Part shown: one piece after another, positions 1 to 64,000 of the stretch | Position numbering within the stretch: the stretch's first letter is position 1 | Layout: each line of letters starts with the position of its first letter | Sequence record: MT533174.1 | Strand: one strand, 5' to 3' | Source: Escherichia phage CJ20 | Length of the DNA stretch: 64,000 nucleotides | Position numbers and translations under genes: made by a program | The notes under the pieces: generated by a model | What the model saw: the letters and a program-made list of their open reading frames with translations, nothing else | The model's database searches: none | Told to the model about the DNA's origin: nothing

Positions 1-1
1 C

Positions 2-499
2 ATTAAGTTCGGTGAAGCAACTCCGGCTGACCAGACTACCATGATGAAAGAGATGATTCATCGTGCAGTTGCGGTATGTAAAAACGAAGGCGTTGAAATC
101 GAAGACCTGAAAGTTGTTGCTGCTCTGGTTAAGCATAACTTCCCGGACCTGCGTAAGACAATTAACGAGCTTGACCGTTACTCTGCAAAGGGTGTTATCG
201 ATTCTGGTATTCTGAGTATCGTGACAAACAATCGCACGCCAATTGATGATGTGATTGATGCCCTTAAGGACCGTAACTTTAAAGTTCTCCGTGGTCTGGC
301 TCCTAAGCATGCAAATGATTATTCGAGCTTCATTGCAAAGCTGGCTGATGAAATGTATGGCAAACTGACTGGTGCAAGTATTATCCGCATGTATGAGATT
401 GTGGGTGAGAATAATCAGTACCATGGTATTGCAGCCAATACCGAAGTTCACTTGACTTACCTGTTTGCTCAACTGGCTGGGGAAATGAAATGGCTGTAA
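2..499 (+). CDS. 44: Clamp-loader large subunit gp44, C-terminal fragment (5' end outside window)
   Basis: Open frame from window edge to stop at 497-499; directly followed by gp62 and regA homologues in T4 order. Confidence 0.7.
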   Translation: MKFGEATPADQTTMMKEMIHRAVAVCKNEGVEIEDLKVVAALVKHNFPDLRKTINELDRYSAKGVIDSGILSIVTNNRTPIDDVIDALKDRNFKVLRGLAPKHANDYSSFIAKLADEMYGKLTGASIIRMYEIVGENNQYHGIAANTEVHLTYLFAQLAGEMKWL

Positions 500-1068
500 G
501 TCTCTTTGATGATGACGTTCAATTAAACGAACATGAGGTTGCGTGGAAATCACGCGACTTTAACAAAATTCAGGAATTGTCCGATTCATACAAAGAGAAA
601 GCAGAAAATGAATTGTTCGCGATTCTTAACGACATAACCGTTAGTAAAAAACCACGGAACCTGATTCAATCAGAAAACTACAATAAATTCTGGTTGGACA
701 ATGCATTGAGTCAACATGTTGATTGCATCATGCAGGTGAACGTGATGAACTTAATCGGTTCCGGGTTAACAGACCAGCAGCATTATAATTATTTGCTGCA
801 TGCAGTTCCGCAAGGCAAGCGTTATGGCAAATGGGCTAAGGCTGAACCGGATGTAGTCAACGTCCAGCTTGTGCTCAAGCTTTTAATGAAATATTATACA
901 ATTAATGCAGATGATGCTTTGATGTATATGGAAACATTGAAAGTCAAAGGTAGTCTTAAAGATGTTTTGAAAAAGACAAAAGGTCTGGTGACGGATGAAT
1001 TCTTAAAGACCGTTACCAGTAATGTGAAAGAACAAAAAGAAATTAAAAAACAAATATTGGAATGGTAA
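490..1068 (+). CDS. 62: Clamp-loader small subunit gp62
   Basis: 192 aa; close match to remembered T4 gp62 (LNEH.VAW, NLIGSGL, GKRYGKWAK, GLVTD.FLK.VT.NVKEQK); start overlaps upstream stop. Confidence 0.9.
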   Translation: MAVSLFDDDVQLNEHEVAWKSRDFNKIQELSDSYKEKAENELFAILNDITVSKKPRNLIQSENYNKFWLDNALSQHVDCIMQVNVMNLIGSGLTDQQHYNYLLHAVPQGKRYGKWAKAEPDVVNVQLVLKLLMKYYTINADDALMYMETLKVKGSLKDVLKKTKGLVTDEFLKTVTSNVKEQKEIKKQILEW

Positions 1069-1069
1069 A

Positions 1070-1438
1070 ATGATTGAAATTACATTAAAGCAACCTGAAG
1101 ACTTCCTGAAAGTTAAAGAAACTCTGACCCGTATGGGCATCGCAAATAATAAAGACCGTGTGCTGTACCAGAGCTGCCACATCCTCCAGAAGCAAGGTCG
1201 TTATTATATTGTTCACTTCAAAGAAATGCTGCGCATGGATGGTCGTCAGGTTGATATTGACGGCGAAGACTATCAGCGCCGTGATTCCATTGCCCAACTG
1301 CTCGAAGACTGGGGCTTAATTGCTATCAAAGAAGAAGAGCATAATGAATTGTTCGCAGTAACAAACAACTTCCGTGTTATCTCCTTCAAACAAAAAGACG
1401 ACTGGAAGCTCGTAGCCAAATATACAATTGGTAATTGA
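1070..1438 (+). CDS. regA: Translational repressor RegA
   Basis: 122 aa, same length as T4 RegA, near-identical N-terminus MIEITLK.PEDFLKVKETLTRMGIANNKD. Confidence 0.9.
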   Translation: MIEITLKQPEDFLKVKETLTRMGIANNKDRVLYQSCHILQKQGRYYIVHFKEMLRMDGRQVDIDGEDYQRRDSIAQLLEDWGLIAIKEEEHNELFAVTNNFRVISFKQKDDWKLVAKYTIGN

Positions 1439-1439
1439 T

Positions 1440-1655
1440 ATGAAGCATGAAATTGAAACATGTGAACGCCTTAAAGAAGTATACGGACTTTCCCCAACTC
1501 AAACTATTTTTGACCTTTCCGAAGAACTTCAAATAGAATTTCAAAAGGAACTCAATAAATTATTGCATCCTGGCCAGAGAGTCTTCCAGGCTATGGTTAG
1601 AACTAAAGATGAAAATGGTAATCCGACCATCGAACGTCGTACAATAGAAATTTAA
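1440..1655 (+). CDS. Hypothetical small protein (71 aa)
   Basis: ATG at 1440 one base after regA stop; ORF ends just before a strong terminator hairpin. Confidence 0.45.
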   Translation: MKHEIETCERLKEVYGLSPTQTIFDLSEELQIEFQKELNKLLHPGQRVFQAMVRTKDENGNPTIERRTIEI

Positions 1656-1660
1656 AGCAA

Positions 1661-1680
1661 AGGGACTTCGGTCCCTTTTG
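1661..1680 (+). terminator. Rho-independent terminator (AGGGAC-TTCG-GTCCCT + T run)
   Basis: Perfect 6-bp GC stem with TTCG tetraloop followed by TTTT, between small ORF and gene 43. Confidence 0.7.
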
Positions 1681-1740
1681 TAGTATAATAGCGTCAAGTC
1701 ATAAAACAAAAGTCAATCACTCGACTATAAAGGAAATCAA

Positions 1741-4455
1741 ATGCAAGAATTTTATTTAACTATCGAACAAATCGGTGACAACCTGCTCGAACGATATATT
1801 GACAAGAATGGTCATGAACGTGTTCGTGAAATCCCTTATGCTCCATGCTTGTTTATGCACGCCCGAGAAGACCAGGCTGCAAAGTATACAGACATCTATA
1901 ATAAAGGTTGTGTGAAAAAAGAATTCGATTCCATGCGTGATGCATCCCAGTGGATGAAGCGAATGAATGACATGGGTCTCGAAGCTATGGGTATGGACGA
2001 CTTTAAACTCGCATACTTGTCCGACCGTTACCCACACGAAATCAAATATGATTCAAGTAAAATCCGTGTTGCTAACTTCGATATCGAGGTGACATCTCCC
2101 GATGGGTTCCCCGAACCGTCTGAAGCACGTCACCCTATTGATGCCCTGACGCACTATGATTCGGTAGACGATAAATTCTATGTCTTTGACCTTTTGGACT
2201 CACCATACGCCACTGTGGAGCAATGGTCTATTGATATTGCTGCTAAGCTGCAGGAAGATGGTGGTGATGAAGTCCCGGAAGAAATCCTGGAAAAAATTGT
2301 TTATATGGCTTTCGATTCAGAAGAAGAAATGCTCCAGCAGTATTTGGTATTCTGGAACGAGAAAACTCCGGTTATGTTAACTGGTTGGAACATCGAGAAG
2401 TTTGATATTCCATATATCTACAACCGCCTTAAAAATGTATTTGGTGAAGCTACAGCAAAACGTCTGAGCCCGCATCGTCGTACAAAAGTTAAGGTCATTA
2501 ACAACGGCTTTGGTGAAGAACAAGAAATCATTCAGATTCTGGGTATCTCTGTTCTGGATTATCTGGACCTGTATAAAAAGTTCAGCTTCACAAACCAACC
2601 GTCTTATTCGTTGGATTATGTTGCGGAATCTGAACTGGGTGTTGGTAAACTCCCGTATGATGGCCCAATTTCTAAACTGCGCGAATCAAATCACCAGCGG
2701 TATATTTCTTATAACATCATCGACGTTTATCGTGTTGTGCAGATTGACCGTAAGCGGCAGTTTATTAACCTGAGTCAGTCAATGGGTTATTATGCAAAAA
2801 TGCAGATTCAGTCTGTATTCAGCCCAATCAAAACTTGGGATGCGATTATCTTTAACAGCCTGAAGACTCAAAACAAAGTCATTCCGGAAACCAAATCGCA
2901 TGTTCGTCAATCGTTCCCTGGTGCATTTGTTAAGGAACCTATTCCGAACGCATACAAATATGTAATGAGCTGTGACTTAACATCTCTGTATCCGAGCATC
3001 ATCCGACAGATTAACATCAGTCCAGAAACGATTGCCGGTTCATTTGCTCCAGCCCAGATGTATGAATACATCGCAGGAACTGCTGACCGTCCATCTGATA
3101 CATTTAGTTGTGCTCCAAATGGTATGATGTATTTTAAAGATGTTGCGGGTATTATTCCGACAGAAGTCACCAAGGTGTTTAATCAGCGTAAAGAACACAA
3201 AGGCTATATGCTTGCGGCTCAACGTAATGGTGAACTGATTAAGGAAGCTCTGCGTAATCCAGGAACTGGTACAACCGAGCCTGAAGTTGATTATCGTCAT
3301 GACTTTGATGACAATATGAAAACAACCTTGCATGGTCTGAATCAAACAGTCCTAAATGGTATGTTGTACAAAGCGCAGATGGAAGAAGTTGCAGGCATGA
3401 CCGCGCAGATTAACCGTAAACTACTTATCAACAGTTGTTATGGTGCTCTGGGTAATATCTGGTTCCGTTACTTTGACCTGCGAAATGCAACCGCGATTAC
3501 ATCTTTCGGACAACTTGCATTGCAGTGGATTGAGCGTAAAGTTAACGAATACTTCGATAGTGTTTGCGGGACAAGCGGCGAAACTTATGTGTTCTATGGC
3601 GATACTGACTCCATTTATATCCAGTGCGATAACCTGATTAAAAAGGTTGGTGGCGAATCTAAATTCCGCGATACAAACCACCTGGTTGACTTCATGGACA
3701 AGTTCGCGAAAGACCGTCTGGAACCGGCAATCGATAAAGCTTTCCGTGAGCTGGCTGAATACATGAACAACAAACAGCACCTTATGTTTATGGACCGTGA
3801 GGCGATTGCATGTCCTCCACTGGGTTCTAAGGGTGTTGGTGGGTTCTGGACGGCGAAGAAGCGTTATGCGTTGAACGTGTACGATATGGAAGGTACACGA
3901 TATGCTGTTCCGAAACTGAAAATCATGGGTCTGGAAACTCAAAAGTCGAGTACTCCAAAGGCATGTCAGAAAGCTCTGAAAGAATGTATCCGCCGTATGC
4001 TGCAAGAAGGTGAAGAATCTCTGCAGACATACTTCAAGGAATTCAATAAGGAATTTAATGAGCTTAACTACATGACCATCGCAGGTGTATCATCGGTTAA
4101 CAACATCCAGAAATATAATGAAGGCGGTTTCCCTGGATTTAAGTGTCCGGCCCATATCAAAGGTGTGCTTGCATATATGCGTGCAACTAAAGGTCTGAAG
4201 ACTGTTCCGCAAATCATGGAAGGGGAAAAGGTGTATGTACTTCCTCTTAAAGTCGGCAACCCGTTTGGTGAAACCGTGATTGCATGGCCATCTGGGATTG
4301 AACTCCCGATTGAAATCCGTGACCAGGTTCTGCAGTGGATGGATTACAGTGCCTTGTTCCAGAAGACTTTTGTTAAGCCATTAACAGGTTTCTCTGAAGC
4401 TGCAAAGGTTGATTACGAAAAGAAAGCAACTCTTTTTGATATGTTTGACTTTTAA
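1741..4455 (+). CDS. 43: DNA polymerase gp43 (family B)
   Basis: 904 aa; exonuclease motif FDIEV, polymerase motifs SLYPSII, YGDTDS; end-to-end similarity to remembered T4/RB69 gp43. Confidence 0.97.
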   Translation: MQEFYLTIEQIGDNLLERYIDKNGHERVREIPYAPCLFMHAREDQAAKYTDIYNKGCVKKEFDSMRDASQWMKRMNDMGLEAMGMDDFKLAYLSDRYPHEIKYDSSKIRVANFDIEVTSPDGFPEPSEARHPIDALTHYDSVDDKFYVFDLLDSPYATVEQWSIDIAAKLQEDGGDEVPEEILEKIVYMAFDSEEEMLQQYLVFWNEKTPVMLTGWNIEKFDIPYIYNRLKNVFGEATAKRLSPHRRTKVKVINNGFGEEQEIIQILGISVLDYLDLYKKFSFTNQPSYSLDYVAESELGVGKLPYDGPISKLRESNHQRYISYNIIDVYRVVQIDRKRQFINLSQSMGYYAKMQIQSVFSPIKTWDAIIFNSLKTQNKVIPETKSHVRQSFPGAFVKEPIPNAYKYVMSCDLTSLYPSIIRQINISPETIAGSFAPAQMYEYIAGTADRPSDTFSCAPNGMMYFKDVAGIIPTEVTKVFNQRKEHKGYMLAAQRNGELIKEALRNPGTGTTEPEVDYRHDFDDNMKTTLHGLNQTVLNGMLYKAQMEEVAGMTAQINRKLLINSCYGALGNIWFRYFDLRNATAITSFGQLALQWIERKVNEYFDSVCGTSGETYVFYGDTDSIYIQCDNLIKKVGGESKFRDTNHLVDFMDKFAKDRLEPAIDKAFRELAEYMNNKQHLMFMDREAIACPPLGSKGVGGFWTAKKRYALNVYDMEGTRYAVPKLKIMGLETQKSSTPKACQKALKECIRRMLQEGEESLQTYFKEFNKEFNELNYMTIAGVSSVNNIQKYNEGGFPGFKCPAHIKGVLAYMRATKGLKTVPQIMEGEKVYVLPLKVGNPFGETVIAWPSGIELPIEIRDQVLQWMDYSALFQKTFVKPLTGFSEAAKVDYEKKATLFDMFDF

Positions 4456-4457
4456 GT

Positions 4458-4487
4458 GTTTACAACGGCAATGGATTGCCGTATGAT
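4458..4487 (+). promoter_or_regulatory. Early sigma70-type promoter (GTTTACA -35, TATGAT -10) with a 6-bp hairpin in the spacer
   Basis: TTTACA 4459-4464, 17-bp spacer containing CGGCAA-TGGA-TTGCCG, TATGAT 4482-4487; upstream of imm. Confidence 0.5.
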
Positions 4488-4524
4488 TACCCCATCAACT
4501 GATGAATAACTTGAGGATATTAAA

Positions 4525-4767
4525 ATGGAAGCATTAATTGCGGGTACTGTTGTTCTTGGTGCAGGTTCTTTCTTCCTGGCTGCACTGGCATATTTTCTGC
4601 CGTGGATTATCGCGCTACTGCGTGGAACCAAAAGTAATTGCGGAATCTTCTTTGTTAACCTTCTGTTAGGTTGGACAATGGTTGGATGGTTTATTGCATT
4701 TATCTGGGCACTTGTTGCTGAACGTAAATCAAACGCACAAGTAATTATCATCAAGGAAGCAAAATGA
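4525..4767 (+). CDS. imm: Superinfection immunity protein Imm-like (two transmembrane helices)
   Basis: 80 aa with two hydrophobic helices; immediately downstream of gene 43 as in T4. Confidence 0.65.
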   Translation: MEALIAGTVVLGAGSFFLAALAYFLPWIIALLRGTKSNCGIFFVNLLLGWTMVGWFIAFIWALVAERKSNAQVIIIKEAK

Positions 4768-4907
4768 AGATAATTACAATTATTGTACTGATTGCATTTT
4801 TTAGTATGTCAATCTATTGGGCAATAATGACTCCACATATGATTCCAACTTTAATTTTGGGTTGGGTATTTTTGGGGCTCCAAGCTCGCTATGAATGTTT
4901 TAATTAG
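4764..4907 (+). CDS. Small membrane peptide (47 aa)
   Basis: ATGA overlap with imm stop; single hydrophobic helix; below ORF-track size cutoff. Confidence 0.35.
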   Translation: MKIITIIVLIAFFSMSIYWAIMTPHMIPTLILGWVFLGLQARYECFN

Positions 4908-4915
4908 GAAGCAAA

Positions 4916-5419
4916 ATGAAAAAGTTAGCTATCGCAGCTGTTATGCTGCTATCTGGTTGTGCTTACCAGGGTGATGTTGTTAATGCCAACGAGATTGGTA
5001 AAGCGCGAATTGCTGCAGACCGTCAGGTGCATAATGGTTCCTTTGATTTCAAAGGTGGTACTGGACTTATCTACAAACGCGACAACAATCAATGCGGAAA
5101 CAACTGCGCGAAATATGCTCAACAAGAAATTGAGTACAAACGCGAGCAAGCTGCGAAGCATGACGAAATCATTGCCAAGCTGGAAGCAGAAACCAAGCGA
5201 CAAAATGACCTGGATACTGTTAACCAGATTTCACAGGTCTGCATGTCATATATCAATATGCAGATAAACATCATGCGCGCAGAAGCTTATCAGGCAGCGG
5301 AGACGGGTTCTCCAAAAGCTAATGAGTACCGCGATATGTATCAGCGTTCTGCTCAAAACCGTCTGAGCTATATTAATAAATGTGTAGCTAAAGAGAAAGC
5401 ACGCCAAGGTATTAACTAA
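4916..5419 (+). CDS. Predicted lipoprotein, function unknown
   Basis: 167 aa; signal peptide ending in lipobox LLSGC; coiled-coil-like Lys/Glu/Gln-rich body; SD GGAAGCAAAATG. Confidence 0.6.
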   Translation: MKKLAIAAVMLLSGCAYQGDVVNANEIGKARIAADRQVHNGSFDFKGGTGLIYKRDNNQCGNNCAKYAQQEIEYKREQAAKHDEIIAKLEAETKRQNDLDTVNQISQVCMSYINMQINIMRAEAYQAAETGSPKANEYRDMYQRSAQNRLSYINKCVAKEKARQGIN

Positions 5420-5440
5420 ACAAACTGCGAGAAGAATATT

Positions 5441-5569
5441 ATGATTGGTATGTTATTGATTAGTCTATGGCTGTTGTCTGCATTTGGTATTGGGTTTATG
5501 TACTGGTGGGACAAACGCCAGACCCGTAAGATTGTTGAACGTGCAATTAATCGTGGATTCAATCGTTAA
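5441..5569 (+). CDS. Small membrane peptide (42 aa)
   Basis: ATG at 5441, hydrophobic N-terminus, basic C-terminus; short, no homology evidence. Confidence 0.3.
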   Translation: MIGMLLISLWLLSAFGIGFMYWWDKRQTRKIVERAINRGFNR

Positions 5570-5595
5570 TTGCTCTAAAAATACAGTGATATAAT
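5568..5595 (+). promoter_or_regulatory. Putative MotA-dependent middle promoter for uvsX
   Basis: MotA-box-like TTGCTCTAA (TGCTC 5571-5575) placed 19 bp before TATAAT 5590-5595. Confidence 0.4.
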
Positions 5596-5648
5596 TATCC
5601 TATCTTAAACCTGTGAGAAAAATATAATGGTGCCTATGGAAAAAATGA

Positions 5649-6827
5649 ATGTCTATTGCAGATTTGAAATCCCGTTTGATTAAAGCTTCTACATCCAAAA
5701 TGACCGCGACTCTTACCAAGTCCAAGTTCTTTAATGATAAAGATGTAGTTCGTACAAAAATCCCGATGCTGAACATTGCAATCAGCGGTGCACTAGATGG
5801 TGGCATGCAGTCAGGTTTGACTATTTTTGCTGGTCCGTCAAAACACTTTAAATCCAATATGGGTTTAACGATGGTCTCTGCATATATGAACAAATACCCC
5901 GATGCAATCTGTTTGTTCTATGATTCAGAATTTGGTATCACAGAAGCCTATCTTCGTGCAATGAAAGTTGACCCGGAGCGTGTTATCCACACACCAATCC
6001 AGTCGGTTGAACAATTGAAAGTTGATATGGTTAACCAGCTTGAAGCAATTGAGCGTGGTGAAAAAGTCATTATCTTTATTGACTCAATCGGTAACATGGC
6101 ATCGAAAAAAGAAACAGAAGATGCGATGAACGAAAAAGTCGTTGGCGATATGACTCGTGCTAAATCCCTGAAATCTCTGTTCCGTATTGTTACTCCATAT
6201 TTTAGCATCAAGGATATTCCTTGTGTCGCGGTTAACCATACAATCGAGACGATTGAGATGTACAGTAAAACCGTTATGACCGGCGGTACAGGTGTTATGT
6301 ATTCCGCGGACACCGTATTCATTATCGGCAAACGCCAGATTAAAGAAACTGGTAAAGAACTTGAAGGCTTCCAATTTGTTCTGAACGCCGAAAAATCTCG
6401 TATGGTCAAAGAGAAAAGTAAATTCTTCATTGATGTAAAATTCGATGGCGGTATTGACCCGTATTCTGGCCTGCTTGATATGGCAATGGAAATCGGATTT
6501 GTGGTGAAACCAAAAGTTGGTTGGTATAACCGTGAATATCTTGATGTTGAGACCGGTGAAATGGTCCGCGAAGAAAAATCATGGCGCGCAAAAGATACTA
6601 ACTGCACCGAATTCTGGGGCCCGCTGTTCAAACACGAACCTTTCCGTGATGCAATCAAACGCCATTACCAACTGGGTGCAATCGATAGCAATGCTGTTGT
6701 TGATGCCGAAGTTGATGCGCTTATTGCCTCCAAGGTTGAAAAATACACTGCTCCTGAAGGTAAGACAAAACCGTCCGCGGCAGATATCGAAAACGATTTA
6801 GATATGATGGAAGACCTTGATGAATGA
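5649..6827 (+). CDS. uvsX: UvsX RecA-like recombinase
   Basis: 392 aa; Walker A-like GPSKHFKS; strong similarity to remembered T4 UvsX. Confidence 0.95.
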   Translation: MSIADLKSRLIKASTSKMTATLTKSKFFNDKDVVRTKIPMLNIAISGALDGGMQSGLTIFAGPSKHFKSNMGLTMVSAYMNKYPDAICLFYDSEFGITEAYLRAMKVDPERVIHTPIQSVEQLKVDMVNQLEAIERGEKVIIFIDSIGNMASKKETEDAMNEKVVGDMTRAKSLKSLFRIVTPYFSIKDIPCVAVNHTIETIEMYSKTVMTGGTGVMYSADTVFIIGKRQIKETGKELEGFQFVLNAEKSRMVKEKSKFFIDVKFDGGIDPYSGLLDMAMEIGFVVKPKVGWYNREYLDVETGEMVREEKSWRAKDTNCTEFWGPLFKHEPFRDAIKRHYQLGAIDSNAVVDAEVDALIASKVEKYTAPEGKTKPSAADIENDLDMMEDLDE

Positions 6828-7161
6828 TATCGATTTATCTGATTTAGATAATTTCGAGAAAGATGCGGAGGGAGCTAAGGCTCCTTCTGTACCTTACTAC
6901 GAAAAAAGTTTGGAGATTATCCGGCAATCCATGGGAACTGTACGGCAGGAAATTCTGTTATCACTTCCCGATGGGTCCAGTCACATTGTGTACGTAACCG
7001 GAATTAAAATTGAACCATCTGGAAAAGTTTCAGTTGATTTCGGCACCCCTTCTGAAGACCGCAAAGCGGAGCTTGCTGTGCATGTAGAAAAGTGTGTTAC
7101 AATGCAAATACAAGATGAAATTGATAAAATTAAAATGAAAAAGAGGTGGTGGAAGTGGTAG
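6817..7161 (+). CDS. 40: gp40-like protein (head vertex assembly factor in T4)
   Basis: 114 aa ORF between uvsX and gene 41, the gene 40 position in T4; assignment by synteny and size only. Confidence 0.55.
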   Translation: MMNDIDLSDLDNFEKDAEGAKAPSVPYYEKSLEIIRQSMGTVRQEILLSLPDGSSHIVYVTGIKIEPSGKVSVDFGTPSEDRKAELAVHVEKCVTMQIQDEIDKIKMKKRWWKW

Positions 7162-8585
7162 AAACTATTTTATCCCAGCTACTCTTTAACAAGGAATATT
7201 TTGTTAAAGTCTGGCCATATCTGAATAACACATATTTTGAAAAGGGTCCTGCAAAGACCCTTTTTAATACGATTAACGAACACGTAAAAGAATATCAAGC
7301 GGTACCAACTAAGACTGCACTTGATATCGCGCTCGACAGTTCTGACCTTTCTGAAGTCGAATATGAAGGCACAAAGAAACTCTTAGGAGTCCTGGCCGAT
7401 ACTCCAGAAGACCAGGAATGGTTGGTTAAAGAAACCGAGAAGTATGTACAGAAGTCTGCGATGTTCAATGCCACATCCAGGATTATCGAAATCCAGAGTA
7501 ATGCCGAACTTCCGAAAGATAAACGTGATAAACGAATCCCGGATATTGGTGCTATCCCTGACATCATGCGCGATGCATTGTCTATCTGTTTTGACTCTGC
7601 TCTGGGCCATGACTGGTTAAACGATTACGAGGCTCGATTCCAGACTTATCTGAACAAATCGAAGAAGGTTCCGTTCCGTATTAACATCCTGAATAAAATC
7701 ACGAAAGGTGGAGTTGAGTACGGTACAGAGAACGTTTTACTGGCCGGGACAAACGTCGGGAAATCCCTTGGACTTTGTTCGTTAGCGGCTGACTATCTTC
7801 AGACTGGTCATAACGTTCTTTATATAAGCATGGAAATGGCTGAAGAAGTATGTGCCAAACGTATTGATGCCAACTTGCTGGATGTGTCTCTGGATGATAT
7901 TGATGAAGGTCATGTGTCATGGGCGGAATATAAAGCTAAGATGGAAAAATGGCGTGCTTCCGGGACTCTTGGGACTCTGAAGATAAAACAATATCCAACT
8001 GGCGGTGCTCATGCAGATACCTTCCGCGCATTGCTGAATGAGTACAAGCTGAAGCAAGGGTTTGTGCCGGATGTGATTATTGTTGACTACCTGGCAATCT
8101 GTGCAAGCTCAAGACTGAAAACGTTTACCGAAAACAGTTACGGCCTGATTAAGATGGTTGCAGAAGAACTTCGTGGTCTGGCTGTTGAGAAAAATGTAGT
8201 CCTGTGGACTGCAGCGCAGACAACCAGGGGCGCGAACGTTGCAGCTGAGATTGATATGGCTGACATCGCAGAATCCTTTGGTATTGCTCACACGGCCGAC
8301 TTTATGTTGGGTGTTGTTGAGACCGAAGAATTCGCTCAAATGGGTCTACAGTTAATCAAACAGCTTAAGTCTCGTTATGGCGATAAGAACTACTATAATA
8401 AATTCAAGATGGGTGTTAAGAAAGGCAATCAGCGCTGGTACGAGGTTGATGATGATTCAGCTCCTAAACAAGGCCCTACGGTTAAAGAAGCCACCGGTGA
8501 GATGAATCGCCAGGCTGAAATGAATAGACAAACCAGGGTCAACAGGAGCGACCTGGACGACCTTGCTGCTCAAATGAAATTCTAA
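7146..8585 (+). CDS. 41: Replicative DnaB-like helicase gp41
   Basis: 479 aa; Walker A GTNVGKS; N-terminus aligns with T4 gp41; start codon ambiguous (GTG at 7146 or 7155). Confidence 0.95.
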   Translation: MVEVVETILSQLLFNKEYFVKVWPYLNNTYFEKGPAKTLFNTINEHVKEYQAVPTKTALDIALDSSDLSEVEYEGTKKLLGVLADTPEDQEWLVKETEKYVQKSAMFNATSRIIEIQSNAELPKDKRDKRIPDIGAIPDIMRDALSICFDSALGHDWLNDYEARFQTYLNKSKKVPFRINILNKITKGGVEYGTENVLLAGTNVGKSLGLCSLAADYLQTGHNVLYISMEMAEEVCAKRIDANLLDVSLDDIDEGHVSWAEYKAKMEKWRASGTLGTLKIKQYPTGGAHADTFRALLNEYKLKQGFVPDVIIVDYLAICASSRLKTFTENSYGLIKMVAEELRGLAVEKNVVLWTAAQTTRGANVAAEIDMADIAESFGIAHTADFMLGVVETEEFAQMGLQLIKQLKSRYGDKNYYNKFKMGVKKGNQRWYEVDDDSAPKQGPTVKEATGEMNRQAEMNRQTRVNRSDLDDLAAQMKF

Positions 8586-8603
8586 AGACCTTCGGGTCTT
8601 TTT
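8585..8603 (+). terminator. Rho-independent terminator (AAGACC-TTCG-GGTCTT + T run)
   Basis: Hairpin starts at gene 41 stop, followed by TTTT. Confidence 0.65.
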
Positions 8604-8612
8604 CATTTAGAG

Positions 8613-8642
8613 GTTTACATCACCATAAAAAGGGTGTACTAT
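8613..8642 (+). promoter_or_regulatory. Early sigma70-type promoter
   Basis: TTTACA 8614-8619, 17-bp spacer, TACTAT 8637-8642; followed by leader motif CCATCAACTACTGATGAGGA 8647-8666. Confidence 0.5.
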
Positions 8643-8673
8643 TATCCCATCAACTACTGATGAGGATAATAAA

Positions 8674-8922
8674 ATGTTATTAGTTAATGTGCATTACCAG
8701 TTCAAATCTGAAGAAGCTCTCCAAAAGTATGCTGATATTTGTGAGCATAATAAAAGAACAGCTGCCATTGTTGGTCTGAAGCCTTTTAAAATTTTGGATT
8801 GCTCCTTGAACAGAGCAAGGCGCTGGTGTAGTGTTGCCTGTCATGCTTCAGTTGAAGGGAATGATTATTTTTTCATTACTTTCAATGCACAAGATTTTCA
8901 TTTAATTAATGAATTAAAATAG
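8674..8922 (+). CDS. Hypothetical protein (82 aa)
   Basis: ATG 9 nt after GAGGA of leader motif; Cys-containing; no homology recognised. Confidence 0.45.
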   Translation: MLLVNVHYQFKSEEALQKYADICEHNKRTAAIVGLKPFKILDCSLNRARRWCSVACHASVEGNDYFFITFNAQDFHLINELK

Positions 8923-8923
8923 T

Positions 8924-8951
8924 GTACAAGCCCCTTGTCTTAGGACATAAT
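8924..8951 (+). promoter_or_regulatory. Early sigma70-type promoter
   Basis: TGTACA 8924-8929, 16-bp spacer, CATAAT 8946-8951, then leader motif TGATTCCATACTGAG. Confidence 0.5.
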
Positions 8952-9001
8952 GATTCCATACTGAGTTACACAATAAACCAACTGTTAAAAAGGAAAACCA
9001 T

Positions 9002-9304
9002 ATGTTTAATCAAACCGACATGAATCGTTACTATTTTGGACAATTCGCTCGCCGTGATGAAAACTGTGCTGCTCTTATCGCATCAGGCATTCAAACTGGT
9101 AAATTAATAAAGCTCAAAAGCGATGTTCAACCTTCATCTGTTCGCAGCTCTCTTCGTGAGTATCTGCTTGCAGGCGGTGAAGTGTACGTCATCGCCGAAC
9201 CTTTTGTTAACGTGTGCGATGATTACACAATTAGTGTGACTGTTATGCACCCAACTACTGGGAAAATTCGTTGTCTGACTATGCACAACTATGAGTTGGC
9301 ATAA
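9002..9304 (+). CDS. Hypothetical protein (100 aa)
   Basis: ORF with own promoter and terminator; no homology recognised. Confidence 0.45.
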   Translation: MFNQTDMNRYYFGQFARRDENCAALIASGIQTGKLIKLKSDVQPSSVRSSLREYLLAGGEVYVIAEPFVNVCDDYTISVTVMHPTTGKIRCLTMHNYELA

Positions 9305-9311
9305 GTGAACA

Positions 9312-9334
9312 AAGGGGCTTACAGCCCCTTTTTC
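9312..9334 (+). terminator. Rho-independent terminator (AAGGGGCT-TACA-AGCCCCTT + T run) overlapping next promoter -35
   Basis: Perfect 8-bp stem, TTTTT tail; CTTACA in the hairpin is 17 bp before TATAAT 9341-9346. Confidence 0.65.
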
Positions 9335-9346
9335 TTATGTTATAAT
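9318..9346 (+). promoter_or_regulatory. Early sigma70-type promoter embedded in terminator hairpin
   Basis: CTTACA 9318-9323, 17-bp spacer, TATAAT 9341-9346, leader CCTATCAACTACTGGAG. Confidence 0.45.
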
Positions 9347-9372
9347 GACCCTATCAACTACTGGAGAATAAA

Positions 9373-9690
9373 ATGAAAACCATTGATTGCAAGGCAGAAT
9401 ACAAAGTTTATTATCATGGGTCAAGCTCTAATGCTGGAATCCAAAATATGCTTTGTCCTCCTGATGCAACTGGTGTTCTGTCAGAAGTTGGGCGTAAGAA
9501 AAATTTAGGGCGTGTGTTTTTTACTGAAGATATTGGTTTGGCGCGTATCTATGCAGGAAGAGCAGCTCGCTCATATGGAGGAGAACCCCGTCTTTATCGT
9601 GTGATTGCACCTGTTGACGTGGTTTGTTTAAATGATACTAAAGGCGCAACAGTTTATCACGCTGCCTGGGCGTTTTGTGAGGAAATCTAA
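9373..9690 (+). CDS. Hypothetical protein (105 aa) with ADP-ribosyltransferase-like motifs (YHGS and FTEDxGxAR)
   Basis: Motif FFTEDIGLARIYA mirrors SFTEDYGIARDFA of the ModA/ModB-type protein at 15854; ends at TAA directly followed in frame by next ATG. Confidence 0.5.
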   Translation: MKTIDCKAEYKVYYHGSSSNAGIQNMLCPPDATGVLSEVGRKKNLGRVFFTEDIGLARIYAGRAARSYGGEPRLYRVIAPVDVVCLNDTKGATVYHAAWAFCEEI

Positions 9691-9894
9691 ATGTATAAAT
9701 TAGAGAACGTAGTGTTTATTGGTTGGTTTGAAAATGGCAATATGTTTACCAAAGAAACTGCGCTGGATGTCAGTGACAAAAATATGATTGAATGGGTTAC
9801 AGTGCAGTATGCAGAAGTGAATAATGCGCTGGTTAAAGCCTTTGTTAATGATAATAAAGTTTTTGAATATGATTATCGTTCTAACGAAAAATAA
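9691..9894 (+). CDS. Hypothetical protein (67 aa); same frame as 9373-9690 across a single TAA
   Basis: ATG immediately after TAA 9688-9690; position and size compatible with a T4 61.4/dmd-type small gene, not verified. Confidence 0.45.
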   Translation: MYKLENVVFIGWFENGNMFTKETALDVSDKNMIEWVTVQYAEVNNALVKAFVNDNKVFEYDYRSNEK

Positions 9895-9896
9895 CA

Positions 9897-9928
9897 GTTT
9901 ACATCAAAGGGATAATGCTGTATATTAT
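9897..9928 (+). promoter_or_regulatory. Early sigma70-type promoter
   Basis: GTTTAC 9897-9902, TATATTAT 9921-9928, leader CCTATCAACTACTGAGGAG. Confidence 0.5.
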
Positions 9929-9954
9929 CCCTATCAACTACTGAGGAGATTGAA

Positions 9955-10248
9955 ATGAAAAAGTTATTAATCGCAGCAATTCTTACCGTAGCATCATGTG
10001 GTACAGCTCCAGTTACTGCTGGACTTGATAAAGACCTTTGTGAGTGGTCTATGACCGCCGACCAGACTGATGTTGAACATCAGATTTATGCTGATATCAT
10101 GAACATTACTAAACGTGACCGTCCAGATATGGTTAAAGAAGTATCTGACCAACTGGCTTCTGGTGACGTTATGCAGTATAACTATGTTCTGTATTGCGAT
10201 GCTTCATTTGACAACAGCAAGATTGTTCAATGGGTTACAGGTGAATAA
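9955..10248 (+). CDS. sp: Spackle-like periplasmic protein (signal peptide)
   Basis: 97 aa, same length as T4 Sp; N-terminal signal peptide; motif DKDLCEWSMTADQT recalled from T4 Sp; located between genes 41 and 61 as in T4. Confidence 0.55.
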   Translation: MKKLLIAAILTVASCGTAPVTAGLDKDLCEWSMTADQTDVEHQIYADIMNITKRDRPDMVKEVSDQLASGDVMQYNYVLYCDASFDNSKIVQWVTGE

Positions 10249-10249
10249 A

Positions 10250-10687
10250 ATGATTAACAGAACTTTAGTTATCAAAAAACTTCGTTGTAAAAATCAAAAT
10301 GCACAAGCATACAGGATGTTTTGGAGCGACGAAATTCAATACCTGGGTTATTTTCTTGTTGATAGTGATAATAGAATTACGTTTGCTCATAAACTTCTTA
10401 ACAAAGAATTAAACCATTGGCAAGAACTTATTGCGGTCAAGTCTAAATTATTTTCGCGCAATACAATGCACCAATTGGTTTATTTTTTCGCTGACGGTAT
10501 TCCCGACAAGGTTGAGTTTGACGGGTTTGAATTTAAAGACATCAACCCTGATAATGAATTGAATGACAGTATTGTTAATATGGGTATCCCTGACAAGTAC
10601 ATTAAAAACAGTCTTTTGAAACTTCTGGAAAATCCTGTTTATTCAGTTGACGACCAGATTTTTAATGCTTTCATGAAGCGAGATTAA
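10250..10687 (+). CDS. Hypothetical protein (145 aa) ending DDQIFNAFMKRD
   Basis: ATG 10250 after sp stop; 3' end is one copy of a 35-bp direct repeat. Confidence 0.45.
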   Translation: MINRTLVIKKLRCKNQNAQAYRMFWSDEIQYLGYFLVDSDNRITFAHKLLNKELNHWQELIAVKSKLFSRNTMHQLVYFFADGIPDKVEFDGFEFKDINPDNELNDSIVNMGIPDKYIKNSLLKLLENPVYSVDDQIFNAFMKRD

Positions 10688-10688
10688 T

Positions 10689-11045
10689 ATGAGTTATTAT
10701 AATTTTCTGAATTTTGAACTGGCGAGCAATAATGATGGTAATGCTCATTATGAATTTCGTGAGCCTCGGTTTAATCAGGCGATTGGTTATATTATCGTTA
10801 AAGATAATGTTATTATAAAGGCTCGCTCATTTATGGTAATGAGTGGACCTTATGAAGATACTCGTGGCTATCCATTTGATAAAAAGAATGTACGCGATTG
10901 TGCGGCATGGATAACCGGAAACCCTGAAATTGGGGTCATGATATCTACTGAAGCGAATGACATTCTGGAAGGGGTCGTCAAAGCTCAAGAACCGCCTACT
11001 GATATTGATGACCAGATTTTTAATGCCTTCATGAAGCGAGGTTGA
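10689..11045 (+). CDS. Hypothetical protein (118 aa) ending DDQIFNAFMKRG
   Basis: ORF exactly bracketed by direct repeats 10648-10682 and 11006-11040. Confidence 0.5.
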   Translation: MSYYNFLNFELASNNDGNAHYEFREPRFNQAIGYIIVKDNVIIKARSFMVMSGPYEDTRGYPFDKKNVRDCAAWITGNPEIGVMISTEANDILEGVVKAQEPPTDIDDQIFNAFMKRG

Positions 11046-11046
11046 T

Positions 11047-11268
11047 ATGTATGTTTTGACCCAATTCTCTAAAGCAATATATAGTTACCCTTGCCAGTGG
11101 GAAGTCTTTATTGATACCCCTTCGCCTAAGTATGGTGTTTTTGGGCGAGTAACTACGCAAGCTTACGTTGCGCGACCGACTAAACGTCAGATTCGTAAAC
11201 TTAAAAAGGCACATCGTCAATTGATTAAAAGAAGGGAACAATATGAGTGCAATGTGTACGGGCTCTAA
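11047..11268 (+). CDS. Hypothetical protein (73 aa)
   Basis: ORF in series with neighbours; basic C-terminus; no homology recognised. Confidence 0.4.
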   Translation: MYVLTQFSKAIYSYPCQWEVFIDTPSPKYGVFGRVTTQAYVARPTKRQIRKLKKAHRQLIKRREQYECNVYGL

Positions 11269-11434
11269 GATTTCGGTCTTCCAGATTTTTGAAGAATATG
11301 AAATCGTGTCGCAAGACCAAGAAGCAATCCATGTTATCGCTGATGATGGTGTTACCTGGATTATTCCGTTGTATCATGAAGACACTTATGAAGTGACTGA
11401 TGCAAATGGTGATAAAGCTATCTTCGTTGTATAA
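11243..11434 (+). CDS. Hypothetical protein (63 aa)
   Basis: Overlaps previous ORF by 26 nt; acidic; no homology recognised. Confidence 0.35.
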   Translation: MSAMCTGSKISVFQIFEEYEIVSQDQEAIHVIADDGVTWIIPLYHEDTYEVTDANGDKAIFVV

Positions 11435-11437
11435 ATA
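11430..11437 (+). promoter_or_regulatory. Late promoter box TATAAATA
   Basis: Exact T4 late consensus 17 nt upstream of ATG 11454 with SD AAGGGGG. Confidence 0.45.
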
Positions 11438-11453
11438 GCGGAAAGGGGGTGTT

Positions 11454-11621
11454 ATGAAAACATTCAAAGATTTTATCAACGAAGATATGGTTGCCGGTGA
11501 TGCAGGTGGAAACCCAACTAATATCGCAACAGGTACCACTTCCGGGGCAGTTGTCAATAAAGGCCCTGAACAAATCCCATCAAAAAAGCATAAGAATAAA
11601 GACGATAAACCTACAGTATAA
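11454..11621 (+). CDS. Hypothetical small protein (55 aa), Gly/Thr-rich with basic tail
   Basis: ATG 11454 after late promoter box and SD; followed by tetraloop hairpin 11620-11639. Confidence 0.35.
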   Translation: MKTFKDFINEDMVAGDAGGNPTNIATGTTSGAVVNKGPEQIPSKKHKNKDDKPTV

Positions 11622-11653
11622 TGGTCCTCCGGGGCCATTGAAATGAGGAAACT

Positions 11654-12682
11654 ATGTCATATATTGATAGAGAATTTGCAGTCAAAGCTTTATCGTATCA
11701 ACCACGTTACAGAGAAGTCACCGGGAGCACATTTAAGGCAAACTGTCGTTGTAAGGTTTGTGGTGACTCCCAGAAAGATTCGCACAAGGCTCGATTCTGG
11801 GCGTATACTAATCCGGCCGATGGCGCGGTTTACGTGAAATGTTTTAACTGTGACTACTCCACGCATATAAGCAAATACATAAAAGAGTTTGAGCCAGATT
11901 TACACCGGGAATATATGGTCGAGAAGTATAAGGAGAATGCATTTGGGCGGCAACGCACTGAAGTTGTCGAAACTCCGAAAGAACCAGAAAAAACTCCGGT
12001 TATTGAGCAGCTTGCTTTTTGTGAAAGACTCGATACTTTACCAGAAGCACATCCGATAGTTAAGTATGTAAAAAGTCGGTGTATTCCGAGCAATGTTTGG
12101 AACCGGTTATGGTTTACAAACCAATGGCCTGCATTAGTTAACTCCGTCAATCCTGGGACGTATAAGAATGAAACGAATGAGCCACGCTTGGTTATTCCTA
12201 TCTTCAACGGCAAAAAAGAAATCGAATCTTTCCAAGGACGAGCTCTTCGCAAAGATGCACCACAAAAATATATCACAATCAAAGCTCACCCAGAAGCTTC
12301 CAAAGTCTATGGCGTAGACAAGATTGACGAGCGCAAGCGTGTATGGGTAATGGAAGGTCCAATTGATAGTTTGTTTATCCCTAACAGCATTGCGATAACC
12401 GGTGGAACATTAGCATTGGAAGCCGTTCCTTATGCTGAAACCAGAGTATGGGTGATGGACAACGAGCCAAGACATCCGGATACGATTAAACGTATGAAGA
12501 AGCTCGTTGAAGCTGGCGAAGCTGTTATGTTCTGGGACAATGCACCATGGCATACGAAAGACATAAATGAGATGATTAAATCAGAAGGAGCAACCCCTGA
12601 ACAAATCGAATCATATATGGCCGATAACGTTGCTCAAGGGTTGATGGCGAGAATGCGACTTTCGAAGTACGCAAAAGTTTAG
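11654..12682 (+). CDS. 61: DNA primase gp61
   Basis: 342 aa; zinc-binding CRCKVCGDS...CFNC; TOPRIM-like region; matches remembered T4 gp61. Confidence 0.93.
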   Translation: MSYIDREFAVKALSYQPRYREVTGSTFKANCRCKVCGDSQKDSHKARFWAYTNPADGAVYVKCFNCDYSTHISKYIKEFEPDLHREYMVEKYKENAFGRQRTEVVETPKEPEKTPVIEQLAFCERLDTLPEAHPIVKYVKSRCIPSNVWNRLWFTNQWPALVNSVNPGTYKNETNEPRLVIPIFNGKKEIESFQGRALRKDAPQKYITIKAHPEASKVYGVDKIDERKRVWVMEGPIDSLFIPNSIAITGGTLALEAVPYAETRVWVMDNEPRHPDTIKRMKKLVEAGEAVMFWDNAPWHTKDINEMIKSEGATPEQIESYMADNVAQGLMARMRLSKYAKV

Positions 12683-12709
12683 GAAGGGATTCCGGTAAGT
12701 TCCACAGAA

Positions 12710-12741
12710 AAACATCATGGACTTTTTAGCCCATGATGTTT
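12710..12741. other. Stem-loop (10-11 bp stem AACATCATGG/CCATGATGTT, 10-nt loop)
   Basis: Perfect inverted repeat between gene 61 stop and the 3' end of a minus-strand ORF; possible bidirectional terminator. Confidence 0.4.
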
Positions 12742-12800
12742 CTTGTCTTTCTTACTGGTTAATTTCCAAATCTGATAGAATAATGTTCACATAGTTCCAC

Positions 12801-12998
12801 CTATATAAGGCCGATTAATGCCAGTGAAACATCTACAACCGATTCGAGTGCAATGACTGGTAATATAACACCATGTGTCAATGCAACAGGGGCAACAACG
12901 AAGTTCCAGAGTAGAACTAAACAGAGTATCGAAAGGACCAGAATCGTTCGCTTACGACTGCCTTTGATGGCTTGAATTAGACTAGATAGTTTGAGCAT
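12801..12998 (-). CDS. Small membrane protein (65 aa), opposite strand to surrounding early genes
   Basis: ATG at 12998 preceded by SD GGAGGATAT; two hydrophobic segments; CATAAATA late-like box 13015-13022 on minus strand. Confidence 0.4.
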   Translation of the reverse strand: MLKLSSLIQAIKGSRKRTILVLSILCLVLLWNFVVAPVALTHGVILPVIALESVVDVSLALIGLI

Positions 12999-13083
12999 AT
13001 ATCCTCCTTCCGTGTATTTATGCTTCAAACCAATATGATATAATTAACATACAAAATAACATGAATTGATAAGGAAAAATATA

Positions 13084-13602
13084 ATGGCTCATTTTAACGA
13101 GTGTTCCCAACTGATTGCTGGTGTTGATAAAGCTGAAGAAGCTTATGACAATGCGATTACAAAAGGTACTGACCCGCTGCAGATTATGCTTGATATGCAG
13201 AAATCATTGCAAGTTCGTCTGGCTACTGAAAAACCAGAATATAACTCACATCCAGATGAATTAGCTACTGCAGGTGATGTTGTTGCATGGCTTCGTAACC
13301 AGAAAGATTATGTCGACGACGAATTCCGTGAACTTCTGACTTCTCTCGGTGGTATGTCTAATGGCGAGAAAGCTGCATCAAGTTGTTGGAAGCCGTGGAA
13401 AGCACAACATGCTGAATTCCGTAATCGTCGTATTGATGAGTTGTCTCCTGAAGACCAGCTCGAAATTAAATTTGAGATGATTGATATCCTGCACTTTGTT
13501 CTGAATATGTTCCATGGTCTTGGTCTGTCAGCAGAAGAAATCTTTAAACTGTATTACCTGAAAAATGCCGAGAACTTTGCTCGTCAGGACCGAGGTTATT
13601 AA
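13084..13602 (+). CDS. 56: dCTPase/dUTPase gp56 (MazG-like)
   Basis: 172 aa; MAHFNEC start, DPLQ.MLDMQ, SPEDQLEIKFE..DI.HFVLNMF, ending NFARQDRGY, matching remembered T4 gp56. Confidence 0.85.
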   Translation: MAHFNECSQLIAGVDKAEEAYDNAITKGTDPLQIMLDMQKSLQVRLATEKPEYNSHPDELATAGDVVAWLRNQKDYVDDEFRELLTSLGGMSNGEKAASSCWKPWKAQHAEFRNRRIDELSPEDQLEIKFEMIDILHFVLNMFHGLGLSAEEIFKLYYLKNAENFARQDRGY

Positions 13603-13844
13603 TGCCTCGTTTAAATAAACGTCAGCTTAAGAAAGCTCGTAAGAAGCATATTAATGATATAATTGAAAACGCTAATGTTGAAATCTTTGTAGAACTCTTA
13701 GCCAATCAACTAAAAAATTTATCTAAACAAGAAATTGATATGAATATTGAAAATGCTAAAAATGTAATCGAAACTCATAAACTCATAATGTTTTTGCTCA
13801 AGCTACAGCCGAATACATTGCCAATCCTACTGCTGAAAATCTAG
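13602..13844 (+). CDS. Hypothetical protein (80 aa)
   Basis: TAATG overlap with gene 56; basic N-terminus, hydrophobic C-terminus. Confidence 0.4.
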   Translation: MPRLNKRQLKKARKKHINDIIENANVEIFVELLANQLKNLSKQEIDMNIENAKNVIETHKLIMFLLKLQPNTLPILLLKI

Positions 13845-13893
13845 CTAAAATGACTGAAGCCAATAAAGCAGTCCAAGCCGTCAAATTGTAAGT

Positions 13894-13901
13894 TATAAAT
13901 A
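13894..13901 (+). promoter_or_regulatory. Late promoter box TATAAATA for soc
   Basis: Exact T4 late consensus 30 nt upstream of soc ATG with SD AAGGAG. Confidence 0.6.
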
Positions 13902-13931
13902 CACCCATATTAAACAACAAAGGAGTTTAAT

Positions 13932-14165
13932 ATGGGTGGTTTCGTTAATATCAAAACCTTCACGCATCCAGCTGGTGAAGGTAAAGAAGTTAAAGGTACT
14001 GAGGTTTCAGTTCTGTTTGAGATTTATTCAAACGAGCACCGTATTGCCAATGCTCATTATCAGACTTTCCCTTCGGCCGTTGCAGCCTATACTACTGTAG
14101 TGACTGATGCAGCCGATTGGCGAACTAAGAACGCGGCGATGTTTACGCCGACTGATATTGTTTAA
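13932..14165 (+). CDS. soc: Small outer capsid protein Soc
   Basis: 77 aa; VNIKTF, AHYQTFPS, AAYTTV match remembered T4 Soc; late promoter upstream, terminator downstream. Confidence 0.75.
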   Translation: MGGFVNIKTFTHPAGEGKEVKGTEVSVLFEIYSNEHRIANAHYQTFPSAVAAYTTVVTDAADWRTKNAAMFTPTDIV

Positions 14166-14170
14166 TTATA

Positions 14171-14193
14171 GGGAACCTTCGGGTTCCCTTTTT
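14171..14193 (+). terminator. Rho-independent terminator (GGGAACC-TTCG-GGTTCCC + T run)
   Basis: Perfect 7-bp stem with TTCG tetraloop and TTTTT, right after soc. Confidence 0.75.
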
Positions 14194-14216
14194 GCTTTTA
14201 ATAGAGATGGTATAAT
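14191..14216 (+). promoter_or_regulatory. Putative MotA-dependent middle promoter
   Basis: TTTGCTTTTA (TGCTT 14193-14197) 18 bp before TATAAT 14211-14216. Confidence 0.35.
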
Positions 14217-14241
14217 TATCTCAACTACAGAGGAGAATACT

Positions 14242-14439
14242 ATGTTAAACCGTTGGATTAAACCGAACAAAACTTTAGACGAAGTTATTGCCCATGATGT
14301 ACATTTTAAGTATGGTCTGGGTGTGTTTGATGAGGTTGTCGTACACTCGTTCATGATGCACGATGATGATTCTTTAGAATTTAATATTGAAATCCGTTGT
14401 GATGATGGTAAAGTTGAATTTAAACGAGGTTTCCTATGA
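14242..14439 (+). CDS. Hypothetical protein (65 aa)
   Basis: ATG 14242 preceded by SD GAGGAG. Confidence 0.4.
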   Translation: MLNRWIKPNKTLDEVIAHDVHFKYGLGVFDEVVVHSFMMHDDDSLEFNIEIRCDDGKVEFKRGFL

Positions 14440-14795
14440 TTAGTTGGCTCAAGAATTTATTCAAGACTAAGCCGAATGAAGGTGTGGTTCCTGTTAGCCT
14501 ACCAGATGTCAAGCTAAGAGAATATGTTTACATGGGCGATGGTATGATGGAAGAAGTTCGTCGCCGACCAGAAAAAGCCGGTAATGTCGGACCAGGTGCA
14601 TTGCCATTGAATTCGAAAAAGTTAAAAGAGCATCTGGATTCAAGACGTTCTACAAGCCATGCCGATACTACACCGCATATTGATATGACTCCGATTGTGG
14701 TTACTGCGGCCGCTGTCAGTTCGTGGACTGGTGATTCGTCTTATTCCTCCTATGATTCAGGAAGCTGCGATTCGTCTTCCAGCTCGTGTGATTAA
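14436..14795 (+). CDS. Hypothetical protein (119 aa) with Ser/Cys-rich C-terminal tail
   Basis: C-terminus TGDSSYSSYDSGSCDSSSSSCD; no homology recognised. Confidence 0.5.
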   Translation: MISWLKNLFKTKPNEGVVPVSLPDVKLREYVYMGDGMMEEVRRRPEKAGNVGPGALPLNSKKLKEHLDSRRSTSHADTTPHIDMTPIVVTAAAVSSWTGDSSYSSYDSGSCDSSSSSCD

Positions 14796-14990
14796 ATGAG
14801 AATTACAAGTTGGCTTAAAGATTGGTTGGTTACTCCAGGGATTGATGATTCCTGGGTGGCCAGAGCCGAGGAAGAAATGCAGCGCGAAGCTGAAGAATGG
14901 GCGGCTACAGGGCTTAAAGTCATGCAGGAAAAGAAGACCGAAAGAGCTGCGCTTAAACTGATGCGTGATATCTACGGAGATAAATCATGA
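14796..14990 (+). CDS. Hypothetical protein (64 aa)
   Basis: ORF in series; Glu/Ala-rich helical-looking sequence. Confidence 0.4.
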
Positions 14991-15136
14991 CACAAGAAGA
15001 AGCTGAACGTCAGGCAAAAGAAGCACTGGATTTGCTTTTGAAAATTGGCAGTAAAATGATGGAAGAAAATGAAAAGTACATCAAGGAAAATAAAATTCCT
15101 GATGGTCCATTAGTTGGTAAGAGGAAATCATTATGA
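14987..15136 (+). CDS. Hypothetical small protein (49 aa)
   Basis: ATGA overlap with previous stop; below ORF-track cutoff. Confidence 0.3.
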
Positions 15137-15621
15137 AAGTATACGAATTAGAATTCTATGTCCGTGATTCGGCTGGGCAAACACGACTTTACGATGCTAC
15201 CGCATGTCTTATCATGGTTTACAATGGCATGGATTCGGTTACCGAATTGGAAACAAAATTAATGAACATGACGATGCCGGAAAACGTTATGCTGAAGGTA
15301 TTTCATAGAAAAAACGTTGATGTGGCTGAAGGGTGTCCGTTTACTGTTTCCGAAGCTCTACACATTAAAGGCTATCGTCACCCGGACCCATATGCAGAAG
15401 GTACTGCGGATATTTTCTATAAAGATAGAGATAAAATGGCCACTGAACGCCTTAAAGGTCGCACATATCTGATTTCCACTACCGACGACCTTGCTGAAGT
15501 TGAACGTCAGATTTGGAAGCACTTTGATATCGGCTTGCGCTTTACTTTAACAGAAGAAGCTATTCAAGATACTAAAATGCGTGCTCGTATGTATGGTTAC
15601 GGTCCGATTGGTGGTTACTAA
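15133..15621 (+). CDS. Hypothetical protein (162 aa)
   Basis: SD GAGGAAATCATTATG; lies in the T4 mrh/modA.x interval; not assigned. Confidence 0.5.
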
Positions 15622-15797
15622 TGGATTTATTTGAACTTTTTGAAGAGCCTAAAGCTCCCACAGAAGCCCGTGTGGACCTAGTTGACGAGCTTGATGCGAT
15701 TATACAGAAGCATGGTTTTAGTCTCCCGTTGGAAGTTCTACGCGACCTGGCCTCATATTACGACGACCCACCTCCATGGGCACCATGGAAACAGTAG
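15621..15797 (+). CDS. Hypothetical small protein (58 aa)
   Basis: TAATG overlap; acidic; below ORF-track cutoff. Confidence 0.35.
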   Translation: MDLFELFEEPKAPTEARVDLVDELDAIIQKHGFSLPLEVLRDLASYYDDPPPWAPWKQ

Positions 15798-15826
15798 TTT
15801 ACTTACTCCCCTCCTAATGACATAAT
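15797..15826 (+). promoter_or_regulatory. Early sigma70-type promoter
   Basis: GTTTAC 15797-15802, 18-bp spacer, CATAAT 15821-15826. Confidence 0.45.
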
Positions 15827-15853
15827 GGTCTTTCTTACAACAGAGAGGCCATT

Positions 15854-16414
15854 ATGAACATCATCAAATCTGATACCGAACCCAACCAGTTAAAATTTAG
15901 TGAAATGGAGATAGCTTCATTATTTGAATGCCGCACATCAAAGGTTGATAAGGCATTGCATTCAAACGTTAACTCAATCATCAAGTCAAGGTTATCTGTG
16001 CCTGATACAGTCTTGTATCGTGGGATTACCCAGCAAGAGATTGATTTGTTAGATGAAGCAAAAGAATCAATGCAACCTTTTGAATTTGGAAGGATAACCT
16101 CCTTTACAGAAGACTATGGTATTGCCAGGGATTTTGCCGCAATGGAATATGTGTCAAGGACTATCATCAGATTGAATCATACAAAAGCTTTTTGTTACCA
16201 TGATGCGATGCGCAAAATCGCGCTTGACGTTCCACTGGAATTCTTCAATACAGCTTCTGGTTCCGAACAGGCAGCAACGTTAAGACGTGAAGAATACATG
16301 GACATGATTGATTCTGAGCTTGAATGGTTTGTTCCAGTTGACCAGAAATTCGTGATAGTTGATGCTGGATTTGTTGGTGATTATTATGTTCTTGACTGTG
16401 TACAAGCACAATAA
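15854..16414 (+). CDS. ADP-ribosyltransferase, ModA/ModB family
   Basis: 186 aa; R-S-E type motifs LYRGIT, ITSFTED, ELEWFVPVD; first of a tandem pair; ModA versus ModB orthology not resolved. Confidence 0.7.
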   Translation: MNIIKSDTEPNQLKFSEMEIASLFECRTSKVDKALHSNVNSIIKSRLSVPDTVLYRGITQQEIDLLDEAKESMQPFEFGRITSFTEDYGIARDFAAMEYVSRTIIRLNHTKAFCYHDAMRKIALDVPLEFFNTASGSEQAATLRREEYMDMIDSELEWFVPVDQKFVIVDAGFVGDYYVLDCVQAQ

Positions 16415-16427
16415 GACATGTTAAGAT
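16399..16427 (+). promoter_or_regulatory. Early sigma70-type promoter
   Basis: TGTACA 16399-16404, 17-bp spacer, TAAGAT 16422-16427; followed by leader CCTATCAACTACTGATGAGGA 16431-16451. Confidence 0.45.
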
Positions 16428-16458
16428 GTTCCTATCAACTACTGATGAGGATAATAAA

Positions 16459-17073
16459 ATGCTGTACGCAAGTCACCAATTAGCAGAGTACATCAATGCA
16501 GTTAAATGTGAATATTTTCGTGAAAATACCCAGATTGAAATTGATGAAATTTACTCTGAGTTGGAACAGAGTACACTCTGGCAGTGTATGGAAAATAAGC
16601 CAGACACTATCCAGGAAACTTTGAACAAAATTATTCGTAAGAATTTGACTTCTGCTGTGCCTGGTAAGTTATATCGCGGGATTTCTAAGAAAACTTTGGC
16701 ATATCTTGAAACCGTAGGATGTGTTGGTGCTACGATTGAGTTTGACCGTGTAATGAGTTTCTCCAAAGATTTCAAAGTCGCACGTAACTTTGCTTCCTTT
16801 AGCTTCTATGGAACCAAAAATATTTTCTGTATTAATGATGCACCATTCGCATTTGATTATCAGGAAGCGATTTTTAAAATGATTTGTGCGGCACCTCCTG
16901 AAGAGTTCAATGGACTATATCCTGAAATAACTCGTTCTTCAAACTTGCAATTAGTAAATGATGAAGATGAGATGATGTTCCCTGCGGGAACTACGCTACG
17001 CGTGGACTCTATTGAGAGCATTTATAGATGGGAAGACTATAAATTATGGAATCTTTCCGTTCTTTCTTACTGA
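16459..17073 (+). CDS. ADP-ribosyltransferase, ModA/ModB family (second tandem copy)
   Basis: 204 aa; LYRGIS, MSFSKD, DEDEMMFPAG motifs; ATG 16459 with SD GAGGA. Confidence 0.7.
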   Translation: MLYASHQLAEYINAVKCEYFRENTQIEIDEIYSELEQSTLWQCMENKPDTIQETLNKIIRKNLTSAVPGKLYRGISKKTLAYLETVGCVGATIEFDRVMSFSKDFKVARNFASFSFYGTKNIFCINDAPFAFDYQEAIFKMICAAPPEEFNGLYPEITRSSNLQLVNDEDEMMFPAGTTLRVDSIESIYRWEDYKLWNLSVLSY

Positions 17074-17155
17074 AGTATTCTGGGTTAACAAAAGGCCAAA
17101 GACCTTAGAACCATTATACACAGTAAAAATAAAAGCGTTAAAGGTGAAAAAGTAG

Positions 17156-17183
17156 TGTACATAAAAGATGAATAGTGTATAAT
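17156..17183 (+). promoter_or_regulatory. Early sigma70-type promoter
   Basis: AGTAGTGTACA, TGTACA 17156-17161, TATAAT 17178-17183, leader TGATTTCATACTGAG. Confidence 0.5.
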
Positions 17184-17229
17184 GATTTCATACTGAGTTT
17201 TCAATCGTCCGTAAGATGAGAAAAATATC

Positions 17230-17976
17230 ATGACTTTATCAAAAACCAAAACGCTGAAAGTTAAACGTCGTCTGGAACACACTCAAGCTTCCGCTAAACG
17301 TCGCGGTAAGGACTTTAACCTGGATTTTAATTATCTGGTTAACATTCTTGACCAAAAAGTTTGTGCCTATTCTGGTGAAGCATTTAACAACTCTATTGAA
17401 GATGAGAAGTTATCATTAGAGCGTTTTAACAATGATATTGGTTATATCAAAGGTAATGTTATTCCTGTTAAAAAGAAATACAATACCATGCGTTCTGATT
17501 GGTCCCTTGATGAGCTTAAACAACGTCGTGATGATGTTGCTGTAAAAATTGCTCGCCCATCCGCCAAGAAGATTGAAAAGTTAAATCTGACTGCAGAGAA
17601 ATGGGAACAGATTAAAAAGTCATATACTCATATCAAGAACATCCAACACAAACGTGAGAATCGCGTTAAACATTATGCTCAAATGAGTAAATCAGAGCAG
17701 TCTAAAGAAAACCAATTAAAAATGGTTGCTCTGAAGGCTCGCATTGATGGTTCCCGTGTTGCGGAAGGTCATGAGCTTACTAAATTGAATGTATTGCTCA
17801 AAGGTAATGACTGGAAAGTTACCAAGAAATTAACTAATGCTGAAACGCTTTTTGATTGCTATGATAAAATCATTCAAGGTCTTGAGCGTTTTGAGAAGAT
17901 TGGTTTTATTGGTAAATTAAAACTGAAACGTGGTCTACCTTTGAACGCGTCAATTTTTAAACTGATTAGAGGTTAA
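17230..17976 (+). CDS. Lys-rich protein, Srd-like by position
   Basis: 248 aa basic protein between the mod genes and dda, where T4 carries srd; synteny and size only. Confidence 0.45.
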   Translation: MTLSKTKTLKVKRRLEHTQASAKRRGKDFNLDFNYLVNILDQKVCAYSGEAFNNSIEDEKLSLERFNNDIGYIKGNVIPVKKKYNTMRSDWSLDELKQRRDDVAVKIARPSAKKIEKLNLTAEKWEQIKKSYTHIKNIQHKRENRVKHYAQMSKSEQSKENQLKMVALKARIDGSRVAEGHELTKLNVLLKGNDWKVTKKLTNAETLFDCYDKIIQGLERFEKIGFIGKLKLKRGLPLNASIFKLIRG

Positions 17977-17980
17977 TGTG

Positions 17981-18277
17981 ATGTACTACGCATATGTGCT
18001 GGTTCACAAAGATAAAGATGGTTTTGAACGCCCATTGGAGTATGATGGAAAGGTTACCTTATACACCACAAAACCGGGCGCAGAGTATGAACTTGCCAAC
18101 TATTCATATACTACAAACCGCTATTTACGCATGGGACGTATTGAAACACGGTATATTCCCAGAAAATGGTGGTTTGATAAGCGGGAAACAAAAACTGTTT
18201 TTCCTACTGAAGAACACGCACGAGAATTGAAATTAGTTTTAGATACTTTATATGTTAAGCGAGTAAAATTGGCATGA
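17981..18277 (+). CDS. Hypothetical protein (98 aa), dda.1 position
   Basis: ATG 17981 (GTG 17978 also possible); immediately upstream of dda. Confidence 0.45.
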   Translation: MYYAYVLVHKDKDGFERPLEYDGKVTLYTTKPGAEYELANYSYTTNRYLRMGRIETRYIPRKWWFDKRETKTVFPTEEHARELKLVLDTLYVKRVKLA

Positions 18278-19602
18278 TTAAATTTGAAGACTTGAACACA
18301 GGACAAAAAGAAGCTTTTGATTATATCACTGAAGCTATTCAGCGACGTTCAGGGGAATGTATCACTCTGAATGGTCCAGCTGGTACAGGTAAAACTACTC
18401 TGACAAAATTTGTCATTGACCATCTGGTGCGTAATGGAGTTATGGGAATTGTGCTTGCTGCACCAACTCACCAGGCGAAAAAAGTTTTATCTAAATTGTC
18501 TGGTCAAACAGCGAATACAATCCATAGTATCTTGAAGATTAACCCGACCACATATGAAGACCAAAACGTTTTTGAACAGCGCGAAATGCCTGACATGTCA
18601 AAATGTAATGTTCTGGTTTGTGATGAAGCAAGTATGTATGACGGGGCTCTGTTTAAGATTATTCTTAACTCTGTTCCTGAATGGTGTACTATTCTTGGGA
18701 TTGGTGATATGCACCAGCTGCAGCCAGTTGACCCAGGAAGCACACAACAAAAGATAAGCCCATTCTTTACGCATCCTAAGTTCAAACAGATTCATCTGAC
18801 TGAAGTCATGCGAAGCAATGCTCCTATCATTGAAGTGGCGACAGAAATTCGTAATGGTGGCTGGTTCCGTGACTGTATGTATGATGGTCATGGCGTACAG
18901 GGTTTTACCTCACAAACCGCTTTAAAGGATTTCATGGTAAACTATTTCGGTATTGTAAAAGATGCTGATATGTTGATGGAAAACAGGATGTATGCGTACA
19001 CGAATAAATCAGTTGAAAAACTGAACAATATTATTCGTCGCAAGCTATATGAAACGGATAAAGCATTTTTACCGTATGAAGTCCTGGTTATGCAAGAGCC
19101 ACACATGAAAGAGCTGGAATTTGAAGGTAAGAAATTCAGCGAAACCATTTTTAATAATGGTCAGTTGGTTCGCATCAAGGATTGCAAATACACTTCCACC
19201 ATTCTCCGTTGTAAAGGTGAATCGCACCAGTTAGTGATTAATTACTGGGACCTGGAAGTTGAGTCAATTGATGAAGATGAAGAATATCAGGTTGACCGCA
19301 TTAAAGTTTTACCAGAAGACCAGCAACCGAAATTCCAGGCATATCTGGCTAAAGTTGCTGATACATACAAGCAGATGAAAGCCGCTGGTAAACGTCCAGA
19401 GTGGAAAGACTTCTGGAAAGCTCGCCGGACCTTCTTGAAAGTTCGTGCTCTTCCGGTTAGTACAATCCACAAGGCCCAGGGCGTTTCAGTGGACAAAGCA
19501 TTCATCTATACTCCATGCATCCATATGGCCGAAGCTTCATTAGCGAGCCAGTTGGCTTATGTTGGAATCACACGAGCGAGGTACGACGCATATTATGTAT
19601 AA
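18274..19602 (+). CDS. dda: Dda DNA helicase (SF1B)
   Basis: 442 aa; Walker A GPAGTGKTT, Walker B LVCDEASM; N-terminus matches remembered T4 Dda. Confidence 0.93.
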   Translation: MIKFEDLNTGQKEAFDYITEAIQRRSGECITLNGPAGTGKTTLTKFVIDHLVRNGVMGIVLAAPTHQAKKVLSKLSGQTANTIHSILKINPTTYEDQNVFEQREMPDMSKCNVLVCDEASMYDGALFKIILNSVPEWCTILGIGDMHQLQPVDPGSTQQKISPFFTHPKFKQIHLTEVMRSNAPIIEVATEIRNGGWFRDCMYDGHGVQGFTSQTALKDFMVNYFGIVKDADMLMENRMYAYTNKSVEKLNNIIRRKLYETDKAFLPYEVLVMQEPHMKELEFEGKKFSETIFNNGQLVRIKDCKYTSTILRCKGESHQLVINYWDLEVESIDEDEEYQVDRIKVLPEDQQPKFQAYLAKVADTYKQMKAAGKRPEWKDFWKARRTFLKVRALPVSTIHKAQGVSVDKAFIYTPCIHMAEASLASQLAYVGITRARYDAYYV

Positions 19603-19834
19603 GGTACATAAAGAAGATTTAGATAATCTTATCTACGGTATTCAGGACGCGGTTGAATTTTTCGAAGATAATCCGACTATCGTCGCGCAGGGTAATTACG
19701 TTTTACTGGAACTGAATCTTATTCGGAAACGTATGGCTGCGATTGAATATTTTAACAATGAAGAGCCAGGGATTTTTATCTCTGATTATGTTGCTGGTGA
19801 AATTCAGAAATTAAAAGAGATGTGCGATGATTGA
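19595..19834 (+). CDS. Hypothetical protein (79 aa)
   Basis: ATG 19595 overlapping dda stop; acidic. Confidence 0.4.
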   Translation: MYKVHKEDLDNLIYGIQDAVEFFEDNPTIVAQGNYVLLELNLIRKRMAAIEYFNNEEPGIFISDYVAGEIQKLKEMCDD

Positions 19835-20510
19835 TGCTATTATTGACTTTGAAACTCTGGGAAACGGCTCGAAGGGAGCCGTTATTGACCTGGCTCTGAT
19901 TACATTCGAATCTGACCCTGCTATTGTGGAATCATTCGAAACTCTGGTTAATCGCGGCAAACGTATTAAGTTCAGCCTCGAATACCAAAAAGGAAAACGT
20001 CTGTTTGATACAACAACCATGGGTTGGTGGAAAAAACAATCACCAGAAGCTCGTGTTAACCTGGCTTCTTCTGCGCATGATGTTGATACTCTGACCGGTA
20101 TCCAACAGGCGATTGACTATCTGAATGGCAATGGAATTAACAAATACGAAAGCCTTATGTGGTGTCGTGGAATGTCTTTTGACTTCCCATTGTTTGTTGA
20201 CCTTATCCGCGACCTACAGCGCAATGAGGGGATTCCTGAGCGTGAATTGAATACCTATGACCTGGAGCCGGTTGTATTCTGGAACCAGCGAGATATCAGG
20301 ACAGCCATCGAAGCCTTGTCACTCGTCCGTAAGATGTGTGAAACCCCATTACCGAAAGGGACTTTAGATGGATTTGTGGCGCACGATTCGGTACATGACT
20401 GCGCGAAAGATATTTTGATGTTGAAGTATGCCCAGCGCTATGCTCTTGGTTTAGATGAAGTTCCTTCCGAAGAAGATGCAGACCCGTTATCTTTACCGAA
20501 AAAACGATAA
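19827..20510 (+). CDS. dexA: Exonuclease A DexA (DnaQ-like 3'-5' exonuclease)
   Basis: 227 aa; N-terminal DFETLG exonuclease motif; synteny after dda. Confidence 0.85.
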   Translation: MIDAIIDFETLGNGSKGAVIDLALITFESDPAIVESFETLVNRGKRIKFSLEYQKGKRLFDTTTMGWWKKQSPEARVNLASSAHDVDTLTGIQQAIDYLNGNGINKYESLMWCRGMSFDFPLFVDLIRDLQRNEGIPERELNTYDLEPVVFWNQRDIRTAIEALSLVRKMCETPLPKGTLDGFVAHDSVHDCAKDILMLKYAQRYALGLDEVPSEEDADPLSLPKKR

Positions 20511-20517
20511 AAAGTAG

Positions 20518-20546
20518 TGTACAAGGCCAATGGAAAGAGACATAAT
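20518..20546 (+). promoter_or_regulatory. Early sigma70-type promoter
   Basis: AAAAAGTAGTGTACA, TGTACA 20518-20523, CATAAT 20541-20546, leader TCATCAACTACTGATGAGGA 20551-20570. Confidence 0.5.
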
Positions 20547-20577
20547 CATCTCATCAACTACTGATGAGGATAACAAA

Positions 20578-20835
20578 ATGATTACTTCTTTTGAAATTGG
20601 CCAACAATATGAAATGTCTGCTCTTCAAGCTGCTGAAGCAGGTCTGACTAAAGCGTTTGAATGTGCATTTGCAAATATTCGTGGTAAAATCTTTACTGTC
20701 AATAAAATTGCGGTATATGATAAAGAAACAGACATGAACAAAGGCATCTACCTGAACGTGTCAAATGCAAAAGGTCGTCGTGAAATTATGGTTGTACAAC
20801 CTAATCAACTGGCGATGTTCAATAAGGTTGCATAA
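20578..20835 (+). CDS. Hypothetical protein (85 aa)
   Basis: ATG 8 nt after GAGGA of leader motif. Confidence 0.45.
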   Translation: MITSFEIGQQYEMSALQAAEAGLTKAFECAFANIRGKIFTVNKIAVYDKETDMNKGIYLNVSNAKGRREIMVVQPNQLAMFNKVA

Positions 20836-21590
20836 TGAAACCAGAATTTATTGACTTTGATGTTGTAAGTATGTATGTTCGCCCAATTAAACCATTAAAA
20901 CTTGAGAAACAAAATATGACTATTGAAATTAACAAAACTTATCAACTGATTGAACCTATTATTCAAAACGCAGCTATGGTTTCTGGATATAATACTTTGA
21001 CTGATGCTTTAGGTGAAGGCGAATTTATTGTTGAAACTTTTGTAAAAAGTAACTGGTTTGATAAAGCATATATTCTACATGCACGTCGCCTTGATACAAA
21101 TGAAGTAGAAAAAATTATGGTTTATGAAGCTGAGATTGAACTCTTTAAAGAAGTTGAAGAAACTCCTATCAAAGTTGGTAAAACCTACCAGCTTATTGAA
21201 GATGATAGTCAATTTGGAAAGACTGTCGCAATGCATGCTGGTTGGCGTGTACTAAAAGGTATTTTTGGATTTACTCCATTTACCGTTAAAACAGTTAAGT
21301 ACCACAATCACCAAAGCATCTTTGAATTTACTGCAGTCAATGAATCAGGTGACAATCTTGAAGCTATCCTTTATCCGCGTGAATCTGTACTGCTGAAAGA
21401 AGTTAGCGAACTGGGTGACCCTGTTGACTTGCTGTGTAAACCAGTTCAAATCAAACGTCCATTTAATAGTTCCATTTGTGGTTGGGTAACAGACCAGTGG
21501 ATTGAAGATGGTGTTGAACTCCTGAACGTCGTCCATGCTGGTGAATTTACTGTTGTCCCACGTTCCATGGTTGTTGAAATTTTTAATTAA
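20835..21590 (+). CDS. Hypothetical protein (251 aa) with internal repeat and C-terminal DQWIEDGV domain
   Basis: KTYQLIE occurs twice; C-terminal 35 aa paralogous to C-terminus of ORF 21667-22158. Confidence 0.5.
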   Translation: MKPEFIDFDVVSMYVRPIKPLKLEKQNMTIEINKTYQLIEPIIQNAAMVSGYNTLTDALGEGEFIVETFVKSNWFDKAYILHARRLDTNEVEKIMVYEAEIELFKEVEETPIKVGKTYQLIEDDSQFGKTVAMHAGWRVLKGIFGFTPFTVKTVKYHNHQSIFEFTAVNESGDNLEAILYPRESVLLKEVSELGDPVDLLCKPVQIKRPFNSSICGWVTDQWIEDGVELLNVVHAGEFTVVPRSMVVEIFN

Positions 21591-21595
21591 ATTTG

Positions 21596-21624
21596 TGTAC
21601 ATACTCTTGGGACCAGAGTATAAT
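21596..21624 (+). promoter_or_regulatory. Early sigma70-type promoter with -10 inside hairpin loop
   Basis: TGTACA 21596-21601, TATAAT 21619-21624; hairpin GGGACC(AGAGTATAAT)GGTCCC 21609-21630. Confidence 0.5.
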
Positions 21625-21666
21625 GGTCCCACTGGAGAATAAACTTATTAACCAAGAGAGAAAATT

Positions 21667-22158
21667 ATGAAAGTTGAAGCTGGTGATATTGTACGTGTTT
21701 CTAAAGAATCTCGTTCTAAAGCTGCTGGTCGTTTTGTTGAGGTTGTGGGTCTTCGCACTAATTTAGTAGGTGGAATTAAAGAAGTTAAAGTGCGTATTAT
21801 TCCTAAACATGGTCATGCTGAAACTCAATTGGCTTATGTACATCCTAAATTCCTGGAATCAACTGAATTTACTGGATACATCGCTCCAGTAGTTGAAGAA
21901 GTTGAAACCATTGACCAGTCTCATGTTGGGGTTGATTTTAAATGGAAATTAGGTAAAGGTGTCTTTTTCGTTTCACCTAAACCGTTTGAATACAAGTGCA
22001 AGTATGGTCCGACTTATGAAACCACTAGTATGTCCGGTTACATCACCGACCAGTGGGTTGAAGAAGGCGTTAAGCTCTATAACATCGTGTTCCTTGGAAC
22101 CTTTAAGGTTGTTCCTGAGAGCTTTATCGTTGAGTATGCTGATATTCATTTTGCCTAA
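21667..22158 (+). CDS. Hypothetical protein (163 aa), C-terminal DQWVEEGV domain
   Basis: C-terminus GYITDQWVEEGVKLYNIVFLGTFKVVPESFIVE parallels GWVTDQWIEDGVELLNVVHAGEFTVVPRSMVVE of previous gene. Confidence 0.5.
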   Translation: MKVEAGDIVRVSKESRSKAAGRFVEVVGLRTNLVGGIKEVKVRIIPKHGHAETQLAYVHPKFLESTEFTGYIAPVVEEVETIDQSHVGVDFKWKLGKGVFFVSPKPFEYKCKYGPTYETTSMSGYITDQWVEEGVKLYNIVFLGTFKVVPESFIVEYADIHFA

Positions 22159-22204
22159 ATTATAAAAATGATAGGGTTTTTACCCTATCAATGAGGAGAA
22201 TATT

Positions 22205-22435
22205 ATGTTTAATGAAGATTGCGTGACCACTTCCCTGACCGCTGAAGAGTTCTGGGAAACCGCTGAAAGTGATAAAGTGATTGTTAAGAAAAATATCAAT
22301 GAATTTCTTTGCACCACTGATATCATTTATGTGTATGCGTATGAAGGTGCGGAATTACCTAGCTATGCACTGTTCCGCGAAGAATCAGAAGATGGTACAG
22401 ATTTTTGGAAGGAGACTTATCATGTTGAAATTTGA
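22205..22435 (+). CDS. Hypothetical protein (76 aa)
   Basis: SD GAGGAGAATATTATG; acidic. Confidence 0.4.
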   Translation: MFNEDCVTTSLTAEEFWETAESDKVIVKKNINEFLCTTDIIYVYAYEGAELPSYALFREESEDGTDFWKETYHVEI

Positions 22436-22796
22436 AACCGATAAATGGTATTATTTTAAAGATAATGTTGCTGAAAGCAGATTTCGTTTGTTATGCTCTG
22501 ATAATGATAATATAGCTGATGCTATAATCAATGGTGAAGGATTTAGACCAGTTGGAATTGAAGGCGGTGATGTATATCGGATAGAATTTTCGACCGGTGG
22601 AATGGAGAGAATATTCATAAAGGAAGATGAGCGTCGTTTCTTTGAAGAAGAAAAAGATGACGATACTGAAGACGAATGCGAAGACGCTGATGAAGCATTT
22701 GAACCAAGCGAATTCCCTTTGACTAAAATCACCATTTCTAATAACTCTGAAGCCTGGACCGTTTACCAGATGTTGAAAGCACACTTTAAGGAATAA
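22423..22796 (+). CDS. Hypothetical acidic protein (124 aa)
   Basis: ATG 22423 with SD GGAG; poly-acidic stretch EEEKDDDTEDECEDADEAFEPSE. Confidence 0.45.
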
Positions 22797-22797
22797 C

Positions 22798-22974
22798 ATG
22801 CCACTTTATGACTACAAATGCCAATCCGAAGACTGCGCGAAAGAATACGAAAAAATCAAGAAAATCTCTGAAAGGGATAATGATGTTTGCCCTGATTGCC
22901 ATCGGCTGGCTGTTCGGTTAGTCTCGGCTCCTAAACATGTTAATGGCGGTTTTTACGACCTGCTGACTAAGTGA
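22798..22974 (+). CDS. Small zinc-ribbon protein (58 aa)
   Basis: Two CxxC pairs (CQSEDC, CPDC) spaced as in FmdB-type zinc ribbons; TAACATG start. Confidence 0.45.
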   Translation: MPLYDYKCQSEDCAKEYEKIKKISERDNDVCPDCHRLAVRLVSAPKHVNGGFYDLLTK

Positions 22975-22980
22975 GAAATT

Positions 22981-23241
22981 ATGAAATACATTAATCGTTC
23001 TATTGCAGCGCTGGTGCTGGCGGTTTCATTGGCTGGTTGTACTGATGCAGATAATGCCATTCGTGTATTAGATGCAAACGGCTATGAGCAAATCCAAATC
23101 ACCGGTTATAACTGGTTGGGTTGCTCTGAAGATGATTTTCAGCATACTGGTTTTACGGCCGTAGGCCCAACTGGTAAGAAAGTTAAAGGAACTGTTTGTT
23201 CTGGATTGCTGTTTAAGAATTCAACCATCCGATTTGAATGA
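22981..23241 (+). CDS. Predicted lipoprotein (86 aa)
   Basis: Signal peptide with lipobox LAGC. Confidence 0.5.
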   Translation: MKYINRSIAALVLAVSLAGCTDADNAIRVLDANGYEQIQITGYNWLGCSEDDFQHTGFTAVGPTGKKVKGTVCSGLLFKNSTIRFE

Positions 23242-23248
23242 GGATATT

Positions 23249-23653
23249 ATGTTTAAAATTGGAAAGAGTTATCACATTAAAGATTTAGATGGCTTCCTTA
23301 AACATGTCGGTATGCCTGGTAGCATTTTGAACCAACAAGGAACCTCTATCATTGATTTGGTTACCACCAAAGAGTTTTCAGTCACTAAGATGGAAGCAAA
23401 TGTTGTTACGGAATTTAGTACTATCGATGGAACTGGATTTTCTTTCCATAGTCGTAATGGAACCGGTCTTATTTTTGGTGATGAATTTAAATATTTTGAA
23501 GAAACCCCGATAAAGGAATATGATTCTGAAATAACCGAACAGGAATCAAAAGAGGATATCGTTGTTACCGGTGGCGATGTTATTATTACGGTTAAAACTG
23601 AAGCCGGACGCCTACAAGCTATTAAAATGTTAGAGCAGCTTCGATTCAAATAA
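23249..23653 (+). CDS. Hypothetical protein (134 aa)
   Basis: ATG 23249 after SD GAGGA; terminator directly downstream. Confidence 0.45.
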   Translation: MFKIGKSYHIKDLDGFLKHVGMPGSILNQQGTSIIDLVTTKEFSVTKMEANVVTEFSTIDGTGFSFHSRNGTGLIFGDEFKYFEETPIKEYDSEITEQESKEDIVVTGGDVIITVKTEAGRLQAIKMLEQLRFK

Positions 23654-23672
23654 AAGGCCTTCGGGCCTTTTT
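23653..23672 (+). terminator. Rho-independent terminator (AAAGGCC-TTCG-GGCCTTT + T run)
   Basis: 7-bp stem with TTCG loop and TTTTT. Confidence 0.7.
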
Positions 23673-23696
23673 GCTTTAAAATATGTGACTTATAAT
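23669..23696 (+). promoter_or_regulatory. Putative MotA-dependent middle promoter for gene 39
   Basis: MotA-box consensus TTTGCTTTA (TGCTT 23672-23676) 19 bp before TATAAT 23691-23696. Confidence 0.5.
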
Positions 23697-23718
23697 ACCT
23701 CCATACACAAGAGGAAAG

Positions 23719-25551
23719 ATGATGATTAATAATGAAATTAAAGTACTCTCGGACGTCGAGCATATCAAAAAACGTTCCGGGATGTATATTGGTTCCAGTT
23801 CAAATGAAGCGCATGAGCGATTCTTGTTTGGTGAATATAAGTCCGTAAGCTATGTTCCTGGTATTGTAAAACTGATTGATGAAATTATTGATAACTCTGT
23901 TGATGAAGCAATTCGCACCAGTTTTAAATTTGCCAATAAAATTGATGTCCAAATTAAAGATAATCAGATTTCGGTTTCTGATAATGGCCGTGGTATTCCA
24001 CAAGCAATGGTTACAGACCAAAACGGTGAACAAATCCCTGGACCTGTTGCAGCATGGACTATTCCAAAAGCAGGTGGTAACTTCGGTGATGATGCTGAAC
24101 GTAAAACTGGTGGGATGAATGGCGTCGGGTCTTCTCTGACCAATATTTTCTCTGTATTGTTCACCGGGATTACTGCCGACGGCACAAATGAAATCACCGT
24201 TAACTGCTCCAATGGTATGGAAAACAAAGGTTGGTCTACCAAGAAATCTAAGGGTAAAGGCACAACTGTTATTTTTGTTCCGGACTTCAGTCACTTTGAA
24301 GAAAATAGCCTGTCCCAGATTTATCTGGATATTACATTGGACCGTCTGCAGACTCTTGCGGTTGTTTATCCGGATATTCAGTTTACCTTTAATGGTAAAA
24401 AGGTTGATGGCAATTTCAAGAAGTTCGCCAAGCAATTCGGAACCGAAGTTGTTATCCAGGAAACTGATACAGTATCGATGGCCTTTACGACCAGCCCAGA
24501 CGGTTTCCGTCAGTTGACTTATGTCAACAACATTCATACAAAGAATGGTGGACACCACGTTGAATGTGTTATGGATGATATCTGTGAACACCTTCAGCCG
24601 GCGATTAAGCGCAAATATAAAGGCATTGAGGTGACCAAGGCACGAGTTAAAGAATGTCTCACCATGCTTATGTTCATCCGCGATATGAGCAACATGCGAT
24701 TTGATTCCCAAACCAAGGAGCGATTGACTTCTCCGGCTGGTGAAATCCGAAATCACATTAAGATTGATGCTAAGAAAATCGCGCAAGCTATTCTGAAAAA
24801 TGAACCGCTGATTATGCCGATTGTTGAAGCTGCATTAGCCCGTAAATTGGCTGCAGAGAAAGCAGCAGAGACTAAGGCAAATAAGAAAGCTTCAAAGGCC
24901 AAGGTACAAAAGCATATCAAGGCCAACGAATGGGGCAATGATAAGTTGGAAACGACTCTATTCCTGACCGAAGGGGATTCTGCAACTGGCCCATTTATCA
25001 AGGTTCGCGACCGTGAATTGCAGGGTGCTTATCCATTACGGGGTAAGTTTAAAAACACATGGGGCCTGAAAGCTATTGACGTTATGAAGAACGCTGAAGC
25101 CTTTGATGTGTGTGCAATTACTGGATTAACGATTGGACAACCGGCCGAGAATATGAATTACCGAAACATTGCTATCATGACAGATGCGGATGTGGATGGT
25201 GTCGGTAGTATCTATCCATCGTTATTGGCGTTTTTCAGTAACTGGCCAGAGCTGTTCCATGAAGGACGAATTCGCTTTGTGAAAACTCCTGTTATTATTG
25301 CGCAGCTCAAAGATAAACAAGAATGGTTCTATTCTCTTCCTGACTATGAAGAAGCTAAGGATAAACTTCCGAAGCATACCATTCGATATATCAAGGGACT
25401 TGGTTCTCTGGAAGATTCCGAGTATAAACGTGTATTGCTTGAACCGGTATTCGAAGTTGTTCAATTGCCCGACAACTGGAAAGACCTGTTCGAAATGCTC
25501 TTCGGTAAAGATTCCCAGCAGCGTAAAGATTGGATGAATGCGACGTTATAA
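23719..25551 (+). CDS. 39: DNA topoisomerase II large subunit gp39 (GyrB-like), single uninterrupted ORF covering the T4 gene 39 + gene 60 regions
   Basis: 610 aa; ATPase motifs DNGRGIP, GG.NGVGSS; TOPRIM region; longer than T4 gp39 alone. Confidence 0.93.
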   Translation: MMINNEIKVLSDVEHIKKRSGMYIGSSSNEAHERFLFGEYKSVSYVPGIVKLIDEIIDNSVDEAIRTSFKFANKIDVQIKDNQISVSDNGRGIPQAMVTDQNGEQIPGPVAAWTIPKAGGNFGDDAERKTGGMNGVGSSLTNIFSVLFTGITADGTNEITVNCSNGMENKGWSTKKSKGKGTTVIFVPDFSHFEENSLSQIYLDITLDRLQTLAVVYPDIQFTFNGKKVDGNFKKFAKQFGTEVVIQETDTVSMAFTTSPDGFRQLTYVNNIHTKNGGHHVECVMDDICEHLQPAIKRKYKGIEVTKARVKECLTMLMFIRDMSNMRFDSQTKERLTSPAGEIRNHIKIDAKKIAQAILKNEPLIMPIVEAALARKLAAEKAAETKANKKASKAKVQKHIKANEWGNDKLETTLFLTEGDSATGPFIKVRDRELQGAYPLRGKFKNTWGLKAIDVMKNAEAFDVCAITGLTIGQPAENMNYRNIAIMTDADVDGVGSIYPSLLAFFSNWPELFHEGRIRFVKTPVIIAQLKDKQEWFYSLPDYEEAKDKLPKHTIRYIKGLGSLEDSEYKRVLLEPVFEVVQLPDNWKDLFEMLFGKDSQQRKDWMNATL

Positions 25552-25554
25552 ATA
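25547..25554 (+). promoter_or_regulatory. Late promoter box TATAAATA
   Basis: Exact consensus overlapping gene 39 stop, followed by 18-bp perfect palindrome and a small ORF. Confidence 0.4.
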
Positions 25555-25558
25555 GATA

Positions 25559-25576
25559 CGGGAGAATATTCTCCCG
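25559..25576. repeat. Perfect 18-bp palindrome CGGGAGAATATTCTCCCG
   Basis: Self-complementary sequence between late box and SD of ORF 25592. Confidence 0.6.
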
Positions 25577-25591
25577 CTACTAGGAGACAAT

Positions 25592-25744
25592 ATGACTAAA
25601 TACTGGATTACACTCGCTACCGGTGAATATGGTTTTCTCTGGGCAGAGAAAAAACCTTTGTTTGCAGAATTTGTAACAATCACGTGCGAAACCTGGGAAG
25701 GTGAAACTTTCATGGCGTATGGTCAGGTCTATAAAGTAGAATAA
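25592..25744 (+). CDS. Hypothetical small protein (50 aa)
   Basis: SD TAGGAGACAATATG; ends at terminator hairpin; below ORF-track cutoff. Confidence 0.35.
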   Translation: MTKYWITLATGEYGFLWAEKKPLFAEFVTITCETWEGETFMAYGQVYKVE

Positions 25745-25749
25745 AATTT

Positions 25750-25772
25750 GGTCTCCTTCGGGAGACCTTTTT
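25750..25772 (+). terminator. Rho-independent terminator (GGTCTCC-TTCG-GGAGACC + T run)
   Basis: Perfect 7-bp stem, TTCG loop, TTTTT. Confidence 0.75.
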
Positions 25773-25776
25773 ATTA

Positions 25777-25805
25777 TGTACAAGCCACAAAAAGTGTGTT
25801 AAGAT
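25777..25805 (+). promoter_or_regulatory. Early sigma70-type promoter
   Basis: TGTACA 25777-25782, 17-bp spacer, TAAGAT 25800-25805. Confidence 0.45.
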
Positions 25806-25822
25806 GTCTTTGAGGTGAAAAT

Positions 25823-26107
25823 ATGATTATGTCTGACGGAAGTTTAGTTAATCTGCAAAATGTCGCACGGTGTATTATGGAAGCAGGTCTAAGGAAGGTG
25901 CAGGGGCTCCCAGACAACGACAGGAAGCGAAGTTACTTGTTAGCTGTAAGAACAACAGCCATGAGCATTAAGGCTGGCCAGAAGGTCCCTGAGGAGCGAA
26001 TTGAAGCACTCCTTGCATTGATATACCATGACCAAGAACATAAAGCTACCATGCGTAGTATGAGAAAAATATTACAGGAGATTGGAAATGACGAACTTCA
26101 AAGTTAA
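25823..26107 (+). CDS. Hypothetical protein (94 aa)
   Basis: SD GAGGTGAAAATATG; no homology recognised. Confidence 0.4.
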   Translation: MIMSDGSLVNLQNVARCIMEAGLRKVQGLPDNDRKRSYLLAVRTTAMSIKAGQKVPEERIEALLALIYHDQEHKATMRSMRKILQEIGNDELQS

Positions 26108-26291
26108 TATGGAACTGTTTGATAAAGCTGTCCATAAAGAATACCGCGTTATCCAACGATTTTTTGATATAAGAGAAGCTGAAGAGTTTAAAGAACGCTT
26201 CAAAGAAATCCGTATTAAAATAGCTTCAGACACCGCAACAAAGGATGAACTTCTTGAAGTTGCAGAATTAATCAAACGTAACATAAAGTGA
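26082..26291 (+). CDS. Hypothetical protein (69 aa), rIIA.1 position
   Basis: Helical-looking Lys/Glu-rich small protein just upstream of rIIA. Confidence 0.4.
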   Translation: MEMTNFKVNMELFDKAVHKEYRVIQRFFDIREAEEFKERFKEIRIKIASDTATKDELLEVAELIKRNIK

Positions 26292-26298
26292 GAAAAAC

Positions 26299-28533
26299 AT
26301 GATTTTAGAAACTGAAAAGGAAACAATCCTTGGTAATGGTGCCAAGGCATCAGCATTCACAATCCAGGCATCTCCGAAGGTGTTTAAGATTCTGACCAGC
26401 GACCTTTATACAAACAAGGTGCGCGCGGTTGTCCGTGAGCTGATTACCAATATGATTGATGCTCATATGCTCAATGGCTGTCAGGATAAATTCATTGTGC
26501 AAGCTCCTGGTGAACTGGACCCACGTTTTGTATGTCGTGACTTTGGTCCGGGTATGAGTGATTTCCAGATTCGTGGTGATGAAAATACTCCAGGTCTGTA
26601 TAACAGTTTCTTTGCATCATCCAAGGCTGAATCCAACGATTTTATTGGTGGCTTTGGCCTGGGTTCTAAATCTCCGTTCAGTTATACAGAGACGTTTAGC
26701 CTGATTTCATATCATGATGGACAAGTTAATGGTTATGTCGCTTATATGGACGGCGATGGTCCACAGATTAAGCCAACCTTTAGCGAACCAATGAAACCTG
26801 GTGACCGCACAGGGATTGAAGTTGTTGTCCCAGTCGATAGTAATGATTTTGGTAAGTTCCGCTACGAGATTGCATATATCATGCGTCCATTCGCTGGACT
26901 GGCTGAAGTGCAAGGCGCTGGCGAAATTGAATACTTCCCGGAATTTGATGATTACTATGCTCCAGCGCGTATTAATTATAGCAGTCCAGAACGTTATGGA
27001 CTTTATGCAATTTATGGCGGAATTGTTTATCCGATTGGTGATGGTTACACCAAGAAAACCTGGATGACTGCCAAAAATGATGTTGTCTTTATTAAGTTCC
27101 CGATGGGTTCGTTGGATATTGCACCTTCTCGCGAAGCGTTATCACTGGACAAACGTACGGTCGCAAATATCGTTGAACGTATTGAAGCCCTTGATAAGAA
27201 AGTCATGGAAGACGATTGTAAGAAATGGCAGGAATCAGAATGTCTCCGCCATACATATCGCGAATTGCAGAATCTGAATTATGAAGCTCGTAATTTTCTG
27301 AAAGCTCGTAATGTTGAAACGAAATTTACGAAATCACAATTGACCTTTAATCAGATGTACGAAATGTTCGAGCTGGACAAAGACCTTATTAATGCCGGGG
27401 TTGTCTATGATATCTATCGTGACACTCGTCTGAAACGTCTGCGTAACGCAAGCTCAAGCTCGAACACAGCAAGTCTGACGAGCATGTTTGGTATTCAGAA
27501 TGATACCTTGAACATTGTTATTGACGATGTTAAAGGGCGAATTGCGATGATTCGTGGTATCAGTTCAATGTTGTATGATACCAGCGCAAAAGCTAAAAAG
27601 CTTATTGCATCTGGTAAAGTCCCGACTCGTCAGGGTAGTAGTCTACTGTTTGTTGACCCGACCAGCGAAATTCAAACACGGTTGATGGTTCAACTCCAGG
27701 AACGATTTGAAGGCGATACAGTTAATATCTATCGTACGTCTGAACTGACTGCCCTTGTAAAAGACTGGATTCCGGTTGCTGACCCGAAAGCGCGCGTTAA
27801 GTCAAAGACTCCATCATTGATTCGTTGGACTAAAACCAATGGTCGCTGGCAGTCTGTTGAAGAATTTACATGTGCAGCTGATGCAGAGGAAATCGATGGT
27901 TATGCTGTATTCATTAACCGCAGTAGCATTTCCCCGTTGAATCAAGAATATGGCACCACGACCTTCGGGACCCAGACATTGTGCAAACTGGCGAATCTGT
28001 TGGAAATCAATGAATTCTGTGTTATTCGTCCACAGCTTCAGAAAAAGGTTACCAAGCTGGCGCAGTGCGATTGTCTGATTGAAGCTGCAGTCAATCGTTA
28101 TGTGGAATTGATTGATGCGGTTGATGCAGACCAGTACATTGCCGCTTCAAGCCGTTCGCGTTATTATATTCCTATCCTGTCTGAATATGCAGAACTGAAT
28201 TTTATGTTCAAGTATTTTTATGCAAAAGATGTTCAGAAAGATGTGAATACTGACTATGCCGAACTAATGCAGTTCAATAAGTTCTTTGCTTATAACGCAT
28301 ATAACAGTGGAACGGTTGATAAGACCATGCAGGAAACGCTGGTCCTTTGTAATAAGATTTATGACGACCTGACCAAAAACGCTTCGGTAACAAGCGATAA
28401 AATGGTTTTTGAATTTGAAAAGAATCACCCGATTGTTTCACACTTTTTATATAACCGTAACGCTATGTCAACTGAACAAGTACAGAACGTTGCTCAAATC
28501 ATGAAGGCCGTGGAAGCGGCCAATAAGGAATAA
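26299..28533 (+). CDS. rIIA: rIIA protein (GHKL ATPase-like N-terminus)
   Basis: 744 aa; N-terminal motifs RELITNMIDA, DFGPGM, GGFGLGSK; followed directly by rIIB. Confidence 0.9.
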   Translation: MILETEKETILGNGAKASAFTIQASPKVFKILTSDLYTNKVRAVVRELITNMIDAHMLNGCQDKFIVQAPGELDPRFVCRDFGPGMSDFQIRGDENTPGLYNSFFASSKAESNDFIGGFGLGSKSPFSYTETFSLISYHDGQVNGYVAYMDGDGPQIKPTFSEPMKPGDRTGIEVVVPVDSNDFGKFRYEIAYIMRPFAGLAEVQGAGEIEYFPEFDDYYAPARINYSSPERYGLYAIYGGIVYPIGDGYTKKTWMTAKNDVVFIKFPMGSLDIAPSREALSLDKRTVANIVERIEALDKKVMEDDCKKWQESECLRHTYRELQNLNYEARNFLKARNVETKFTKSQLTFNQMYEMFELDKDLINAGVVYDIYRDTRLKRLRNASSSSNTASLTSMFGIQNDTLNIVIDDVKGRIAMIRGISSMLYDTSAKAKKLIASGKVPTRQGSSLLFVDPTSEIQTRLMVQLQERFEGDTVNIYRTSELTALVKDWIPVADPKARVKSKTPSLIRWTKTNGRWQSVEEFTCAADAEEIDGYAVFINRSSISPLNQEYGTTTFGTQTLCKLANLLEINEFCVIRPQLQKKVTKLAQCDCLIEAAVNRYVELIDAVDADQYIAASSRSRYYIPILSEYAELNFMFKYFYAKDVQKDVNTDYAELMQFNKFFAYNAYNSGTVDKTMQETLVLCNKIYDDLTKNASVTSDKMVFEFEKNHPIVSHFLYNRNAMSTEQVQNVAQIMKAVEAANKE

Positions 28534-28534
28534 T

Positions 28535-29509
28535 ATGTTTAATATTAAAGCTTTATCCAAATTTGACCAAAACCAGGTAGTTTCTCTTTATAAAACTGGT
28601 AATTATACCCAACAGGAACTAGCAGATAATTTCGGTGTATCGGTTGACACCATTCGCCGTGTTTTGAAAAATGATAAAGAATCAAAATTAGCTAAAACCA
28701 TTTCTGCATCACTGAAAGCAGCTGTTGGTGTGGCGATTAATGCTCCGGTGACAGTAACGGTTGAAGTCCCGGTTGTTGAAGATACAATCGGCGGAAGCCG
28801 CCCGGAAATCGTATGGAATGCATCAAGCAAATTCGTTTCCATCACTGAAGGTCGTACGGTCTGGAACGCAACAAAAGACCATAAACACTTTAATGATATT
28901 ATTCAGGCATTGATTGAATCTCGTTTTGATGATGCTATCGAGTTTATCTCAATCAAAGCTGCAGTACAAAAATATGTGAAAGGTGATGTGCGTATTGAAG
29001 GTGGTAGCCTGTTCTATCAGGGAATTGAACTGCGCTCTGGCCTGGTTACTCGTATCATTGATTCAATGCAAAATGGCGAAGACTTTGAATTCTATCTGCC
29101 ATTCCTCGAGAATCTCCTTGAGAACCCGAGTGAGAAAGCTGTACAGCGTTTGTTTGACTTCCTGGTTGCGAACGATATCGAAATCACCGAAGACGGTCAT
29201 TTCATCGCCTGGAAAATGGTTCGTTCAACCTACAAAGATTGCCACTCAAACACATTTGACAACAGCCCTGGCCAATATGTTAAAATGCCGCGCTCTCGTG
29301 TGAATGACAATGACGAACAGACCTGTTCAACTGGGTTGCATGTTTGCTCTAAAGGTTATATCGGAAGTGGTTTTGGTCATGGTGATGGACGCATCGTATC
29401 CTGTAAAGTTCACCCGCGTGATGTTGTAAGTATCCCGGTGGATTATAATGACAGTAAGATGAGGGTCTGTGGTTACCTGGTTCTTGATGATGTAACTGAA
29501 CAATTCTAA
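28535..29509 (+). CDS. rIIB: rIIB protein
   Basis: 324 aa; N-terminus with LYKTGNYTQQELADNFGVSVDTIRRVLKN matches remembered T4 rIIB. Confidence 0.9.
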   Translation: MFNIKALSKFDQNQVVSLYKTGNYTQQELADNFGVSVDTIRRVLKNDKESKLAKTISASLKAAVGVAINAPVTVTVEVPVVEDTIGGSRPEIVWNASSKFVSITEGRTVWNATKDHKHFNDIIQALIESRFDDAIEFISIKAAVQKYVKGDVRIEGGSLFYQGIELRSGLVTRIIDSMQNGEDFEFYLPFLENLLENPSEKAVQRLFDFLVANDIEITEDGHFIAWKMVRSTYKDCHSNTFDNSPGQYVKMPRSRVNDNDEQTCSTGLHVCSKGYIGSGFGHGDGRIVSCKVHPRDVVSIPVDYNDSKMRVCGYLVLDDVTEQF

Positions 29510-29542
29510 ATTAATCGGGGTTTCGGCCCCTAATGAGGCTTT

Positions 29543-29740
29543 ATGTTAGGTTTCCAAGCACGTGCAGTTGAAGAACATGACCAGCTGGTTTTGAAAATCA
29601 ATGCTCTTGAAGAATTTATTAAGGGCGGTGTTTTTGAAACTCTCGATGCTCGTCAACAAGGTCTTTTGATTGCACAACTTGACGCGATGGGCGCTTATGC
29701 TCATGTACTGGCAGTTCGTATCTCTTATTTTGGTGAATAA
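29543..29740 (+). CDS. Hypothetical protein (65 aa)
   Basis: ATG 29543; helical-looking; no homology recognised. Confidence 0.35.
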   Translation: MLGFQARAVEEHDQLVLKINALEEFIKGGVFETLDARQQGLLIAQLDAMGAYAHVLAVRISYFGE

Positions 29741-29743
29741 ATT

Positions 29744-30013
29744 ATGATTAAGCATTTCAATGTGTCAGACCGTGACATCAAAGTTTCAAATCTCCGGGGT
29801 CATCATTATGCAGGAATAGTTTACTGCGGTAAGCTCATCAAGCATGAAGGTGATGTTCACTATGGTTGGTTGGAATGTGATGAAGTAGTTGTTGGGGAAT
29901 TCCCTGACCCGGATTCTGATACATTTGATGCTAATGACCGTTTGTATTATGGCGAGCTTCACATCCGTGGAATCGTCGGTATCGATGAGGTCGTAAATGA
30001 TTCAGAAGAGTAA
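29744..30013 (+). CDS. Hypothetical protein (89 aa)
   Basis: ORF in series; acidic C-terminus. Confidence 0.4.
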   Translation: MIKHFNVSDRDIKVSNLRGHHYAGIVYCGKLIKHEGDVHYGWLECDEVVVGEFPDPDSDTFDANDRLYYGELHIRGIVGIDEVVNDSEE

Positions 30014-30590
30014 AACCTGGGAGCATCTGAAAAAGATGCCCTCCTTTCTTTATACAAAGGAAGACTTAAACCCCGAATCCCTGCAGAAGATTGTAGACAC
30101 GGCCAGGTATTCATTGCGTAAAGACCCAGGTCAGGACCGTGAGCAAGTCATGCAAAGATGTATGGTGGCCACAATGGCTGAACAAGCTATTGCTAAATGG
30201 ACTTCTGGTTTTTTATGTGGCGGCGACGAAGATTACGATAATCCTTATTCCTTTGCATTTGATGTAGTTTCGAAGGAAGGGGTAAGAATCGAAGTCAAGA
30301 CCCACCAGTCTGGTTCCAAATGGATATCCGTACACACTGGCCACCAGGGCGATTATCCGCATGGTTACGGGATTAATCTTGGTCCTTTTATGCAGCACAA
30401 GCTTGCTGACCTTATGATTATGCTCGATGTAAAAGAGACTCTCAAAGGTTATAGATTTAAACCAAAATTCCTTGCTGGGCCTGGTGCTTTCGTTCCTGAG
30501 TCTGGTCTTGTGCAGAAGTCACAAGGGGATGGCTGGTACCTCCGTTCTTGTTCAGAAGAAAAATTTCCCTATCACCGGTTTACAAGCTGA
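29997..30590 (+). CDS. denB: Endonuclease IV DenB
   Basis: 197 aa; LYTKE.LNP, MVATM.EQAIAKW, VKTHQSGSKWISVHTGHQG, NLGPF, GWYL motifs match remembered T4 endo IV; next to rIIB as in T4. Confidence 0.75.
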   Translation: MIQKSKTWEHLKKMPSFLYTKEDLNPESLQKIVDTARYSLRKDPGQDREQVMQRCMVATMAEQAIAKWTSGFLCGGDEDYDNPYSFAFDVVSKEGVRIEVKTHQSGSKWISVHTGHQGDYPHGYGINLGPFMQHKLADLMIMLDVKETLKGYRFKPKFLAGPGAFVPESGLVQKSQGDGWYLRSCSEEKFPYHRFTS

Positions 30591-30604
30591 ACCAACCGTG
30601 TAAT

Positions 30605-30634
30605 AATGTCCTCATACCAACAAATGAGGACATT
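30605..30634 (+). promoter_or_regulatory. Hairpin sequestering the ribosome-binding site of the downstream ORF
   Basis: Perfect 11-bp inverted repeat AATGTCCTCAT / ATGAGGACATT, 8-nt loop; GAGGA lies in the 3' arm, ATG at 30638. Confidence 0.5.
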
Positions 30635-30637
30635 ATC

Positions 30638-30913
30638 ATGGAACACGTTACTACTCACAACATCAAACAAATTCTTATCCAAGCACTCAAAAACAACAAC
30701 ATCAATTTTCCAACCCATGAAATTTTTGATGTGGCATTCAACGAAGTCCAGGGTCAAGTTGCATATTATGACGTTATCGTTTATCTTTCAGAATTTGAAG
30801 TCTACCACCTGACTGAAATTGCTTTCTATCTCTATCGTGGGACTGCAGATTTTACTGGGGTCGTGAATGCAGTTGGCGCATATAAAGAAGTTAAAGAACA
30901 AATGCACAATTAA
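30638..30913 (+). CDS. Hypothetical protein (91 aa)
   Basis: ATG 30638 four nt after the hairpin; no homology recognised. Confidence 0.4.
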   Translation: MEHVTTHNIKQILIQALKNNNINFPTHEIFDVAFNEVQGQVAYYDVIVYLSEFEVYHLTEIAFYLYRGTADFTGVVNAVGAYKEVKEQMHN

Positions 30914-30924
30914 TTAAAAAGTAG

Positions 30925-30954
30925 TGTACATCAGTATGGAGTCTAATGTATAAT
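30925..30954 (+). promoter_or_regulatory. Early sigma70-type promoter
   Basis: AAAAAGTAGTGTACA, TGTACA 30925-30930, TATAAT 30949-30954, leader TGATTCCATACTGAG. Confidence 0.5.
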
Positions 30955-30988
30955 GATTCCATACTGAGCTACTAACTGGAGAAACAAA

Positions 30989-31252
30989 ATGAAATTTAAA
31001 TTTTACTATGTCAAGCATAAAGTTACTGGGGAATTTGTTGCATTTACAACTTCATCCAATAATCAAGGTGATACTTTTACTTCATTGTTCTTATCCAGAT
31101 GGGATTCAGACCAGCCTTATTTGTCCACAAAAGAGCATCTTCAACGTATGGCGAAGGGCGAGCTAAACGATTCTTGGGATAATATTGTGAATAATTGTAT
31201 CAAGAAAGCTATCCAAGAAAATCAACTTGAAATCATTGAGGTGGAATTGTGA
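30989..31252 (+). CDS. Hypothetical protein (87 aa), tandem paralog A
   Basis: N-terminus MKFKFYYVKHKVTGEFVA; paralog of next ORF. Confidence 0.5.
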   Translation: MKFKFYYVKHKVTGEFVAFTTSSNNQGDTFTSLFLSRWDSDQPYLSTKEHLQRMAKGELNDSWDNIVNNCIKKAIQENQLEIIEVEL

Positions 31253-31515
31253 ATATTAAATTATATTACGCCAAGCACAAAGTTACAGGTATGGTTGTTG
31301 CTGCTATGTATGACGCGTCAGGTGATGGTGATGATGTTATTACAGAGTTATCTCTTTCTGATTGTAAATTTCTTCGCCCGTTGGTTGCATCAAAGCGTGA
31401 TTTAAAAAAGCTTATTGATGGTAAGCTGGACAATATTGATGGTATAGATATTTTTTATGACCTCCGCGTCGCATTGTCTGATGGATTGATTGAAATCAAA
31501 GAGGTGATATTTTGA
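31249..31515 (+). CDS. Hypothetical protein (88 aa), tandem paralog B, GTG start overlapping upstream stop
   Basis: N-terminus (M)NIKLYYAKHKVTGMVVA; GTGA start/stop overlap. Confidence 0.45.
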   Translation: MNIKLYYAKHKVTGMVVAAMYDASGDGDDVITELSLSDCKFLRPLVASKRDLKKLIDGKLDNIDGIDIFYDLRVALSDGLIEIKEVIF

Positions 31516-31607
31516 GCAGCAAAACCTGGTGTCTTATCTGGATGTTGTGTATCCCAGTAATTTGCGTTTGTTTTAGTTTATTATTAATGAAACTTGCATA
31601 AAAGAGT

Positions 31608-31635
31608 TGTACATCTCCGGTGGTTGTAGTATAAT
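31608..31635 (+). promoter_or_regulatory. Early sigma70-type promoter
   Basis: TGTACA 31608-31613, 16-bp spacer, TATAAT 31630-31635, leader CCTATCAACTACTGGAG. Confidence 0.45.
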
Positions 31636-31661
31636 GAACCTATCAACTACTGGAGATGATT

Positions 31662-31778
31662 ATGAAAAAGTTACTTAAAGCCATTTGGAACATGTTTGTG
31701 CTGTTTGTTGTCCTGAGCATTTTCCCAATTGTTTTTATGATTGACCATGTGCGTGTTTACTTTAACTATTTCTTTTGA
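31662..31778 (+). CDS. Small membrane peptide (38 aa)
   Basis: ATG 31662 after leader motif; one hydrophobic helix. Confidence 0.3.
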   Translation: MKKLLKAIWNMFVLFVVLSIFPIVFMIDHVRVYFNYFF

Positions 31779-31788
31779 GGATAATATT

Positions 31789-31995
31789 ATGAATTACAAT
31801 TCACACTTTCAGAAATCCAATCGTCGCTTTGACTTTATGTTCAAGTTTATTGTGGCAATGATTATCCTGATTTTCATTGGTGCCATTGCAATGATTGGTT
31901 TCCAGCTCTGGATTGCTGCTGAAGTATTCACACAAATCCAGGATAATGGTTTGAAGTCTGTTGTTGATGTAATTTGGAATGGAGTTAAGCAATGA
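31789..31995 (+). CDS. Small membrane protein (68 aa)
   Basis: SD GAGGATAATATTATG; central hydrophobic helix. Confidence 0.4.
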   Translation: MNYNSHFQKSNRRFDFMFKFIVAMIILIFIGAIAMIGFQLWIAAEVFTQIQDNGLKSVVDVIWNGVKQ

Positions 31996-32237
31996 AACTT
32001 TTTAAAGACATTGCAGTTGGTGAAAAATTTGTCCTGGGTAATGGTCAACAACTGATTCGCATTTCGCCTTTAATGGATTCAAATGAACATCCTGTGCGCA
32101 CTGAAAACTGTTTGGATTATCCTTTTTATCAGAAGCGTTTTGCAATTGAAAATAATACTGAGTGCTTCACAGTTGATGAACTGATGGAATCATCAGAAGA
32201 AGTTGACTTGTGGGATGGTGTGGTAGACCCTGAATAA
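31992..32237 (+). CDS. Hypothetical protein (81 aa)
   Basis: ATGA overlap with upstream ORF; acidic C-terminus. Confidence 0.45.
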   Translation: MKLFKDIAVGEKFVLGNGQQLIRISPLMDSNEHPVRTENCLDYPFYQKRFAIENNTECFTVDELMESSEEVDLWDGVVDPE

Positions 32238-32252
32238 ACTGAGGAAAATATT

Positions 32253-32597
32253 ATGTCTAAAGTATTTTTTGGTAATGCTAAAGTTATGTTCTTTAAACAG
32301 ATTAGCCTTCAGGAGGCGTCGGAGGCATTCAATCAAAGTATGATTCCTGACGTACATCCAAAAGTTATGACGAGTGCTGATTTCGTTTTCGTCCAAGACC
32401 CGGAAACAGGCTTTTATCGGTTCATTAAATTTCGTATGAGTATGGAGCCAGGTTATCATAGTGCTTACTACGTGAGTTATGAAAATGTTATCAAAGAATT
32501 GCGTAATACCTATAAGCGCGCTTTGACCCCGCTGAATAAGGTGTATAATGCTTCCTTTTATACGAGCGGATTTATTTTAGAACAACTTCAAAAATAG
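32253..32597 (+). CDS. Hypothetical protein (114 aa)
   Basis: SD GAGGAAAATATTATG; no homology recognised. Confidence 0.45.
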   Translation: MSKVFFGNAKVMFFKQISLQEASEAFNQSMIPDVHPKVMTSADFVFVQDPETGFYRFIKFRMSMEPGYHSAYYVSYENVIKELRNTYKRALTPLNKVYNASFYTSGFILEQLQK

Positions 32598-32626
32598 TGT
32601 ACATACTCTTGGGGTCAGAGTATAAT
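32598..32626 (+). promoter_or_regulatory. Early sigma70-type promoter with -10 inside hairpin loop
   Basis: TGTACA 32598-32603, TATAAT 32621-32626; hairpin GGGGTCA(GAGTATAA)TGACCCC 32611-32632. Confidence 0.5.
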
Positions 32627-32670
32627 GACCCCACTGGAGCACAAAACTTTAACTTACTGAGGAAATTAAT

Positions 32671-33120
32671 ATGACTACTTACATGACCCGTCGTGACGTA
32701 CTGAATGCTGGCGCTACCACTGTTGCTCACATCCATAATGGCAATTATGTTGCAGGGCGTCCAACTAAAGAAGCTATCGCCCAACCAGGTTTTTATTTCG
32801 TGGTCAAAGGTGAAGGCGAATCGCGTATTGTTGCCGCACGTTTTTATGTTGGTAACCAACGTTCACAACAAGGGTTTGACACTGTATTAAGTCACATCCG
32901 CAAACAGCGTTCACAACTGTCACGCACAATGGCGAACAATGGTGTTATCTATGAAGTCCTGTTTGTTCCAGTTTCTAAAATGAAACCCCTGACAACTGGT
33001 TATGGTAAAGGTCAAATTGCGATGGCGTTCACTCGCTCACATAGTTCTGATTGCCAGACCCTTTCAGAAATGAATCGCATGCTTGCTGATAACTTTAAAT
33101 TCATTCTGCAGAGCTATTAA
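32671..33120 (+). CDS. ndd: Nucleoid disruption protein Ndd
   Basis: 149 aa; [43 protein letters not shown] match remembered T4 Ndd. Confidence 0.8.
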
Positions 33121-33121
33121 T

Positions 33122-33202
33122 ATGAGTAATTTCCATAACGAACATGTGATGCAATGGCATCGTCATAATCTTAAATTAACTGGCGTCTTTGGACGCCCTT
33201 GA
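33122..33202 (+). CDS. stp: Stp peptide (26 aa)
   Basis: [11 protein letters not shown]...GVFGR matches remembered 26-residue T4 Stp; directly after ndd. Confidence 0.7.
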
Positions 33203-33209
33203 GGAAAAT

Positions 33210-33374
33210 ATGACATCAGTTTTTACTTTTATCTGGCTCGTAGCTGTTATCGTTGCTGTGACTCTTTTTGCTACAGGTGTATGGGTCCCAAGTACTCTTT
33301 TTGCAGGATTTATTTGCACATGGTTTGTACTGGATGCCTTAGTTAAATTTCTGGAATCAGCGGTTAATAAATGA
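33210..33374 (+). CDS. Small membrane protein (54 aa), Ac-like by position
   Basis: SD GAGGAAAATATG; two hydrophobic helices; sits where T4 has ac, between stp and gene 52. Confidence 0.4.
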   Translation: MTSVFTFIWLVAVIVAVTLFATGVWVPSTLFAGFICTWFVLDALVKFLESAVNK

Positions 33375-33511
33375 TTAAACAAATCTTGGGCTACTCGTTA
33401 GCCCTTGCTACCTTATTGGTAGCGCTGTATTATGGAGTTATGTTTGCATTAGTGCAGGTTGTGCTTTTTATTTCTGATGCTATAATGGCAGTACATTCAC
33501 TGATATGGTAA
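33371..33511 (+). CDS. Small membrane protein (46 aa)
   Basis: ATGA overlap; hydrophobic; below ORF-track cutoff. Confidence 0.3.
   Translation: MIKQILGYSLALATLLVALYYGVMFALVQVVLFISDAIMAVHSLIW
33461..33486 (+). promoter_or_regulatory. Putative MotA-dependent middle promoter for gene 52
   Basis: GTTGTGCTTTTTA (TGCTT 33463-33467) 18 bp before TATAAT 33481-33486. Confidence 0.4.
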
Positions 33512-33515
33512 AAAT

Positions 33516-34847
33516 ATGCAACTGAATAAACGTGATTTAAAAGACATTATTGACGTGGAAGCATTGTCATATGCTATCTACACTGTGGAAGGTCGTGCAA
33601 TCCCAAACATGATTGATGGTTTTAAACCAGTTCACAGATTTGTTATGGCGAGAGCATTAGACCTGGCGCGTGGTGATAAGAATAAATTCCATAAGGTTGC
33701 ATCCATCGCCGGCGGCGTGGCTGATTATGGTTATCACCATGGCGAAGCATCAGCGGAAGAAGCAACTTCTGGTCTGGTCGCAACATATAAAAATGAATAC
33801 CCCATGTTTGATGGGCAAGGCAACTTTGGTTCCAGAATGGTGCCAGAAGCATCATCAGCTCGTTATGTATTCGCAAGGGTTTCAAAGAACTTTTATAACT
33901 TGTTTAAGGATACAGAATATGCTCCGGTCCATCCTGATGAAGAACATAAGCCTCCTGCTTTTTATCTTCCTGTTATTCCTACTGTATTACTTAACGCCAC
34001 TTCTGGGATTGCTGTTGGCTTCGCTACTGATATTCTTCCTCATTCGTTCCAGGACGTCAAGGAAGCTGTTAAAGCTATCGTGGAAGGTCGTGAGCCGGTT
34101 GCTCCGAAAGTAAAATATCCAGAATTCCGTGGTGAAGTTGTTGAGCTGGAAGAGCCTGGTAAGTATGAGCTTCATGGCACGTACAAAATGACTTCCAGAA
34201 CTCAAATGGAAATTACTGAAATTCCAGTCCAATGGAACCTGGAAAAGTATACAAGTAAAATCCTGGACCCACTGGAAGAGAAAGGTTTTATCACCTGGAA
34301 AGATAACTGTGGCGAGCATGGTTTTGGGTTTAAGATTAAATTCCGCAAAGAATACAAGCTGGATGGTACTGAAGAAGAGAATCATGAGAAAATCATGAAA
34401 GACTTCGGTCTGATTGAGAAGCTCTCCCAGAACTTAACAGTGCTTAATCACAAAGGTAAACTGGCTGAATACACCAACACGCTTGACCTGATTCGCGATT
34501 TCGTTGATGTCCGTAAGACTTATGTCCAAGTGCGAATTGATAGTAAGATTAAAGAAACTGAAGCAGCATTTAAACTGGCCCGGGCGAAAGTTTTCTTTAT
34601 TAAAGAAGTGATTGACGGCAAGGTTGTTATCCAGGGGAAACCTCGTAAGAAGTTGATTGAGGAGCTCCAGGCAAGCGAAATATATGGTGAGTTTGCAGAG
34701 AAGTTAGTGGCGATGAACATCTACCATATGACCTCTGATGAAGCCAAGAAGCTTGCAGACGAAGCAAAGGCTAAGAAAGCTGAGCATGAGTACTGGAAGG
34801 CAACTGATGTTAAAACTGAATACCTTAATGACTTGGAGGCTCTATGA
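33516..34847 (+). CDS. 52: DNA topoisomerase II medium subunit gp52 (GyrA-like)
   Basis: 443 aa; N-terminal EGRAIPNMIDGFKPVHRF and later catalytic-Tyr region; matches remembered T4 gp52. Confidence 0.93.
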   Translation: MQLNKRDLKDIIDVEALSYAIYTVEGRAIPNMIDGFKPVHRFVMARALDLARGDKNKFHKVASIAGGVADYGYHHGEASAEEATSGLVATYKNEYPMFDGQGNFGSRMVPEASSARYVFARVSKNFYNLFKDTEYAPVHPDEEHKPPAFYLPVIPTVLLNATSGIAVGFATDILPHSFQDVKEAVKAIVEGREPVAPKVKYPEFRGEVVELEEPGKYELHGTYKMTSRTQMEITEIPVQWNLEKYTSKILDPLEEKGFITWKDNCGEHGFGFKIKFRKEYKLDGTEEENHEKIMKDFGLIEKLSQNLTVLNHKGKLAEYTNTLDLIRDFVDVRKTYVQVRIDSKIKETEAAFKLARAKVFFIKEVIDGKVVIQGKPRKKLIEELQASEIYGEFAEKLVAMNIYHMTSDEAKKLADEAKAKKAEHEYWKATDVKTEYLNDLEAL

Positions 34848-34938
34848 GCATAGAAAATGAATACGCAGTGATTTGTGCTGCTGTAGCTGGCCTGTTGATT
34901 GCCTGGGTTATTGGCAAAGTGATTGATTCTTAAAAACT

Positions 34939-34960
34939 AGGACCCTTCGGGGTCCTTTTT
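34939..34960 (+). terminator. Rho-independent terminator (AGGACCC-TTCG-GGGTCCT + T run)
   Basis: 7-bp stem, TTCG loop, TTTTT. Confidence 0.75.
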
Positions 34961-34974
34961 ATTTTAAAAAGTAG

Positions 34975-35003
34975 TGTACAATCCCCTTGACCTGATGCAT
35001 AAT
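34975..35003 (+). promoter_or_regulatory. Early sigma70-type promoter
   Basis: AAAAAGTAGTGTACA, TGTACA 34975-34980, CATAAT 34998-35003, leader TGATTCCATACTGAG. Confidence 0.5.
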
Positions 35004-35052
35004 GATTCCATACTGAGTTACAAACTGAATCACAAAAACTTTGGAGAATAAA

Positions 35053-35268
35053 ATGTTTACTGCACAACAGAATGAAGGTCAAGAATACATTAACGCTAAA
35101 TTCAAATCTAATAAAGAAGCTTGCTATTATTACTTTGACATGTTCAAACTGGCGAATTCTAAAGAAGAACGTAAACAAGCGATTGATGTTATTGTTTCTA
35201 CTTCCCATATGAAGCGTACTGTGGTACAATCATATGCATCCAATTACATGAAATCTATTAAGGGATAA
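35053..35268 (+). CDS. Hypothetical protein (71 aa)
   Basis: ATG 35053 after SD GGAGAATAAAATG. Confidence 0.4.
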   Translation: MFTAQQNEGQEYINAKFKSNKEACYYYFDMFKLANSKEERKQAIDVIVSTSHMKRTVVQSYASNYMKSIKG

Positions 35269-35270
35269 TT

Positions 35271-35879
35271 ATGAACAAGTTAAATTATATCGTTAAATGC
35301 TCCCAGAACGCTCTACACGAGACTGATGTCAATGCTCTGGTGTTTGTATACAAAAACAACTTTGTTCGTCCAGAGGTTGTTTTAGACCAGCAGAACACAT
35401 CAATTGATAGCGTACAGACATTGTTGAATAACAACTATGTTGAAGCTTCTGGTGATGGTTTGATGGTTACAGAAAAAGGTGTTGACCTTATTCTGGATGC
35501 GGCTGAACTTTGGGCAAATGAAAATAATCCTGACCTTCTGGAAGTAAAGAAGACAAGAACAAAACGCGGTGTGACTGATGAAATGGAAGCGACTGCAGAA
35601 TATATCAAAGAGCAATTGTTGTCCATTGGTATTGACTTTAAGAGCATTTCAGAAGACCGCAGTAATTTGATTGTGAAGTTCAAGCGTGTCAAGACATTAA
35701 AACAGATTGATGTGCGACGTGATGGTCAGATTCGCGTGCATGCGTATAATACTGAACAAAAGATAGTAAAACAGTTTACAGACGTGGGATTTAGCGTTAA
35801 AGTAGGTGGATTGAATACCTACATTGACAATCATATGTCAACTGAAAACATTCAACATGTTATTAACATCTTAAAGTGA
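35271..35879 (+). CDS. motA: Middle-transcription activator MotA
   Basis: 202 aa; position between genes 52 and asiA and motif SGDGL as in remembered T4 MotA. Confidence 0.75.
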   Translation: MNKLNYIVKCSQNALHETDVNALVFVYKNNFVRPEVVLDQQNTSIDSVQTLLNNNYVEASGDGLMVTEKGVDLILDAAELWANENNPDLLEVKKTRTKRGVTDEMEATAEYIKEQLLSIGIDFKSISEDRSNLIVKFKRVKTLKQIDVRRDGQIRVHAYNTEQKIVKQFTDVGFSVKVGGLNTYIDNHMSTENIQHVINILK

Positions 35880-35886
35880 GGAAATT

Positions 35887-36231
35887 ATGAATAAGCTGAA
35901 TATTGTTAATGAATTGCGTGCTTGTGTAGAACCTACTCAAGAGGGTTGGGATGTTTGGTATCATGGCGCTTATCTTGGAACTATTATCAAGGTCAAAGCT
36001 GGGTTATATTTAATCATTCGTGAAAATTCTGAATTCCCTAATGGAGTAGCTCCTGGTGGTATTCGCAAGAACTTCATGGCGGCAATTGGTGCCTTTGTTC
36101 CAGCAGCATATGAAGTATATAAAGCTGACTACAAAGAATACCAGGAATCACAACCAGTTATTCGCTCAATTGGTGTTAATAAAGCACAACAGAAAAGTCT
36201 GTGGCAACGTGTTAAAGGTTGGTTCAAATGA
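35887..36231 (+). CDS. Hypothetical protein (114 aa)
   Basis: SD GAGGAAATTATG; no homology recognised. Confidence 0.45.
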
Positions 36232-36716
36232 ATCCATTAAAAGGTAAAGAATTATCCTTTAAAGACCGTATGGCCTTATTGGATAAAGCTCTTTCTCGTG
36301 AAACTCCTGAAAGTCTCGCTGCTAAACTACAGGCATATGGTGATTACACTGAATATACAGAAGAGGATGTTTTAGAAGAGGTTCCTGAAATCTGTTGGCA
36401 GATTGCTCATTGGAACAACAATGAAAAATATCAGCGACGGATTGTGTGTGCTGCCAACCGCTTTAAGTTAAAAGATGGTGGGACTCTGGTTATTCCTGGT
36501 GCCAGACATTATTCCAAGGATATGGCAGAAGTGCTTGACCAGGTAAGTGATAAACTCGTGTCAGACCATGTTTGTGGTGACGACCAAGGATTTATTGACC
36601 AATACAGCAATTACTGGACCCGCGAAGAAGCAATGATTATTGCGACTTATGCAAATCAGGTGCGCATTGAACGTGGTGGCAGTGAGAAAGAACTTTATTC
36701 AGAGGACCTTTACTAA
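36228..36716 (+). CDS. Hypothetical protein (162 aa)
   Basis: ATGA overlap; contains VCAANR...[11 protein letters not shown]; no family assigned. Confidence 0.45.
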
Positions 36717-36994
36717 TGAACCTTAAACAACTCCAAATTGATGCGATTGAAAACCATATTAATCATATCAAACGTCTGAATACCATGATGGAAGAAAACT
36801 GGGGAACTTATGTTAACCAACCAGCTTGGGATGCCCTAGACCATGAATATATAAAGGATATTAGTGATAACACATATAGAGTTAGAGAAGGTCTGAAGCC
36901 CTTCCTGCGTGATATGTATATTGCGACTAATAAAGAAATTATTAGCTCTCTTGAATACCAATTAAGGAAATTGCATGAACAACCTGGTAGCTAA
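36716..36994 (+). CDS. Hypothetical protein (92 aa), Arn position and size
   Basis: Same length as T4 Arn and located upstream of asiA; assignment untested. Confidence 0.4.
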   Translation: MNLKQLQIDAIENHINHIKRLNTMMEENWGTYVNQPAWDALDHEYIKDISDNTYRVREGLKPFLRDMYIATNKEIISSLEYQLRKLHEQPGS

Positions 36995-37083
36995 ACACGA
37001 TTTCAATAAGGCGTCTGTCCATAAGGATAAGAAGAAAACCGAAATGCAGTCCAAACGCAAGCAGAAGCACAAGGAGAATCACT

Positions 37084-37248
37084 ATGAGTCATAACTTAGA
37101 GAACACCATCACTGGTCAGCGTACACGCGAGCAGGCTTGCTTTGAGGAATTCCTTGGAGCTGATTTTAAGTTCCAGGAACCAGTTGAACAGTTGTATCAG
37201 GAATATGTTGTACAGATGGAAAATCATGTGTACAACCCAGAGGAATAA
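37084..37248 (+). CDS. Hypothetical small protein (54 aa)
   Basis: SD AAGGAGAATCACTATG; acidic. Confidence 0.3.
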   Translation: MSHNLENTITGQRTREQACFEEFLGADFKFQEPVEQLYQEYVVQMENHVYNPEE

Positions 37249-37306
37249 TAGTACAATATCCCTACTGAATAATTGAATGTCTTATTGAATACTTGAGTAA
37301 ATTAAA

Positions 37307-37582
37307 ATGACTAAATTTGAAATCGTTTCTGAAATTGTTACTGTAACTTCAATTTTGATTAAAACCGACCGGGAAGATATTACGATGAAGCGTGATGTGT
37401 TTATCGCGTTTTTGAATGAGTTGGGATTGAGGAATGAGAATGGTAATGAGTTAAACAATGTATCGTTTAACAAGTTGTTTAAAAGTTTATCTGAAGATGA
37501 AATTGAACAAATCATTGAACAATTTAACGAAGGATTCGAAGATATACACCGTTATCTTATGATGTATACCTCCGGATTCTAA
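37307..37582 (+). CDS. asiA: Anti-sigma70 factor AsiA
   Basis: 91 aa; EIVTVTSILIK, FIAFLNE.G, EQFNEGFE..HRYL.MYT match remembered T4 AsiA. Confidence 0.85.
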   Translation: MTKFEIVSEIVTVTSILIKTDREDITMKRDVFIAFLNELGLRNENGNELNNVSFNKLFKSLSEDEIEQIIEQFNEGFEDIHRYLMMYTSGF

Positions 37583-38232
37583 CGTGTACGCCCGAGCGTA
37601 CGACCTGCTTGTCCACACATAGCAGAAAGCCTATCAAAACTAAGGTCGGGTTTTTGCTTATACCAGTACAACGAGACTGTGCCTGCGTAAACGTTTTCCA
37701 AATTAAAGAATGGGCAGCTGAACATATATTCGAAGCTGCTTTTTTTCTTTGTTGGTAAGAATACAGATTCCGTGCCGGATTCAAAATAATTACCATTAAC
37801 CCCCGCCAAATATTCTGCTGAAGTTTTATCTATTGGAAACCCACCCAAATTTTTTTCATCAACTGATTCAGGCAATATCCCCTCATACCCCACCATATCC
37901 ACAAAGTAGTTAAGGTTAGTTGGTCTAAAGGAATATATCGCCGTGAAGTCAGCTCCGCTTGACGAGTGGACTATCTGGATTTGCTCGATAGCTGCAATTT
38001 TAAATCTGTTATCCTGGTCTTGCCTTATCATTTCTGTGTACGAGGCGTATGAAGCATCCCTGTACGCATCTAAAATTGCATCACCTTTATACCAGATTAC
38101 CGCCATTAAAAATAATAGAACAATAACTAGTACCCGGGAAAAAACAACTTTCCCGGTCGCATTATCTTTAAAAATTCTATCAAGAAGTCCAAAAAGTAGG
38201 TCTGATAATGAAAATCCTACTTTTGGTTCCAT
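37579..38232 (-). CDS. t: Holin T
   Basis: 217 aa with single N-proximal transmembrane helix and large periplasmic domain; length and position as T4 t. Confidence 0.9.
   Translation of the reverse strand: MEPKVGFSLSDLLFGLLDRIFKDNATGKVVFSRVLVIVLLFLMAVIWYKGDAILDAYRDASYASYTEMIRQDQDNRFKIAAIEQIQIVHSSSGADFTAIYSFRPTNLNYFVDMVGYEGILPESVDEKNLGGFPIDKTSAEYLAGVNGNYFESGTESVFLPTKKKSSFEYMFSCPFFNLENVYAGTVSLYWYKQKPDLSFDRLSAMCGQAGRTLGRTR
37586..37601. other. Stem-loop GTACGC-CCGA-GCGTAC at the convergent asiA / t junction
   Basis: Perfect 6-bp inverted repeat 4 nt after asiA stop, inside the 3' end of t; no T run. Confidence 0.3.
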
Positions 38233-38250
38233 ACTTTTCTCCTTTAAAGA

Positions 38251-38258
38251 TATTTATA
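38251..38258 (-). promoter_or_regulatory. Late promoter box TATAAATA for t
   Basis: Reverse complement of tatttata 38251-38258; 18 nt upstream of t start with SD AGGAG. Confidence 0.6.
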
Positions 38259-38269
38259 ATACAGAAGTA

Positions 38270-39052
38270 TTACACACGGCTTCCGTGGATGGTTCCTACG
38301 TTCTGCCAAGAAGGAGCATTGCCTGTAACGGCTGCACCGCCGGCCCCACCGCCTGATGTTGAGACTTTCTTGCCCCAACCATTTCCCCCGGCAGCAGCTA
38401 CGTTACCACCATTACCGGCACCCCACTGTCCACCAGCGTTACCACCTGAACCAGCCGCAGTTAGAGACGCGTTACCACCCGGTTGATACCCAACGGAGCC
38501 ACCGAGTCCGAATGGACGGCCGCCACCACCACCACAGGTGGCATTAGTTGGCCATCTATTTTGCAATGATGCAGCGCCGCCGCCACCGCCGCCACCGGCG
38601 ATAGAACCATTATTACGAATACGGAGTTTAGTTCCGGCAGCGTTATGGATTGCTGTACCACCTGCTTGGCCTGCAGAACCATTGGTAGAACCGTTACCTC
38701 CTCGACCATAAACAGTTACACCGCTGTTAATAGTAAGCTGTATATACGCATTAGGTAAGTTGCTAGGGAATTCCAGGCAAGGGTTTCCTCTGCTGTTAGA
38801 TACTAAGTCACCAGTGATTGTAATAACCACTGGCGCACCACCTTGGGCTCTCATCCAGTTAATAAGGGAGTTTCTATCATAATTATGGTTGGCGCCTATA
38901 GATAGATAAATTTCTTTTGATTGTCCTGCCATCGAACCCATCCAACCCGGTACTGCAACTCGCACATCTCGCATTGCCGCATCCATCCAACGTTGTCCCG
39001 TTTCATCTACGGCAGATTGTCCAATCCAACCAGGAACACCTACAATTGCCAT
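38270..39052 (-). CDS. 38: Tail fibre adhesin gp38 (T2-type, glycine-rich motifs)
   Basis: 260 aa; conserved N-terminus MAIVGVPGWIG and several poly-Gly motifs separated by variable segments. Confidence 0.85.
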   Translation of the reverse strand: MAIVGVPGWIGQSAVDETGQRWMDAAMRDVRVAVPGWMGSMAGQSKEIYLSIGANHNYDRNSLINWMRAQGGAPVVITITGDLVSNSRGNPCLEFPSNLPNAYIQLTINSGVTVYGRGGNGSTNGSAGQAGGTAIHNAAGTKLRIRNNGSIAGGGGGGGAASLQNRWPTNATCGGGGGRPFGLGGSVGYQPGGNASLTAAGSGGNAGGQWGAGNGGNVAAAGGNGWGKKVSTSGGGAGGAAVTGNAPSWQNVGTIHGSRV

Positions 39053-39064
39053 TAAAAATCCTTA

Positions 39065-39080
39065 GAGGGCCGAAGCCCTC
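39065..39080 (-). other. Intergenic stem-loop GAGGGC-TTCG-GCCCTC between genes 37 and 38
   Basis: Perfect 6-bp stem with tetraloop just upstream of the gp38 SD; possible attenuator or mRNA processing site. Confidence 0.35.
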
Positions 39081-39083
39081 TTG

Positions 39084-42000
39084 TTAATTAAGTTTTGCTT
39101 CAAGTTCTTTAACTTTAGCCGACAGAGTTTTAACTGCTTCAATTAACAGAGCAACTTGTGCCTGGGTTGAAACGGTAAGAACTTTGTTACCTTTAATGTC
39201 GTCAACTTCACGAATAGCTTCAGGTAATACTTTTTCTAAACTCTGTGCAATAACACCTGCTTCGGTATGAACAACTTCGCCACCAATATAATCAGCTTTA
39301 TCATAGATTAAACCGTCTAGCTGTTCAACCTTATCAAGAGCATTTTCAATCGGTTTGAAGTTAGATTTCAAACGAATATCAGAACGAATATAAACGTTCG
39401 GGGCGTTAATATTCATATCCGAATAAGTATCACCTGACTGGAATCTCATGCGGCGGGCGGCATTAGTAATAATATCAAAAATACCGTCACCGCTCTGTTT
39501 AATACCAGTGTCATTATCACCGATTGCAATCGAGTTGCCACCAAGTGCGTTATTGATGTTAATACCAAATGAATTCATTTGATTAACACCAGATACAGTA
39601 GCGTTATTTAATACAAAGCGGTTAGCCCCGCCTGGAGTTTTTTCAAAGTAAGCAATATAGTTAGTTTCATCGGCAATTTCAATACGGTTACCGCGCGTAC
39701 CATCACCTGCATGAAATATACTCATATGTCTTGGATTAGCACCAGACTTATTAAAGTGAATATAACCATTATCTTTGATAACAATATCATTATAGAATGT
39801 GGCAAAGTCGCGAACAGATATGCCATTATTCATTGATACTTCACCAGTCGACAAGCTAATTGCGAAAGGACGTTTACTGTTCCAATCACCATTGACTGTA
39901 GCTGCGCCATCAGTAGCATTTTTATCTGTAAACAGAATATAAAAACTTCCACCGTCGTTTCGTAACATTGTAGCAACAGAACCAGTTTTATCATAGTTAC
40001 TTCTGATACGAATACCGGTTTGGTTATTAATAGCTATTTCAGAATCAGCTTCATAACGTTTTACTTTACCTGTGTCTACCAGGTTGTTAAGCATGTTAGC
40101 TACTTGGCCTTTAACATGATCAACTGGCAAAGAATCTACTGGGTTTTGAGTAGGACCAAAAGCGCCGATAACTTCTACGGTAGCATTATCAACTGCATGC
40201 CAGGTATAAGCTAATTGGTTGGCATAAGTACCAGATTCAACATAGACATCATATGTATTTCCTGAGGTATTAACTACAGCAATATCAGTAAGACCCGCAG
40301 CTGTTCTGGTATACATCACGGCGTTTAAACCTAATGGGCGGTCATTACCAGTACGAAGAACAATTTCTGTTATAGCACACTGCGTAAACAGTCCAGTATT
40401 AAATCCTTTACCACCAGTTACGGTAAATGAAGCAGTAGAAGTAGATTGTGGCATTGTTACTGTTGCAAACTTATACCATCCAGCAGTTGCACCGTATGTT
40501 ACAAATCCGGAATTGACCTTACGGTTTAATGTGGTATTCAAGTTAACAAAATTACCAGAACCACCTGTAATATTACCAGTTCTATCAAATCTGACTTGGC
40601 CTGCTATTAAATCGCGAGGTGAAATAAAATCACCGTTTTTAATAAATTCCCATCCAAAATCAGCGGTCTGTGGACCTGAAGAACCGTTATCTCCGCCACC
40701 ATGGTAATGAACTCGGAAATTACCATTATTAATTAAAGTCCCCAATGAATAGCAACCGTTACCTTGAACATAACGCTGTTTCAAAATCGGAACATATGTA
40801 CCAGTATCAGCTCTATCAATATTCATATAGAACGGCGCACGGACATTTTCATTATTCTGGGAAGCAAATGAACCCGCACCAGCTGGTCGAACTGCGTCAG
40901 TGCATTCGGCATCAATATACGATGCTTGTCCTATCTGCATACGGAAATTAGGAGAAATGCGACTATTACTAGTAACAACAACAAGTTTGCTATCATTGTC
41001 CACAGTAATCATATTACCGCCAGCTCCATCATCGCCTAACGTAACAGAATGGCGCATTTGTACCATACCATTATTAAGACTAATACTTAGCGGGCGGAGA
41101 TTACTTATTCCACCACTTTCACCAGCGTCTTTAGGAGTTGGAATAATATGCAATGCCGCTTCTGAACGACGGAAAATAGCACCGTATTCAGCGTTCCAAA
41201 TTCTTAATGCATCTGCTGTTCCACCAATTTTTACTTGTCCGGTAATAGAAGAACCACCACGAATAGTAGCCCCATTTTCAAAAGTAACGCCACCGCCAAA
41301 TGTACCTTTACCGGAAGCAGTAATATCACCAAGGCCTATGATATGGCCTGTTTCAACAGTTCCGTTAAACTTAAAGTTGACAGGTCCTATACCTCCGGCA
41401 ACGGCCGGATTTGTACGCTGGGCATAAAAATAATAACCTTGCGAATCTGATACTTCAAATACAGTTTCTCTGTTACCGCCGCCTGCATTAAATGAATTAC
41501 CCCAAGCTTTAAGTGTTACAGTGTTTTTGTTTTGACCGTTACGAAGACCTGCGTCCCAATTGATAGTTTTAGTACCATCAACACCAGAAGGCGCTTTAAA
41601 CGATAAAGCATTAGTATTATCATCACCATTTAAAAACAAGCCCGTACGCATAGAAATACGCTGGGTGGAGTTAATTGTTCCGTCCGCTCTAATAGCAACG
41701 CTATTGGAACCGGTTTTAATATCTAAAATTCCTGGTTCAACAATTAAACCTTCTGCCATACCAACAGCCATACGACCCGTGCCACGGAAATAGTGATACA
41801 TTTTAGAATTGCTGTTATAACCGATATGAGTCTGACCATCACCGTTATTATTACCATCAACCTCGGTACGCGCAGTAAACATTGCTTGGTTGTTATTTGG
41901 GAAATCCCAAGTAGAACCAGAATCTCGACTATAACCAACCATCAATTTTTTAGTACTATTAATACCGTTATTAAGAATAGTTGCAGATGAAATACCATTG

Positions 42001-43016
42001 GCCATTAAATCGATAACGCCGTCACGGACCCATTTAATACCTGTATCGTTATCACCAATGGCAATACCTATAGAAATAGCTGAATCTAATGGATAACGAC
42101 CATTTACGCCACTATCAGGAAGACCTACCGAAATAGATTTACCTGCAGTAATACGCCCACTAGTATCAAACGCCCATTGGAAAGATGAAGGCCCAATACC
42201 AGTCCACCAAGAAATTTCTTGTGGCTTACCTTTGCGACAATCAGCAATTTCATGGAAAATACTTGATGCACTTGATGCGCGTAATTTACGCAAATAGTTT
42301 AAACCGTTAGTAGTATCATCAGAACCATCAGCTGGTGGGTTATAAACCCAGGTCGGTAATGAAACCCAGTCATAGCCGATGTTGGCATTTGCAACAAATG
42401 ATTTTGTACTGAAATTAATATTTTTGGTAACAATTTCAGGTCCAGTGATAATACCGTTGGCCGAGTTAATATTACCCGAAGCCGAAATATTACCTGCGCG
42501 GACCTCAATATTGCCATTATCTACAATAAAACTACCATTACGATTAAAAGTCCAATATTTTGAATCACCCGCTTCATTAATATAATGGAATTTAAAACTG
42601 CCTTCGCTTACTAATGTACCTGCTGAAAAAGTGCCGTCTTTATAACGTTGCTTAATCAAAGGGTGATATTCTGATACTGAGGTAGTTGAACTCAAATCCG
42701 TAAAGATAGGTGCTTTAGTCAGATGTTGGTTTGCCCATGCGCCATTACCGGCGGTCTTAGGTAAAAATTCAATATATTTACCGGCATAAACAAATTGGTT
42801 ACCGTTAAGGTTAAATGTCCCATTTTGAAGAACATCCCCATCAATAGTTCCGCCTTTTGCAAAGCCCAAATCAATAATCTGTCCTTGGTCGGATTTAGTA
42901 AAAATAGTGCGGTCACGCAAGTTAATAGCCAGTTCGCCTTCATCTAACTGAGCTGCAGTAGGCTTGGCTCCTGGTGTTTTACTTCTTTTAAATTGTATCG
43001 ATTTTAAAGTAGCCAT
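39084..43016 (-). CDS. 37: Long tail fibre distal subunit gp37 with C-terminal intramolecular-chaperone-like domain
   Basis: 1310 aa; N-terminus MATLK.IQFKRSK and long internal blocks match remembered T4 gp37; last 100 aa resemble a self-cleaving chaperone domain (SDIRLK motif). Confidence 0.95.
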   Translation of the reverse strand: MATLKSIQFKRSKTPGAKPTAAQLDEGELAINLRDRTIFTKSDQGQIIDLGFAKGGTIDGDVLQNGTFNLNGNQFVYAGKYIEFLPKTAGNGAWANQHLTKAPIFTDLSSTTSVSEYHPLIKQRYKDGTFSAGTLVSEGSFKFHYINEAGDSKYWTFNRNGSFIVDNGNIEVRAGNISASGNINSANGIITGPEIVTKNINFSTKSFVANANIGYDWVSLPTWVYNPPADGSDDTTNGLNYLRKLRASSASSIFHEIADCRKGKPQEISWWTGIGPSSFQWAFDTSGRITAGKSISVGLPDSGVNGRYPLDSAISIGIAIGDNDTGIKWVRDGVIDLMANGISSATILNNGINSTKKLMVGYSRDSGSTWDFPNNNQAMFTARTEVDGNNNGDGQTHIGYNSNSKMYHYFRGTGRMAVGMAEGLIVEPGILDIKTGSNSVAIRADGTINSTQRISMRTGLFLNGDDNTNALSFKAPSGVDGTKTINWDAGLRNGQNKNTVTLKAWGNSFNAGGGNRETVFEVSDSQGYYFYAQRTNPAVAGGIGPVNFKFNGTVETGHIIGLGDITASGKGTFGGGVTFENGATIRGGSSITGQVKIGGTADALRIWNAEYGAIFRRSEAALHIIPTPKDAGESGGISNLRPLSISLNNGMVQMRHSVTLGDDGAGGNMITVDNDSKLVVVTSNSRISPNFRMQIGQASYIDAECTDAVRPAGAGSFASQNNENVRAPFYMNIDRADTGTYVPILKQRYVQGNGCYSLGTLINNGNFRVHYHGGGDNGSSGPQTADFGWEFIKNGDFISPRDLIAGQVRFDRTGNITGGSGNFVNLNTTLNRKVNSGFVTYGATAGWYKFATVTMPQSTSTASFTVTGGKGFNTGLFTQCAITEIVLRTGNDRPLGLNAVMYTRTAAGLTDIAVVNTSGNTYDVYVESGTYANQLAYTWHAVDNATVEVIGAFGPTQNPVDSLPVDHVKGQVANMLNNLVDTGKVKRYEADSEIAINNQTGIRIRSNYDKTGSVATMLRNDGGSFYILFTDKNATDGAATVNGDWNSKRPFAISLSTGEVSMNNGISVRDFATFYNDIVIKDNGYIHFNKSGANPRHMSIFHAGDGTRGNRIEIADETNYIAYFEKTPGGANRFVLNNATVSGVNQMNSFGININNALGGNSIAIGDNDTGIKQSGDGIFDIITNAARRMRFQSGDTYSDMNINAPNVYIRSDIRLKSNFKPIENALDKVEQLDGLIYDKADYIGGEVVHTEAGVIAQSLEKVLPEAIREVDDIKGNKVLTVSTQAQVALLIEAVKTLSAKVKELEAKLN

Positions 43017-43024
43017 AATGCCTC

Positions 43025-43684
43025 TTAATAATATCCAAAATCTTCAGATGTACCTCTAAGAACAACCTGGTCAATACGAGGAACGTGTTCGTTCAATGTA
43101 CCTGGGTTCCTAGATATGAAATTCGGGGCTGAAAGAACACCAGCCATAGATTGTATGTTACTATTATTTATTTGGACCTGTTTTGCGTTATCCACATCAC
43201 TTAATCCAACTTGTGCTTTTGACGGAGTATTCCCTGGAGAAAACACTCGACCTGATTCGTCTTTAATTTGACGACCAAGGATATCACCCATTACAGTAAG
43301 ACGGTTTGCACCTATAACAGTAGTCGGGTCGAAAATTACAAACGGTGTACCATCCGATGTCTCAAGACCCATACCTTTGCTCATTCTAAATGAGAAAGAA
43401 TATGTAGCAGACATCGGGGAGTTGTTTACTTTACGTCCTAATTTAACCCAATACCCATCAGTGTCTTTAAACTGTAAATCTTTATCAAACCCTACAGTGT
43501 TTAAATATGTCCCACCTGCTGCTTTAGAAACAAAGTCGTTATCTGCTGCTTGCGGTTTATTGAATTCTGTATATACTTTATATGTTTTGTAAAATAAATC
43601 ATTGCTTACGGGCGTCAACGGAAAATTGCCCTGGTGCCATATTACTGACCCGCCAGTCGTTGAGCCTACTCTTAAATCGGCCAT
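43025..43684 (-). CDS. 36: Long tail fibre subunit gp36
   Basis: 219 aa; N-terminus MADLRVGSTTGGSVIWHQGNFPL matches remembered T4 gp36. Confidence 0.9.
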   Translation of the reverse strand: MADLRVGSTTGGSVIWHQGNFPLTPVSNDLFYKTYKVYTEFNKPQAADNDFVSKAAGGTYLNTVGFDKDLQFKDTDGYWVKLGRKVNNSPMSATYSFSFRMSKGMGLETSDGTPFVIFDPTTVIGANRLTVMGDILGRQIKDESGRVFSPGNTPSKAQVGLSDVDNAKQVQINNSNIQSMAGVLSAPNFISRNPGTLNEHVPRIDQVVLRGTSEDFGYY

Positions 43685-43709
43685 ATTAGTTCCCCTTATT
43701 AGATAGGAG

Positions 43710-43717
43710 TATTTATA
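43710..43717 (-). promoter_or_regulatory. Late promoter box TATAAATA for gene 36
   Basis: Reverse complement of tatttata 43710-43717; downstream SD AAGGGG then ATG. Confidence 0.55.
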
Positions 43718-43719
43718 AC

Positions 43720-43741
43720 GAAAAAAGGACCCGAAGGTCCT
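43720..43741 (-). terminator. Rho-independent terminator after gene 35 (minus strand)
   Basis: AGGACC-CGAA-GGTCCT hairpin 43726-43741 with A run 43720-43725 on plus strand, i.e. T run downstream on minus. Confidence 0.65.
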
Positions 43742-44877
43742 TATTGTTTTTCTCTGAATTCCGCGGCAAATACGAATCCAGCTTGACTGGACCTTGTTGC
43801 ATTTTTATCATTCAATTGTGCAATGACATTACCCATATTACCTGGTTCTCCAGCCACAACCATTCTTATGCCGTTAATACCGATTTCTGCGGATTTAGCC
43901 TGTGTTTCTTGTCGAGCGATTTCTGTAAAGAAAATATTCCTTACTCCACCTTGTCCAGCAGCAACGGTCTTCCTTGCATACAATGTAAATCCATCAGCAT
44001 TCGGTGGAACAACAACATAACGTTCAAACGTCATCCATGCACCAGCCGGTGGACTTGCTTGACCTGTAGATGGGATATCATAATCGTTTGACTGAATCAT
44101 CGTCTGACCATTAAAGAATCGAACAGACATCTGAGTTGTTCCAAGGTCTTTAAGCGCCTGGTCATATGTCAGCTGAAACTTCAGGTAAAAAGTATCACCA
44201 GGGGCCATATTATAATCGGCCGCAGGAGTGATGGGAGAGTCTGTGGGGAAGCGTTTTATTTCTTGTGTACTATTACTATAATATGTGTTTCCGTCTTCCA
44301 CGACGCGCAGAGGGAATCCTGTGCCACCCACATCAGCAAAGTCGTCGTACACCATTTCCAATGGAGTCAATACATCTTCAACAGTTTTCCCGTCATTATA
44401 CAACACATGCTCTTTAACGATTGCATTTCGACCAGAGATATAAAAAGCCGAATACGAAGTATCAACTTGGTCAATCAACCACTTATCCGGAAATGCAGTC
44501 GAGCCGCGTGTTCTGAACCAATCAATTAAAGTTTGGGAAGCATTCAATTTCCCCTGCGATATCAAACAAACAATCCTACCCGCTGGAATGGAATTAATAT
44601 AAGTCACAAAGGCCTGTGAAATGACATCATAGTCTTTTGTGAAACCATAGTTTTTGGTTGCAGTGATTGTATTTGTTACTGGGTCAATCTCAATAAGGTT
44701 TAATCCATTTTGGAAGTTCTGAGGCCCGAAGGCCTCATCTTGAAACTTAACGTAGGGATAGTTTGGCGATTTGGTACAAGTCCCAGCAATCGACAATTTA
44801 TATCTTACTGCGTTATTTTCAGAAAGCACGGGAACTTGGACATATCCCTGTCCAAATTCAGCCATAAATCTTTCCAT
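43741..44877 (-). CDS. 35: Long tail fibre hinge subunit gp35
   Basis: 378 aa; between genes 34 and 36; size close to T4 gp35. Confidence 0.85.
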   Translation of the reverse strand: MERFMAEFGQGYVQVPVLSENNAVRYKLSIAGTCTKSPNYPYVKFQDEAFGPQNFQNGLNLIEIDPVTNTITATKNYGFTKDYDVISQAFVTYINSIPAGRIVCLISQGKLNASQTLIDWFRTRGSTAFPDKWLIDQVDTSYSAFYISGRNAIVKEHVLYNDGKTVEDVLTPLEMVYDDFADVGGTGFPLRVVEDGNTYYSNSTQEIKRFPTDSPITPAADYNMAPGDTFYLKFQLTYDQALKDLGTTQMSVRFFNGQTMIQSNDYDIPSTGQASPPAGAWMTFERYVVVPPNADGFTLYARKTVAAGQGGVRNIFFTEIARQETQAKSAEIGINGIRMVVAGEPGNMGNVIAQLNDKNATRSSQAGFVFAAEFREKQ

Positions 44878-44885
44878 AATACCTC

Positions 44886-47800
44886 TTATGGTGTATCAAT
44901 CCATTCGAATTTAACGGATTTAGTTACTGGGTCCGGAACAATACGTACGTTACCGATTCTTAACCAATCCCTGATAGTCAGGTTACTCATCGAAGCGTTA
45001 TCAGCAGGCAATGCACCAATATCCGACGGCTGAGGTGGGTTACCGCCATCAAAGACCTGAACAAAACCAGACCATGCGTTTTTGTTCTGCTGCCATGTAC
45101 GAGTCCAACGAGTGGTGCTTGCATTAGCAGTATTCGGATAAGTAATCCAGTCTTGATAGAGTGAATTCAGCGTGTTGCCAAACTGAGTCAATGTACCAGG
45201 TGATTTAACTTCTTCACCACGCTCCAAATAAGGCAGACCAGTTACTTCGTTAGTCTTTTCAACCATTTTGAAATAACCAGGGAATTGCTTATAAGTGGCT
45301 TCGTCATTAACGTCAACGGACCAGAAACCGGTATTATCTGCATTAGGTTTTCTAGAATAAAGGTCCGCAGGTTTAGTACCCTGAGAACGAATTCTCGAGT
45401 TAACAGTTAAACCACCCAAATTTATAGTAGCACCTTTGGCAATGATTAAGCTTTCACCAATCGTTACTTGGCCAGATGTATTACTAATAGCTAATGGTCT
45501 TAATCCGTTAAAGCCACCAGTCTGGTCATTTGCATTTGTAAGCATGAAATAGATGTTCGAGTTATCATTACGAATAAAGAACCCGTACTGTCCATTAATA
45601 GCTCTAAATGCGTTTGCACTATAGGTTATAAATTCACCTTGTGCAGTCACCGAACGTCCAAATGTTGCCGCACCATTAGCATTCAATGTTCCGGATGCAT
45701 TAACGTTAATCGGTTGAACTGTGCCGTTGATACTAAAAGTAATATTACCAAGATTATTCCGTTGCGAATAAAAGTGATTAGATGTTTCATCACCAACTTC
45801 AAACACGGTAGAACGAGTCGTATCCGAACCGCCACCATACTGGTTACCCCACACACGGATGCTCATTGACTGAACCGGGTTTGCACCGGATGCAGGACCT
45901 TTTTCGAAAACGATACGGGTCGGAGTTCCTGTGTTACGTATAGTAAATGTGGAGTTAGCAGCCAACGAGCCACCAAATTCACCGGTACCACCAGTCGCCA
46001 GCTGACCATCAACTCTTATGTTCTTTCTAAGGGTTAATGTACCTTCAACGATTTGGTCAATATCACGACGAATGAACTGCGTGCTATCCAGGTTATCCAG
46101 TTTATCCGAGTCTGCGGCTTTAGCTAAACGCGGCAGGAAGTTACCAAGGGTTTTGTTTAACTCATACGGAGAGATAGCATAGCTATTTTTCTCGTACAGG
46201 TCAAGAGCCTGGGTCGAACCTGCAGTTGCATTACCGACAAAAGTAATTGCACCTTCAGACATCTTAGCAAAGCCGCGGGTCGTCGTGGTTGCTGCCCATG
46301 TTGGTTCGGACTGCGCAATCCATTTCAGACTAACCGGAGAAACAGCCAGAACTGAACTTGTTCCTGCGATAGTTTCTGCGCGAGTAGCGATGCGAACAAT
46401 ACCTTCGGTGCCTTCTGTGGCTTTTTTCGACATCAACTTAAGCGGAGTAACGATTGTTTTATCGTCAGTACCAGTATTAACTTCAAGTTGAGTAGCCAGT
46501 CTTGCAGTGCCACGTTGAGTCTCATTTGCTTCAAGAATATTCAGCGTATAATGGTCCCAGAGCGTCCCTGTTTCTACTAAACCACTTGCTGCAATAACAG
46601 AAGTACGAGCAGTATTATTAAGTCTAGTTTTAATTTTTAATGGCGTTGCGATACGAGTATCATCAGTGCCAGTATCAAATTCTGATTGCGTAGCAATCTC
46701 GGCTATGCCGGATAATGATTCTGTTGCTTTACGGTCATTCAACGTTTTAGGAGTCACAGCTCTGGTATAATCGGTTCCGGCATTAGTTTCAGCCTGAGTT
46801 GCAATCTCGATTAAACCATGGTTTGAATCTGTTGCTCTGCGTGCACCTAATGTTTCCGGAGTCACGACCGAGTTACTGAATCCTGTATTTGTTGCCCCGG
46901 CGTTAACTTCTGACTGAGTAGCCAGATATACAGCACCTTGGTTATTCTGGTCAGCTTTATATTGGTCCAAAGCTTTCGGAGAAATTACCAGAGTGGTTGT
47001 ATTTTTATTATAAACGTTTGTCCCAACAGTTATACGGCTTGCTGCTGGAGTAGTCCCAGTAGTAGGAACATACTTAACGATACCAGATAAGCTTTCGGAG
47101 CCCTGACGAGCTTGTAGCTTGCGTGGAGTGATGATTGTAGTATCATCTATACCTGCATCAGTTTCTTGCTGTGTGGCGATTTCTGCGAGCCCACGTCTTG
47201 TTTCTGTAGCTGTACGTTCGTTTAACTTTTTCGGAGAAACGATAATATCATCCTGGAAAGCAAAAGTCGTATCCTGGTTCACCTGAGCAGTGTTAGCAAT
47301 TCGTGCAATACCACGACGTGATTCAGTAGCCACACGGTTAGCCAAAGTCTGCGGAGTAATTGCTAATTCTTTTTCAGGGTTATTTTCATGGTCAACGTTG
47401 GCCTGTGCCTGGTTAGCCAATGCAATAACACCCAGACGAGCACGGGTCAAATCATCCTTCGAGTCAACTCGTTCTACAGTCGGAACGTTTTGCGCAACAA
47501 CCCAATAGTTAATGTTCTTAACCGTATCTTCAAGATAACTTAATTCGATAACTGGCGTATAACTTATGTTACCATTGAAAGTCAAAGAGTCAACCAATAC
47601 CCATTCAGTATCCGGTGGATATTCCGAACGTTTCGGGAACTGGAGCAGCTGAACAGAAGACGCGATTTTATCAGTAGCCGAAGCTTTAATATTAACAGTC
47701 TGTGCCTTGCGAAGATAGTTCAGAGCAATCTTAACTACGTCCCCTGGACGAACACCCGTCGGAAGGTCGATGTTAATTGTCTGCGAGGTGTTGTTATCAT

Positions 47801-48785
47801 TACCGAACACGATAATACTTTCGTTTGACAGCAATTTCACACTGTCACGGATTACGCGCAGGCGAGTTTTGTTATCACCATCCCAAGTCACCCACAGTTT
47901 TTCAGTGGCATTATAAACGAAGAAGCCATCACCAGTTGTACGGAATTCCATACTGTGCTGACCCTGTTTACCCAGAGAGCTTGACTCGTCAAACGTTTCA
48001 ACATCCAGGTGATATAATGGCCCTAATCCATCTATGTCTACCGATTTGACAATATCACCTTGGTTAGCATACTTAGGAAGAACAAATGTAATTTTTTCTG
48101 CAGTCGTATAATGACGCATAATAAAATCTGATGCTTGAGTTCGATATTTACCAGAGCTTGGTTCAATTCTTATTCCGCGTTCTTCGTTACCGGCTTCCCA
48201 AAACTGCCATAAGCGGTTTGAAAAGATAAGCATGTTATAAGAGAACGGTTTTGTAATTAAAACTTCTGAATACTGATTACCAAAACGAACAATCTTTTGG
48301 TTACCTTGACCAGGTACGTTGCTCGATTGAACTTTGATTTCATTATAACCGGTATTACCACCGATATCTTTAATAACGATGGTATCACCATCAGTCGGGT
48401 TCGGGGGTAATGTAAATGTGGTAAAGCTTGCAGCTGAGTCGACCGCGATAAATTCCCCGGAATTAAGCTGACGAGTCGGAGATGCAACAGTTTCCCATTT
48501 CGGGTCAGTACGGGTTGCAGTCCAATATTGCTGAACAAATGAGCCAGCTGGTTCTGCGATTTCGCGTTGGGAAACCCAAATACGGTTATCATAGATAACT
48601 GCGAAGTTCTTTTTGTATCCACGCGTTGCATCATATTGTTGAACTGTGTTTTCTTCTATAAAGAAATCTACGTTAACGCCGTCTGACAAAACTGAGTAAT
48701 CAGCTTTAGCGACATTAATGACTTTCTCACCAGCAGCATCGAGACCGGATGTTGCTCTGAATGCTGGTTTTAAAATATCGGCCAT
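44886..48785 (-). CDS. 34: Long tail fibre proximal subunit gp34
   Basis: 1299 aa; extensive similarity to remembered T4 gp34 including C-terminus IGALP.DNA.M.NLTIRD.LRIGNVRIVPDPV. Confidence 0.95.
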   Translation of the reverse strand: MADILKPAFRATSGLDAAGEKVINVAKADYSVLSDGVNVDFFIEENTVQQYDATRGYKKNFAVIYDNRIWVSQREIAEPAGSFVQQYWTATRTDPKWETVASPTRQLNSGEFIAVDSAASFTTFTLPPNPTDGDTIVIKDIGGNTGYNEIKVQSSNVPGQGNQKIVRFGNQYSEVLITKPFSYNMLIFSNRLWQFWEAGNEERGIRIEPSSGKYRTQASDFIMRHYTTAEKITFVLPKYANQGDIVKSVDIDGLGPLYHLDVETFDESSSLGKQGQHSMEFRTTGDGFFVYNATEKLWVTWDGDNKTRLRVIRDSVKLLSNESIIVFGNDNNTSQTINIDLPTGVRPGDVVKIALNYLRKAQTVNIKASATDKIASSVQLLQFPKRSEYPPDTEWVLVDSLTFNGNISYTPVIELSYLEDTVKNINYWVVAQNVPTVERVDSKDDLTRARLGVIALANQAQANVDHENNPEKELAITPQTLANRVATESRRGIARIANTAQVNQDTTFAFQDDIIVSPKKLNERTATETRRGLAEIATQQETDAGIDDTTIITPRKLQARQGSESLSGIVKYVPTTGTTPAASRITVGTNVYNKNTTTLVISPKALDQYKADQNNQGAVYLATQSEVNAGATNTGFSNSVVTPETLGARRATDSNHGLIEIATQAETNAGTDYTRAVTPKTLNDRKATESLSGIAEIATQSEFDTGTDDTRIATPLKIKTRLNNTARTSVIAASGLVETGTLWDHYTLNILEANETQRGTARLATQLEVNTGTDDKTIVTPLKLMSKKATEGTEGIVRIATRAETIAGTSSVLAVSPVSLKWIAQSEPTWAATTTTRGFAKMSEGAITFVGNATAGSTQALDLYEKNSYAISPYELNKTLGNFLPRLAKAADSDKLDNLDSTQFIRRDIDQIVEGTLTLRKNIRVDGQLATGGTGEFGGSLAANSTFTIRNTGTPTRIVFEKGPASGANPVQSMSIRVWGNQYGGGSDTTRSTVFEVGDETSNHFYSQRNNLGNITFSINGTVQPINVNASGTLNANGAATFGRSVTAQGEFITYSANAFRAINGQYGFFIRNDNSNIYFMLTNANDQTGGFNGLRPLAISNTSGQVTIGESLIIAKGATINLGGLTVNSRIRSQGTKPADLYSRKPNADNTGFWSVDVNDEATYKQFPGYFKMVEKTNEVTGLPYLERGEEVKSPGTLTQFGNTLNSLYQDWITYPNTANASTTRWTRTWQQNKNAWSGFVQVFDGGNPPQPSDIGALPADNASMSNLTIRDWLRIGNVRIVPDPVTKSVKFEWIDTP

Positions 48786-48815
48786 GTGCTTTATCCTTAT
48801 TGATTGGTATACGTG

Positions 48816-48823
48816 TATTTATA
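48816..48823 (-). promoter_or_regulatory. Late promoter box TATAAATA for gene 34
   Basis: Reverse complement of tatttata 48816-48823; 30 nt upstream of gene 34 ATG with SD AAGGA. Confidence 0.6.
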
Positions 48824-48824
48824 T

Positions 48825-48852
48825 TGCTTTAAAAATTTTATGCTAATATAAT
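48825..48852 (+). promoter_or_regulatory. Putative middle or early promoter for rnh
   Basis: ATTGCTTTA MotA-box-like (TGCTT 48825-48829) then TAATATAAT 48844-48852. Confidence 0.35.
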
Positions 48853-48880
48853 CGAGTCAACTAATTGAACAGAGGTTCAT

Positions 48881-49825
48881 ATGAATTTAGATTTTTTACT
48901 CCCTGAAGAAGACCGTCAAAAAGATGGTTTTCAGTTACTCGATTTTAGTCAGCTCATCATGGCTGCAGCCTTCCAGGAATTCGGCAAAGACGCAGGCTTT
49001 CCGAAGGTAACAACTGCAATGACCCGCCACTTGGTGCTGAACTCTATCCGAAAAAATATCGTGCAGTTCAAGAAGCTCGGTTATACGATTCCAATTATTT
49101 GTGTTGATAACTCGAAGAATGGTTATTGGCGTCGAACGAAATCTTATTATTATAAGAAAAACCGTGCGAAAGCTCGCGAAGAGTCTCAATTCGATTGGGA
49201 AGGTCTACATGCTGCCATGCACATCATCATCGATGAAATGGAAAAACATATGCCTTACATCGTGATGAATATAGATAAAGTCGAGGCTGATGACCATATT
49301 GCAGTATTAACAAAATTGCTCACTGGTCTCGGTCATCCGGTTATGGTTGTTTCTTCAGATGGTGACTTTACCCAGTTGCATAAATTCCCTGGGGTGAAAC
49401 AATGGTCCCCGATGCAGAAAAAATATGTCAAAACTAAATCAGGCGATGCCCTTATGGATTGCGTGACAAAGGTTGTTAAAGGTGACAAAAAAGATAACGT
49501 GTCGAGCATCAAGGTTCGTGGTGATTTTTATTACACTCACGAAGAAGGTGAACGCACTCCACCGACACGTGCAGCCGAGCTTGAACAAATTGCGCTCAAC
49601 TATTACGACCATGACGTGCTGAAAACGCTTTTAACAGAAGAGCAATATAATAGATTCTGTGAAAACCAATTGTTGATTGATATGGACTTTATCCCAACGG
49701 AAATATCCGCTTCAATCTTAGAACGATATAATAACTACGTTATCCCAGCCAAAAGTAAAGTTTATCCTTACTTTGTTAAGTCTGGTCTGTCTAAACTAAC
49801 TGCAAACATTGCTGAATTTTATTAA
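48881..49825 (+). CDS. rnh: RNase H (5'-3' exonuclease, FEN-like)
   Basis: 314 aa; motifs IDFSQ, YWRR..YYYKKNR.KAREES, DKVEADDHIAVL, SSDGDFTQLHK match remembered T4 RNase H. Confidence 0.9.
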   Translation: MNLDFLLPEEDRQKDGFQLLDFSQLIMAAAFQEFGKDAGFPKVTTAMTRHLVLNSIRKNIVQFKKLGYTIPIICVDNSKNGYWRRTKSYYYKKNRAKAREESQFDWEGLHAAMHIIIDEMEKHMPYIVMNIDKVEADDHIAVLTKLLTGLGHPVMVVSSDGDFTQLHKFPGVKQWSPMQKKYVKTKSGDALMDCVTKVVKGDKKDNVSSIKVRGDFYYTHEEGERTPPTRAAELEQIALNYYDHDVLKTLLTEEQYNRFCENQLLIDMDFIPTEISASILERYNNYVIPAKSKVYPYFVKSGLSKLTANIAEFY

Positions 49826-49833
49826 GGTATATT

Positions 49834-50103
49834 ATGAAAGAGAAAAAAGTGAAAGTTGAATTTTGTCCTGATACTCATGGTGCTGAACTGGCCAAGCTGA
49901 TTAAAGCTGCTTCCGATACCAAATTAAAAATGGAAGCATATGCAGACGAAATTAAAGACCTTAAAGATAAGGCAAAAACTGAATTAGGCGTTGACGGTAA
50001 GATGTTCAATACACAGCTCGGCCTGTATCATAAAGGCACTCGTGAGCGTTTTGAAGATGAAAAAACCGAAGCTGTGGAGCTCTATGATGTCCTCTTTAGT
50101 TAA
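49834..50103 (+). CDS. dsbA: dsDNA-binding late transcription enhancer DsbA
   Basis: 89 aa, same size and position as T4 dsbA. Confidence 0.65.
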   Translation: MKEKKVKVEFCPDTHGAELAKLIKAASDTKLKMEAYADEIKDLKDKAKTELGVDGKMFNTQLGLYHKGTRERFEDEKTEAVELYDVLFS

Positions 50104-50377
50104 TTTTGATACACAGAAAACTGAATCGCCTTCTGGGGCGATTAGTAAGCAGCAAAACGGGCTTGATATTGAAGCCATGGTCGAGTCAACTGAAATGTCT
50201 TATCTGGAAGCTACAACTGCCTGGTTGGAAGAACGTGGAATTCCTGAGGGCAATTTTGCGCGATATATCCCTGCGGGAATCGTCGATAAGATTATGAATG
50301 AAGCATATGATGATAACCTGCTTCGTCCGAGTATGTCTCGTACACAGAAAACTAATACGCTGGACTTTTTGTTATGA
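50084..50377 (+). CDS. 33: Late transcription co-activator gp33
   Basis: About 97 aa from ATG 50084 (SD GGAG); between dsbA and gene 59 as in T4; start uncertain (50057 possible). Confidence 0.65.
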   Translation: MMSSLVNFDTQKTESPSGAISKQQNGLDIEAMVESTEMSYLEATTAWLEERGIPEGNFARYIPAGIVDKIMNEAYDDNLLRPSMSRTQKTNTLDFLL

Positions 50378-51042
50378 TTACGATTCGCATGCCTCCAAAT
50401 AACAACCGATATATAAATGGTAAATCAGTATACCAACTGTACTTATCCATCAAACAGCATTTTTCGGGTCGTTATGATATTATCAAATATAACTGGACCA
50501 TGCGAATCTCCGATAGTGCTTATCAAAAACGTCGCGATAAGTATTTTTTCGAAAAGCTTAGCGATAAGTACACTCTTAAAGAATTAACGTTAATATTCAT
50601 GTCAAACCTGGTTGCGAACCAGGATGCATGGATAGGCGATATAAGTGATGCCGATGCTCTGATATTTTACAGAGAATACATTGGCAGACTTAAAAGAATT
50701 AGACAAGTATACGAAGATGATATAAAGAACATCTATTACTTCAGTAAGAAAGTCGAAGTCAAATCGCTCCAAGAGATTTTCGAGTATAATACTAAAGTGA
50801 ATACAAGTTATATTTTCAAACTTCTCCAATCGAATGTTATCTCATTTGAAACGTTTTGTTTGCTTGATTCATTTTTAGGTATTATAAATAAACATGATGA
50901 ACAGACTAACGACTTGGTTTGGGAAAAGTATTCAACCAAACTAAATGCCTATAAGAAAATCTTAAATATAGATTCTCTTGAAGCTCGTAAATTGTTCATC
51001 GAGACCGTTAAAAACTGTCAAATAACGCTTCAAACACTTTGA
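50374..51042 (+). CDS. 59: Helicase loader gp59
   Basis: 222 aa; long identity runs with remembered T4 gp59 (NLVANQDAWIGDISDADAL.FYREYIGRLK, YYFSKKVEV, SYIFKLLQSN.ISFETF). Confidence 0.9.
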   Translation: MITIRMPPNNNRYINGKSVYQLYLSIKQHFSGRYDIIKYNWTMRISDSAYQKRRDKYFFEKLSDKYTLKELTLIFMSNLVANQDAWIGDISDADALIFYREYIGRLKRIRQVYEDDIKNIYYFSKKVEVKSLQEIFEYNTKVNTSYIFKLLQSNVISFETFCLLDSFLGIINKHDEQTNDLVWEKYSTKLNAYKKILNIDSLEARKLFIETVKNCQITLQTL

Positions 51043-51102
51043 AGTATAATTAATACGTAATCAAAACAACTGCTAAAAATCAAATAATCTAAGGAAAATC
51101 AT

Positions 51103-52014
51103 ATGTCTATGTTTAAACGTAAAAACCCTGCTGACCTGGCTGCTTCCCTTAACGCTCTTAAAGGTGGTTCTGGTTTCTCTTCTGACGATAAAAAAGAATG
51201 GAAACTGAAAGATACTGATGGCGTCGGCTCTGCGGTTATTCGTTTCCTGCCTTCTAAGAATGAAGAAAATCCATCTCCATTCATCAAGCTCGTTAACCAC
51301 GGCTTTAAAAATGCTGGTCAATGGTATATTGAAAACTGTACTTCTACTCACGGCGATTATGAAAACTGTCCTGTGTGTGCGTACATGAATAAGAATGACC
51401 TGTACAATACAAACGAATCCGAATATCGTAAACTGAAGCGTAATACTTCTTACTGGGCTAACATCCTGGTCATTAAAGACCCTGCTGTTCCGTCTAACGA
51501 AGGTCAAGTATTCAAATATCGCTTTGGTAAGAAAATCATGGACAAAATCAACCAGATGGTTGAAGTCGATGTTGACATGGGCGAAACAGCTATTGATGTA
51601 ACTTGTCCTTTTGAAGGTGCGAACTTCGTACTGAAATCTAAACTGGTTTCCGGTTATAAAAACTACGATGATTCCAAATTCATGAACCAGTCTGAAATCG
51701 CCGGCATCAATGATGAAGCATTCCAGAAAAAACTTTGGGACGACATGTCTGACCTGAATGAATTGCTGGTATTTAAATCTCTTGAAGAGAATCAGAAGAA
51801 ATTCTCTAAAGTAATGGGTACAGCTGCTCTCGGTGGTGCTGCTTCTAAAGCTGCTGCGCAAGCCGATAAACTGGGCGCTGACCTGGACGATTTTGATAAA
51901 GATATGGAAGACTTCACTTCCAGCAAACCTGCTAAGTCTGAACGCGCTGCGACTGCTCCAAGCACTCCAGAGCCTTCTGATGATGGTCTTGACGACCTTC
52001 TGGCTGGCCTTTAA
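51103..52014 (+). CDS. 32: Single-stranded DNA-binding protein gp32
   Basis: 303 aa; zinc site [10 protein letters not shown]; [26 protein letters not shown]; acidic C-terminus ending [11 protein letters not shown]. Confidence 0.95.
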
Positions 52015-52020
52015 TATAAG

Positions 52021-52042
52021 GGGACCTTCGGGTCCCTTTTTT
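52021..52042 (+). terminator. Rho-independent terminator (GGGACC-TTCG-GGTCCC + T run)
   Basis: Perfect 6-bp stem, TTCG loop, TTTTTT, 7 nt after gene 32 stop. Confidence 0.75.
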
Positions 52043-52057
52043 ATTTTCAAAAAGTAG

Positions 52058-52086
52058 TGTACAAGTCCTTTGAGCTAAGGCATAAT
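52058..52086 (+). promoter_or_regulatory. Early sigma70-type promoter
   Basis: AAAAAGTAGTGTACA, TGTACA 52058-52063, CATAAT 52081-52086, leader CCATCAACTACTGATAACAACTGAGGA. Confidence 0.5.
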
Positions 52087-52124
52087 GATTCCATCAACTA
52101 CTGATAACAACTGAGGAAATAAAA

Positions 52125-52487
52125 ATGGAAATCGGCAAAAAATATGAGTTCAATCCACATCGTATTAAATCTTTCATTGATATTAGTTCATCGAATGCTA
52201 GTATGGTCGACATCATCCAAGAAAATGGCGGTTGGTTTGAAGTTAAATCAATATCAAGTGCAGACGGCTATGATTATGTAACCGAAATCATTTGTGCTAA
52301 TGGTGCAATCTATAATGATGATGGCATGGGTGATGATTATTTTGAACTTAGTGAAGAAGAGTTTTATTGCTTCCGCGAATACTCCAGTTATGCAAAAACA
52401 CCTTCAGGGGCGGTTTCTATTAATTGTGTTGTGGATGCTAATAACGTCGACCAAATCATTGAACTTCTACAAAAAGCTTTCAAATAA
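52125..52487 (+). CDS. Hypothetical protein (120 aa), paralog of 52834-53202
   Basis: Shares G.Y, FI, DY, YFEL.E.EF..F.E spacing with ORF 52834. Confidence 0.5.
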   Translation: MEIGKKYEFNPHRIKSFIDISSSNASMVDIIQENGGWFEVKSISSADGYDYVTEIICANGAIYNDDGMGDDYFELSEEEFYCFREYSSYAKTPSGAVSINCVVDANNVDQIIELLQKAFK

Positions 52488-52489
52488 CA

Positions 52490-52520
52490 GTTTACAACGG
52501 GTCTATGGTTGAGATACTAT
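52490..52520 (+). promoter_or_regulatory. Early sigma70-type promoter
   Basis: GTTTACA 52490-52496, TACTAT 52515-52520, leader CCTATCAACTACATGAGGA 52524-52542. Confidence 0.45.
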
Positions 52521-52549
52521 AGGCCTATCAACTACATGAGGAAAATAAA

Positions 52550-52777
52550 ATGGCTAAAGTTAATATTGATATCGTTGATTTTGAATACACTTACGAAGTT
52601 ATCCGCAATCGTTATCCTTCTTTGTGTATGACTTACATTAAAGATACCCAATTCTTTAGTGTTCAAATTGAAGTCCAGGGTCCTCTTGAAGACCTTACCC
52701 GCTTTATGCAAAATGAATATTGCGAAGGGATGCACCCGGAAGACGCTAAATTTTATATGAATTTGATTGAAGCTTAG
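52550..52777 (+). CDS. Hypothetical protein (75 aa)
   Basis: ATG after leader motif; no homology recognised. Confidence 0.45.
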
Positions 52778-52833
52778 TATACAAACCAACGGGAACATGC
52801 TAATATGTTCCCAACTGAAATGAGGAAATTAAA

Positions 52834-53202
52834 ATGATGGAAACTGGTAAATTTTACGTATTAGACCCTGCTGCTAAAAAACAATTCATCGCTGGTAGTC
52901 CTGATGATAATTCGTGCATAGTCAAGCTGATGGAACAGCATGGCAGTTCCTTCAAAGTCCTGGATATGTGCTTTATTGATGGCGATTATTTTGTTGAAAA
53001 AGTTGAAATGAAAGATGGCACCATCCTGAATAGTATGGGGGATTCTGATGAGTACTTTGAACTCGCTGAATGGGAATTCTGTCACTTCCTGGAAGTTGAT
53101 GGCGATGCTCCTTATGTTGATACCCAAACCATTCATGTGCAGGTAAATCATAAAAATGCCGCAGAAGTCATTGCACTGATTAAAGCAACTTTTGGGGTCT
53201 AA
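52834..53202 (+). CDS. Hypothetical protein (122 aa), paralog of 52125-52487
   Basis: See 52125; SD GAGGAAATTAAAATG. Confidence 0.5.
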   Translation: MMETGKFYVLDPAAKKQFIAGSPDDNSCIVKLMEQHGSSFKVLDMCFIDGDYFVEKVEMKDGTILNSMGDSDEYFELAEWEFCHFLEVDGDAPYVDTQTIHVQVNHKNAAEVIALIKATFGV

Positions 53203-53458
53203 TATGACTAAAGATGATTTCCTGGATGCAGTAGAAAAAGCAAGCGAACAATTTGAAGTAATGGGTGTACGAGTTCATAAAGACAGAAATTATGGCCTCG
53301 ATGTTCAAACATACTCATTGTGGCTTGTTGGTGAACACAGTCTTGCAACCAATCTTGTTATGGGGGTTGATACTCATCCTTTATTAGTTAAGTTCAGAAG
53401 TATGGAAAAAGCCACCAAGGAAATGATTAAACTTGGCAAATGGCTTGATAAAATTTAA
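53192..53458 (+). CDS. Hypothetical protein (88 aa)
   Basis: Overlaps previous ORF by 11 nt. Confidence 0.45.
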   Translation: MGSNMTKDDFLDAVEKASEQFEVMGVRVHKDRNYGLDVQTYSLWLVGEHSLATNLVMGVDTHPLLVKFRSMEKATKEMIKLGKWLDKI

Positions 53459-53465
53459 AAAGTAG

Positions 53466-53494
53466 TGTACAACCAAATGGGGCTATGACATAAT
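53466..53494 (+). promoter_or_regulatory. Early sigma70-type promoter
   Basis: AAAAAGTAGTGTACA, TGTACA 53466-53471, CATAAT 53489-53494, leader TGGTCCCATACTGAG. Confidence 0.5.
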
Positions 53495-53531
53495 GGTCCC
53501 ATACTGAGTTACCAAATAACTGGAGAATAAA

Positions 53532-53771
53532 ATGAAATTACAACGTGAGAGCATCAAAGATTCAGAAGTTAAAGGTAAATGGTACTTCACAATCCAGGGT
53601 AACAATCCAGAAGCTCTGGAAAAAGCTGAACAAGCTTTGTGTGAAATGGGTTGGAAAGATGAGTGTGATGGTTGTCCTCTTTATGAAGATGGCAGCTCGT
53701 CTGGTTTCTGGATTCACCACTCTGATGTTGACCAATTTAAAGCTGACTGGAAAGTTGCTAAGAAAGCGTGA
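53532..53771 (+). CDS. Hypothetical protein (79 aa)
   Basis: SD GGAGAATAAAATG; contains CDGC. Confidence 0.45.
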   Translation: MKLQRESIKDSEVKGKWYFTIQGNNPEALEKAEQALCEMGWKDECDGCPLYEDGSSSGFWIHHSDVDQFKADWKVAKKA

Positions 53772-53781
53772 GGAAAATATA

Positions 53782-54119
53782 ATGCTTGCTGAATACACTT
53801 GTTTTGCTAAAGATGATGCACATCCTGAACTGATTCTTGAAGTTAAGGTTAATACTCTTGAACAAAAATTTGATTGGAGCCTTTACATCTATCCTAAAAA
53901 TAATATTGATGGTCCACAGAAATATACGCTTAATGACAAGTGCATTAGTGGTATCATTGGATATGGTACAAGTGAAAGCAAATATTCATTAGAAGATATT
54001 CGCCAATCACGTTGCGCGGTATCATATTTTGATACAGATACAATTAAACATCTTTACAAATTGATTCTCGATATTCGCAAAGATTTTACTGCCATTAAAA
54101 AGACAGTTAAGGAATTAAA

Positions 54120-54123
<4 letters not shown>
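53782..54123 (+). CDS. Hypothetical protein (113 aa)
   Basis: ATG 53782 after SD GAGGAAAATATA; the longer track ORF from 53545 overlaps the previous gene and is not used. Confidence 0.45.
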
Positions 54124-55785
<1,662 letters not shown>

Positions 55786-55845
55786 TGCAAATTCAAATTG
55801 CTGGCATTTTATTTTTGGTCGTAATGGTCAGACTTAACTTCCTTC

Positions 55846-55853
55846 TATAAATA
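55846..55853 (+). promoter_or_regulatory. Late promoter box TATAAATA upstream of nrdA
   Basis: Exact consensus 64 nt before nrdA ATG; followed by 9-bp-stem hairpin 55867-55896. Confidence 0.4.
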
Positions 55854-55866
55854 CGATTCCGCTCCA

Positions 55867-55896
55867 GGGGTCATGTGTTAGTATAAGCATGACCCC
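55867..55896 (+). other. Leader hairpin GGGGTCATG-(12 nt)-CATGACCCC
   Basis: Perfect 9-bp inverted repeat in the td-nrdA intergenic region. Confidence 0.5.
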
Positions 55897-55916
55897 ATTT
55901 TATAACAGAGGAAAAC

Positions 55917-58172
55917 ATGCAAGTACAAAAAAGTAGTGGCGTATCTCAAGATTTTGATGGCCAGAAAATTATTAAAGTTCTTTCCTGGTCATGTGAAGGA
56001 ACCAATATCGACCCGTATGAATTATACGAAACAATCAAACCACATCTGCGCGATGGTATGACTACTCGTGATATTCAGACGGTTATCATCAAAGTGTCTG
56101 CTGGGCTTATCTCGGTTGAAGAACCAGATTACCAATACGTTGCAGCGAAGGCTACGATGTTTGCTCTGCGTAAAGATGTTTATGGCCAGTTTGAGCCACG
56201 TTCTTTTATTGACCAGATTTCTTATTGTGTTAATGAAGGCAAATATGACCCGGAGCTGTTGTCAAGCTACTCGGCTGAAGAGATTACTTATCTGGAATCT
56301 CGTATCAAGCACGAACGCGATTTTGACCTGACTTATGCAGGCGCGATGCAGTTGAAAGAGAAATACCTGGTTAAAGATAAAACCACTGGGAAAATCTACG
56401 AGACTCCACAATTCGCTATCATGGCTATCGGAATGGCACTGCACCAGGATGAACCAACGGACCGTCTGAAGCACGTTTGCCGTTTTTATGATGCAGTATC
56501 CACTCGACAGGTTTCGTTGCCTACACCTATCATGGCGGGCGCCAGAACACCTACCAGGCAGTTCAGTTCCTGCGTGGTTATCGAAGCTGCTGACTCCCTG
56601 AAGTCAATCAATAAGACTGCCAATTCAATCATCGAATATATCAGTAAGCGTGCGGGTATCGGCATCAACGTTGGTATGATTCGTGCCGAAGGTTCGAAAA
56701 TCGGTATGGGTGAAGTCAAGCATACTGGTGTTATTCCGTTCTGGAAACATTTCCAAACGGCTGTTAAATCCTGTTCACAAGGTGGAATCCGTGGCGGCGC
56801 TGCTACTGCTTATTATCCTATTTGGCATTTGGAAGTTGAAAATTTACTCGTTCTGAAGAACAACAAAGGCGTTGAAGAAAACCGTATCAGGCATATGGAC
56901 TATGGTGTCCAGTTGAATAACCTGATGATGGAACGACTGGCCAAGAATGATTACATCACTCTGTTTAGTCCACACGAAGCTGGCGGTGAATTGTATTATT
57001 CATATTTTGATAACCCGGATAAATTCCGTGAGTTATATGAAGCCTTAGAAAAAGACCCGACAGTTCGTAAGAAACGTATCAAAGCAAAAGATGTATTTGA
57101 ATTATTCATGACCGAACGTTCCGGTACAGCCAGGGTTTATCCGCAGTTCGTCGATAACGTGAATGACTACACTCCGTTCATCCGCGATAAGGCTCCGATT
57201 CGTCAATCAAACCTTTGCTGCGAAATTGCAATCCCGACTACTGATGTGAACAGCGAAGACGCTGAAATCGGATTGTGCACCCTCTCTGCATTTGTTCTGG
57301 ATAGTTTTGACTGGCAGGACCAAGATAAGATTAACGAGCTAGCCGAAGTTCAAGTTCGTGCTCTTGATAATCTGTTGGACTACCAGGGTTATCCGGTTAA
57401 AGAAGCTCTGAAAGCCAAAAAACGCCGCAACCTGGGTGTTGGGGTTACTAACTATGCTGCATGGTTGGCAAGCAATTTCGCTTCCTACACTGATGCAAAC
57501 GATTTAACGCATGAACTGTTCGAGAGATTACAATATGGCCTTATCCGTGCATCAATCAAACTCGCCAAAGAAAAAGGACCTTGCGAATATTATTCAGACA
57601 CTCGTTGGGCTCGAGGCGAATTACCTATCGACTGGTACAATAAAAAGATTGACCAAATCGCAGCTCCAAACTACGTTTGTGACTGGGCGCAGTTGCGGGA
57701 AGACCTGGTTGCGCATGGCATCCGTAATAGCACATTATCAGCACTTATGCCTTGTGAGTCATCTTCCCAAGTTTCTAACAGTACAAACGGTATCGAACCT
57801 CCGCGTGGACCAGTCTCTATTAAAGAGTCAAAAGAGGGTTCCTTTAATCAAGTCGTGCCCAATATTGAGCACAATAAAGGATTGTACGATTACGCATGGG
57901 TGCTAGCTAAGCAAGGTAACAAACCTTATCTGACACAAGTCGCGATTATGTTGAAATGGATTTGTCAGTCAGCATCAGCCAATACATATTATGACCCGCA
58001 GAATTATCCGAAAGGAAAAGTTCCGATGTCAGTTATGCTTGACGACCTGATGTACTTCTGGTATTTTGGTGGAAAAAACCTTTATTATCATAACACTCGA
58101 GATGGTTCCGGAACAGACGATTACGAAATCGAAGCTCCTAAAGCAGAAGACTGCTCCGCCTGTAAACTTTGA
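55917..58172 (+). CDS. nrdA: Ribonucleotide reductase large subunit NrdA
   Basis: 751 aa; N-terminal ATP-cone; class I RNR active-site region NLCCEI. Confidence 0.95.
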   Translation: MQVQKSSGVSQDFDGQKIIKVLSWSCEGTNIDPYELYETIKPHLRDGMTTRDIQTVIIKVSAGLISVEEPDYQYVAAKATMFALRKDVYGQFEPRSFIDQISYCVNEGKYDPELLSSYSAEEITYLESRIKHERDFDLTYAGAMQLKEKYLVKDKTTGKIYETPQFAIMAIGMALHQDEPTDRLKHVCRFYDAVSTRQVSLPTPIMAGARTPTRQFSSCVVIEAADSLKSINKTANSIIEYISKRAGIGINVGMIRAEGSKIGMGEVKHTGVIPFWKHFQTAVKSCSQGGIRGGAATAYYPIWHLEVENLLVLKNNKGVEENRIRHMDYGVQLNNLMMERLAKNDYITLFSPHEAGGELYYSYFDNPDKFRELYEALEKDPTVRKKRIKAKDVFELFMTERSGTARVYPQFVDNVNDYTPFIRDKAPIRQSNLCCEIAIPTTDVNSEDAEIGLCTLSAFVLDSFDWQDQDKINELAEVQVRALDNLLDYQGYPVKEALKAKKRRNLGVGVTNYAAWLASNFASYTDANDLTHELFERLQYGLIRASIKLAKEKGPCEYYSDTRWARGELPIDWYNKKIDQIAAPNYVCDWAQLREDLVAHGIRNSTLSALMPCESSSQVSNSTNGIEPPRGPVSIKESKEGSFNQVVPNIEHNKGLYDYAWVLAKQGNKPYLTQVAIMLKWICQSASANTYYDPQNYPKGKVPMSVMLDDLMYFWYFGGKNLYYHNTRDGSGTDDYEIEAPKAEDCSACKL

Positions 58173-58210
58173 TATAATTATGCTCATGGATGAGCTATTG
58201 AGGAAATAAA

Positions 58211-59389
58211 ATGAGTACAGTTTTTAATACCACTCCAGTGGATGTTTTAGCTGAGCCGATGTTTTTTGGTTCAGGATTGGGGATTGCCCGTTATGATATC
58301 CAGCGCCATAAAGTTTTCGAAGAATTAACAGAAAAGCAATTATCATTCTTCTGGCGACCTGAGGAAGTAAACCTGATGATGGATGGAGCCCAATTTAATA
58401 AGCTTCCTGAACATCAACAAAATATTTTTACCAACAACCTGAAATACCAATCACTTCTGGATAGTATTCAGGGTCGTGCTCCAGCTGCAGCATTAGCCGC
58501 ATTAGTTTCTGACCCGAGTCTTGATACATGGATTCAGACCTGGACATTCAGCGAGACAATTCACTCTCGTTCTTATACGCACATAATGCGAAATCTCTAT
58601 ACGGACCCGGCGAAGGTATTCGACGAAATCCTGTTAGATGATGCAATCATGAAGCGTGCAGAATCCATTGGTCATTACTATGATGATGTTCTGAATAAAA
58701 CTCGTCAATGGCAAAACCAGATTGCTTTTGTTGAACTGGCCAAAGAAACTCCCGAAGCGGACGAACGTTTGGAACGAGCTATCAAACAAGAAGCTATCGC
58801 CAAACGAGTATTGATGAAGTCTCTTTATCTCTGCCTGCATGTTATTAACGCGCTGGAAGCTATTCGTTTTTATGTATCTTTTGCATGTACTTTCAACTTC
58901 CATAAGAACATGGAAATCATGGAAGGTAACGCGAAGATAATGAAGTTCATCGCCCGTGATGAACAGCTCCATCTTAAGGGGACCCAATATATTCTTCGTC
59001 AGCTGCAGACTGGTGTTGACGGTGACGAATGGGTTAAAATTGCTCACGAATGTGAAGCAGAAGCCGCAGCTATTTTCATGGAAGTCAATCGCCAGGAAAA
59101 GGAATGGGCTGTACATCTGTTTAAAGATGGTGGACTCCCCGGGCTGAGCGTCGAGATTCTTAACCGGTTCATCGATTACCTGACGGTTTCTCGTATGAAG
59201 CAATGTGGTCTCCCGTGTGAAATCGTGTTAGAATCTACTAAGCACCCGATTCCATGGATTCGCGAATATCTTAACTCTGATAATGTGCAATCTGCACCAC
59301 AAGAAGTTGAGTTGTCTGCTTACCTGGTAGCCCAGATTGACAATGACGTCGATGAGAATGTTCTTGCTGGTTTCCGTAAATATCTATAA
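58211..59389 (+). CDS. nrdB: Ribonucleotide reductase small subunit NrdB, uninterrupted
   Basis: 392 aa continuous ORF with di-iron ligand motifs; no intron. Confidence 0.93.
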   Translation: MSTVFNTTPVDVLAEPMFFGSGLGIARYDIQRHKVFEELTEKQLSFFWRPEEVNLMMDGAQFNKLPEHQQNIFTNNLKYQSLLDSIQGRAPAAALAALVSDPSLDTWIQTWTFSETIHSRSYTHIMRNLYTDPAKVFDEILLDDAIMKRAESIGHYYDDVLNKTRQWQNQIAFVELAKETPEADERLERAIKQEAIAKRVLMKSLYLCLHVINALEAIRFYVSFACTFNFHKNMEIMEGNAKIMKFIARDEQLHLKGTQYILRQLQTGVDGDEWVKIAHECEAEAAAIFMEVNRQEKEWAVHLFKDGGLPGLSVEILNRFIDYLTVSRMKQCGLPCEIVLESTKHPIPWIREYLNSDNVQSAPQEVELSAYLVAQIDNDVDENVLAGFRKYL

Positions 59390-59391
59390 GG

Positions 59392-59411
59392 AAAGGGCTT
59401 CGGCCCTTTTT
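59392..59411 (+). terminator. Rho-independent terminator (AAAGGGC-TTCG-GCCCTTT + T run)
   Basis: Hairpin 3 nt after nrdB stop, TTTT tail. Confidence 0.65.
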
Positions 59412-59415
59412 GCCC

Positions 59416-59826
59416 ATGAAACAAATCGCTGATGAATACAGTTTTATAAAATACGCGGAGTTAGAGTTAGTCGATGGTAAAATCCCTATCCTTACTCTCG
59501 CAAACAAGAAAAATGTTATCTATGCTATTTCAGTTGATGATGAACTAGTGTATATTGGTAAGACGAACAACCTTAAGAAGCGTATCAACTATTACCGGAC
59601 TGCGATTAACCGAATCGACCAGACGAGTGATTCAAACAAATCCCGGATGATACATGAAGCTTTACAAGAAGGTAAAAAGGTGGTATTCTATGCACGACAA
59701 TGTTTCAATCTGTCAATGACCAATGAACTTGGCACAATGTCAGTCGAAACGATGTCTCTGGAAGAGCCGATGTTCATCAAGCTTTTTAATCCCCCGTGGA
59801 ATTACCAACATAAGGTGAAGAAATGA
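59416..59826 (+). CDS. denA: Endonuclease II DenA (GIY-YIG)
   Basis: 136 aa from ATG 59416; VIYAI...LVYIGKT..L.KRINYYR GIY-YIG core; matches remembered T4 DenA. Confidence 0.85.
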   Translation: MKQIADEYSFIKYAELELVDGKIPILTLANKKNVIYAISVDDELVYIGKTNNLKKRINYYRTAINRIDQTSDSNKSRMIHEALQEGKKVVFYARQCFNLSMTNELGTMSVETMSLEEPMFIKLFNPPWNYQHKVKK

Positions 59827-60959
59827 TTGAATTATATGATAACTTAATGAAGCTTTGCGCCGAATCCGATAAAGGTAAGTTTTTCTATACGGATTTTGTT
59901 TCTCCATTTGAAACTAAGTTCCGCATCTTCAGCTATAACTATGCTTCCTATAGTGATTGGCTTCTTGATGATGCACTGGAGTGTCGTGGCATTATGTTTG
60001 AAATGGATGACAATGGTCCAGTTCGCATTGCTGCCCGTCCTATGGAAAAATTCTTTAATCTGGGTGAGAACCCAATGACCATGGACCTTAACCTTGATGA
60101 AGTTGTCCTGGTTACTGCAAAAGCTGATGGTAGCTTGGTTTCTACTTATATGGACCAGACCAATATTGCTTTTAAATCCAAAGGGTCAATTAAAAGCTCC
60201 CAAGCTGCTGAATCTCTGCAGGTGTTTAAACAACCGCACCGTGAAGCGTTCAGGGCTCGTGTGACTGAAATCACTGAAGCTGGTTATACATGCAATATGG
60301 AATATGTTGCACCAACCAACCGCATTGTTTTGCCTTACCAGGAACGTGACCTGATTTTACTGAACGTTCGTCATAATGAAACTGGCGAATATATTCCTTA
60401 TCCTGAGCTGTTCAAAGATGCTGCACTCCGTCCTTTCCTGGTTGAAGCATATGACCTGGTGAGCATTGAGAATGTTCGTGGTATGAAAGAGATTGAAGGT
60501 TTCGTCTACGAGCTGGCAAGTGGTCAGAAGTTCAAGCTGAAAACAGAATGGTATTGTGCTCTGCACCATACTAAAGACTCCATTAATAATAATGAGCGCC
60601 TGTTTGAAGTTGTTGTTGCCGGCGGCGCAGATGATGTTATTGCCATGTTTACTGGTGATGATTATGCTCGCGAAAAAGTTAATGCCTTTACCATTGTACA
60701 TCTGGATTATCTGTCTAATACGCTGGGATTGTTGCTTGATGCCCAGAAACAGTTAGCAGGAAAAGACCGTCGCGAGTTTGCGATTAAAGGTCAAGAGTTG
60801 TGTAAACCATACCCGGGATTGTTCTCCGTATTAATGAACACATATCAACGCCCGCAGGAAACCGAACAAACGATTGCTCAAATCAATAAAGTTTTCCTTA
60901 AAAATCATAAACTTTACATTCCGTCGGACTACCAAGCGGAAGTAATCCTTCCTGAATAA
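59823..60959 (+). CDS. rnlA: RNA ligase 1 RnlA (gene 63)
   Basis: 378 aa; nucleotidyltransferase lysine motif TAKADGSLVSTY; N-terminus matches remembered T4 Rnl1. Confidence 0.9.
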   Translation: MIELYDNLMKLCAESDKGKFFYTDFVSPFETKFRIFSYNYASYSDWLLDDALECRGIMFEMDDNGPVRIAARPMEKFFNLGENPMTMDLNLDEVVLVTAKADGSLVSTYMDQTNIAFKSKGSIKSSQAAESLQVFKQPHREAFRARVTEITEAGYTCNMEYVAPTNRIVLPYQERDLILLNVRHNETGEYIPYPELFKDAALRPFLVEAYDLVSIENVRGMKEIEGFVYELASGQKFKLKTEWYCALHHTKDSINNNERLFEVVVAGGADDVIAMFTGDDYAREKVNAFTIVHLDYLSNTLGLLLDAQKQLAGKDRREFAIKGQELCKPYPGLFSVLMNTYQRPQETEQTIAQINKVFLKNHKLYIPSDYQAEVILPE

Positions 60960-60970
60960 TAAAAAAGGGG

Positions 60971-60999
60971 TGTACAAGCCCCTCCTTTCTATACATAAT
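60971..60999 (+). promoter_or_regulatory. Early sigma70-type promoter
   Basis: GGGGTGTACAAGCCCC hairpin containing TGTACA 60971-60976, CATAAT 60994-60999, leader CCATCAACTACTGATGAGGA 61004-61023. Confidence 0.5.
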
Positions 61000-61030
61000 G
61001 GTTCCATCAACTACTGATGAGGACTAAAAC

Positions 61031-61264
61031 ATGTTAAACTTAATTACAAATGAAAGAGTTACACAGGCATATGGTGACAGTAATGACGGAATCTATGTCT
61101 ACAAGGGAGACCGCCGGATTGGTTTCATTACTGACCTGAAGGCCAAATTGTTAAAAGAACTGAAAGCTCAAACAGGTGATTCTGGGTTTAGAGCAAGAGC
61201 CAAAAAGAAAGATGAACGCCTGGGTGCCAACTCTTTTGGTCCCCGGGGTTACAACCGCTACTAA
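61031..61264 (+). CDS. Truncated paralog of the Alc N-terminus (77 aa)
   Basis: N-terminal 45 aa (GDSNDGIYVYKGDRRIGFITDLKAKL) parallel Alc (GDRHDGIYVYKGTKKIGLMTDLRKKL) encoded immediately downstream. Confidence 0.5.
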   Translation: MLNLITNERVTQAYGDSNDGIYVYKGDRRIGFITDLKAKLLKELKAQTGDSGFRARAKKKDERLGANSFGPRGYNRY

Positions 61265-61277
61265 TGAGGAAAATATT

Positions 61278-61781
61278 ATGGATATGCAACTGATTTCAAA
61301 TGAAATGATTGTCAATGAATATGGTGACCGTCATGACGGAATTTATGTCTATAAAGGGACCAAGAAAATTGGTCTCATGACTGACTTGCGGAAAAAACTC
61401 GCCTCCAATAAAAAGTTGAAGGCGAAACAAAAAGAATATCGCGATAAAAAATCAGAAGAGCGGAAAGAAGCACTGCATGAATCTGTTCCTGAAATGGTTG
61501 ACTTCTTAAAGAACCATTTGGTTAAATATGATGCAGAAGTGTTCATCAATCAGACCCAACCTAATGTGCATATCAATGGATGTGTTTGTTATGTTGTGGT
61601 TGAACCCCTGACACTTCAACACCGCCTGGGAATTAAACACCCAGTGTTAACCCAGGATGATATGGCGGATGAAGTTGGTAATCAGTTCCGCATTTCAGCA
61701 TCTGACAGTACAAATCACATCCTCCTGAATGGTTTATCCCAGGATGATATTGTTGAGGTAATCATCAAGTTATGCAAATAA
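61278..61781 (+). CDS. alc: Alc, inhibitor of transcription on cytosine-containing DNA
   Basis: 167 aa from ATG 61278 (SD GAGGA); position between rnlA and pseT as in T4; sequence recalled as Alc-like. Confidence 0.8.
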   Translation: MDMQLISNEMIVNEYGDRHDGIYVYKGTKKIGLMTDLRKKLASNKKLKAKQKEYRDKKSEERKEALHESVPEMVDFLKNHLVKYDAEVFINQTQPNVHINGCVCYVVVEPLTLQHRLGIKHPVLTQDDMADEVGNQFRISASDSTNHILLNGLSQDDIVEVIIKLCK

Positions 61782-62125
61782 GTAATCTCACTGCAGGGCT
61801 TATGCTCGCCCTGATAGTAACTGCTGGTAGTGGTTTCTATCTAAAAGCAAAAGTGGATAATCTCAAGACAGCGGTGGCGGAAGTCACCAAAGTCGCAGAA
61901 GATAATGCGAAAAATCTGCAATCAGTAAAAGACCAGGTTAATCAAATTAATCTCCTTGACCAACAGCGCCAGGAATATGTTGAACTCCTGCAGAAGGAAA
62001 ATGATAAACTTCGCGCAGATGCAAAACGTGCTAAGGTTGTGGCTGCGAAGCCTAAATTAGTTGAAAAACAGATTAATCAGTCATTTGATAAGTTCGCCCA
62101 GGACTTCCAGGAGCTCACCAAATGA
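61772..62125 (+). CDS. Inner-membrane spanin (i-spanin, pseT.3-like)
   Basis: 117 aa; N-terminal transmembrane helix then coiled-coil; followed by lipoprotein partner. Confidence 0.7.
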   Translation: MQISNLTAGLMLALIVTAGSGFYLKAKVDNLKTAVAEVTKVAEDNAKNLQSVKDQVNQINLLDQQRQEYVELLQKENDKLRADAKRAKVVAAKPKLVEKQINQSFDKFAQDFQELTK

Positions 62126-62412
62126 TGAAATCTATCATGGCAGTATGTTTGGCTATTGGACTCGTTTCATGCGCCCAGAAGCCCGTTGTGGAGCCCACAA
62201 TCCAAGTTCATCCTAATTGGCCTGTTGCATTGGCTGATTACAAACAGCAATGGGAAGTTAAGGTAATTGATGGTCAAGTCTGGGTTGGTATGCCTTTTGA
62301 AGCATCGCAAGAATTCAGGATTTGGATGAATGATGTAAAAAGGTATGTACATGACCAAAAAGGTATGTTATGTTATTATCGTTCTGAACTAAAAGAGGAA
62401 CGTTGCAAATGA
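62122..62412 (+). CDS. Outer-membrane spanin lipoprotein (o-spanin, pseT.2-like)
   Basis: 96 aa; signal peptide with lipobox LVSC; ATGA overlap with i-spanin. Confidence 0.7.
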   Translation: MMKSIMAVCLAIGLVSCAQKPVVEPTIQVHPNWPVALADYKQQWEVKVIDGQVWVGMPFEASQEFRIWMNDVKRYVHDQKGMLCYYRSELKEERCK

Positions 62413-62516
62413 TTGAGTCTTGTATCGATGGGTCGGATGTCATTCTATTTGGCTTTACATGCTTTTGTTTTGGAATCGTGCTTAGCATGTGTATAAATGG
62501 TATTTTTGGAAAGTAG

Positions 62517-62545
62517 TTTACAAACTCTTGGGAGCAGAGTATAAT
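62517..62545 (+). promoter_or_regulatory. Early sigma70-type promoter with -10 inside hairpin loop
   Basis: TTTACA 62517-62522, TATAAT 62540-62545; hairpin GGGAGC(AGAGTATAAT)GCTCCT 62530-62551. Confidence 0.5.
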
Positions 62546-62573
62546 GCTCCTACGGATTATAAAATTTGAGGAA

Positions 62574-63058
62574 ATGACTATGACATTACGTGATAACAGT
62601 TTTGTGGCTAAGCCTGAATACATTTCAGGTGTTAAATCCCCTGCATTACAAAAGCTCTTAAAATTAGGGTCCTGTGCAAGTACACCAATTGAAAAGAAGG
62701 CAACTTTTGATTTTGCTTGGGCTATGGTGGACGGTATTGATGTAGTAAGACAGGTAACTTTTTATGCTCCGGGCGCTATTAAGCCTTCGCAAATTATTAA
62801 TCTGGATGGAAGTAATTATATTACTATTCAGCATTGGTATCGTATGATGCGACCTGTTTGGGAATACCCGGAATTTATTGAAGAATACAATGAAAAAGAA
62901 CGTATTCGTGAGCTAGTAAAAAGTTTTGAATACGCGGCTAAACGCCATGGTCAAATGCAATCTGCCGCTGCACTTGGTGATGTTTCTGAAAGTGCAGCTT
63001 ATGAAACTGGTAAAATCCTTAAAACCTGTCGCGAAGAACTTTATAAGGAGCTTGGCGT

Positions 63059-63062
<4 letters not shown>
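62574..63062 (+). CDS. Hypothetical protein (about 162 aa)
   Basis: Start taken at ATG 62574 (or 62580) after SD GAGGAA; track ORF start 62544 lies inside the promoter hairpin. Confidence 0.45.

Positions 63063-64000
<938 letters not shown>

Follow-up and report, generated by a model that had tools for sequence, protein, structure and literature searches.

In the hydroxymethylcytosine (hmC) system of phage T4, dCMP is the substrate of a thymidylate synthase (TS)-fold enzyme that has Asp at its specificity position, and JS98, whose genus Dhakavirus has been grouped with Gaprivervirus (PMC8056088), is annotated with a 4.2-kb five-gene arabosyl-5-hydroxycytosine cassette (orf42-orf38) that includes a TS-like 5-hydroxy-dCMP synthase. 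The 5-methylcytosine (5mC) phages Xp12 and PaMx74 remove dCTP and supply a 5-substituted dCTP, and in PaMx74 the pyrophosphohydrolase, thyA(Asp), cd, and frd genes form one cluster. PMC8670742 and PMC13326640, the latter with reference to Liu & Santi 1992 and Hardy & Nalivaika 1992, describe how a single Asn-to-Asp change (N229D in L. casei, N177D in E. coli) turns TS into a dCMP methylase, with N177D conferring a preference for dCMP and formation of 5mdCMP. Among natural enzymes with Asp177, five of seven TS homologues, as well as the Xp12 enzyme, gave 5mdC in vivo together with T4 gp1, which served to phosphorylate 5mdCMP in these assays, and the remaining two of the seven yielded no 5mdC (bioRxiv 10.1101/2024.12.05.627091).

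The genus Gaprivervirus poses a puzzle that is already in print, in 2021 and 2025. Two comparative papers point out that these phages keep the genes that kill cytosine-containing DNA yet have "no known enzyme" for a non-canonical base, and their authors withheld therapy advice because the DNA chemistry of the genus was unknown. In two pan-genome studies, cytosine-modification genes were missing across the genus (PMC8056088, PMC12115623). For the member VR7, PMC6326788 (Suppl. Fig. S4) reported in 2018 non-glycosylated "modified cytosines," in a state different from that of the hydroxymethylated T4147 mutant DNA; among the restriction enzymes used there, C5 methylation blocks EcoRII and SalI but not Csp6I. 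The same source describes VR7 as fully restricted by BREX, like phages with unglycosylated DNA. We found no chemical identification of the modified base for any Gaprivervirus in the literature. Here, we propose the phage td gene product as a candidate for the missing cytosine-modifying enzyme, which is the new element of this work; our literature search, with the earlier VR papers (Kaliniene 2010, 2011) and Hardy & Nalivaika 1992 outside it, returned nothing that links td(Asp177) to Gaprivervirus.

Results

The window, by which we mean the whole 64,000-nucleotide stretch of Escherichia phage CJ20 that was analyzed (MT533174.1), comes from an SP18/VR7-like T4-type coliphage of the genus Gaprivervirus. 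Its closest database matches are 91-98% identical, and it covers ~37% of a roughly 171-kb genome, with 107 kb outside. The initial annotation had flagged the interval between imm and uvsX, stating that gene 42 and beta-gt are missing from their T4 position. The T4 record reads uvsX-segA-b-gt-42-imm-imm.1-43, in agreement with the order given there, and the window instead runs from gp43 (1741-4455) through imm (4525..4767) and three small ORFs to uvsX (5649..6827), so that only ORFs of 47, 167, and 42 aa occupy the place of the two T4 genes. Both flanks are secure, with imm matching Pfam PF14373 (Imm_superinfect, E 1e-17) at 69% identity to JS98 Imm, and the uvsX recombinase sharing 72-79% identity with its JS98 and T4 counterparts; the two flanks and the three ORFs all lie on the + strand.

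The three ORFs resemble what surrounds the modification cassette in JS98. A 47-aa hydrophobic peptide (4764..4907; phrog_3610, E 8e-27; hydropathy) is gp42.1-like by the VR7 annotation and has its counterpart in JS98 orf44, with a syntenic tblastx match. It is followed by a 167-aa lipoprotein (4916..5419) with a signal peptide and the lipobox LSGC (Cys15), which matches phrog_1754 (E 7e-47), is 52% identical to JS98 orf43, and shows a dN/dS of 0.04 against VR7. The last is a 42-aa peptide with a hydrophobic N-terminus (5441..5569), present with the same sequence in VR7 and TH40 and as an unannotated homologue immediately upstream of uvsX in JS98. The JS98 flanks orf44, orf43, small ORF, and uvsX are thus shared, whereas the entire cassette is missing: at 5420..5440, both sides align with JS98 and nothing of the cassette stands between them. 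We propose that the imm-uvsX interval is the unoccupied insertion site of a modification cassette and that its three small envelope proteins are unrelated to DNA modification.

Known cytosine-modification genes were also missing beyond this interval. In tblastn searches of the window, T4 gp42 and T4 b-gt found no match (best E 0.12 and 0.39, respectively), nor did JS98 orf38-42. The initial annotation had suggested that the remaining genome be searched for a gene 42 or TS-fold homologue and for glycosyl- or arabinosyltransferases; run in six frames on the complete genomes of VR7 and TH40, such a search turned up td and nothing else. The TS-family HMM detected one ORF, td, in each genome, and T4 gp42, T4 b-gt, and JS98 orf38-42 had no tblastn match at E <= 1e-3. 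The glycosyltransferase sequence queries were T4 b-gt and JS98 orf38, and a-gt was judged from the VR7 annotation, which lists no 42, a-gt, or b-gt. The D169N / L143E signature of 5hodCMP synthase was not found in any ORF. A T4-type hydroxymethylase, with an acidic residue at position 143, is likewise missing, as the sole TS-fold ORF has Leu143. The td of TH40 is 99% identical to the allele of the window.

We also scanned VR7 for unrecognized enzymes with Pfam and PHROG (ORF006c, 134c, 135c, 136c, 147c, 148c, 149c, 239c, and 292c, with cd as a control). Ten larger VR7 ORFs without a T4 namesake showed no methyltransferase, glycosyltransferase, kinase, oxygenase, or transferase domain in these scans; they are Endo VII- or AP2-type homing-endonuclease-like proteins, a T5orf172 domain, DUFs, and PHROGs of unknown function, the last including ORF134c, ORF136c, ORF149c, and ORF239c. 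VR7ORF147c, annotated as similar to cytidine/deoxycytidylate deaminase, was considered as a second, 5mC-specific deaminase and set aside, since it lacks both the HAE and the PCxxC motif and did not match any deaminase in Pfam.

The td gene (54925..55785, + strand; PF00303, E 2e-91) was already named by the initial annotation as the only TS-fold ORF in the window, which is correct (HMM E 2e-131, with every other ORF short of E 1). That fact had been taken as a sign that the enzyme was absent, a reading that overlooked an Asn177-to-Asp change in td itself, encoded by the GAT codon at 55483..55485 (+ strand) according to the residue table. The protein aligns unambiguously over its full length to the T4 TS crystal sequence 1TIS (64% identity), and its alignment to E. 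coli ThyA has two short gaps, both outside the active-site motif. When we compared 17 active-site positions between the td proteins of the window and T4, Asn177 to Asp (E. coli numbering) was the sole difference. The td proteins of the window, VR7, T4, and JS98 agree at R21, E58, W80, Y94, A142, L143, C146, and H147, and also at Q165, R166, S167, V168, D169, G173, H207, and Y209. The Gaprivervirus enzyme has the PF00303 fold of a canonical TS, with the catalytic Cys146 and the residues that bind folate and phosphate, but not the Asn177 by which such an enzyme accepts dUMP and rejects dCMP; it also carries the neighboring A179G and differs from T4 td by ~35% overall.

The Asp is a stable feature of the genus. 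Position 177 is Asp in all four Gaprivervirus td clusters and Asn in the other closest homologues (116/116). VR7 uses GAC where the window uses GAT, and since these synonymous codons sit in alleles separated by a dS of 0.72 (dN/dS 0.16), Asp has been kept across both td alleles. Like the 5mC enzymes, td is a TS homologue that combines Asp177 with a hydrophobic residue 143, and the retained Leu143 leads us to predict a methyl product. His147 and Gln165 are TS-like in Gaprivervirus td, while one or both are altered in gp42, RB69-type gp48, PaMx74 thyA, and the Acinetobacter Asp forms, so that the Gaprivervirus enzyme may be dual-specific or only partly switched. Immediately upstream, frd (dihydrofolate reductase; 54332..54928, + strand; PF00186, E 4e-21) overlaps the td start with its stop (ATGA), and both genes are divergence outliers. 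Other companions of a 5mC system are found as well, gp56 in the window and, in VR7, cd (PF00383, E 8e-27) and gene 1, which fall outside it. Cd had been a candidate for co-divergence with td and frd; it proved to be an ordinary T4-like protein, 86% identical to T4 Cd, which leaves a pathway-wide co-adaptation unsupported.

Asp177 is not confined to this genus. The Acinetobacter phages 133 and ZZ1 are reported to lack gp42 and to have Alc, DenB, and dCTPase (PMC8056088), and we found Asp177 together with Leu143 in the td proteins of these T4-like phages, while those of the Acinetobacter phages Acj9 and vB_AbaSI_3 have Asn177. In the td tree, the Asp forms are placed within separate Asn-type T4-like clades, suggesting that Asp177 arose independently in 133/ZZ1 and in Gaprivervirus. 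Common descent with the Xp12/PaMx74 enzyme clade was not recovered; since td is nested within the T4-type td clade and is ~30% identical to PaMx74 thyA, it has a separate origin, and its conversion looks convergent with theirs.

The T4 exclusion toolkit is present, as the initial annotation had stated, and Pfam, PHROG, and identity evidence now stands behind all four genes, each on the + strand. These are the gp56-type dCTP/dUTP pyrophosphohydrolase (13084..13602; phrog_173, E 3e-45; PF08761; dN/dS 0.18 vs VR7), denB (endonuclease IV; 29997..30590; phrog_1360, E 9e-80; dN/dS 0.06), denA (endonuclease II; 59416..59826; GIY-YIG domain; 72-77% identity to DenA of T4 and JS98; dN/dS 0.05), and alc (61278..61781; PF17527, E 6.5e-49; dN/dS 0.13). 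With dN/dS values of 0.05-0.18, Alc, DenA, DenB, and the gp56-type dCTPase are under purifying selection. We considered whether Alc divergence might be a sign of retargeting, but identities of 48-56% are about equal among all three genera and hence uninformative on this point.

Discussion

The initial annotation left two options, that the modification genes lie elsewhere in the genome or that this phage modifies cytosine by a different route; the complete VR7 and TH40 genomes, which are without such genes, speak against the former, and the modified cytosines of VR7 speak for the latter. The answer likely lies inside the window, 50 kb from the flagged imm-uvsX interval. We consider it probable, from active-site residues and gene content, that the phage has neither a gp42-type enzyme nor a DNA glycosyltransferase, that td is its cytosine-modifying enzyme, and that its DNA most likely contains 5-methylcytosine instead of hydroxymethylcytosine. 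In the pathway we envisage, gp56 would break down dCTP and dCDP to dCMP, which td(Asp177) would convert to 5-methyl-dCMP by reductive methylation using CH2-THF, with the translationally coupled Frd recycling the DHF made by td. The gp1 dNMP kinase and host NDP kinase would then raise 5-methyl-dCMP to 5-methyl-dCTP, gp43 would synthesize DNA with 5-methylcytosine in place of cytosine, and Alc, DenA, and DenB could attack unmodified host DNA, as in T4. For dTMP, the phage may depend on the PF00383 deaminase Cd acting on 5-methyl-dC nucleotides, a route that has been proposed in Xp12-type phages, on some remaining activity of td toward dUMP, or on host ThyA together with Tk salvage.

This proposed pathway has parts in common with each of the described systems. 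With Xp12/PaMx74, it shares gp56, a td with Asp177 and Leu143, Frd, and Cd (the last in relatives only), the predicted product 5-methyl-dCMP, and the strategy of replacing dCTP by a substituted nucleotide; it differs in the TS-like His147 and Gln165 and in its gene arrangement, the genes being dispersed over a T4-type genome instead of forming one cluster. The Gaprivervirus td is also combined with the T-even exclusion set Alc, DenA, and DenB. What links it to T4 is that set, the gp56 of the window, the gp1 and Cd of relatives, a common genome architecture, and the principle of directing a TS-fold enzyme to dCMP by an Asp at its specificity position. Unlike T4, however, the window has no gp42 or glucosyltransferase, and VR7 DNA is reported to be unglycosylated. 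Since Leu143 and the rest of the hydride-transfer active site are intact in td, and td is coupled to DHFR, the predicted product is methyl, not hydroxymethyl. The laboratory TS mutants have the same single change in an otherwise canonical site, whereas the phage change is natural, fixed in the genus, under purifying selection, and accompanied by A179G and the overall divergence from T4 td noted above.

Some alternatives would leave td out of the picture. That an intact gene 42, or an RB69-type homologue, sits with glycosyltransferases in the 107 kb beyond the window is extremely improbable: most of the genome does lie there, and the closest relatives are not identical to the window, but the six-frame searches of VR7 and of TH40, which has nearly the same td allele, found td only, and neither the VR7 annotation nor the genus-wide surveys (PMC8056088, PMC12115623) list the genes. 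Ordinary cytosine, with Alc, DenB, DenA, and gp56 having drifted or otherwise telling host from phage DNA and Asp177 being neutral, seems very unlikely to us. The T4-like genera Krischvirus and Pseudotevenvirus have unmodified DNA yet keep gp56 and DenA homologues (PMC12115623), and Alc evolves fast between genera; on the other side, T4-like genera with unmodified DNA are without alc and denB (PMC12115623), modified cytosines are reported for VR7 in PMC6326788, and Asp has become fixed in the two old Gaprivervirus alleles, against Asn in the other 116 homologues, and recurs in two more gp42-less lineages.

A small but real chance remains with the suggestion of the 2021 and 2025 papers that an unrecognized non-TS enzyme makes the cytosine derivative, td(Asp177) then being incidental or serving thymidylate supply via 5-methyl-dCMP deamination. 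Many small ORFs remain without an assigned function, the four VR7 ORFs in uncharacterized PHROGs among them, and the restriction data of PMC6326788 state only "modified cytosines." Against this, the ten larger VR7 ORFs scanned showed no methyltransferase, glycosyltransferase, kinase, or transferase domain, and Asp177 is also found in unrelated gp42-less phages that do not share those small ORFs. Since gp56 removes dCTP, the replacement nucleotide must arise at the mononucleotide level, and td(Asp177) is the only enzyme of the needed kind present. Phages are known to oxidize 5mC with TET-type enzymes and to hypermodify bases in other ways after replication, and the 5-methyl-dC made by td(Asp177) could be an intermediate on the way to a hypermodified base through oxidation or other derivatization; uncharacterized ORFs are available for this, and such a step would lessen the McrBC sensitivity predicted for plain 5mC. 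We regard it as unlikely, as no oxygenase or transferase domain appeared in the scanned VR7 ORFs, and VR7 DNA is classed as neither hydroxymethylated nor glycosylated and VR7 is fully BREX-restricted (PMC6326788).

Returning to td as a dCMP methylase, fully 5-methylated DNA is expected to be attacked by McrBC, McrA, and Mrr. Two observations bear against such DNA: no arn gene is listed in the VR7 annotation, and some congeners have E. coli K-12 as a listed host. If the proposal is true, McrBC, Mrr, BREX, and other 5mC-dependent type IV systems would act against these therapy-candidate phages, whose DNA would resist many type II enzymes. The label "thymidylate synthase" would probably be wrong in ~30 deposited genomes and in Acinetobacter phages 133 and ZZ1, and naturally evolved, T4-compatible dCMP methylases would become available for making fully 5mC DNA. 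With a named enzyme (td Asp177) and product (5-methyl-dC), the Gaprivervirus puzzle becomes testable within days.

Extending the proposal beyond this phage, we lean slightly toward the view that the whole genus abandoned hydroxymethyl- and hydroxy-cytosine chemistry and switched to fully 5mC DNA through the Asn177-to-Asp change in td, that Acinetobacter T4-like phages made this change independently, and that one TS-fold enzyme feeds both C and T, with dTMP formed by deaminating 5-methyl-dC nucleotides or by a dual-specificity site that still accepts some dUMP. T4-type phages would then swap cytosine chemistries easily, by one residue in a resident enzyme and the loss of a cassette, and 5mC would be a third natural solution within the T4 exclusion toolkit of Alc, DenB, and gp56.

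An empty cassette site between imm and uvsX

By megablast, the window belongs to Gaprivervirus, the genus of T4-type phages like SP18 and VR7 that infect Escherichia, Shigella, and Yersinia, with 91-98% identity to phages 212, P479, SP18, VR20, and TH40 and no identical record. Based on the VR7 annotation and protein identities to relatives, its genes follow the "down" T4 map: 44, 62, regA, 43, imm, uvsX, 41, 61, 56, 39, rIIA/rIIB, denB, 52, and the tail fibres, and later 32, frd, td, nrdA, nrdB, denA, rnlA, alc, and pseT. The initial annotation reported that gene 42 and β-gt are missing from their T4 position, and we confirm this: the T4 record has the order uvsX-(segA)-β-gt-42-imm-(imm.1)-43, while neither T4 gp42 nor T4 β-gt has a tblastn match within the window. 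Between imm (4525-4767) and uvsX, which starts at 5649, we found only three small ORFs: 4764-4907 and 5441-5569 encode hydrophobic peptides of 47 and 42 aa, respectively, and 4916-5419, between them, encodes a 167-aa lipoprotein with the N-terminus MKKLAIAAVMLLSGC and Cys15 as its lipobox cysteine.

In the Dhakavirus JS98, whose genus was grouped with Gaprivervirus in a published pan-genome study (PMC8056088), orf44 and orf43 in the same interval are followed by five genes (orf42 to orf38) homologous to the RB69 cassette for arabinosylated 5-hydroxycytosine. One of the cassette enzymes is a TS-like synthase of 5-hydroxy-dCMP (PMC13326640), and we found D169N and L143E, its signature, in orf39. 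The window and JS98 can be aligned across imm, orf44, and orf43 and again from the 42-aa ORF and the region upstream of uvsX onward, with the 4.2-kb JS98 cassette exactly missing in between. Since both flanks align and the cassette is precisely absent, we read the interval as an unoccupied cassette site between conserved small envelope proteins, with no bearing on DNA modification.

The 42-aa ORF is 100% conserved in VR7, where it is unannotated, and in TH40. JS98 has a weak homologue immediately upstream of uvsX, in DNA without annotation, which matches at 52% across 23 aa and by tblastx at 47%; the ORF was not found in the examined stretch of SP18, where the interval is ~140 bp shorter. The RB69/JS98-type genes in the stretches from Shigella phage JK45 (NC_054940; 3923-4639 in L007) and JS98 (3960-4658 in L008) are annotated as "dCMP hydroxymethylase" or "hypothetical." They are ~25% identical to T4 gp42 and carry D169N and L143E of the 5-hydroxy-dCMP synthase type (signature from PMC13326640), and judged by these residues, the deposited labels are outdated.

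The window's td is a candidate dCMP methylase

The td gene (54925-55785, 286 aa) had been set aside as an ordinary thymidylate synthase. Full-length alignment to E. coli ThyA and to 1TIS, the crystal-structure sequence of T4 TS, shows instead that Asp replaces the Asn of the active-site motif ...PFNIASY found in both, which suggests that the window itself encodes the likely modification route. At 17 substrate, catalytic, and folate-site positions, including twelve within 6 Å of dUMP C5 (list from PMC13326640), td of the window and VR7 matches that of T4 and JS98 in all but one, Asn177 to Asp. Position 177 decides between dUMP and dCMP specificity; N177D in E. coli and N229D in L. casei turned TS into a dCMP methylase, and T4 gp42 has Asp179 at the equivalent position (PMC8670742; PMC13326640). 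Position 143 correlates with the product: a hydrophobic Leu is typical of methyl-forming enzymes, and Asp or Glu of those that form hydroxymethyl (PMC13326640). The window td has Leu. When natural phage Asp177 TS homologues were co-expressed with T4 gp1, five of seven gave 5-methyl-dC in DNA, as did the Xp12 enzyme, while two were negative (bioRxiv 10.1101/2024.12.05.627091). Since His147 and Gln165 are still TS-like in Gaprivervirus td, whereas the Acinetobacter Asp forms and T4 gp42 have Met165, the enzyme may be dual-specific.

Among the 120 best matches of the window td in a database of 5.8 billion proteins, all four Gaprivervirus clusters, which share 86-99% identity with it, have Asp177, and the other 116, at most 70% identical and from Tequatrovirus, Dhakavirus phage Bp7, and Klebsiella and Salmonella T4-like phages, all have Asn177. 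Gaprivervirus carries two td alleles, that of the window, found at 99% in TH40 and Yersinia phage P8, and that of SP18/VR7, found in ~30 records. Since the alleles (86% aa identity) differ by a dS of 0.72 with dN/dS 0.16 and encode Asp177 by GAT and GAC, respectively, the substitution is old and selected.

Acinetobacter phages 133 and ZZ1 are T4-like phages without a gp42 homologue that have DenB, Alc, and dCTPase (PMC8056088). We found that their td genes (20517-21464 and 15347-16279 of the examined stretches, respectively) encode Asp177 and Leu143 (KPFDIASY, MPFDIASY) together with Met165, as in T4 gp42, and that the imm-uvsX and td regions of phage 133 combined hold one TS-family ORF; td of Acinetobacter phages Acj9 and vB_AbaSI_3 has Asn177. 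The 133 and ZZ1 "td" genes are probably also misannotated dCMP methylases, which would predict 5-methylcytosine (5mC) DNA in these phages. In a neighbour-joining tree, Gaprivervirus td belongs to the clade of enterobacterial T4-type td, the Acinetobacter Asp forms fall among the Acinetobacter Asn forms, and the enzyme of the 5mC phage PaMx74 is a distant outgroup (30% identity). By this placement, Asn177 changed to Asp at least twice within genuine td lineages, each without gp42.

The stop codon of frd and the start codon of td overlap (ATGA), an arrangement that suits a dihydrofolate-releasing enzyme (methyl transfer) rather than a THF-releasing one (hydroxymethyl transfer). The frd-td pair (54332-55785) is a divergence outlier, with JS98 and T4 sharing 83% (td) and 79% (frd) and the window 64-67% with either. 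At most of the other loci compared (gp43, gp40, regA, imm, rnlA, denA, and nrdA), the window resembles JS98 more than JS98 resembles T4; frd-td reverses this pattern, and uvsX is an exception. Either the pair evolved faster after the switch in function, or the module came from a T4-like lineage that has not been sampled.

The exclusion toolkit is maintained

The initial annotation was right that the phage keeps its dCTPase, alc, denA, and denB. Pfam and PHROGs support Alc, DenB, DenA, the gp56-type pyrophosphohydrolase, Frd, and the PF00303 thymidylate synthase, and since dN/dS against VR7 is 0.05-0.18, the toolkit genes are maintained and not relics. The gp56 gene (13084-13602) occurs in the genus as two deeply diverged alleles (window vs VR7: dS 1.08, 72% aa identity), while the genes neighbouring td and gp56 have a dS of 0.14-0.35, which suggests allele exchange of these nucleotide-metabolism genes within the genus. 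Alc (61278-61781) is among the fastest-evolving proteins compared, sharing 48% with its JS98 counterpart and 56% with that of T4, with 49% between JS98 and T4; these three genera are known or predicted to have three different cytosine chemistries.

Modification genes are very unlikely to lie elsewhere

The initial annotation had left two possibilities, that the modification genes lie elsewhere in the genome or that cytosine is modified by a different route. We searched the complete genomes of two congeners, VR7 (169,285 bp) and TH40 (171,726 bp), with a TS-family HMM for which the input sequences were E. coli ThyA, six T4-like td, PaMx74 thyA, T4 gp42, and JS98 orf39. From the ORFs of 30 aa or longer in all six frames, it recovered exactly one per genome, td, with no further ORF reaching E 1, and T4 gp42, T4 β-gt, and all five JS98 cassette genes had no tblastn match at E ≤ 1e-3. 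The VR7 annotation lists no 42, α-gt, or β-gt, and two published pan-genome analyses report the same absence in the genus (PMC8056088, PMC12115623). Although these searches cover congener genomes rather than the remaining 107 kb of the window's own phage, they make relocation very unlikely. The reading of a different route is supported.

A proposed 5-methylcytosine route fits known phages and VR7 DNA

In PaMx74, cytosine is reportedly replaced in full by 5mC (bioRxiv 10.1101/2024.12.05.627091), and a nucleotide pyrophosphohydrolase, thyA (Asp177, Leu143), a dCMP-deaminase-family protein, and DHFR lie side by side. All four functions also occur in Gaprivervirus, as gp56, td(Asp), Cd (a PF00383 protein in VR7, ~3 kb past the window's end), and Frd, but unlike in PaMx74, the genes are scattered in T4 fashion and gp1 is also present. 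A methyl group at C5 of cytosine blocks EcoRII and SalI, not Csp6I, and cannot be glucosylated. A published restriction analysis describes VR5 and T4 DNA as glycosylated, T4147 DNA as hydroxymethylated, and VR7 DNA as having "modified cytosines," with BREX restricting VR7 fully, as with unglycosylated-DNA phages (PMC6326788). The VR7 data are consistent with C5-methylated cytosine, which is not proof of it.

Other T4 genes missing from the VR7 annotation are arn, dam, and those for the anaerobic ribonucleotide reductase, nrdD and nrdG. Plain 5mC DNA is an expected target of McrBC, McrA, and Mrr, and the lack of arn, the anti-McrBC gene, is notable if the DNA is 5-methylated. Two further VR7 genes lie outside the window. 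VR7ORF147c (65136-65561, HM563683) is annotated as similar to cytidine/deoxycytidylate deaminase and belongs to a PHROG of unknown function; with no deaminase motifs and no Pfam deaminase match, we rejected it as a deaminase, and the annotation looks spurious. The RB69 ORF132c-like ORF134c (59937-60623) encodes a conserved 228-aa protein (phrog_1843, of unknown function, no Pfam match) with an H-x-D...H pattern by eye (GYHHDD ... CHTWHTG), reminiscent of 2OG/Fe oxygenases.

While the td residue pattern and its distribution among phages, the set of genes present, and the lack of alternatives are direct results, the steps of the pathway are inferred. In our model, gp56 would convert dCTP to dCMP, td(Asp177) would convert dCMP to 5-methyl-dCMP as Frd recycles DHF, gp1 and host NDK would yield 5-methyl-dCTP, and gp43 would incorporate it into DNA, so that Alc, DenA, and DenB would act on unmodified host DNA only. 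dTMP could come from Cd-type deamination of 5-methyl-dC nucleotides, as proposed for Xp12-type phages (bioRxiv 10.1101/2024.12.05.627091), from residual dUMP turnover by td, or from host ThyA and Tk. We consider this td-made 5mC mechanism reasonably likely. A toolkit without modification genes had previously stood in the literature as an open case; the most probable route is that td is a T4-type dCMP methylase that arose by convergent conversion and works within the T-even exclusion toolkit.

Follow-up and report, generated by a model that had tools for sequence, protein, structure and literature searches.

The 167-residue protein encoded at positions 4916-5419 of Escherichia phage CJ20 (MT533174.1) is a longer and divergent relative of the T4 lipoprotein Imm.1, and we put the probability that it is an outer-membrane lipoprotein of the Imm.1 family at about 0.9. 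Positions refer to the window, by which we mean the whole stretch of 64,000 nucleotides that was analyzed. The gene is not new, being a divergent member of a family that has been known since the T4 genome was annotated. For decades, superinfection exclusion by T4 has been put down to two proteins, Imm and Spackle. We tentatively propose that the lipoprotein, which shares a gene cassette with Imm, also serves to protect the envelope of the infected cell.

The local gene order is that of the gp43 DNA polymerase (1741-4455), imm, a 47-aa peptide, the 167-aa ORF, a 42-aa ORF, uvsX (5649-6827), gp40 and gp41. Gaprivervirus genomes (VR7, SP18, DK-13 and others; Straboviridae, Tevenvirinae) match the region at 92-99% nucleotide identity, and the window is itself from a VR7/SP18-like Gaprivervirus. 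Our ORF calls agree with a first-pass annotation of the sequence, which had placed the gene directly after imm and a 47-aa membrane peptide. The relevant features of the window are as follows.

4458..4487, + strand: T4-early-type promoter-like element, GTTTACA-N17-TATGAT (promoter scan, 10/12 matches)
about 4490..5570, + strand: mosaic cassette of imm, the 47-aa peptide, the lipoprotein gene and the 42-aa ORF, with the early promoter at one end and the uvsX promoter at the other
4525..4767, + strand: imm, which encodes the inner-membrane protein of superinfection immunity and opens the cassette (Pfam PF14373, Imm_superinfect, 1e-17; phrog_1039, 2.9e-30)
4764..4907, + strand: 47-aa membrane peptide with two hydrophobic segments (phrog_3610; RB69 orf054c; an unannotated T4 ORF)
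4916..5419, + strand: lipoprotein gene, 167 aa, divergent homologue of T4 imm.1 (ORF, phrog_1754 match, hhalign, dN/dS)
4916..4960, + strand: signal peptide (aa 1-14) and lipobox Cys15 (codon 4958-4960), read from the sequence, with L12, G14 and C15 invariant
5036..5107, + strand: beta-hairpin and Cys pair, the core most conserved in the long (LP-type) members (invariant or near-invariant alignment columns)
5096..5416, + strand: helical body, with a long helix (aa 61-130) and a C-terminal helical bundle (aa 100-164) (AlphaFold model)
5441..5569, + strand: ORF for a 42-aa single-pass membrane protein, variable and last in the cassette (ORF call)
9955-10248: Spackle (sp) homologue (phrog_1586, 3e-43)
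61772-62125 and 62122-62412: overlapping i-spanin and o-spanin pair (phrog_739, 6e-36; phrog_812, 3e-40)

The lipoprotein ORF begins with an ATG codon that is preceded by an AGGAAG Shine-Dalgarno sequence 6 nt upstream. Its dN/dS is 0.044 in comparison with VR7 and 0.077 in comparison with VR25; these values argue that it is not a chance ORF and indicate strong purifying selection on the gene. A search with the window protein retrieved relatives from 121 phage records.

The relationship to T4 Imm.1 was established by profile comparison. The window protein matches phrog_1754 at 6.6e-47, with residues 1-161 aligned to positions 2-147 of the 148 in the profile, and T4 Imm.1 matches the same profile over its full length at 5.2e-42. 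The annotation table of the CRISPRi-ART screen of T4 also assigns imm.1 to phrog_1754 (PMC11879866 supplement). Comparison of T4 Imm.1 with a 40-sequence alignment of window-type proteins using hhalign gave a full-length match (96.5-97.2% probability, E values of 7e-10 to 9e-11, 122 aligned columns) in which the C-terminal cysteines are paired (IENYC with ISQVC, and NSYNSCV with SYINKCV). A plain HMM search was significant for the N-terminal 30 residues only. T4 Imm.1, a protein of 125 aa, is itself a lipoprotein (LAG followed by C), and the C-VAQGPVVNQSDVGK with which it begins resembles C-AYQGDVVNANEIGK in the window protein. Against Pfam DUF5481 (PF17578), T4 Imm.1 scores 5e-72, whereas the window protein gives no match at E <= 1. 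The window protein thus belongs to a longer, divergent Imm.1 branch that lies outside the narrow T4-type Pfam model.

Two deep searches from the window-type protein found only ~40 clusters. Broken down by search, 7 clusters were retrieved in one, 19 with a profile, and 23 among 1.84 billion scanned representatives. Every genomic context that could be inspected among them was T4-like, and T4 Imm.1 itself was missed by these searches; the link to T4 came from inspection of the equivalent T4 locus, where the order is 43 - imm.1 - imm - (small ORF) - 42. The window-type proteins gathered by the deep searches contain no Pfam domain, and scans of the lipoprotein against Pfam, NCBIfam and PADLOC yielded only sub-threshold or signal-peptide matches. 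A search with T4-type Imm.1 added a further 657 phage records, of which ~500 are at least 95% identical and 155 are variants of ~32% identity that include the proteins of the RB69-like phages mogra, phiC120 and ST0. All family members gathered here come from T-even phages of enterobacteria and are always encoded just after the DNA polymerase gene, with the window-type proteins distributed among phages of Escherichia, Serratia, Enterobacter, Erwinia and Edwardsiella. Some of the names under which family members are deposited appear to be annotation errors, namely 'iduronate sulfatase' in RefSeq for T4 imm.1 (6637-7014 of the T4 locus sequence) and 'capsid and scaffold protein' in phages P8 and PSD2001.

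The clear lipobox claimed in the first-pass annotation can be read directly from the sequence (LLSG followed by C15) and fits a PROSITE-type lipoprotein pattern. The N-terminus, MKKLAIAAVMLLSG followed by C, consists of two Lys residues, a 9-residue hydrophobic core, and then the lipobox L-S-G-C15, and the same pattern identifies a lipobox in 39 of 40 family members. In enterobacteria, the sorting of lipoproteins follows the Lol +2 rule, in which the residue after the lipidated Cys is read. This residue is A, V, Q or H among the 40 family members (Ala in the window protein) and is never Asp, and under the Lol rule an outer-membrane location is therefore predicted. The window phage encodes a second lipoprotein, the o-spanin at 62122-62412 (lipobox LVSC).

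The mature part of the window protein is rich in A, N, Q, K, E and R. The Lys/Glu/Gln-rich body noted in the first-pass annotation is likewise borne out, with these three residues accounting for 37 of the 153 mature positions, and AlphaFold gives a long helix. In the AlphaFold model, a disordered linker and a short helix precede the beta-hairpin (residues 41-55; strands 41-46 and 50-55), which is followed by a 70-residue helix (61-130) and a confident C-terminal bundle; pLDDT values exceed 90 for residues 100-160 and are low, at only 40-57, in the N-terminal half. The core motif of the long members is G41-x6-G48-[TS]-G50-x2-Y53-x-R55-x2-N58-Q59-C60-G-x-N-C64, and its GGTG motif is absent from T4 Imm.1. 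The part of the long helix that spans residues 61-100 is a variable spacer. Fold comparison revealed no similarity to any solved structure, or to any viral predicted structure outside the family, and a sequence search of the PDB returned nothing meaningful. A sequence that resembles the conserved hairpin of the lipoprotein (GGTGLIYKRDNNQCG) occurs in a 1550-aa metagenomic protein (P0037) with nine tandem Ig-like repeats, each of which carries GGGTGLTYTPxxNYCG; kinship between these repeats and the hairpin was considered and dropped, as so short a motif probably recurs in the Ig-like repeats by chance.

Two cysteines, Cys109 (5240-5242) and Cys156 (5381-5383), are invariant and align with C89 and C120 of T4 Imm.1 in the hhalign comparison. 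Across the 40 family sequences, the number of mature cysteines is 4 or 2 and never odd, and the residues of the C60-x3-C64 pair are either both present or both absent. Because C60 and C64 are gained or lost as a pair, we infer that they form a disulfide. Two putative disulfides, C60-C64 and C109-C156, would fit the oxidizing environment of the periplasm.

The promoter-like element is situated directly 3' of the gp43 stop codon and upstream of imm, and is the probable start of the cassette transcript. Every lineage examined has this GTTTACA-N17-TAnnAT element before its first cassette gene: in 11 related loci it comes after the gp43 stop codon and precedes imm or the lipoprotein gene, whichever is first, and in T4 it is found upstream of imm.1. 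A 6-bp hairpin (4466-4481) lies within the spacer of the element, and its stem is compensatory between lineages (CGGCAA/TTGCCG in the window; CCACA/TGTGG in JS98, CBH8 and others); the hairpin could be a conserved RNA or DNA structure in addition to the promoter. On the right-hand side, the cassette is bounded by a T4 middle-promoter-like site ahead of uvsX (5571-5595), which is composed of a MotA-box-like TGCTCTA, 11 nt, and TGaTATAAT. The 47-aa peptide is kept across T-even genera with the signature MIPTLIxGW...QxKYxCFN, and its T4 counterpart is located between imm and 42, at about 6376-6227 on the minus strand of the T4 locus sequence. The 42-aa ORF, which matches no Pfam or PHROG profile, can be read in VR7 although it is not annotated there. 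EAWsc9 has lost it by a clean deletion, and in VR25 an unrelated ORF for another small membrane protein takes its place.

A comparison of the window with VR25 demonstrates the mosaic character of this region. Nucleotide identity is 40-81% in ~4490-5570, as compared with mostly 93-100% in the flanks, and returns to 98-100% at the uvsX promoter. Likewise, dS is 0.8-2.0 inside the cassette and 0.16-0.32 in gp43 and uvsX. The drop in identity and the parallel rise in dS indicate that the block from imm to the 42-aa ORF has been exchanged as a unit between close relatives. Unlike T4, JS98, RB69, CBH8 and CIP9, the window phage lacks, in the interval from gene 43 to uvsX (4455-5649), both the dCMP hydroxymethylase gene (gene 42) and any gene for glucosyl or arabinosyl modification; such genes are thus elsewhere in the window phage or absent.

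The first-pass annotation had suggested that the lipoprotein and imm may form an envelope-protection module that differs from the imm/sp pair of T4. The first half of this suggestion is partly upheld, in that the lipoprotein gene is grouped physically, and probably in transcription, with imm and the small membrane peptides and is swapped with them as a block, but T4 has the same module. The second half does not stand, since the window contains sp, the lipoprotein is homologous to Imm.1, and T4 has the same trio after gene 43. The window phage therefore carries imm, sp and the lipoprotein gene.

The arrangement of these genes varies among T-even genomes. The order 43-imm-peptide-lipoprotein was found at 8 loci (Gaprivervirus, Dhakavirus and one unclassified metagenomic contig), and the lipoprotein gene follows 43 without imm at 10 loci (Winklervirus, Kanagawavirus, Pectobacterium phage PM2 and metagenomic contigs). 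In 9 of these 10 the 47-aa peptide is encoded further downstream, and the remaining locus (L008) has no detectable copy of it. One metagenomic contig has the order 43-lipoprotein-imm, and T4 has 43-imm.1-imm-peptide. Thus, the early-cassette slot directly downstream of gene 43 is used in 18 of 18 loci examined, plus T4, and a scan of IMG/VR contributed no more than two further contigs, which are laid out alike. In RB69, both imm and the lipoprotein gene are missing from the slot after gene 43.

Whole genomes were assembled for Serratia phage CBH8 (Winklervirus) and Enterobacter phage CIP9 (Kanagawavirus). Searches with an Imm HMM and with the motif GWTxxGW detected no Imm in either, although the HMM was narrow and home-made and a very divergent Imm could be missed. 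In both genomes, the lipoprotein gene fills the position of imm after gene 43, and no other cassette gene except that of the small peptide can be recognized. The presence of the lipoprotein in genomes without a detectable Imm indicates that it does not need Imm, and the Imm.1/lipoprotein family is found more widely than imm among the T-even genomes examined. CIP9 also has no convincing Spackle. At its Spackle locus, between gp41 and primase (32067-32420), CIP9 encodes a 116-aa secreted protein whose match to the Spackle model, the sole one in this genome, is confined to residues 1-24 and covers the signal peptide; this protein may be a replaced or highly diverged Spackle.

These observations suggest a model for how the lipoprotein could contribute to envelope protection. 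The lipoprotein would be made early, and its gene would be transcribed along with imm and those of the small membrane peptides from the promoter just past the DNA polymerase gene. It would be anchored in the outer membrane and face the periplasm, with its two predicted disulfides formed, the conserved hairpin near the membrane, and the helical stalk and bundle extending ~10 nm towards the peptidoglycan. In this position it would alter or guard the periplasmic side of the envelope of the infected cell, and T-even phages that arrive later would fail to penetrate the outer membrane or the peptidoglycan, or else the infected cell would withstand lysis from without. The lipoprotein would thereby constitute a third envelope-protection factor beside Imm in the inner membrane and Spackle in the periplasm, independent of both of them and directed at a target common to T-even infections rather than at one receptor.

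A role in superinfection exclusion is plausible in light of the early-type promoter, the early T4 homologue, and the occupation of the imm slot in genomes without a detectable Imm. The idea is reasonable, but it is without homology support, and the position of the gene says little about function where the surrounding region is hyperplastic. To our knowledge, classical T4 genetics credited exclusion to imm and sp alone. Early expression of the window gene is likely, given the conservation of its early-type promoter. In T4, imm.1 is classed as early at both the RNA and the protein level, which is the same class as that of sp (PMC9697503 supplement). Knockdown of T4 imm.1 caused no fitness defect in single infections (PMC11879866 supplement), as would be expected for a factor that acts in competition. 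A previous report merely grouped Imm.1 with the exclusion genes and noted that such a role 'remains to be proven' (PMC5885020). Searches of the literature found no functional study of the Imm.1/lipoprotein family and no phenotype, exclusion included, reported for any member, and three short sequence strings of the family do not occur in the supplement of an accessory-gene screen. We regard as doubtful a more specific version of the model, in which the lipoprotein is a third arm of T-even exclusion at the outer membrane that has an unprecedented fold, targets either the puncturing device or the outer-membrane/peptidoglycan layer rather than a receptor, and is the sole carrier of exclusion in Winklervirus and Kanagawavirus, where no Imm is detectable.

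Alternatively, the lipoprotein could serve the cycle of the phage that encodes it, by stabilizing or remodeling the link between outer membrane and peptidoglycan, by tuning the timing or inhibition of lysis, for instance in concert with the spanins, the holin or the antiholin, or by taking over from Lpp-like tethers in a long infection. The predicted outer-membrane helical stalk of ~10 nm may recall the Lpp-like periplasmic spacers, and the carrier phages keep rI, rIII, t and the spanins. Such a role is nonetheless unlikely, because knockdown of T4 imm.1 has no effect on fitness, because imm.1 is expressed early and not late, and because the lipoprotein gene is unlinked to any lysis gene, with the complete spanin pair located separately at 61772-62412.

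It also seems improbable that the lipoprotein acts in counter-defense or takeover, where it would inhibit a periplasmic or outer-membrane function of the host or of a prophage, such as a protease, envelope-stress sensing, a sensor of abortive infection, or attack by a bacteriocin or T6SS. This possibility would lead one to expect an accessory gene that is expressed early and can be dispensed with on a laboratory strain, as is the case for imm.1 in T4. The family also evolves faster across genera than its neighbors, with 46% amino-acid identity between the window and JS98 as compared with 78% for gp43 and 69% for Imm, and there is a weak NCBIfam match to T6SS immunity lipoproteins, which is confined to residues 4-35, about half of them signal peptide. 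Set against these points, the lipoprotein matches nothing in PADLOC or in any anti-defense family, and the gene is steadily linked with imm and not with known anti-defense loci. In addition, within its genus the protein is near-invariant (dN/dS of 0.04-0.08) and lacks the diversification of an arms race.

A further possibility is masking of the Llp/Cor/TraT type, in which the lipoprotein would bind the periplasmic face of a receptor in the outer membrane, render it unusable by phages, and also save the progeny from loss on cell debris. The design is similar to that of an early outer-membrane lipoprotein in a lytic phage (T5 Llp, PDB 7qjf and 8a60), and the conserved hairpin is predicted to be close to the membrane anchor. 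We nevertheless give this mechanism little chance. The analogy with T5 Llp drawn in the first-pass annotation fails on sequence (BLASTP E = 0.18), on fold and on gene neighborhood. Cor (phrog_1119) matches residues 1-17 only, which are signal peptide (E = 0.022), and has no fold match. The lipoprotein gene is not beside a receptor-binding gene, as the adhesin gene gp38 is 33 kb away (38270-39052, - strand), and the family is kept in phages of five host genera that would be expected to use different receptors.

The sequence of the lipoprotein also does not follow the type of the gp38 adhesin. The best matches to the window gp38 are from VR20, several Dhakaviruses and T2, and those Gapriverviruses whose lipoprotein is 98-100% identical rank below the top 60. 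Conversely, ~90% of the N-terminal domain of gp38 is in common with T2, which has a T4-type Imm.1, and with Dhakaviruses, in which the lipoprotein is ~50% identical. This uncoupling of lipoprotein identity from gp38 identity argues against a receptor-specific blocker. The gp38 adhesin is itself a mosaic: its N-terminal 172 aa are 89-93% identical to those of T2, several Dhakaviruses and VR20, and its C-terminal third is covered by no phage record, although the low-complexity filter of BLAST may hide Gly-rich segments. 

Finally, identity as an o-spanin or another lysis or structural protein, to which the lipobox, the helical content and the 'capsid and scaffold' label in P8 and PSD2001 could point, deserves almost no credence, as no i-spanin partner overlaps the gene, no spanin profile matches, a secretion signal and an early-type promoter do not fit a capsid role, and a complete spanin pair elsewhere in the window, and likewise in CBH8, rules out the o-spanin.

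Envelope protection remains our preferred, if tentative, reading, and part of the probability belongs to functions other than those considered here. If it is correct, the lipoprotein could supply a missing step of exclusion at the level of the envelope, which bears on the question of which T-even phages exclude each other and hence on the design of phage cocktails. Should the function prove unrelated, the correction of the 'iduronate sulfatase' and 'capsid and scaffold protein' names would remain. In either case, an overlooked ORF of T4, imm.1, is now linked with a longer lipoprotein in at least four further genera (Gaprivervirus, Dhakavirus, Winklervirus and Kanagawavirus).

By way of comparison with known systems, TraT of the F plasmid and Ltp of a Streptococcus phage offer a parallel to the proposed role, as both are lipoproteins anchored in a membrane and both keep phage or foreign DNA out of the cell. 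T-even-like phages specific for OmpA are the ones with which TraT interferes, whereas Ltp acts on phages that have already adsorbed and prevents the injection of their DNA. Both differ from the window protein in size and fold and in their plasmid or Gram-positive temperate-phage origin; homology to TraT or Ltp was not detected, and the lipoprotein has no Pfam match at E <= 1. T5 Llp and the lambdoid Cor are, like the window protein, phage lipoproteins whose known or predicted site is the inner leaflet of the outer membrane, and Llp, a product of a lytic phage, appears early in infection. However, their mature forms are ~60 aa long, as compared with about 152-153 aa, and llp adjoins a receptor-binding gene and its product blocks FhuA, whereas the window gene lies between the DNA polymerase gene and imm on one side and uvsX on the other.

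Imm and Spackle share with the lipoprotein the character of early, envelope-targeted accessory proteins. The imm gene has the same promoter and cassette, and Spackle is also periplasmic, contains a disulfide and belongs to the same expression class. The lipoprotein matches neither the Imm family nor the Spackle models (PF25676 and phrog_1586), and it is distinct from both in type, as Imm is an inner-membrane protein with two spans (PF14373) and Spackle is a soluble protein of the periplasm that inhibits the gp5 lysozyme (PF25676). T4 Imm.1 (T4p046, UniProt P18057; DUF5481) differs from the window protein in length (125 vs 167 aa), the latter having an extra helix, the GGTGLxY hairpin with its CxxxC pair, and a longer helical spacer, and the gene order is permuted (imm-peptide-lipoprotein in the window, imm.1-imm-peptide in T4). 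The two proteins nonetheless have in common the PHROG, full-length profile homology, the lipobox, the N-terminal motif C-x2-QG-x-VV-x2-S/E-VG and the two aligned C-terminal cysteines (IxxxC and NxCV), and both are encoded in an early cassette after gene 43 together with imm and a small membrane peptide.

Follow-up and report, generated by a model that had tools for sequence, protein, structure and literature searches.

The question raised by this locus is whether two short open reading frames (ORFs) that abut in the same frame, at positions 9373-9690 and 9691-9894, are the parts of one interrupted ADP-ribosyltransferase (ART) gene or two genes in their own right. Both lie in a stretch of 64,000 nucleotides of Escherichia phage CJ20 (MT533174.1), the whole of which is called the window in the following. 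The window belongs to a T4-like phage of the Gaprivervirus SP18/VR20 type (Straboviridae, Tevenvirinae), and between 8600 and 10300 it shares 97.6-99.4% identity with Escherichia phage P479, vB_EcoM_RZ and Shigella phage SP18. On the plus strand, the gene 41 helicase (7146-8585) is followed by a goF-like ORF (8674-8922) and by a 100-aa ORF without functional assignment (9002-9304); then come the two ORFs in question, likewise on the plus strand, and after them spackle (sp, 9955-10248, plus strand). T4-like phages are the classical model of phage ADP-ribosylation, and to our knowledge the enzymes studied in them so far, Alt, ModA and ModB, are all of the Arg-type. Two tandem Mod-like genes of this R-S-E type are found further downstream, at 15854-16414 and 16426-17073.

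A sequence-only reading of the locus had started from the motif YYHGSSS in the first ORF, which is indeed there (Y13-Y14-H15-G16-S17-S18-S19) and is followed by FFTEDIGLARIYA, beginning at F49, 34 residues past H15. The TAA at 9688-9690 does directly abut the in-frame ATG at 9691, and the 67-aa ORF that opens there does contain IEWVTV. The second motif had also been matched to the Mod-like ORF at 15854-16414. Both YRGIT and SFTEDYGIARDFA are present in that ORF, but the resemblance is weak: pairwise BLASTP of the 105-aa protein and the Mod-like protein gives E = 0.001 over 60 gapped columns, it is carried by FTED.G.AR, and YHGS and YRGIT are left unaligned. From these observations a third, divergent ART gene was proposed that would be split, pseudogenised or read through. 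The first half of this proposal has stood, as ORF 9373-9690 is a third ART-like gene of the window besides the two Mod-like ones, but the second half has not, as the locus holds no broken gene and the suspected fusion partner is dmd.

That the first ORF is a gene of normal length is evident from its relatives. It matches PHROG 2110 from end to end (residues 1-105 of 105, E 1e-58), and a search of 5.8 billion proteins returned 121 homologues of the 105-aa protein. The 120 homologues listed are 80-139 aa long, typically 96-112 aa, with modes at 96-97 and 105-106 aa, and none of these 120 is an ART-Dmd fusion of about 172 aa. By tblastn the gene was found in 609 GenBank phage records, mostly at 60-100% identity, which include phages of Escherichia, Klebsiella, Acinetobacter, Aeromonas, Enterobacter, Vibrio and other hosts. 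The stop of the ORF is at the same place in the 66 loci examined, and the median pairwise dN/dS is about 0.12. The ART gene is therefore complete, under purifying selection and unfused to Dmd; the end-to-end match, the homologue lengths, the 609 records, the common stop and the low dN/dS together exclude that it is split, and the idea of a pseudogene had to be given up. The family also seems to be essentially phage-only, since just four loci came up when 185,579 genomes were scanned with a narrow pattern, and the one that was inspected turned out to be a contig of phage size within a bacterial assembly.

The sequence-only reading had named structure prediction of 9373-9690 alone as a check, and this yielded an ART fold. 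The AlphaFold2 model of the 105-aa protein, computed with 35 homologues (mean pLDDT 85, pTM 0.76), has its strands and helices in the order of the split beta-sheet ART core (strand 1-loop-strand 2-helix-strands 3 to 6), and Foldseek ranked Arr first for this model (probability 0.98), ahead of Tpt1/KptA, RES toxins, ParT and PARPs. On its own, the 105-aa protein gave no match in Pfam (E up to 1), NCBIfam or the PDB sequences, and neither did a profile of its close homologues in the PDB. In the PDB, a profile of 51 stand-alone family members matched Arr-ms (E 0.002) and Arr-2 (E 0.009) and nothing else, and its alignment to Arr-2 by hhalign reached 94.9% probability with E 4.8e-8 over 75 columns. 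The Pfam family Arr-ms (PF12120) is matched by 18 of the 51 stand-alone members (E up to 0.01) and by many fused relatives; most matches of the latter exceed the gathering cut-off of 25 bits while covering only positions 1-67 of the 99 in the profile, and the window protein itself falls below this cut-off. Model and profiles thus both place the protein in the ART fold and near Arr, and we regard it as almost certain that the ORF is an independent ART-fold gene. As judged by these profiles, the characterised protein closest to it is the rifampin ADP-ribosyltransferase Arr (PF12120). The assignment to the His-type, not the Arg-type, which had been suggested from the motif, was borne out by the fold model, the profile matches and the motif conservation. 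Many T4-like phages, represented in the 609 GenBank phage records, hence carry a highly conserved His-type mini-ART.

The likeness to Arr (PDB 2HW2, 9IAF, 9IBA) comprises the HG[ST] motif, an E-x-G-R loop that connects strands 1 and 2, an aromatic residue on strand 2 that is followed by [ST], the next helix and the GG-x-P...V-x-P strand. In the profile alignment, H15 corresponds to His19 of Arr, F49 to Tyr49, and E38-x-G-R41 to E-A-G-R. The activity of Arr needs His19, Tyr49 and Asp84, the latter within a 100%-conserved DPN[VL] motif (PMC6092378, PMC13246000), and the flexible strand1-strand2 loop of Arr forms the NAD+ site (PMC6092378). Here the two families part: Arr has about 140-150 aa as compared to 105 aa in the phage protein, its essential Tyr49 is replaced by Phe in 98% of the phage family, and its essential Asp84 has no conserved counterpart there (N87 is conserved to 60%, D88 to 26%). 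The hhalign alignment breaks off at Arr-2 residue 89, directly in front of DDPN, whereas Arr-2 runs about 55 residues further, and the C-terminal region that forms the rifampin cleft in Arr is missing from the phage protein. Rifampin was considered as substrate and rejected as unlikely, since both the Asp84/DPN motif and the drug-binding tail are absent. With Phe for Tyr49, no equivalent of Asp84 and no drug-binding part, the phage family is a sister group to Arr rather than a family of rifampin transferases.

Conservation was assessed in 100 sequences, consisting of the window protein and 99 cluster representatives at 50% identity or less. H15 (codon 9415-9417), G16 and Y60 (9550-9552) are each 100% conserved, and position 17 is always Ser or Thr. 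F49 (9517-9519) is found in 98% of the sequences, with Tyr in the other 2%, E38 (9484-9486) in 98%, and R41 (9493-9495) and T51 in 97% each; A57 reaches 99%, G69 98%, and G70 and G91 95%. The presence of the H-type motif in the PHROG 2110 family is far more than chance. Two elements expected of an ART are recognizable, namely the His with G-[ST] at the end of strand 1 (H15-G16-[ST]17) and the aromatic pair that would, by analogy, stack the nicotinamide (F49 on strand 2 and Y60 on the helix). A conserved catalytic Glu, Asp or Gln after strand 3 is absent from the 100 sequences: besides N87 and D88 mentioned above, E84 occurs in 54% of the wide family and is Val in the window protein, and E103 is unconserved. 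The near-invariant E38 is located in the strand1-strand2 loop, unlike the canonical acid on a C-terminal strand. Residues 37-40, the most conserved loop, are the lowest-confidence part of the AlphaFold2 model, which may fit a loop that becomes ordered upon ligand binding. As far as the alignments indicate, the 105-aa protein keeps the NAD+-site elements: H15-G16-S17, F49 and Y60 as the aromatic pair, and an E38-x-G-R41 loop that resembles the one in Arr. Its catalytic competence is unproven because no conserved acid or Gln occupies the Asp84 position and Tyr49 is replaced by Phe. We consider the prospects of an active enzyme to be about even or slightly better; given the missing acid and the Phe, a pure ligand-binding role would fit these residues equally well.

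The small size of the protein does not speak against a functional domain. A length of 105 aa had been considered too short for a catalytic domain, but this objection fails, as the unit of about 95 residues proved to be self-contained in diverged relatives. When 1.84 billion cluster representatives were searched exhaustively with a profile, 243 proteins came up at E up to 0.001, of which 99 possess the full domain, and in 58 of these 99 it ends six or fewer residues from the C-terminus. The related domains end at the same point as the window protein (residue 105). Among the 99, 50 proteins have at least 200 aa; 23 of these carry the domain at the C-terminus, 22 carry it internally and 5 at the N-terminus. 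The partner domains are ART-PolyVal, LPD23, ddrB-ParB, NUDIX, a 2H/Acb1-like phosphoesterase and a lambda-type portal, and furthermore minor tail protein, CHAP, GNAT, Toprim and DUF7178 domains. The unit of about 95 aa is thus the whole domain, which is used as a module in polyvalent, portal-fused and tail-associated phage proteins. Such a set of partners is what 'polyvalent' or virion-delivered effectors of phages carry (PMC5512222); these proteins are predicted to act early in infection (PMC5512222, PMC9503650).

Apart from Arr, three known systems are relevant for comparison. In KptA/Tpt1, the RNA 2'-phosphotransferase, the ART lobe shows the same register, with YHGT, then h-h-[ST]-x-D-x-x-x-A and then G-x-P-V. 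KptA has no catalytic Glu, and its products are processed by NUDIX and 2H phosphoesterase enzymes, to both of which relatives of the phage domain are fused. The N-terminal winged-helix RNA lobe and the Arg-His-Arg-Arg tetrad of KptA are however absent from the phage protein, which corresponds to the ART lobe only, and the second His of the KptA H-H-h signature is Phe in it; the hhalign comparison with E. coli KptA is marginal (5% probability, E 0.008, KptA residues 94-155 only). The anti-CRISPR protein AcrIF11 (PDB 6KYF) is likewise a small phage ART, but it has no detectable sequence relationship to the 105-aa protein, and the window holds no evidence for CRISPR or another specific target of this protein. 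With the T4 enzymes ModA, ModB and Alt it shares the ART superfamily and the nature of early phage genes, those enzymes modifying host proteins, and with the Mod-like protein of the window it has in common the strand-2/helix element FTED.G.AR..A. These enzymes, the Mod-like ones of the window included, are Arg-type (YRGI[TS]), about twice as large and members of PHROG 832, in contrast to the His-type protein of PHROG 2110, which has His in place of the Arg and no E-x-E strand of the R-S-E enzymes.

As explanation of the whole we favor, with modest confidence, that ORF 9373-9690 is an intact and autonomous early gene that encodes a minimal His-type ART-fold protein with a core of about 95 residues. 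NAD+ would be bound by H15-G16-S17 at the end of strand 1, F49 and Y60 would stack the nicotinamide, and the flexible, invariant E38-x-G-R41-K-K-N loop would close over the dinucleotide. Early in infection, the protein could then transfer ADP-ribose onto a host or defence-related target and thereby serve as a small effector of host takeover or counter-defence, much as AcrIF11 or T4 Alt/Mod do. The acceptor or the chemistry may be unusual, since the canonical third catalytic position has no conserved acidic residue; the acceptor could be a phosphate or hydroxyl, as in KptA and Arr, or catalysis could be assisted by E38. Knowledge of the target would add a new host-takeover or anti-defence reaction.

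Among the alternatives, the one that survives best is a non-catalytic ART-fold binder, in which the pocket for NAD+ or ADP-ribose is kept, the transferase chemistry is lost and the protein acts stoichiometrically. It could for example be a sponge for an NAD-derived immune signal, it could buffer NAD+ or ADP-ribose, or it could occupy an NAD-dependent defence protein of the host and so act as a decoy or inhibitor. Such a role would be in line with the missing acid and the exchange of the Arr Tyr49 for Phe, with a core of about 95 aa that has no substrate-binding extension comparable to the Arr C-terminal region or the KptA N-terminal lobe, and with the position as an early gene among known counter-defence genes (dmd). 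However, H-G-[ST], the aromatic pair and E38/R41, which are typical of catalysis-competent His-type ARTs, are invariant across the 99 representatives, and KptA-type ARTs function without a catalytic Glu. Also the occurrence of the domain beside NUDIX and 2H phosphoesterase in polyvalent proteins makes greater sense if the domain generates ADP-ribose products. We regard a mere binder as on balance unlikely.

The transferase reading that we prefer can be taken one step further, to a more speculative form that we think is rather improbable as it stands. PHROG 2110 could represent a widespread phage enzyme class, a 'core-only' Arr/KptA-like ART of about 95 residues that, in place of the missing canonical acid, might employ the invariant E38-x-G-R41-K-K-N loop to modify an unconventional acceptor, such as a phosphate or hydroxyl group at the end of an RNA or DNA or on a small-molecule immune signal. 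In the Escherichia clade, the ART and Dmd might then act jointly versus RNase-type defences. If true, the 'core-only' ART would give T4-like phages a new counter-defence activity early in infection, which as a module would also operate in injected polyvalent proteins. At present the PHROG 2110 mini-ART is a catalogued Arr-like family for which our literature search found no experimental characterisation, the search having returned a computational mention from 2022 only, besides papers on the biochemistry of Arr.

The designation as an early gene draws on a consensus scan of the region. A G+C-rich, terminator-like stem-loop with nine pairs, five of them G-C, and a loop of three lies at 9311-9331 on the plus strand and is followed by the T-run TTCTTATG; it probably ends the unit of the upstream 100-aa ORF. 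It overlaps the -35 element of a promoter-like site of the sigma-70 or T4-early type at 9318-9346 (plus strand; CTTACA, 17-nt spacer, TATAAT, extended TG), which has 10 of 12 matches and is the top score within 8500-10400. Next comes the leader or RBS cassette CCCTATCAACTACTGGAGAA (9349-9368, plus strand), with GGAG at 9363-9366, 6 nt 5' of the ATG. Five copies of this leader are present in the window (8645, 9349, 9929, 16430 and 31638), as compared to zero expected; they precede the goF-like gene, the ART gene, sp and the second Mod-like gene, and the fifth is the one at 31638. The second ORF has its own Shine-Dalgarno sequence, GAGGAA, at 9679-9684 on the plus strand, which lies in the final codons of the ART gene and precedes the ATG at 9691 by 6 nt. 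Between the ART gene and dmd, the scan found no promoter-like site, terminator or leader copy. The next early-promoter-like site (9898-9926, plus strand; TTTACA, 17-nt spacer, TATATT) opens the spackle unit and thus bounds the ART-dmd unit on its downstream side. With own signals upstream, none between the genes and the next site at 9898, the two genes look like a single early cassette, and from these consensus matches we infer a bicistron that is transcribed from its own early-type promoter.

The identity of the second cistron is clear from several profiles. The ORF at 9691-9894 matches Pfam PF17587 with 74.1 bits (cut-off 27, E 1e-20), phrog_2102 with E 1.2e-33, PDB 5I8J with E 1.4e-22 over residues 1-63, that is over the full length, and 5HY3_B, the T4 antitoxin Dmd, with E 5.6e-17. 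By these matches it is dmd (discriminator of mRNA degradation), a separate gene of 67 aa and the second cistron of the early ART unit. Its IEWVTV, which had been compared with ELEWFVPV of the Mod-like protein and considered as a catalytic-Glu strand, is actually a conserved Dmd motif that aligns with IEWVTVQ of the Dmd in 5I8J. Dmd is the antitoxin against host RnlA/LsoA, 5HY3 being a structure of the complex. In T4, dmd presumably follows gene 41 directly, without an ART gene of PHROG 2110.

The adjacency of the two genes has received a different explanation. Based on gene neighbourhoods, Iyer, Burroughs, Anantharaman and Aravind described in 2022 a 'novel type-II T-A system' that consists of a predicted 'p0068'-family ART and, directly downstream of it, Dmd (PMC9503650). 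The pair was reported from Escherichia, Shigella and Salmonella phages, with the ART assigned to the H-Y-[EDQ] clade (PMC9503650, section 3.7.1), and the 'p0068-like' proteins were counted among the most frequent viral ART families (PMC9503650). Compared by its verbal description, this pair fits the present locus exactly. Computational predictions of the ART nature and of the adjoining Dmd have been published before. An ART toxin with Dmd as its dedicated antitoxin would also agree with the bicistronic arrangement, the TAA-ATG junction that lacks a promoter or terminator between the genes, and an adjacency that is kept in 13 loci of the Escherichia/Shigella clade. The toxin-antitoxin reading is nevertheless not supported by a neighbourhood survey of 66 loci (60 IMG/VR contigs, 5 GenBank phages and the window), for which an iterated Dmd HMM was used. 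Dmd occurs within 3 kb in only 13 of the 66 ART loci, being immediately downstream in all 13, and these are confined to the Escherichia/Shigella clade, at 79% identity or more to the window protein. The ORF directly downstream of the ART belongs to at least 24 unrelated families, 10 of the 66 loci have no co-directional ORF within 200 nt, and no neighbour family recurs in more than 20 of the 66 as a conserved partner would. Nor did Dmd turn up when the neighbouring genes of Aeromonas phage 65, Acinetobacter phage Konradin, Klebsiella phage Matisse and Vibrio phage 501E54-1 were scanned against PHROG. Dmd furthermore has a well-established other target in RnlA/LsoA, and T4 seems to manage with dmd in the absence of this ART. 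The survey argues against an obligate ART-Dmd toxin-antitoxin pair, which we consider quite improbable; a functional link confined to the one clade may still exist. As Dmd accompanies the ART in 13 of 66 loci only and the downstream ORFs vary, the ART gene is autonomous and Dmd a clade-specific neighbour; the best explanation is that Dmd is an unrelated gene that shares the transcription unit in a single clade.

A split, pseudogenised or read-through ART gene with the 67-aa ORF as C-terminal catalytic part is left with practically no probability and was rejected, as it could point only to the in-frame TAA-ATG junction and to the superficial likeness of IEWVTV and ELEWFVPV, against which stand a second ORF that is Dmd over its whole length and has its own Shine-Dalgarno sequence, close homologues that reach 139 aa at most in 120 clusters, a domain end shared by the 58 of 99 diverged relatives and the dN/dS of 0.12. 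In the relatives that were compared for a fusion, the ART ORF and Dmd are separate and independently conserved, which is the very outcome that the sequence-only reading had named beforehand as contradicting it.

With regard to annotation, identical copies of the ART gene are listed as 'hypothetical protein' in GenBank phages, and a few GenBank homologues of the 105-aa ORF are already labelled '(rifampin) ADP-ribosyl transferase'.

A promoter-like/leader cassette occurs in five copies on the plus strand of the window, against none expected by chance. In this conserved cassette (8645-8664, 9349-9368, 9929-9948, 16430-16449 and 31638-31657), (G)TTTACA is separated by a 17-nt spacer from TATAAT, which is followed by CCCTATCAACTACTGRGGAG and, about 6 nt further on, by an ATG. 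Each copy is predicted to head its own small early transcription unit. Such an arrangement of one cassette per unit is consistent with a modular shuffling of accessory genes.

Two plus-strand ORFs lie between gene 41 and the mini-ART gene, each preceded by a separate promoter-like site: a goF-like ORF (8674-8922; phrog_2980, E 4e-20) and a 100-aa ORF of no assigned function (9002-9304; phrog_17014). On the T4 map, gene 41 is directly followed by dmd, and by comparison this interval of the window would be an insertion-rich spot. Also on the plus strand, at a position that corresponds to the 61.1-61.2 accessory genes of T4, two adjacent ORFs of 190 aa (10115-10687) and 118 aa (10689-11045) have their C-terminal tail, DDQIFNAFMKR[DG], in common, while their sequences are otherwise different. 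This tail may serve both proteins as an interaction motif, or it may be the footprint of a recombination event.

In two relatives, dmd is directly followed by a longer second ORF that matches the Dmd HMM, at 3532-3873 in the VR20-like contig L006 (E 1.8e-14) and at 3492-3824 in the VR25-like contig L026 (E 1.1e-7). These matches suggest a tandem Dmd-like paralogue, which is absent from the window.

Together with mini-ART, the window contains three ART-fold genes, as two tandem Mod-like (Arg-type) ADP-ribosyltransferase genes (15854-16414 and 16426-17073, plus strand) share the motif series YRGI[TS] ... SF[TS][EK]D ... ARxFA. The first of them matches phrog_832 (E 4e-28), and the pair presumably represents ModA/ModB homologues. 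The Arr-like module of the mini-ART type is also found in large phage proteins, being followed by a NUDIX domain in P0150 (1955 aa) and P0199 (1981 aa) and by a 2H/Acb1-like phosphoesterase in P0153 (954 aa), where a lambda-type portal domain precedes the phosphoesterase. As NUDIX and 2H/Acb1-like enzymes process ADP-ribose or cyclic-phosphate products, these fused partners hint at the chemistry of the module.

A further mini-ART copy (3965-4282; locus L066) is located on a 178,077-bp contig of T4-like size in a ‘Flagellimonas marina’ assembly (NZ_JBHSCL010000010.1). It is of the Klebsiella/Enterobacter-phage type, with a gene neighbourhood similar to that in Klebsiella phage Matisse, and the contig probably represents a phage genome, or else contamination, deposited under a marine Flavobacterium.
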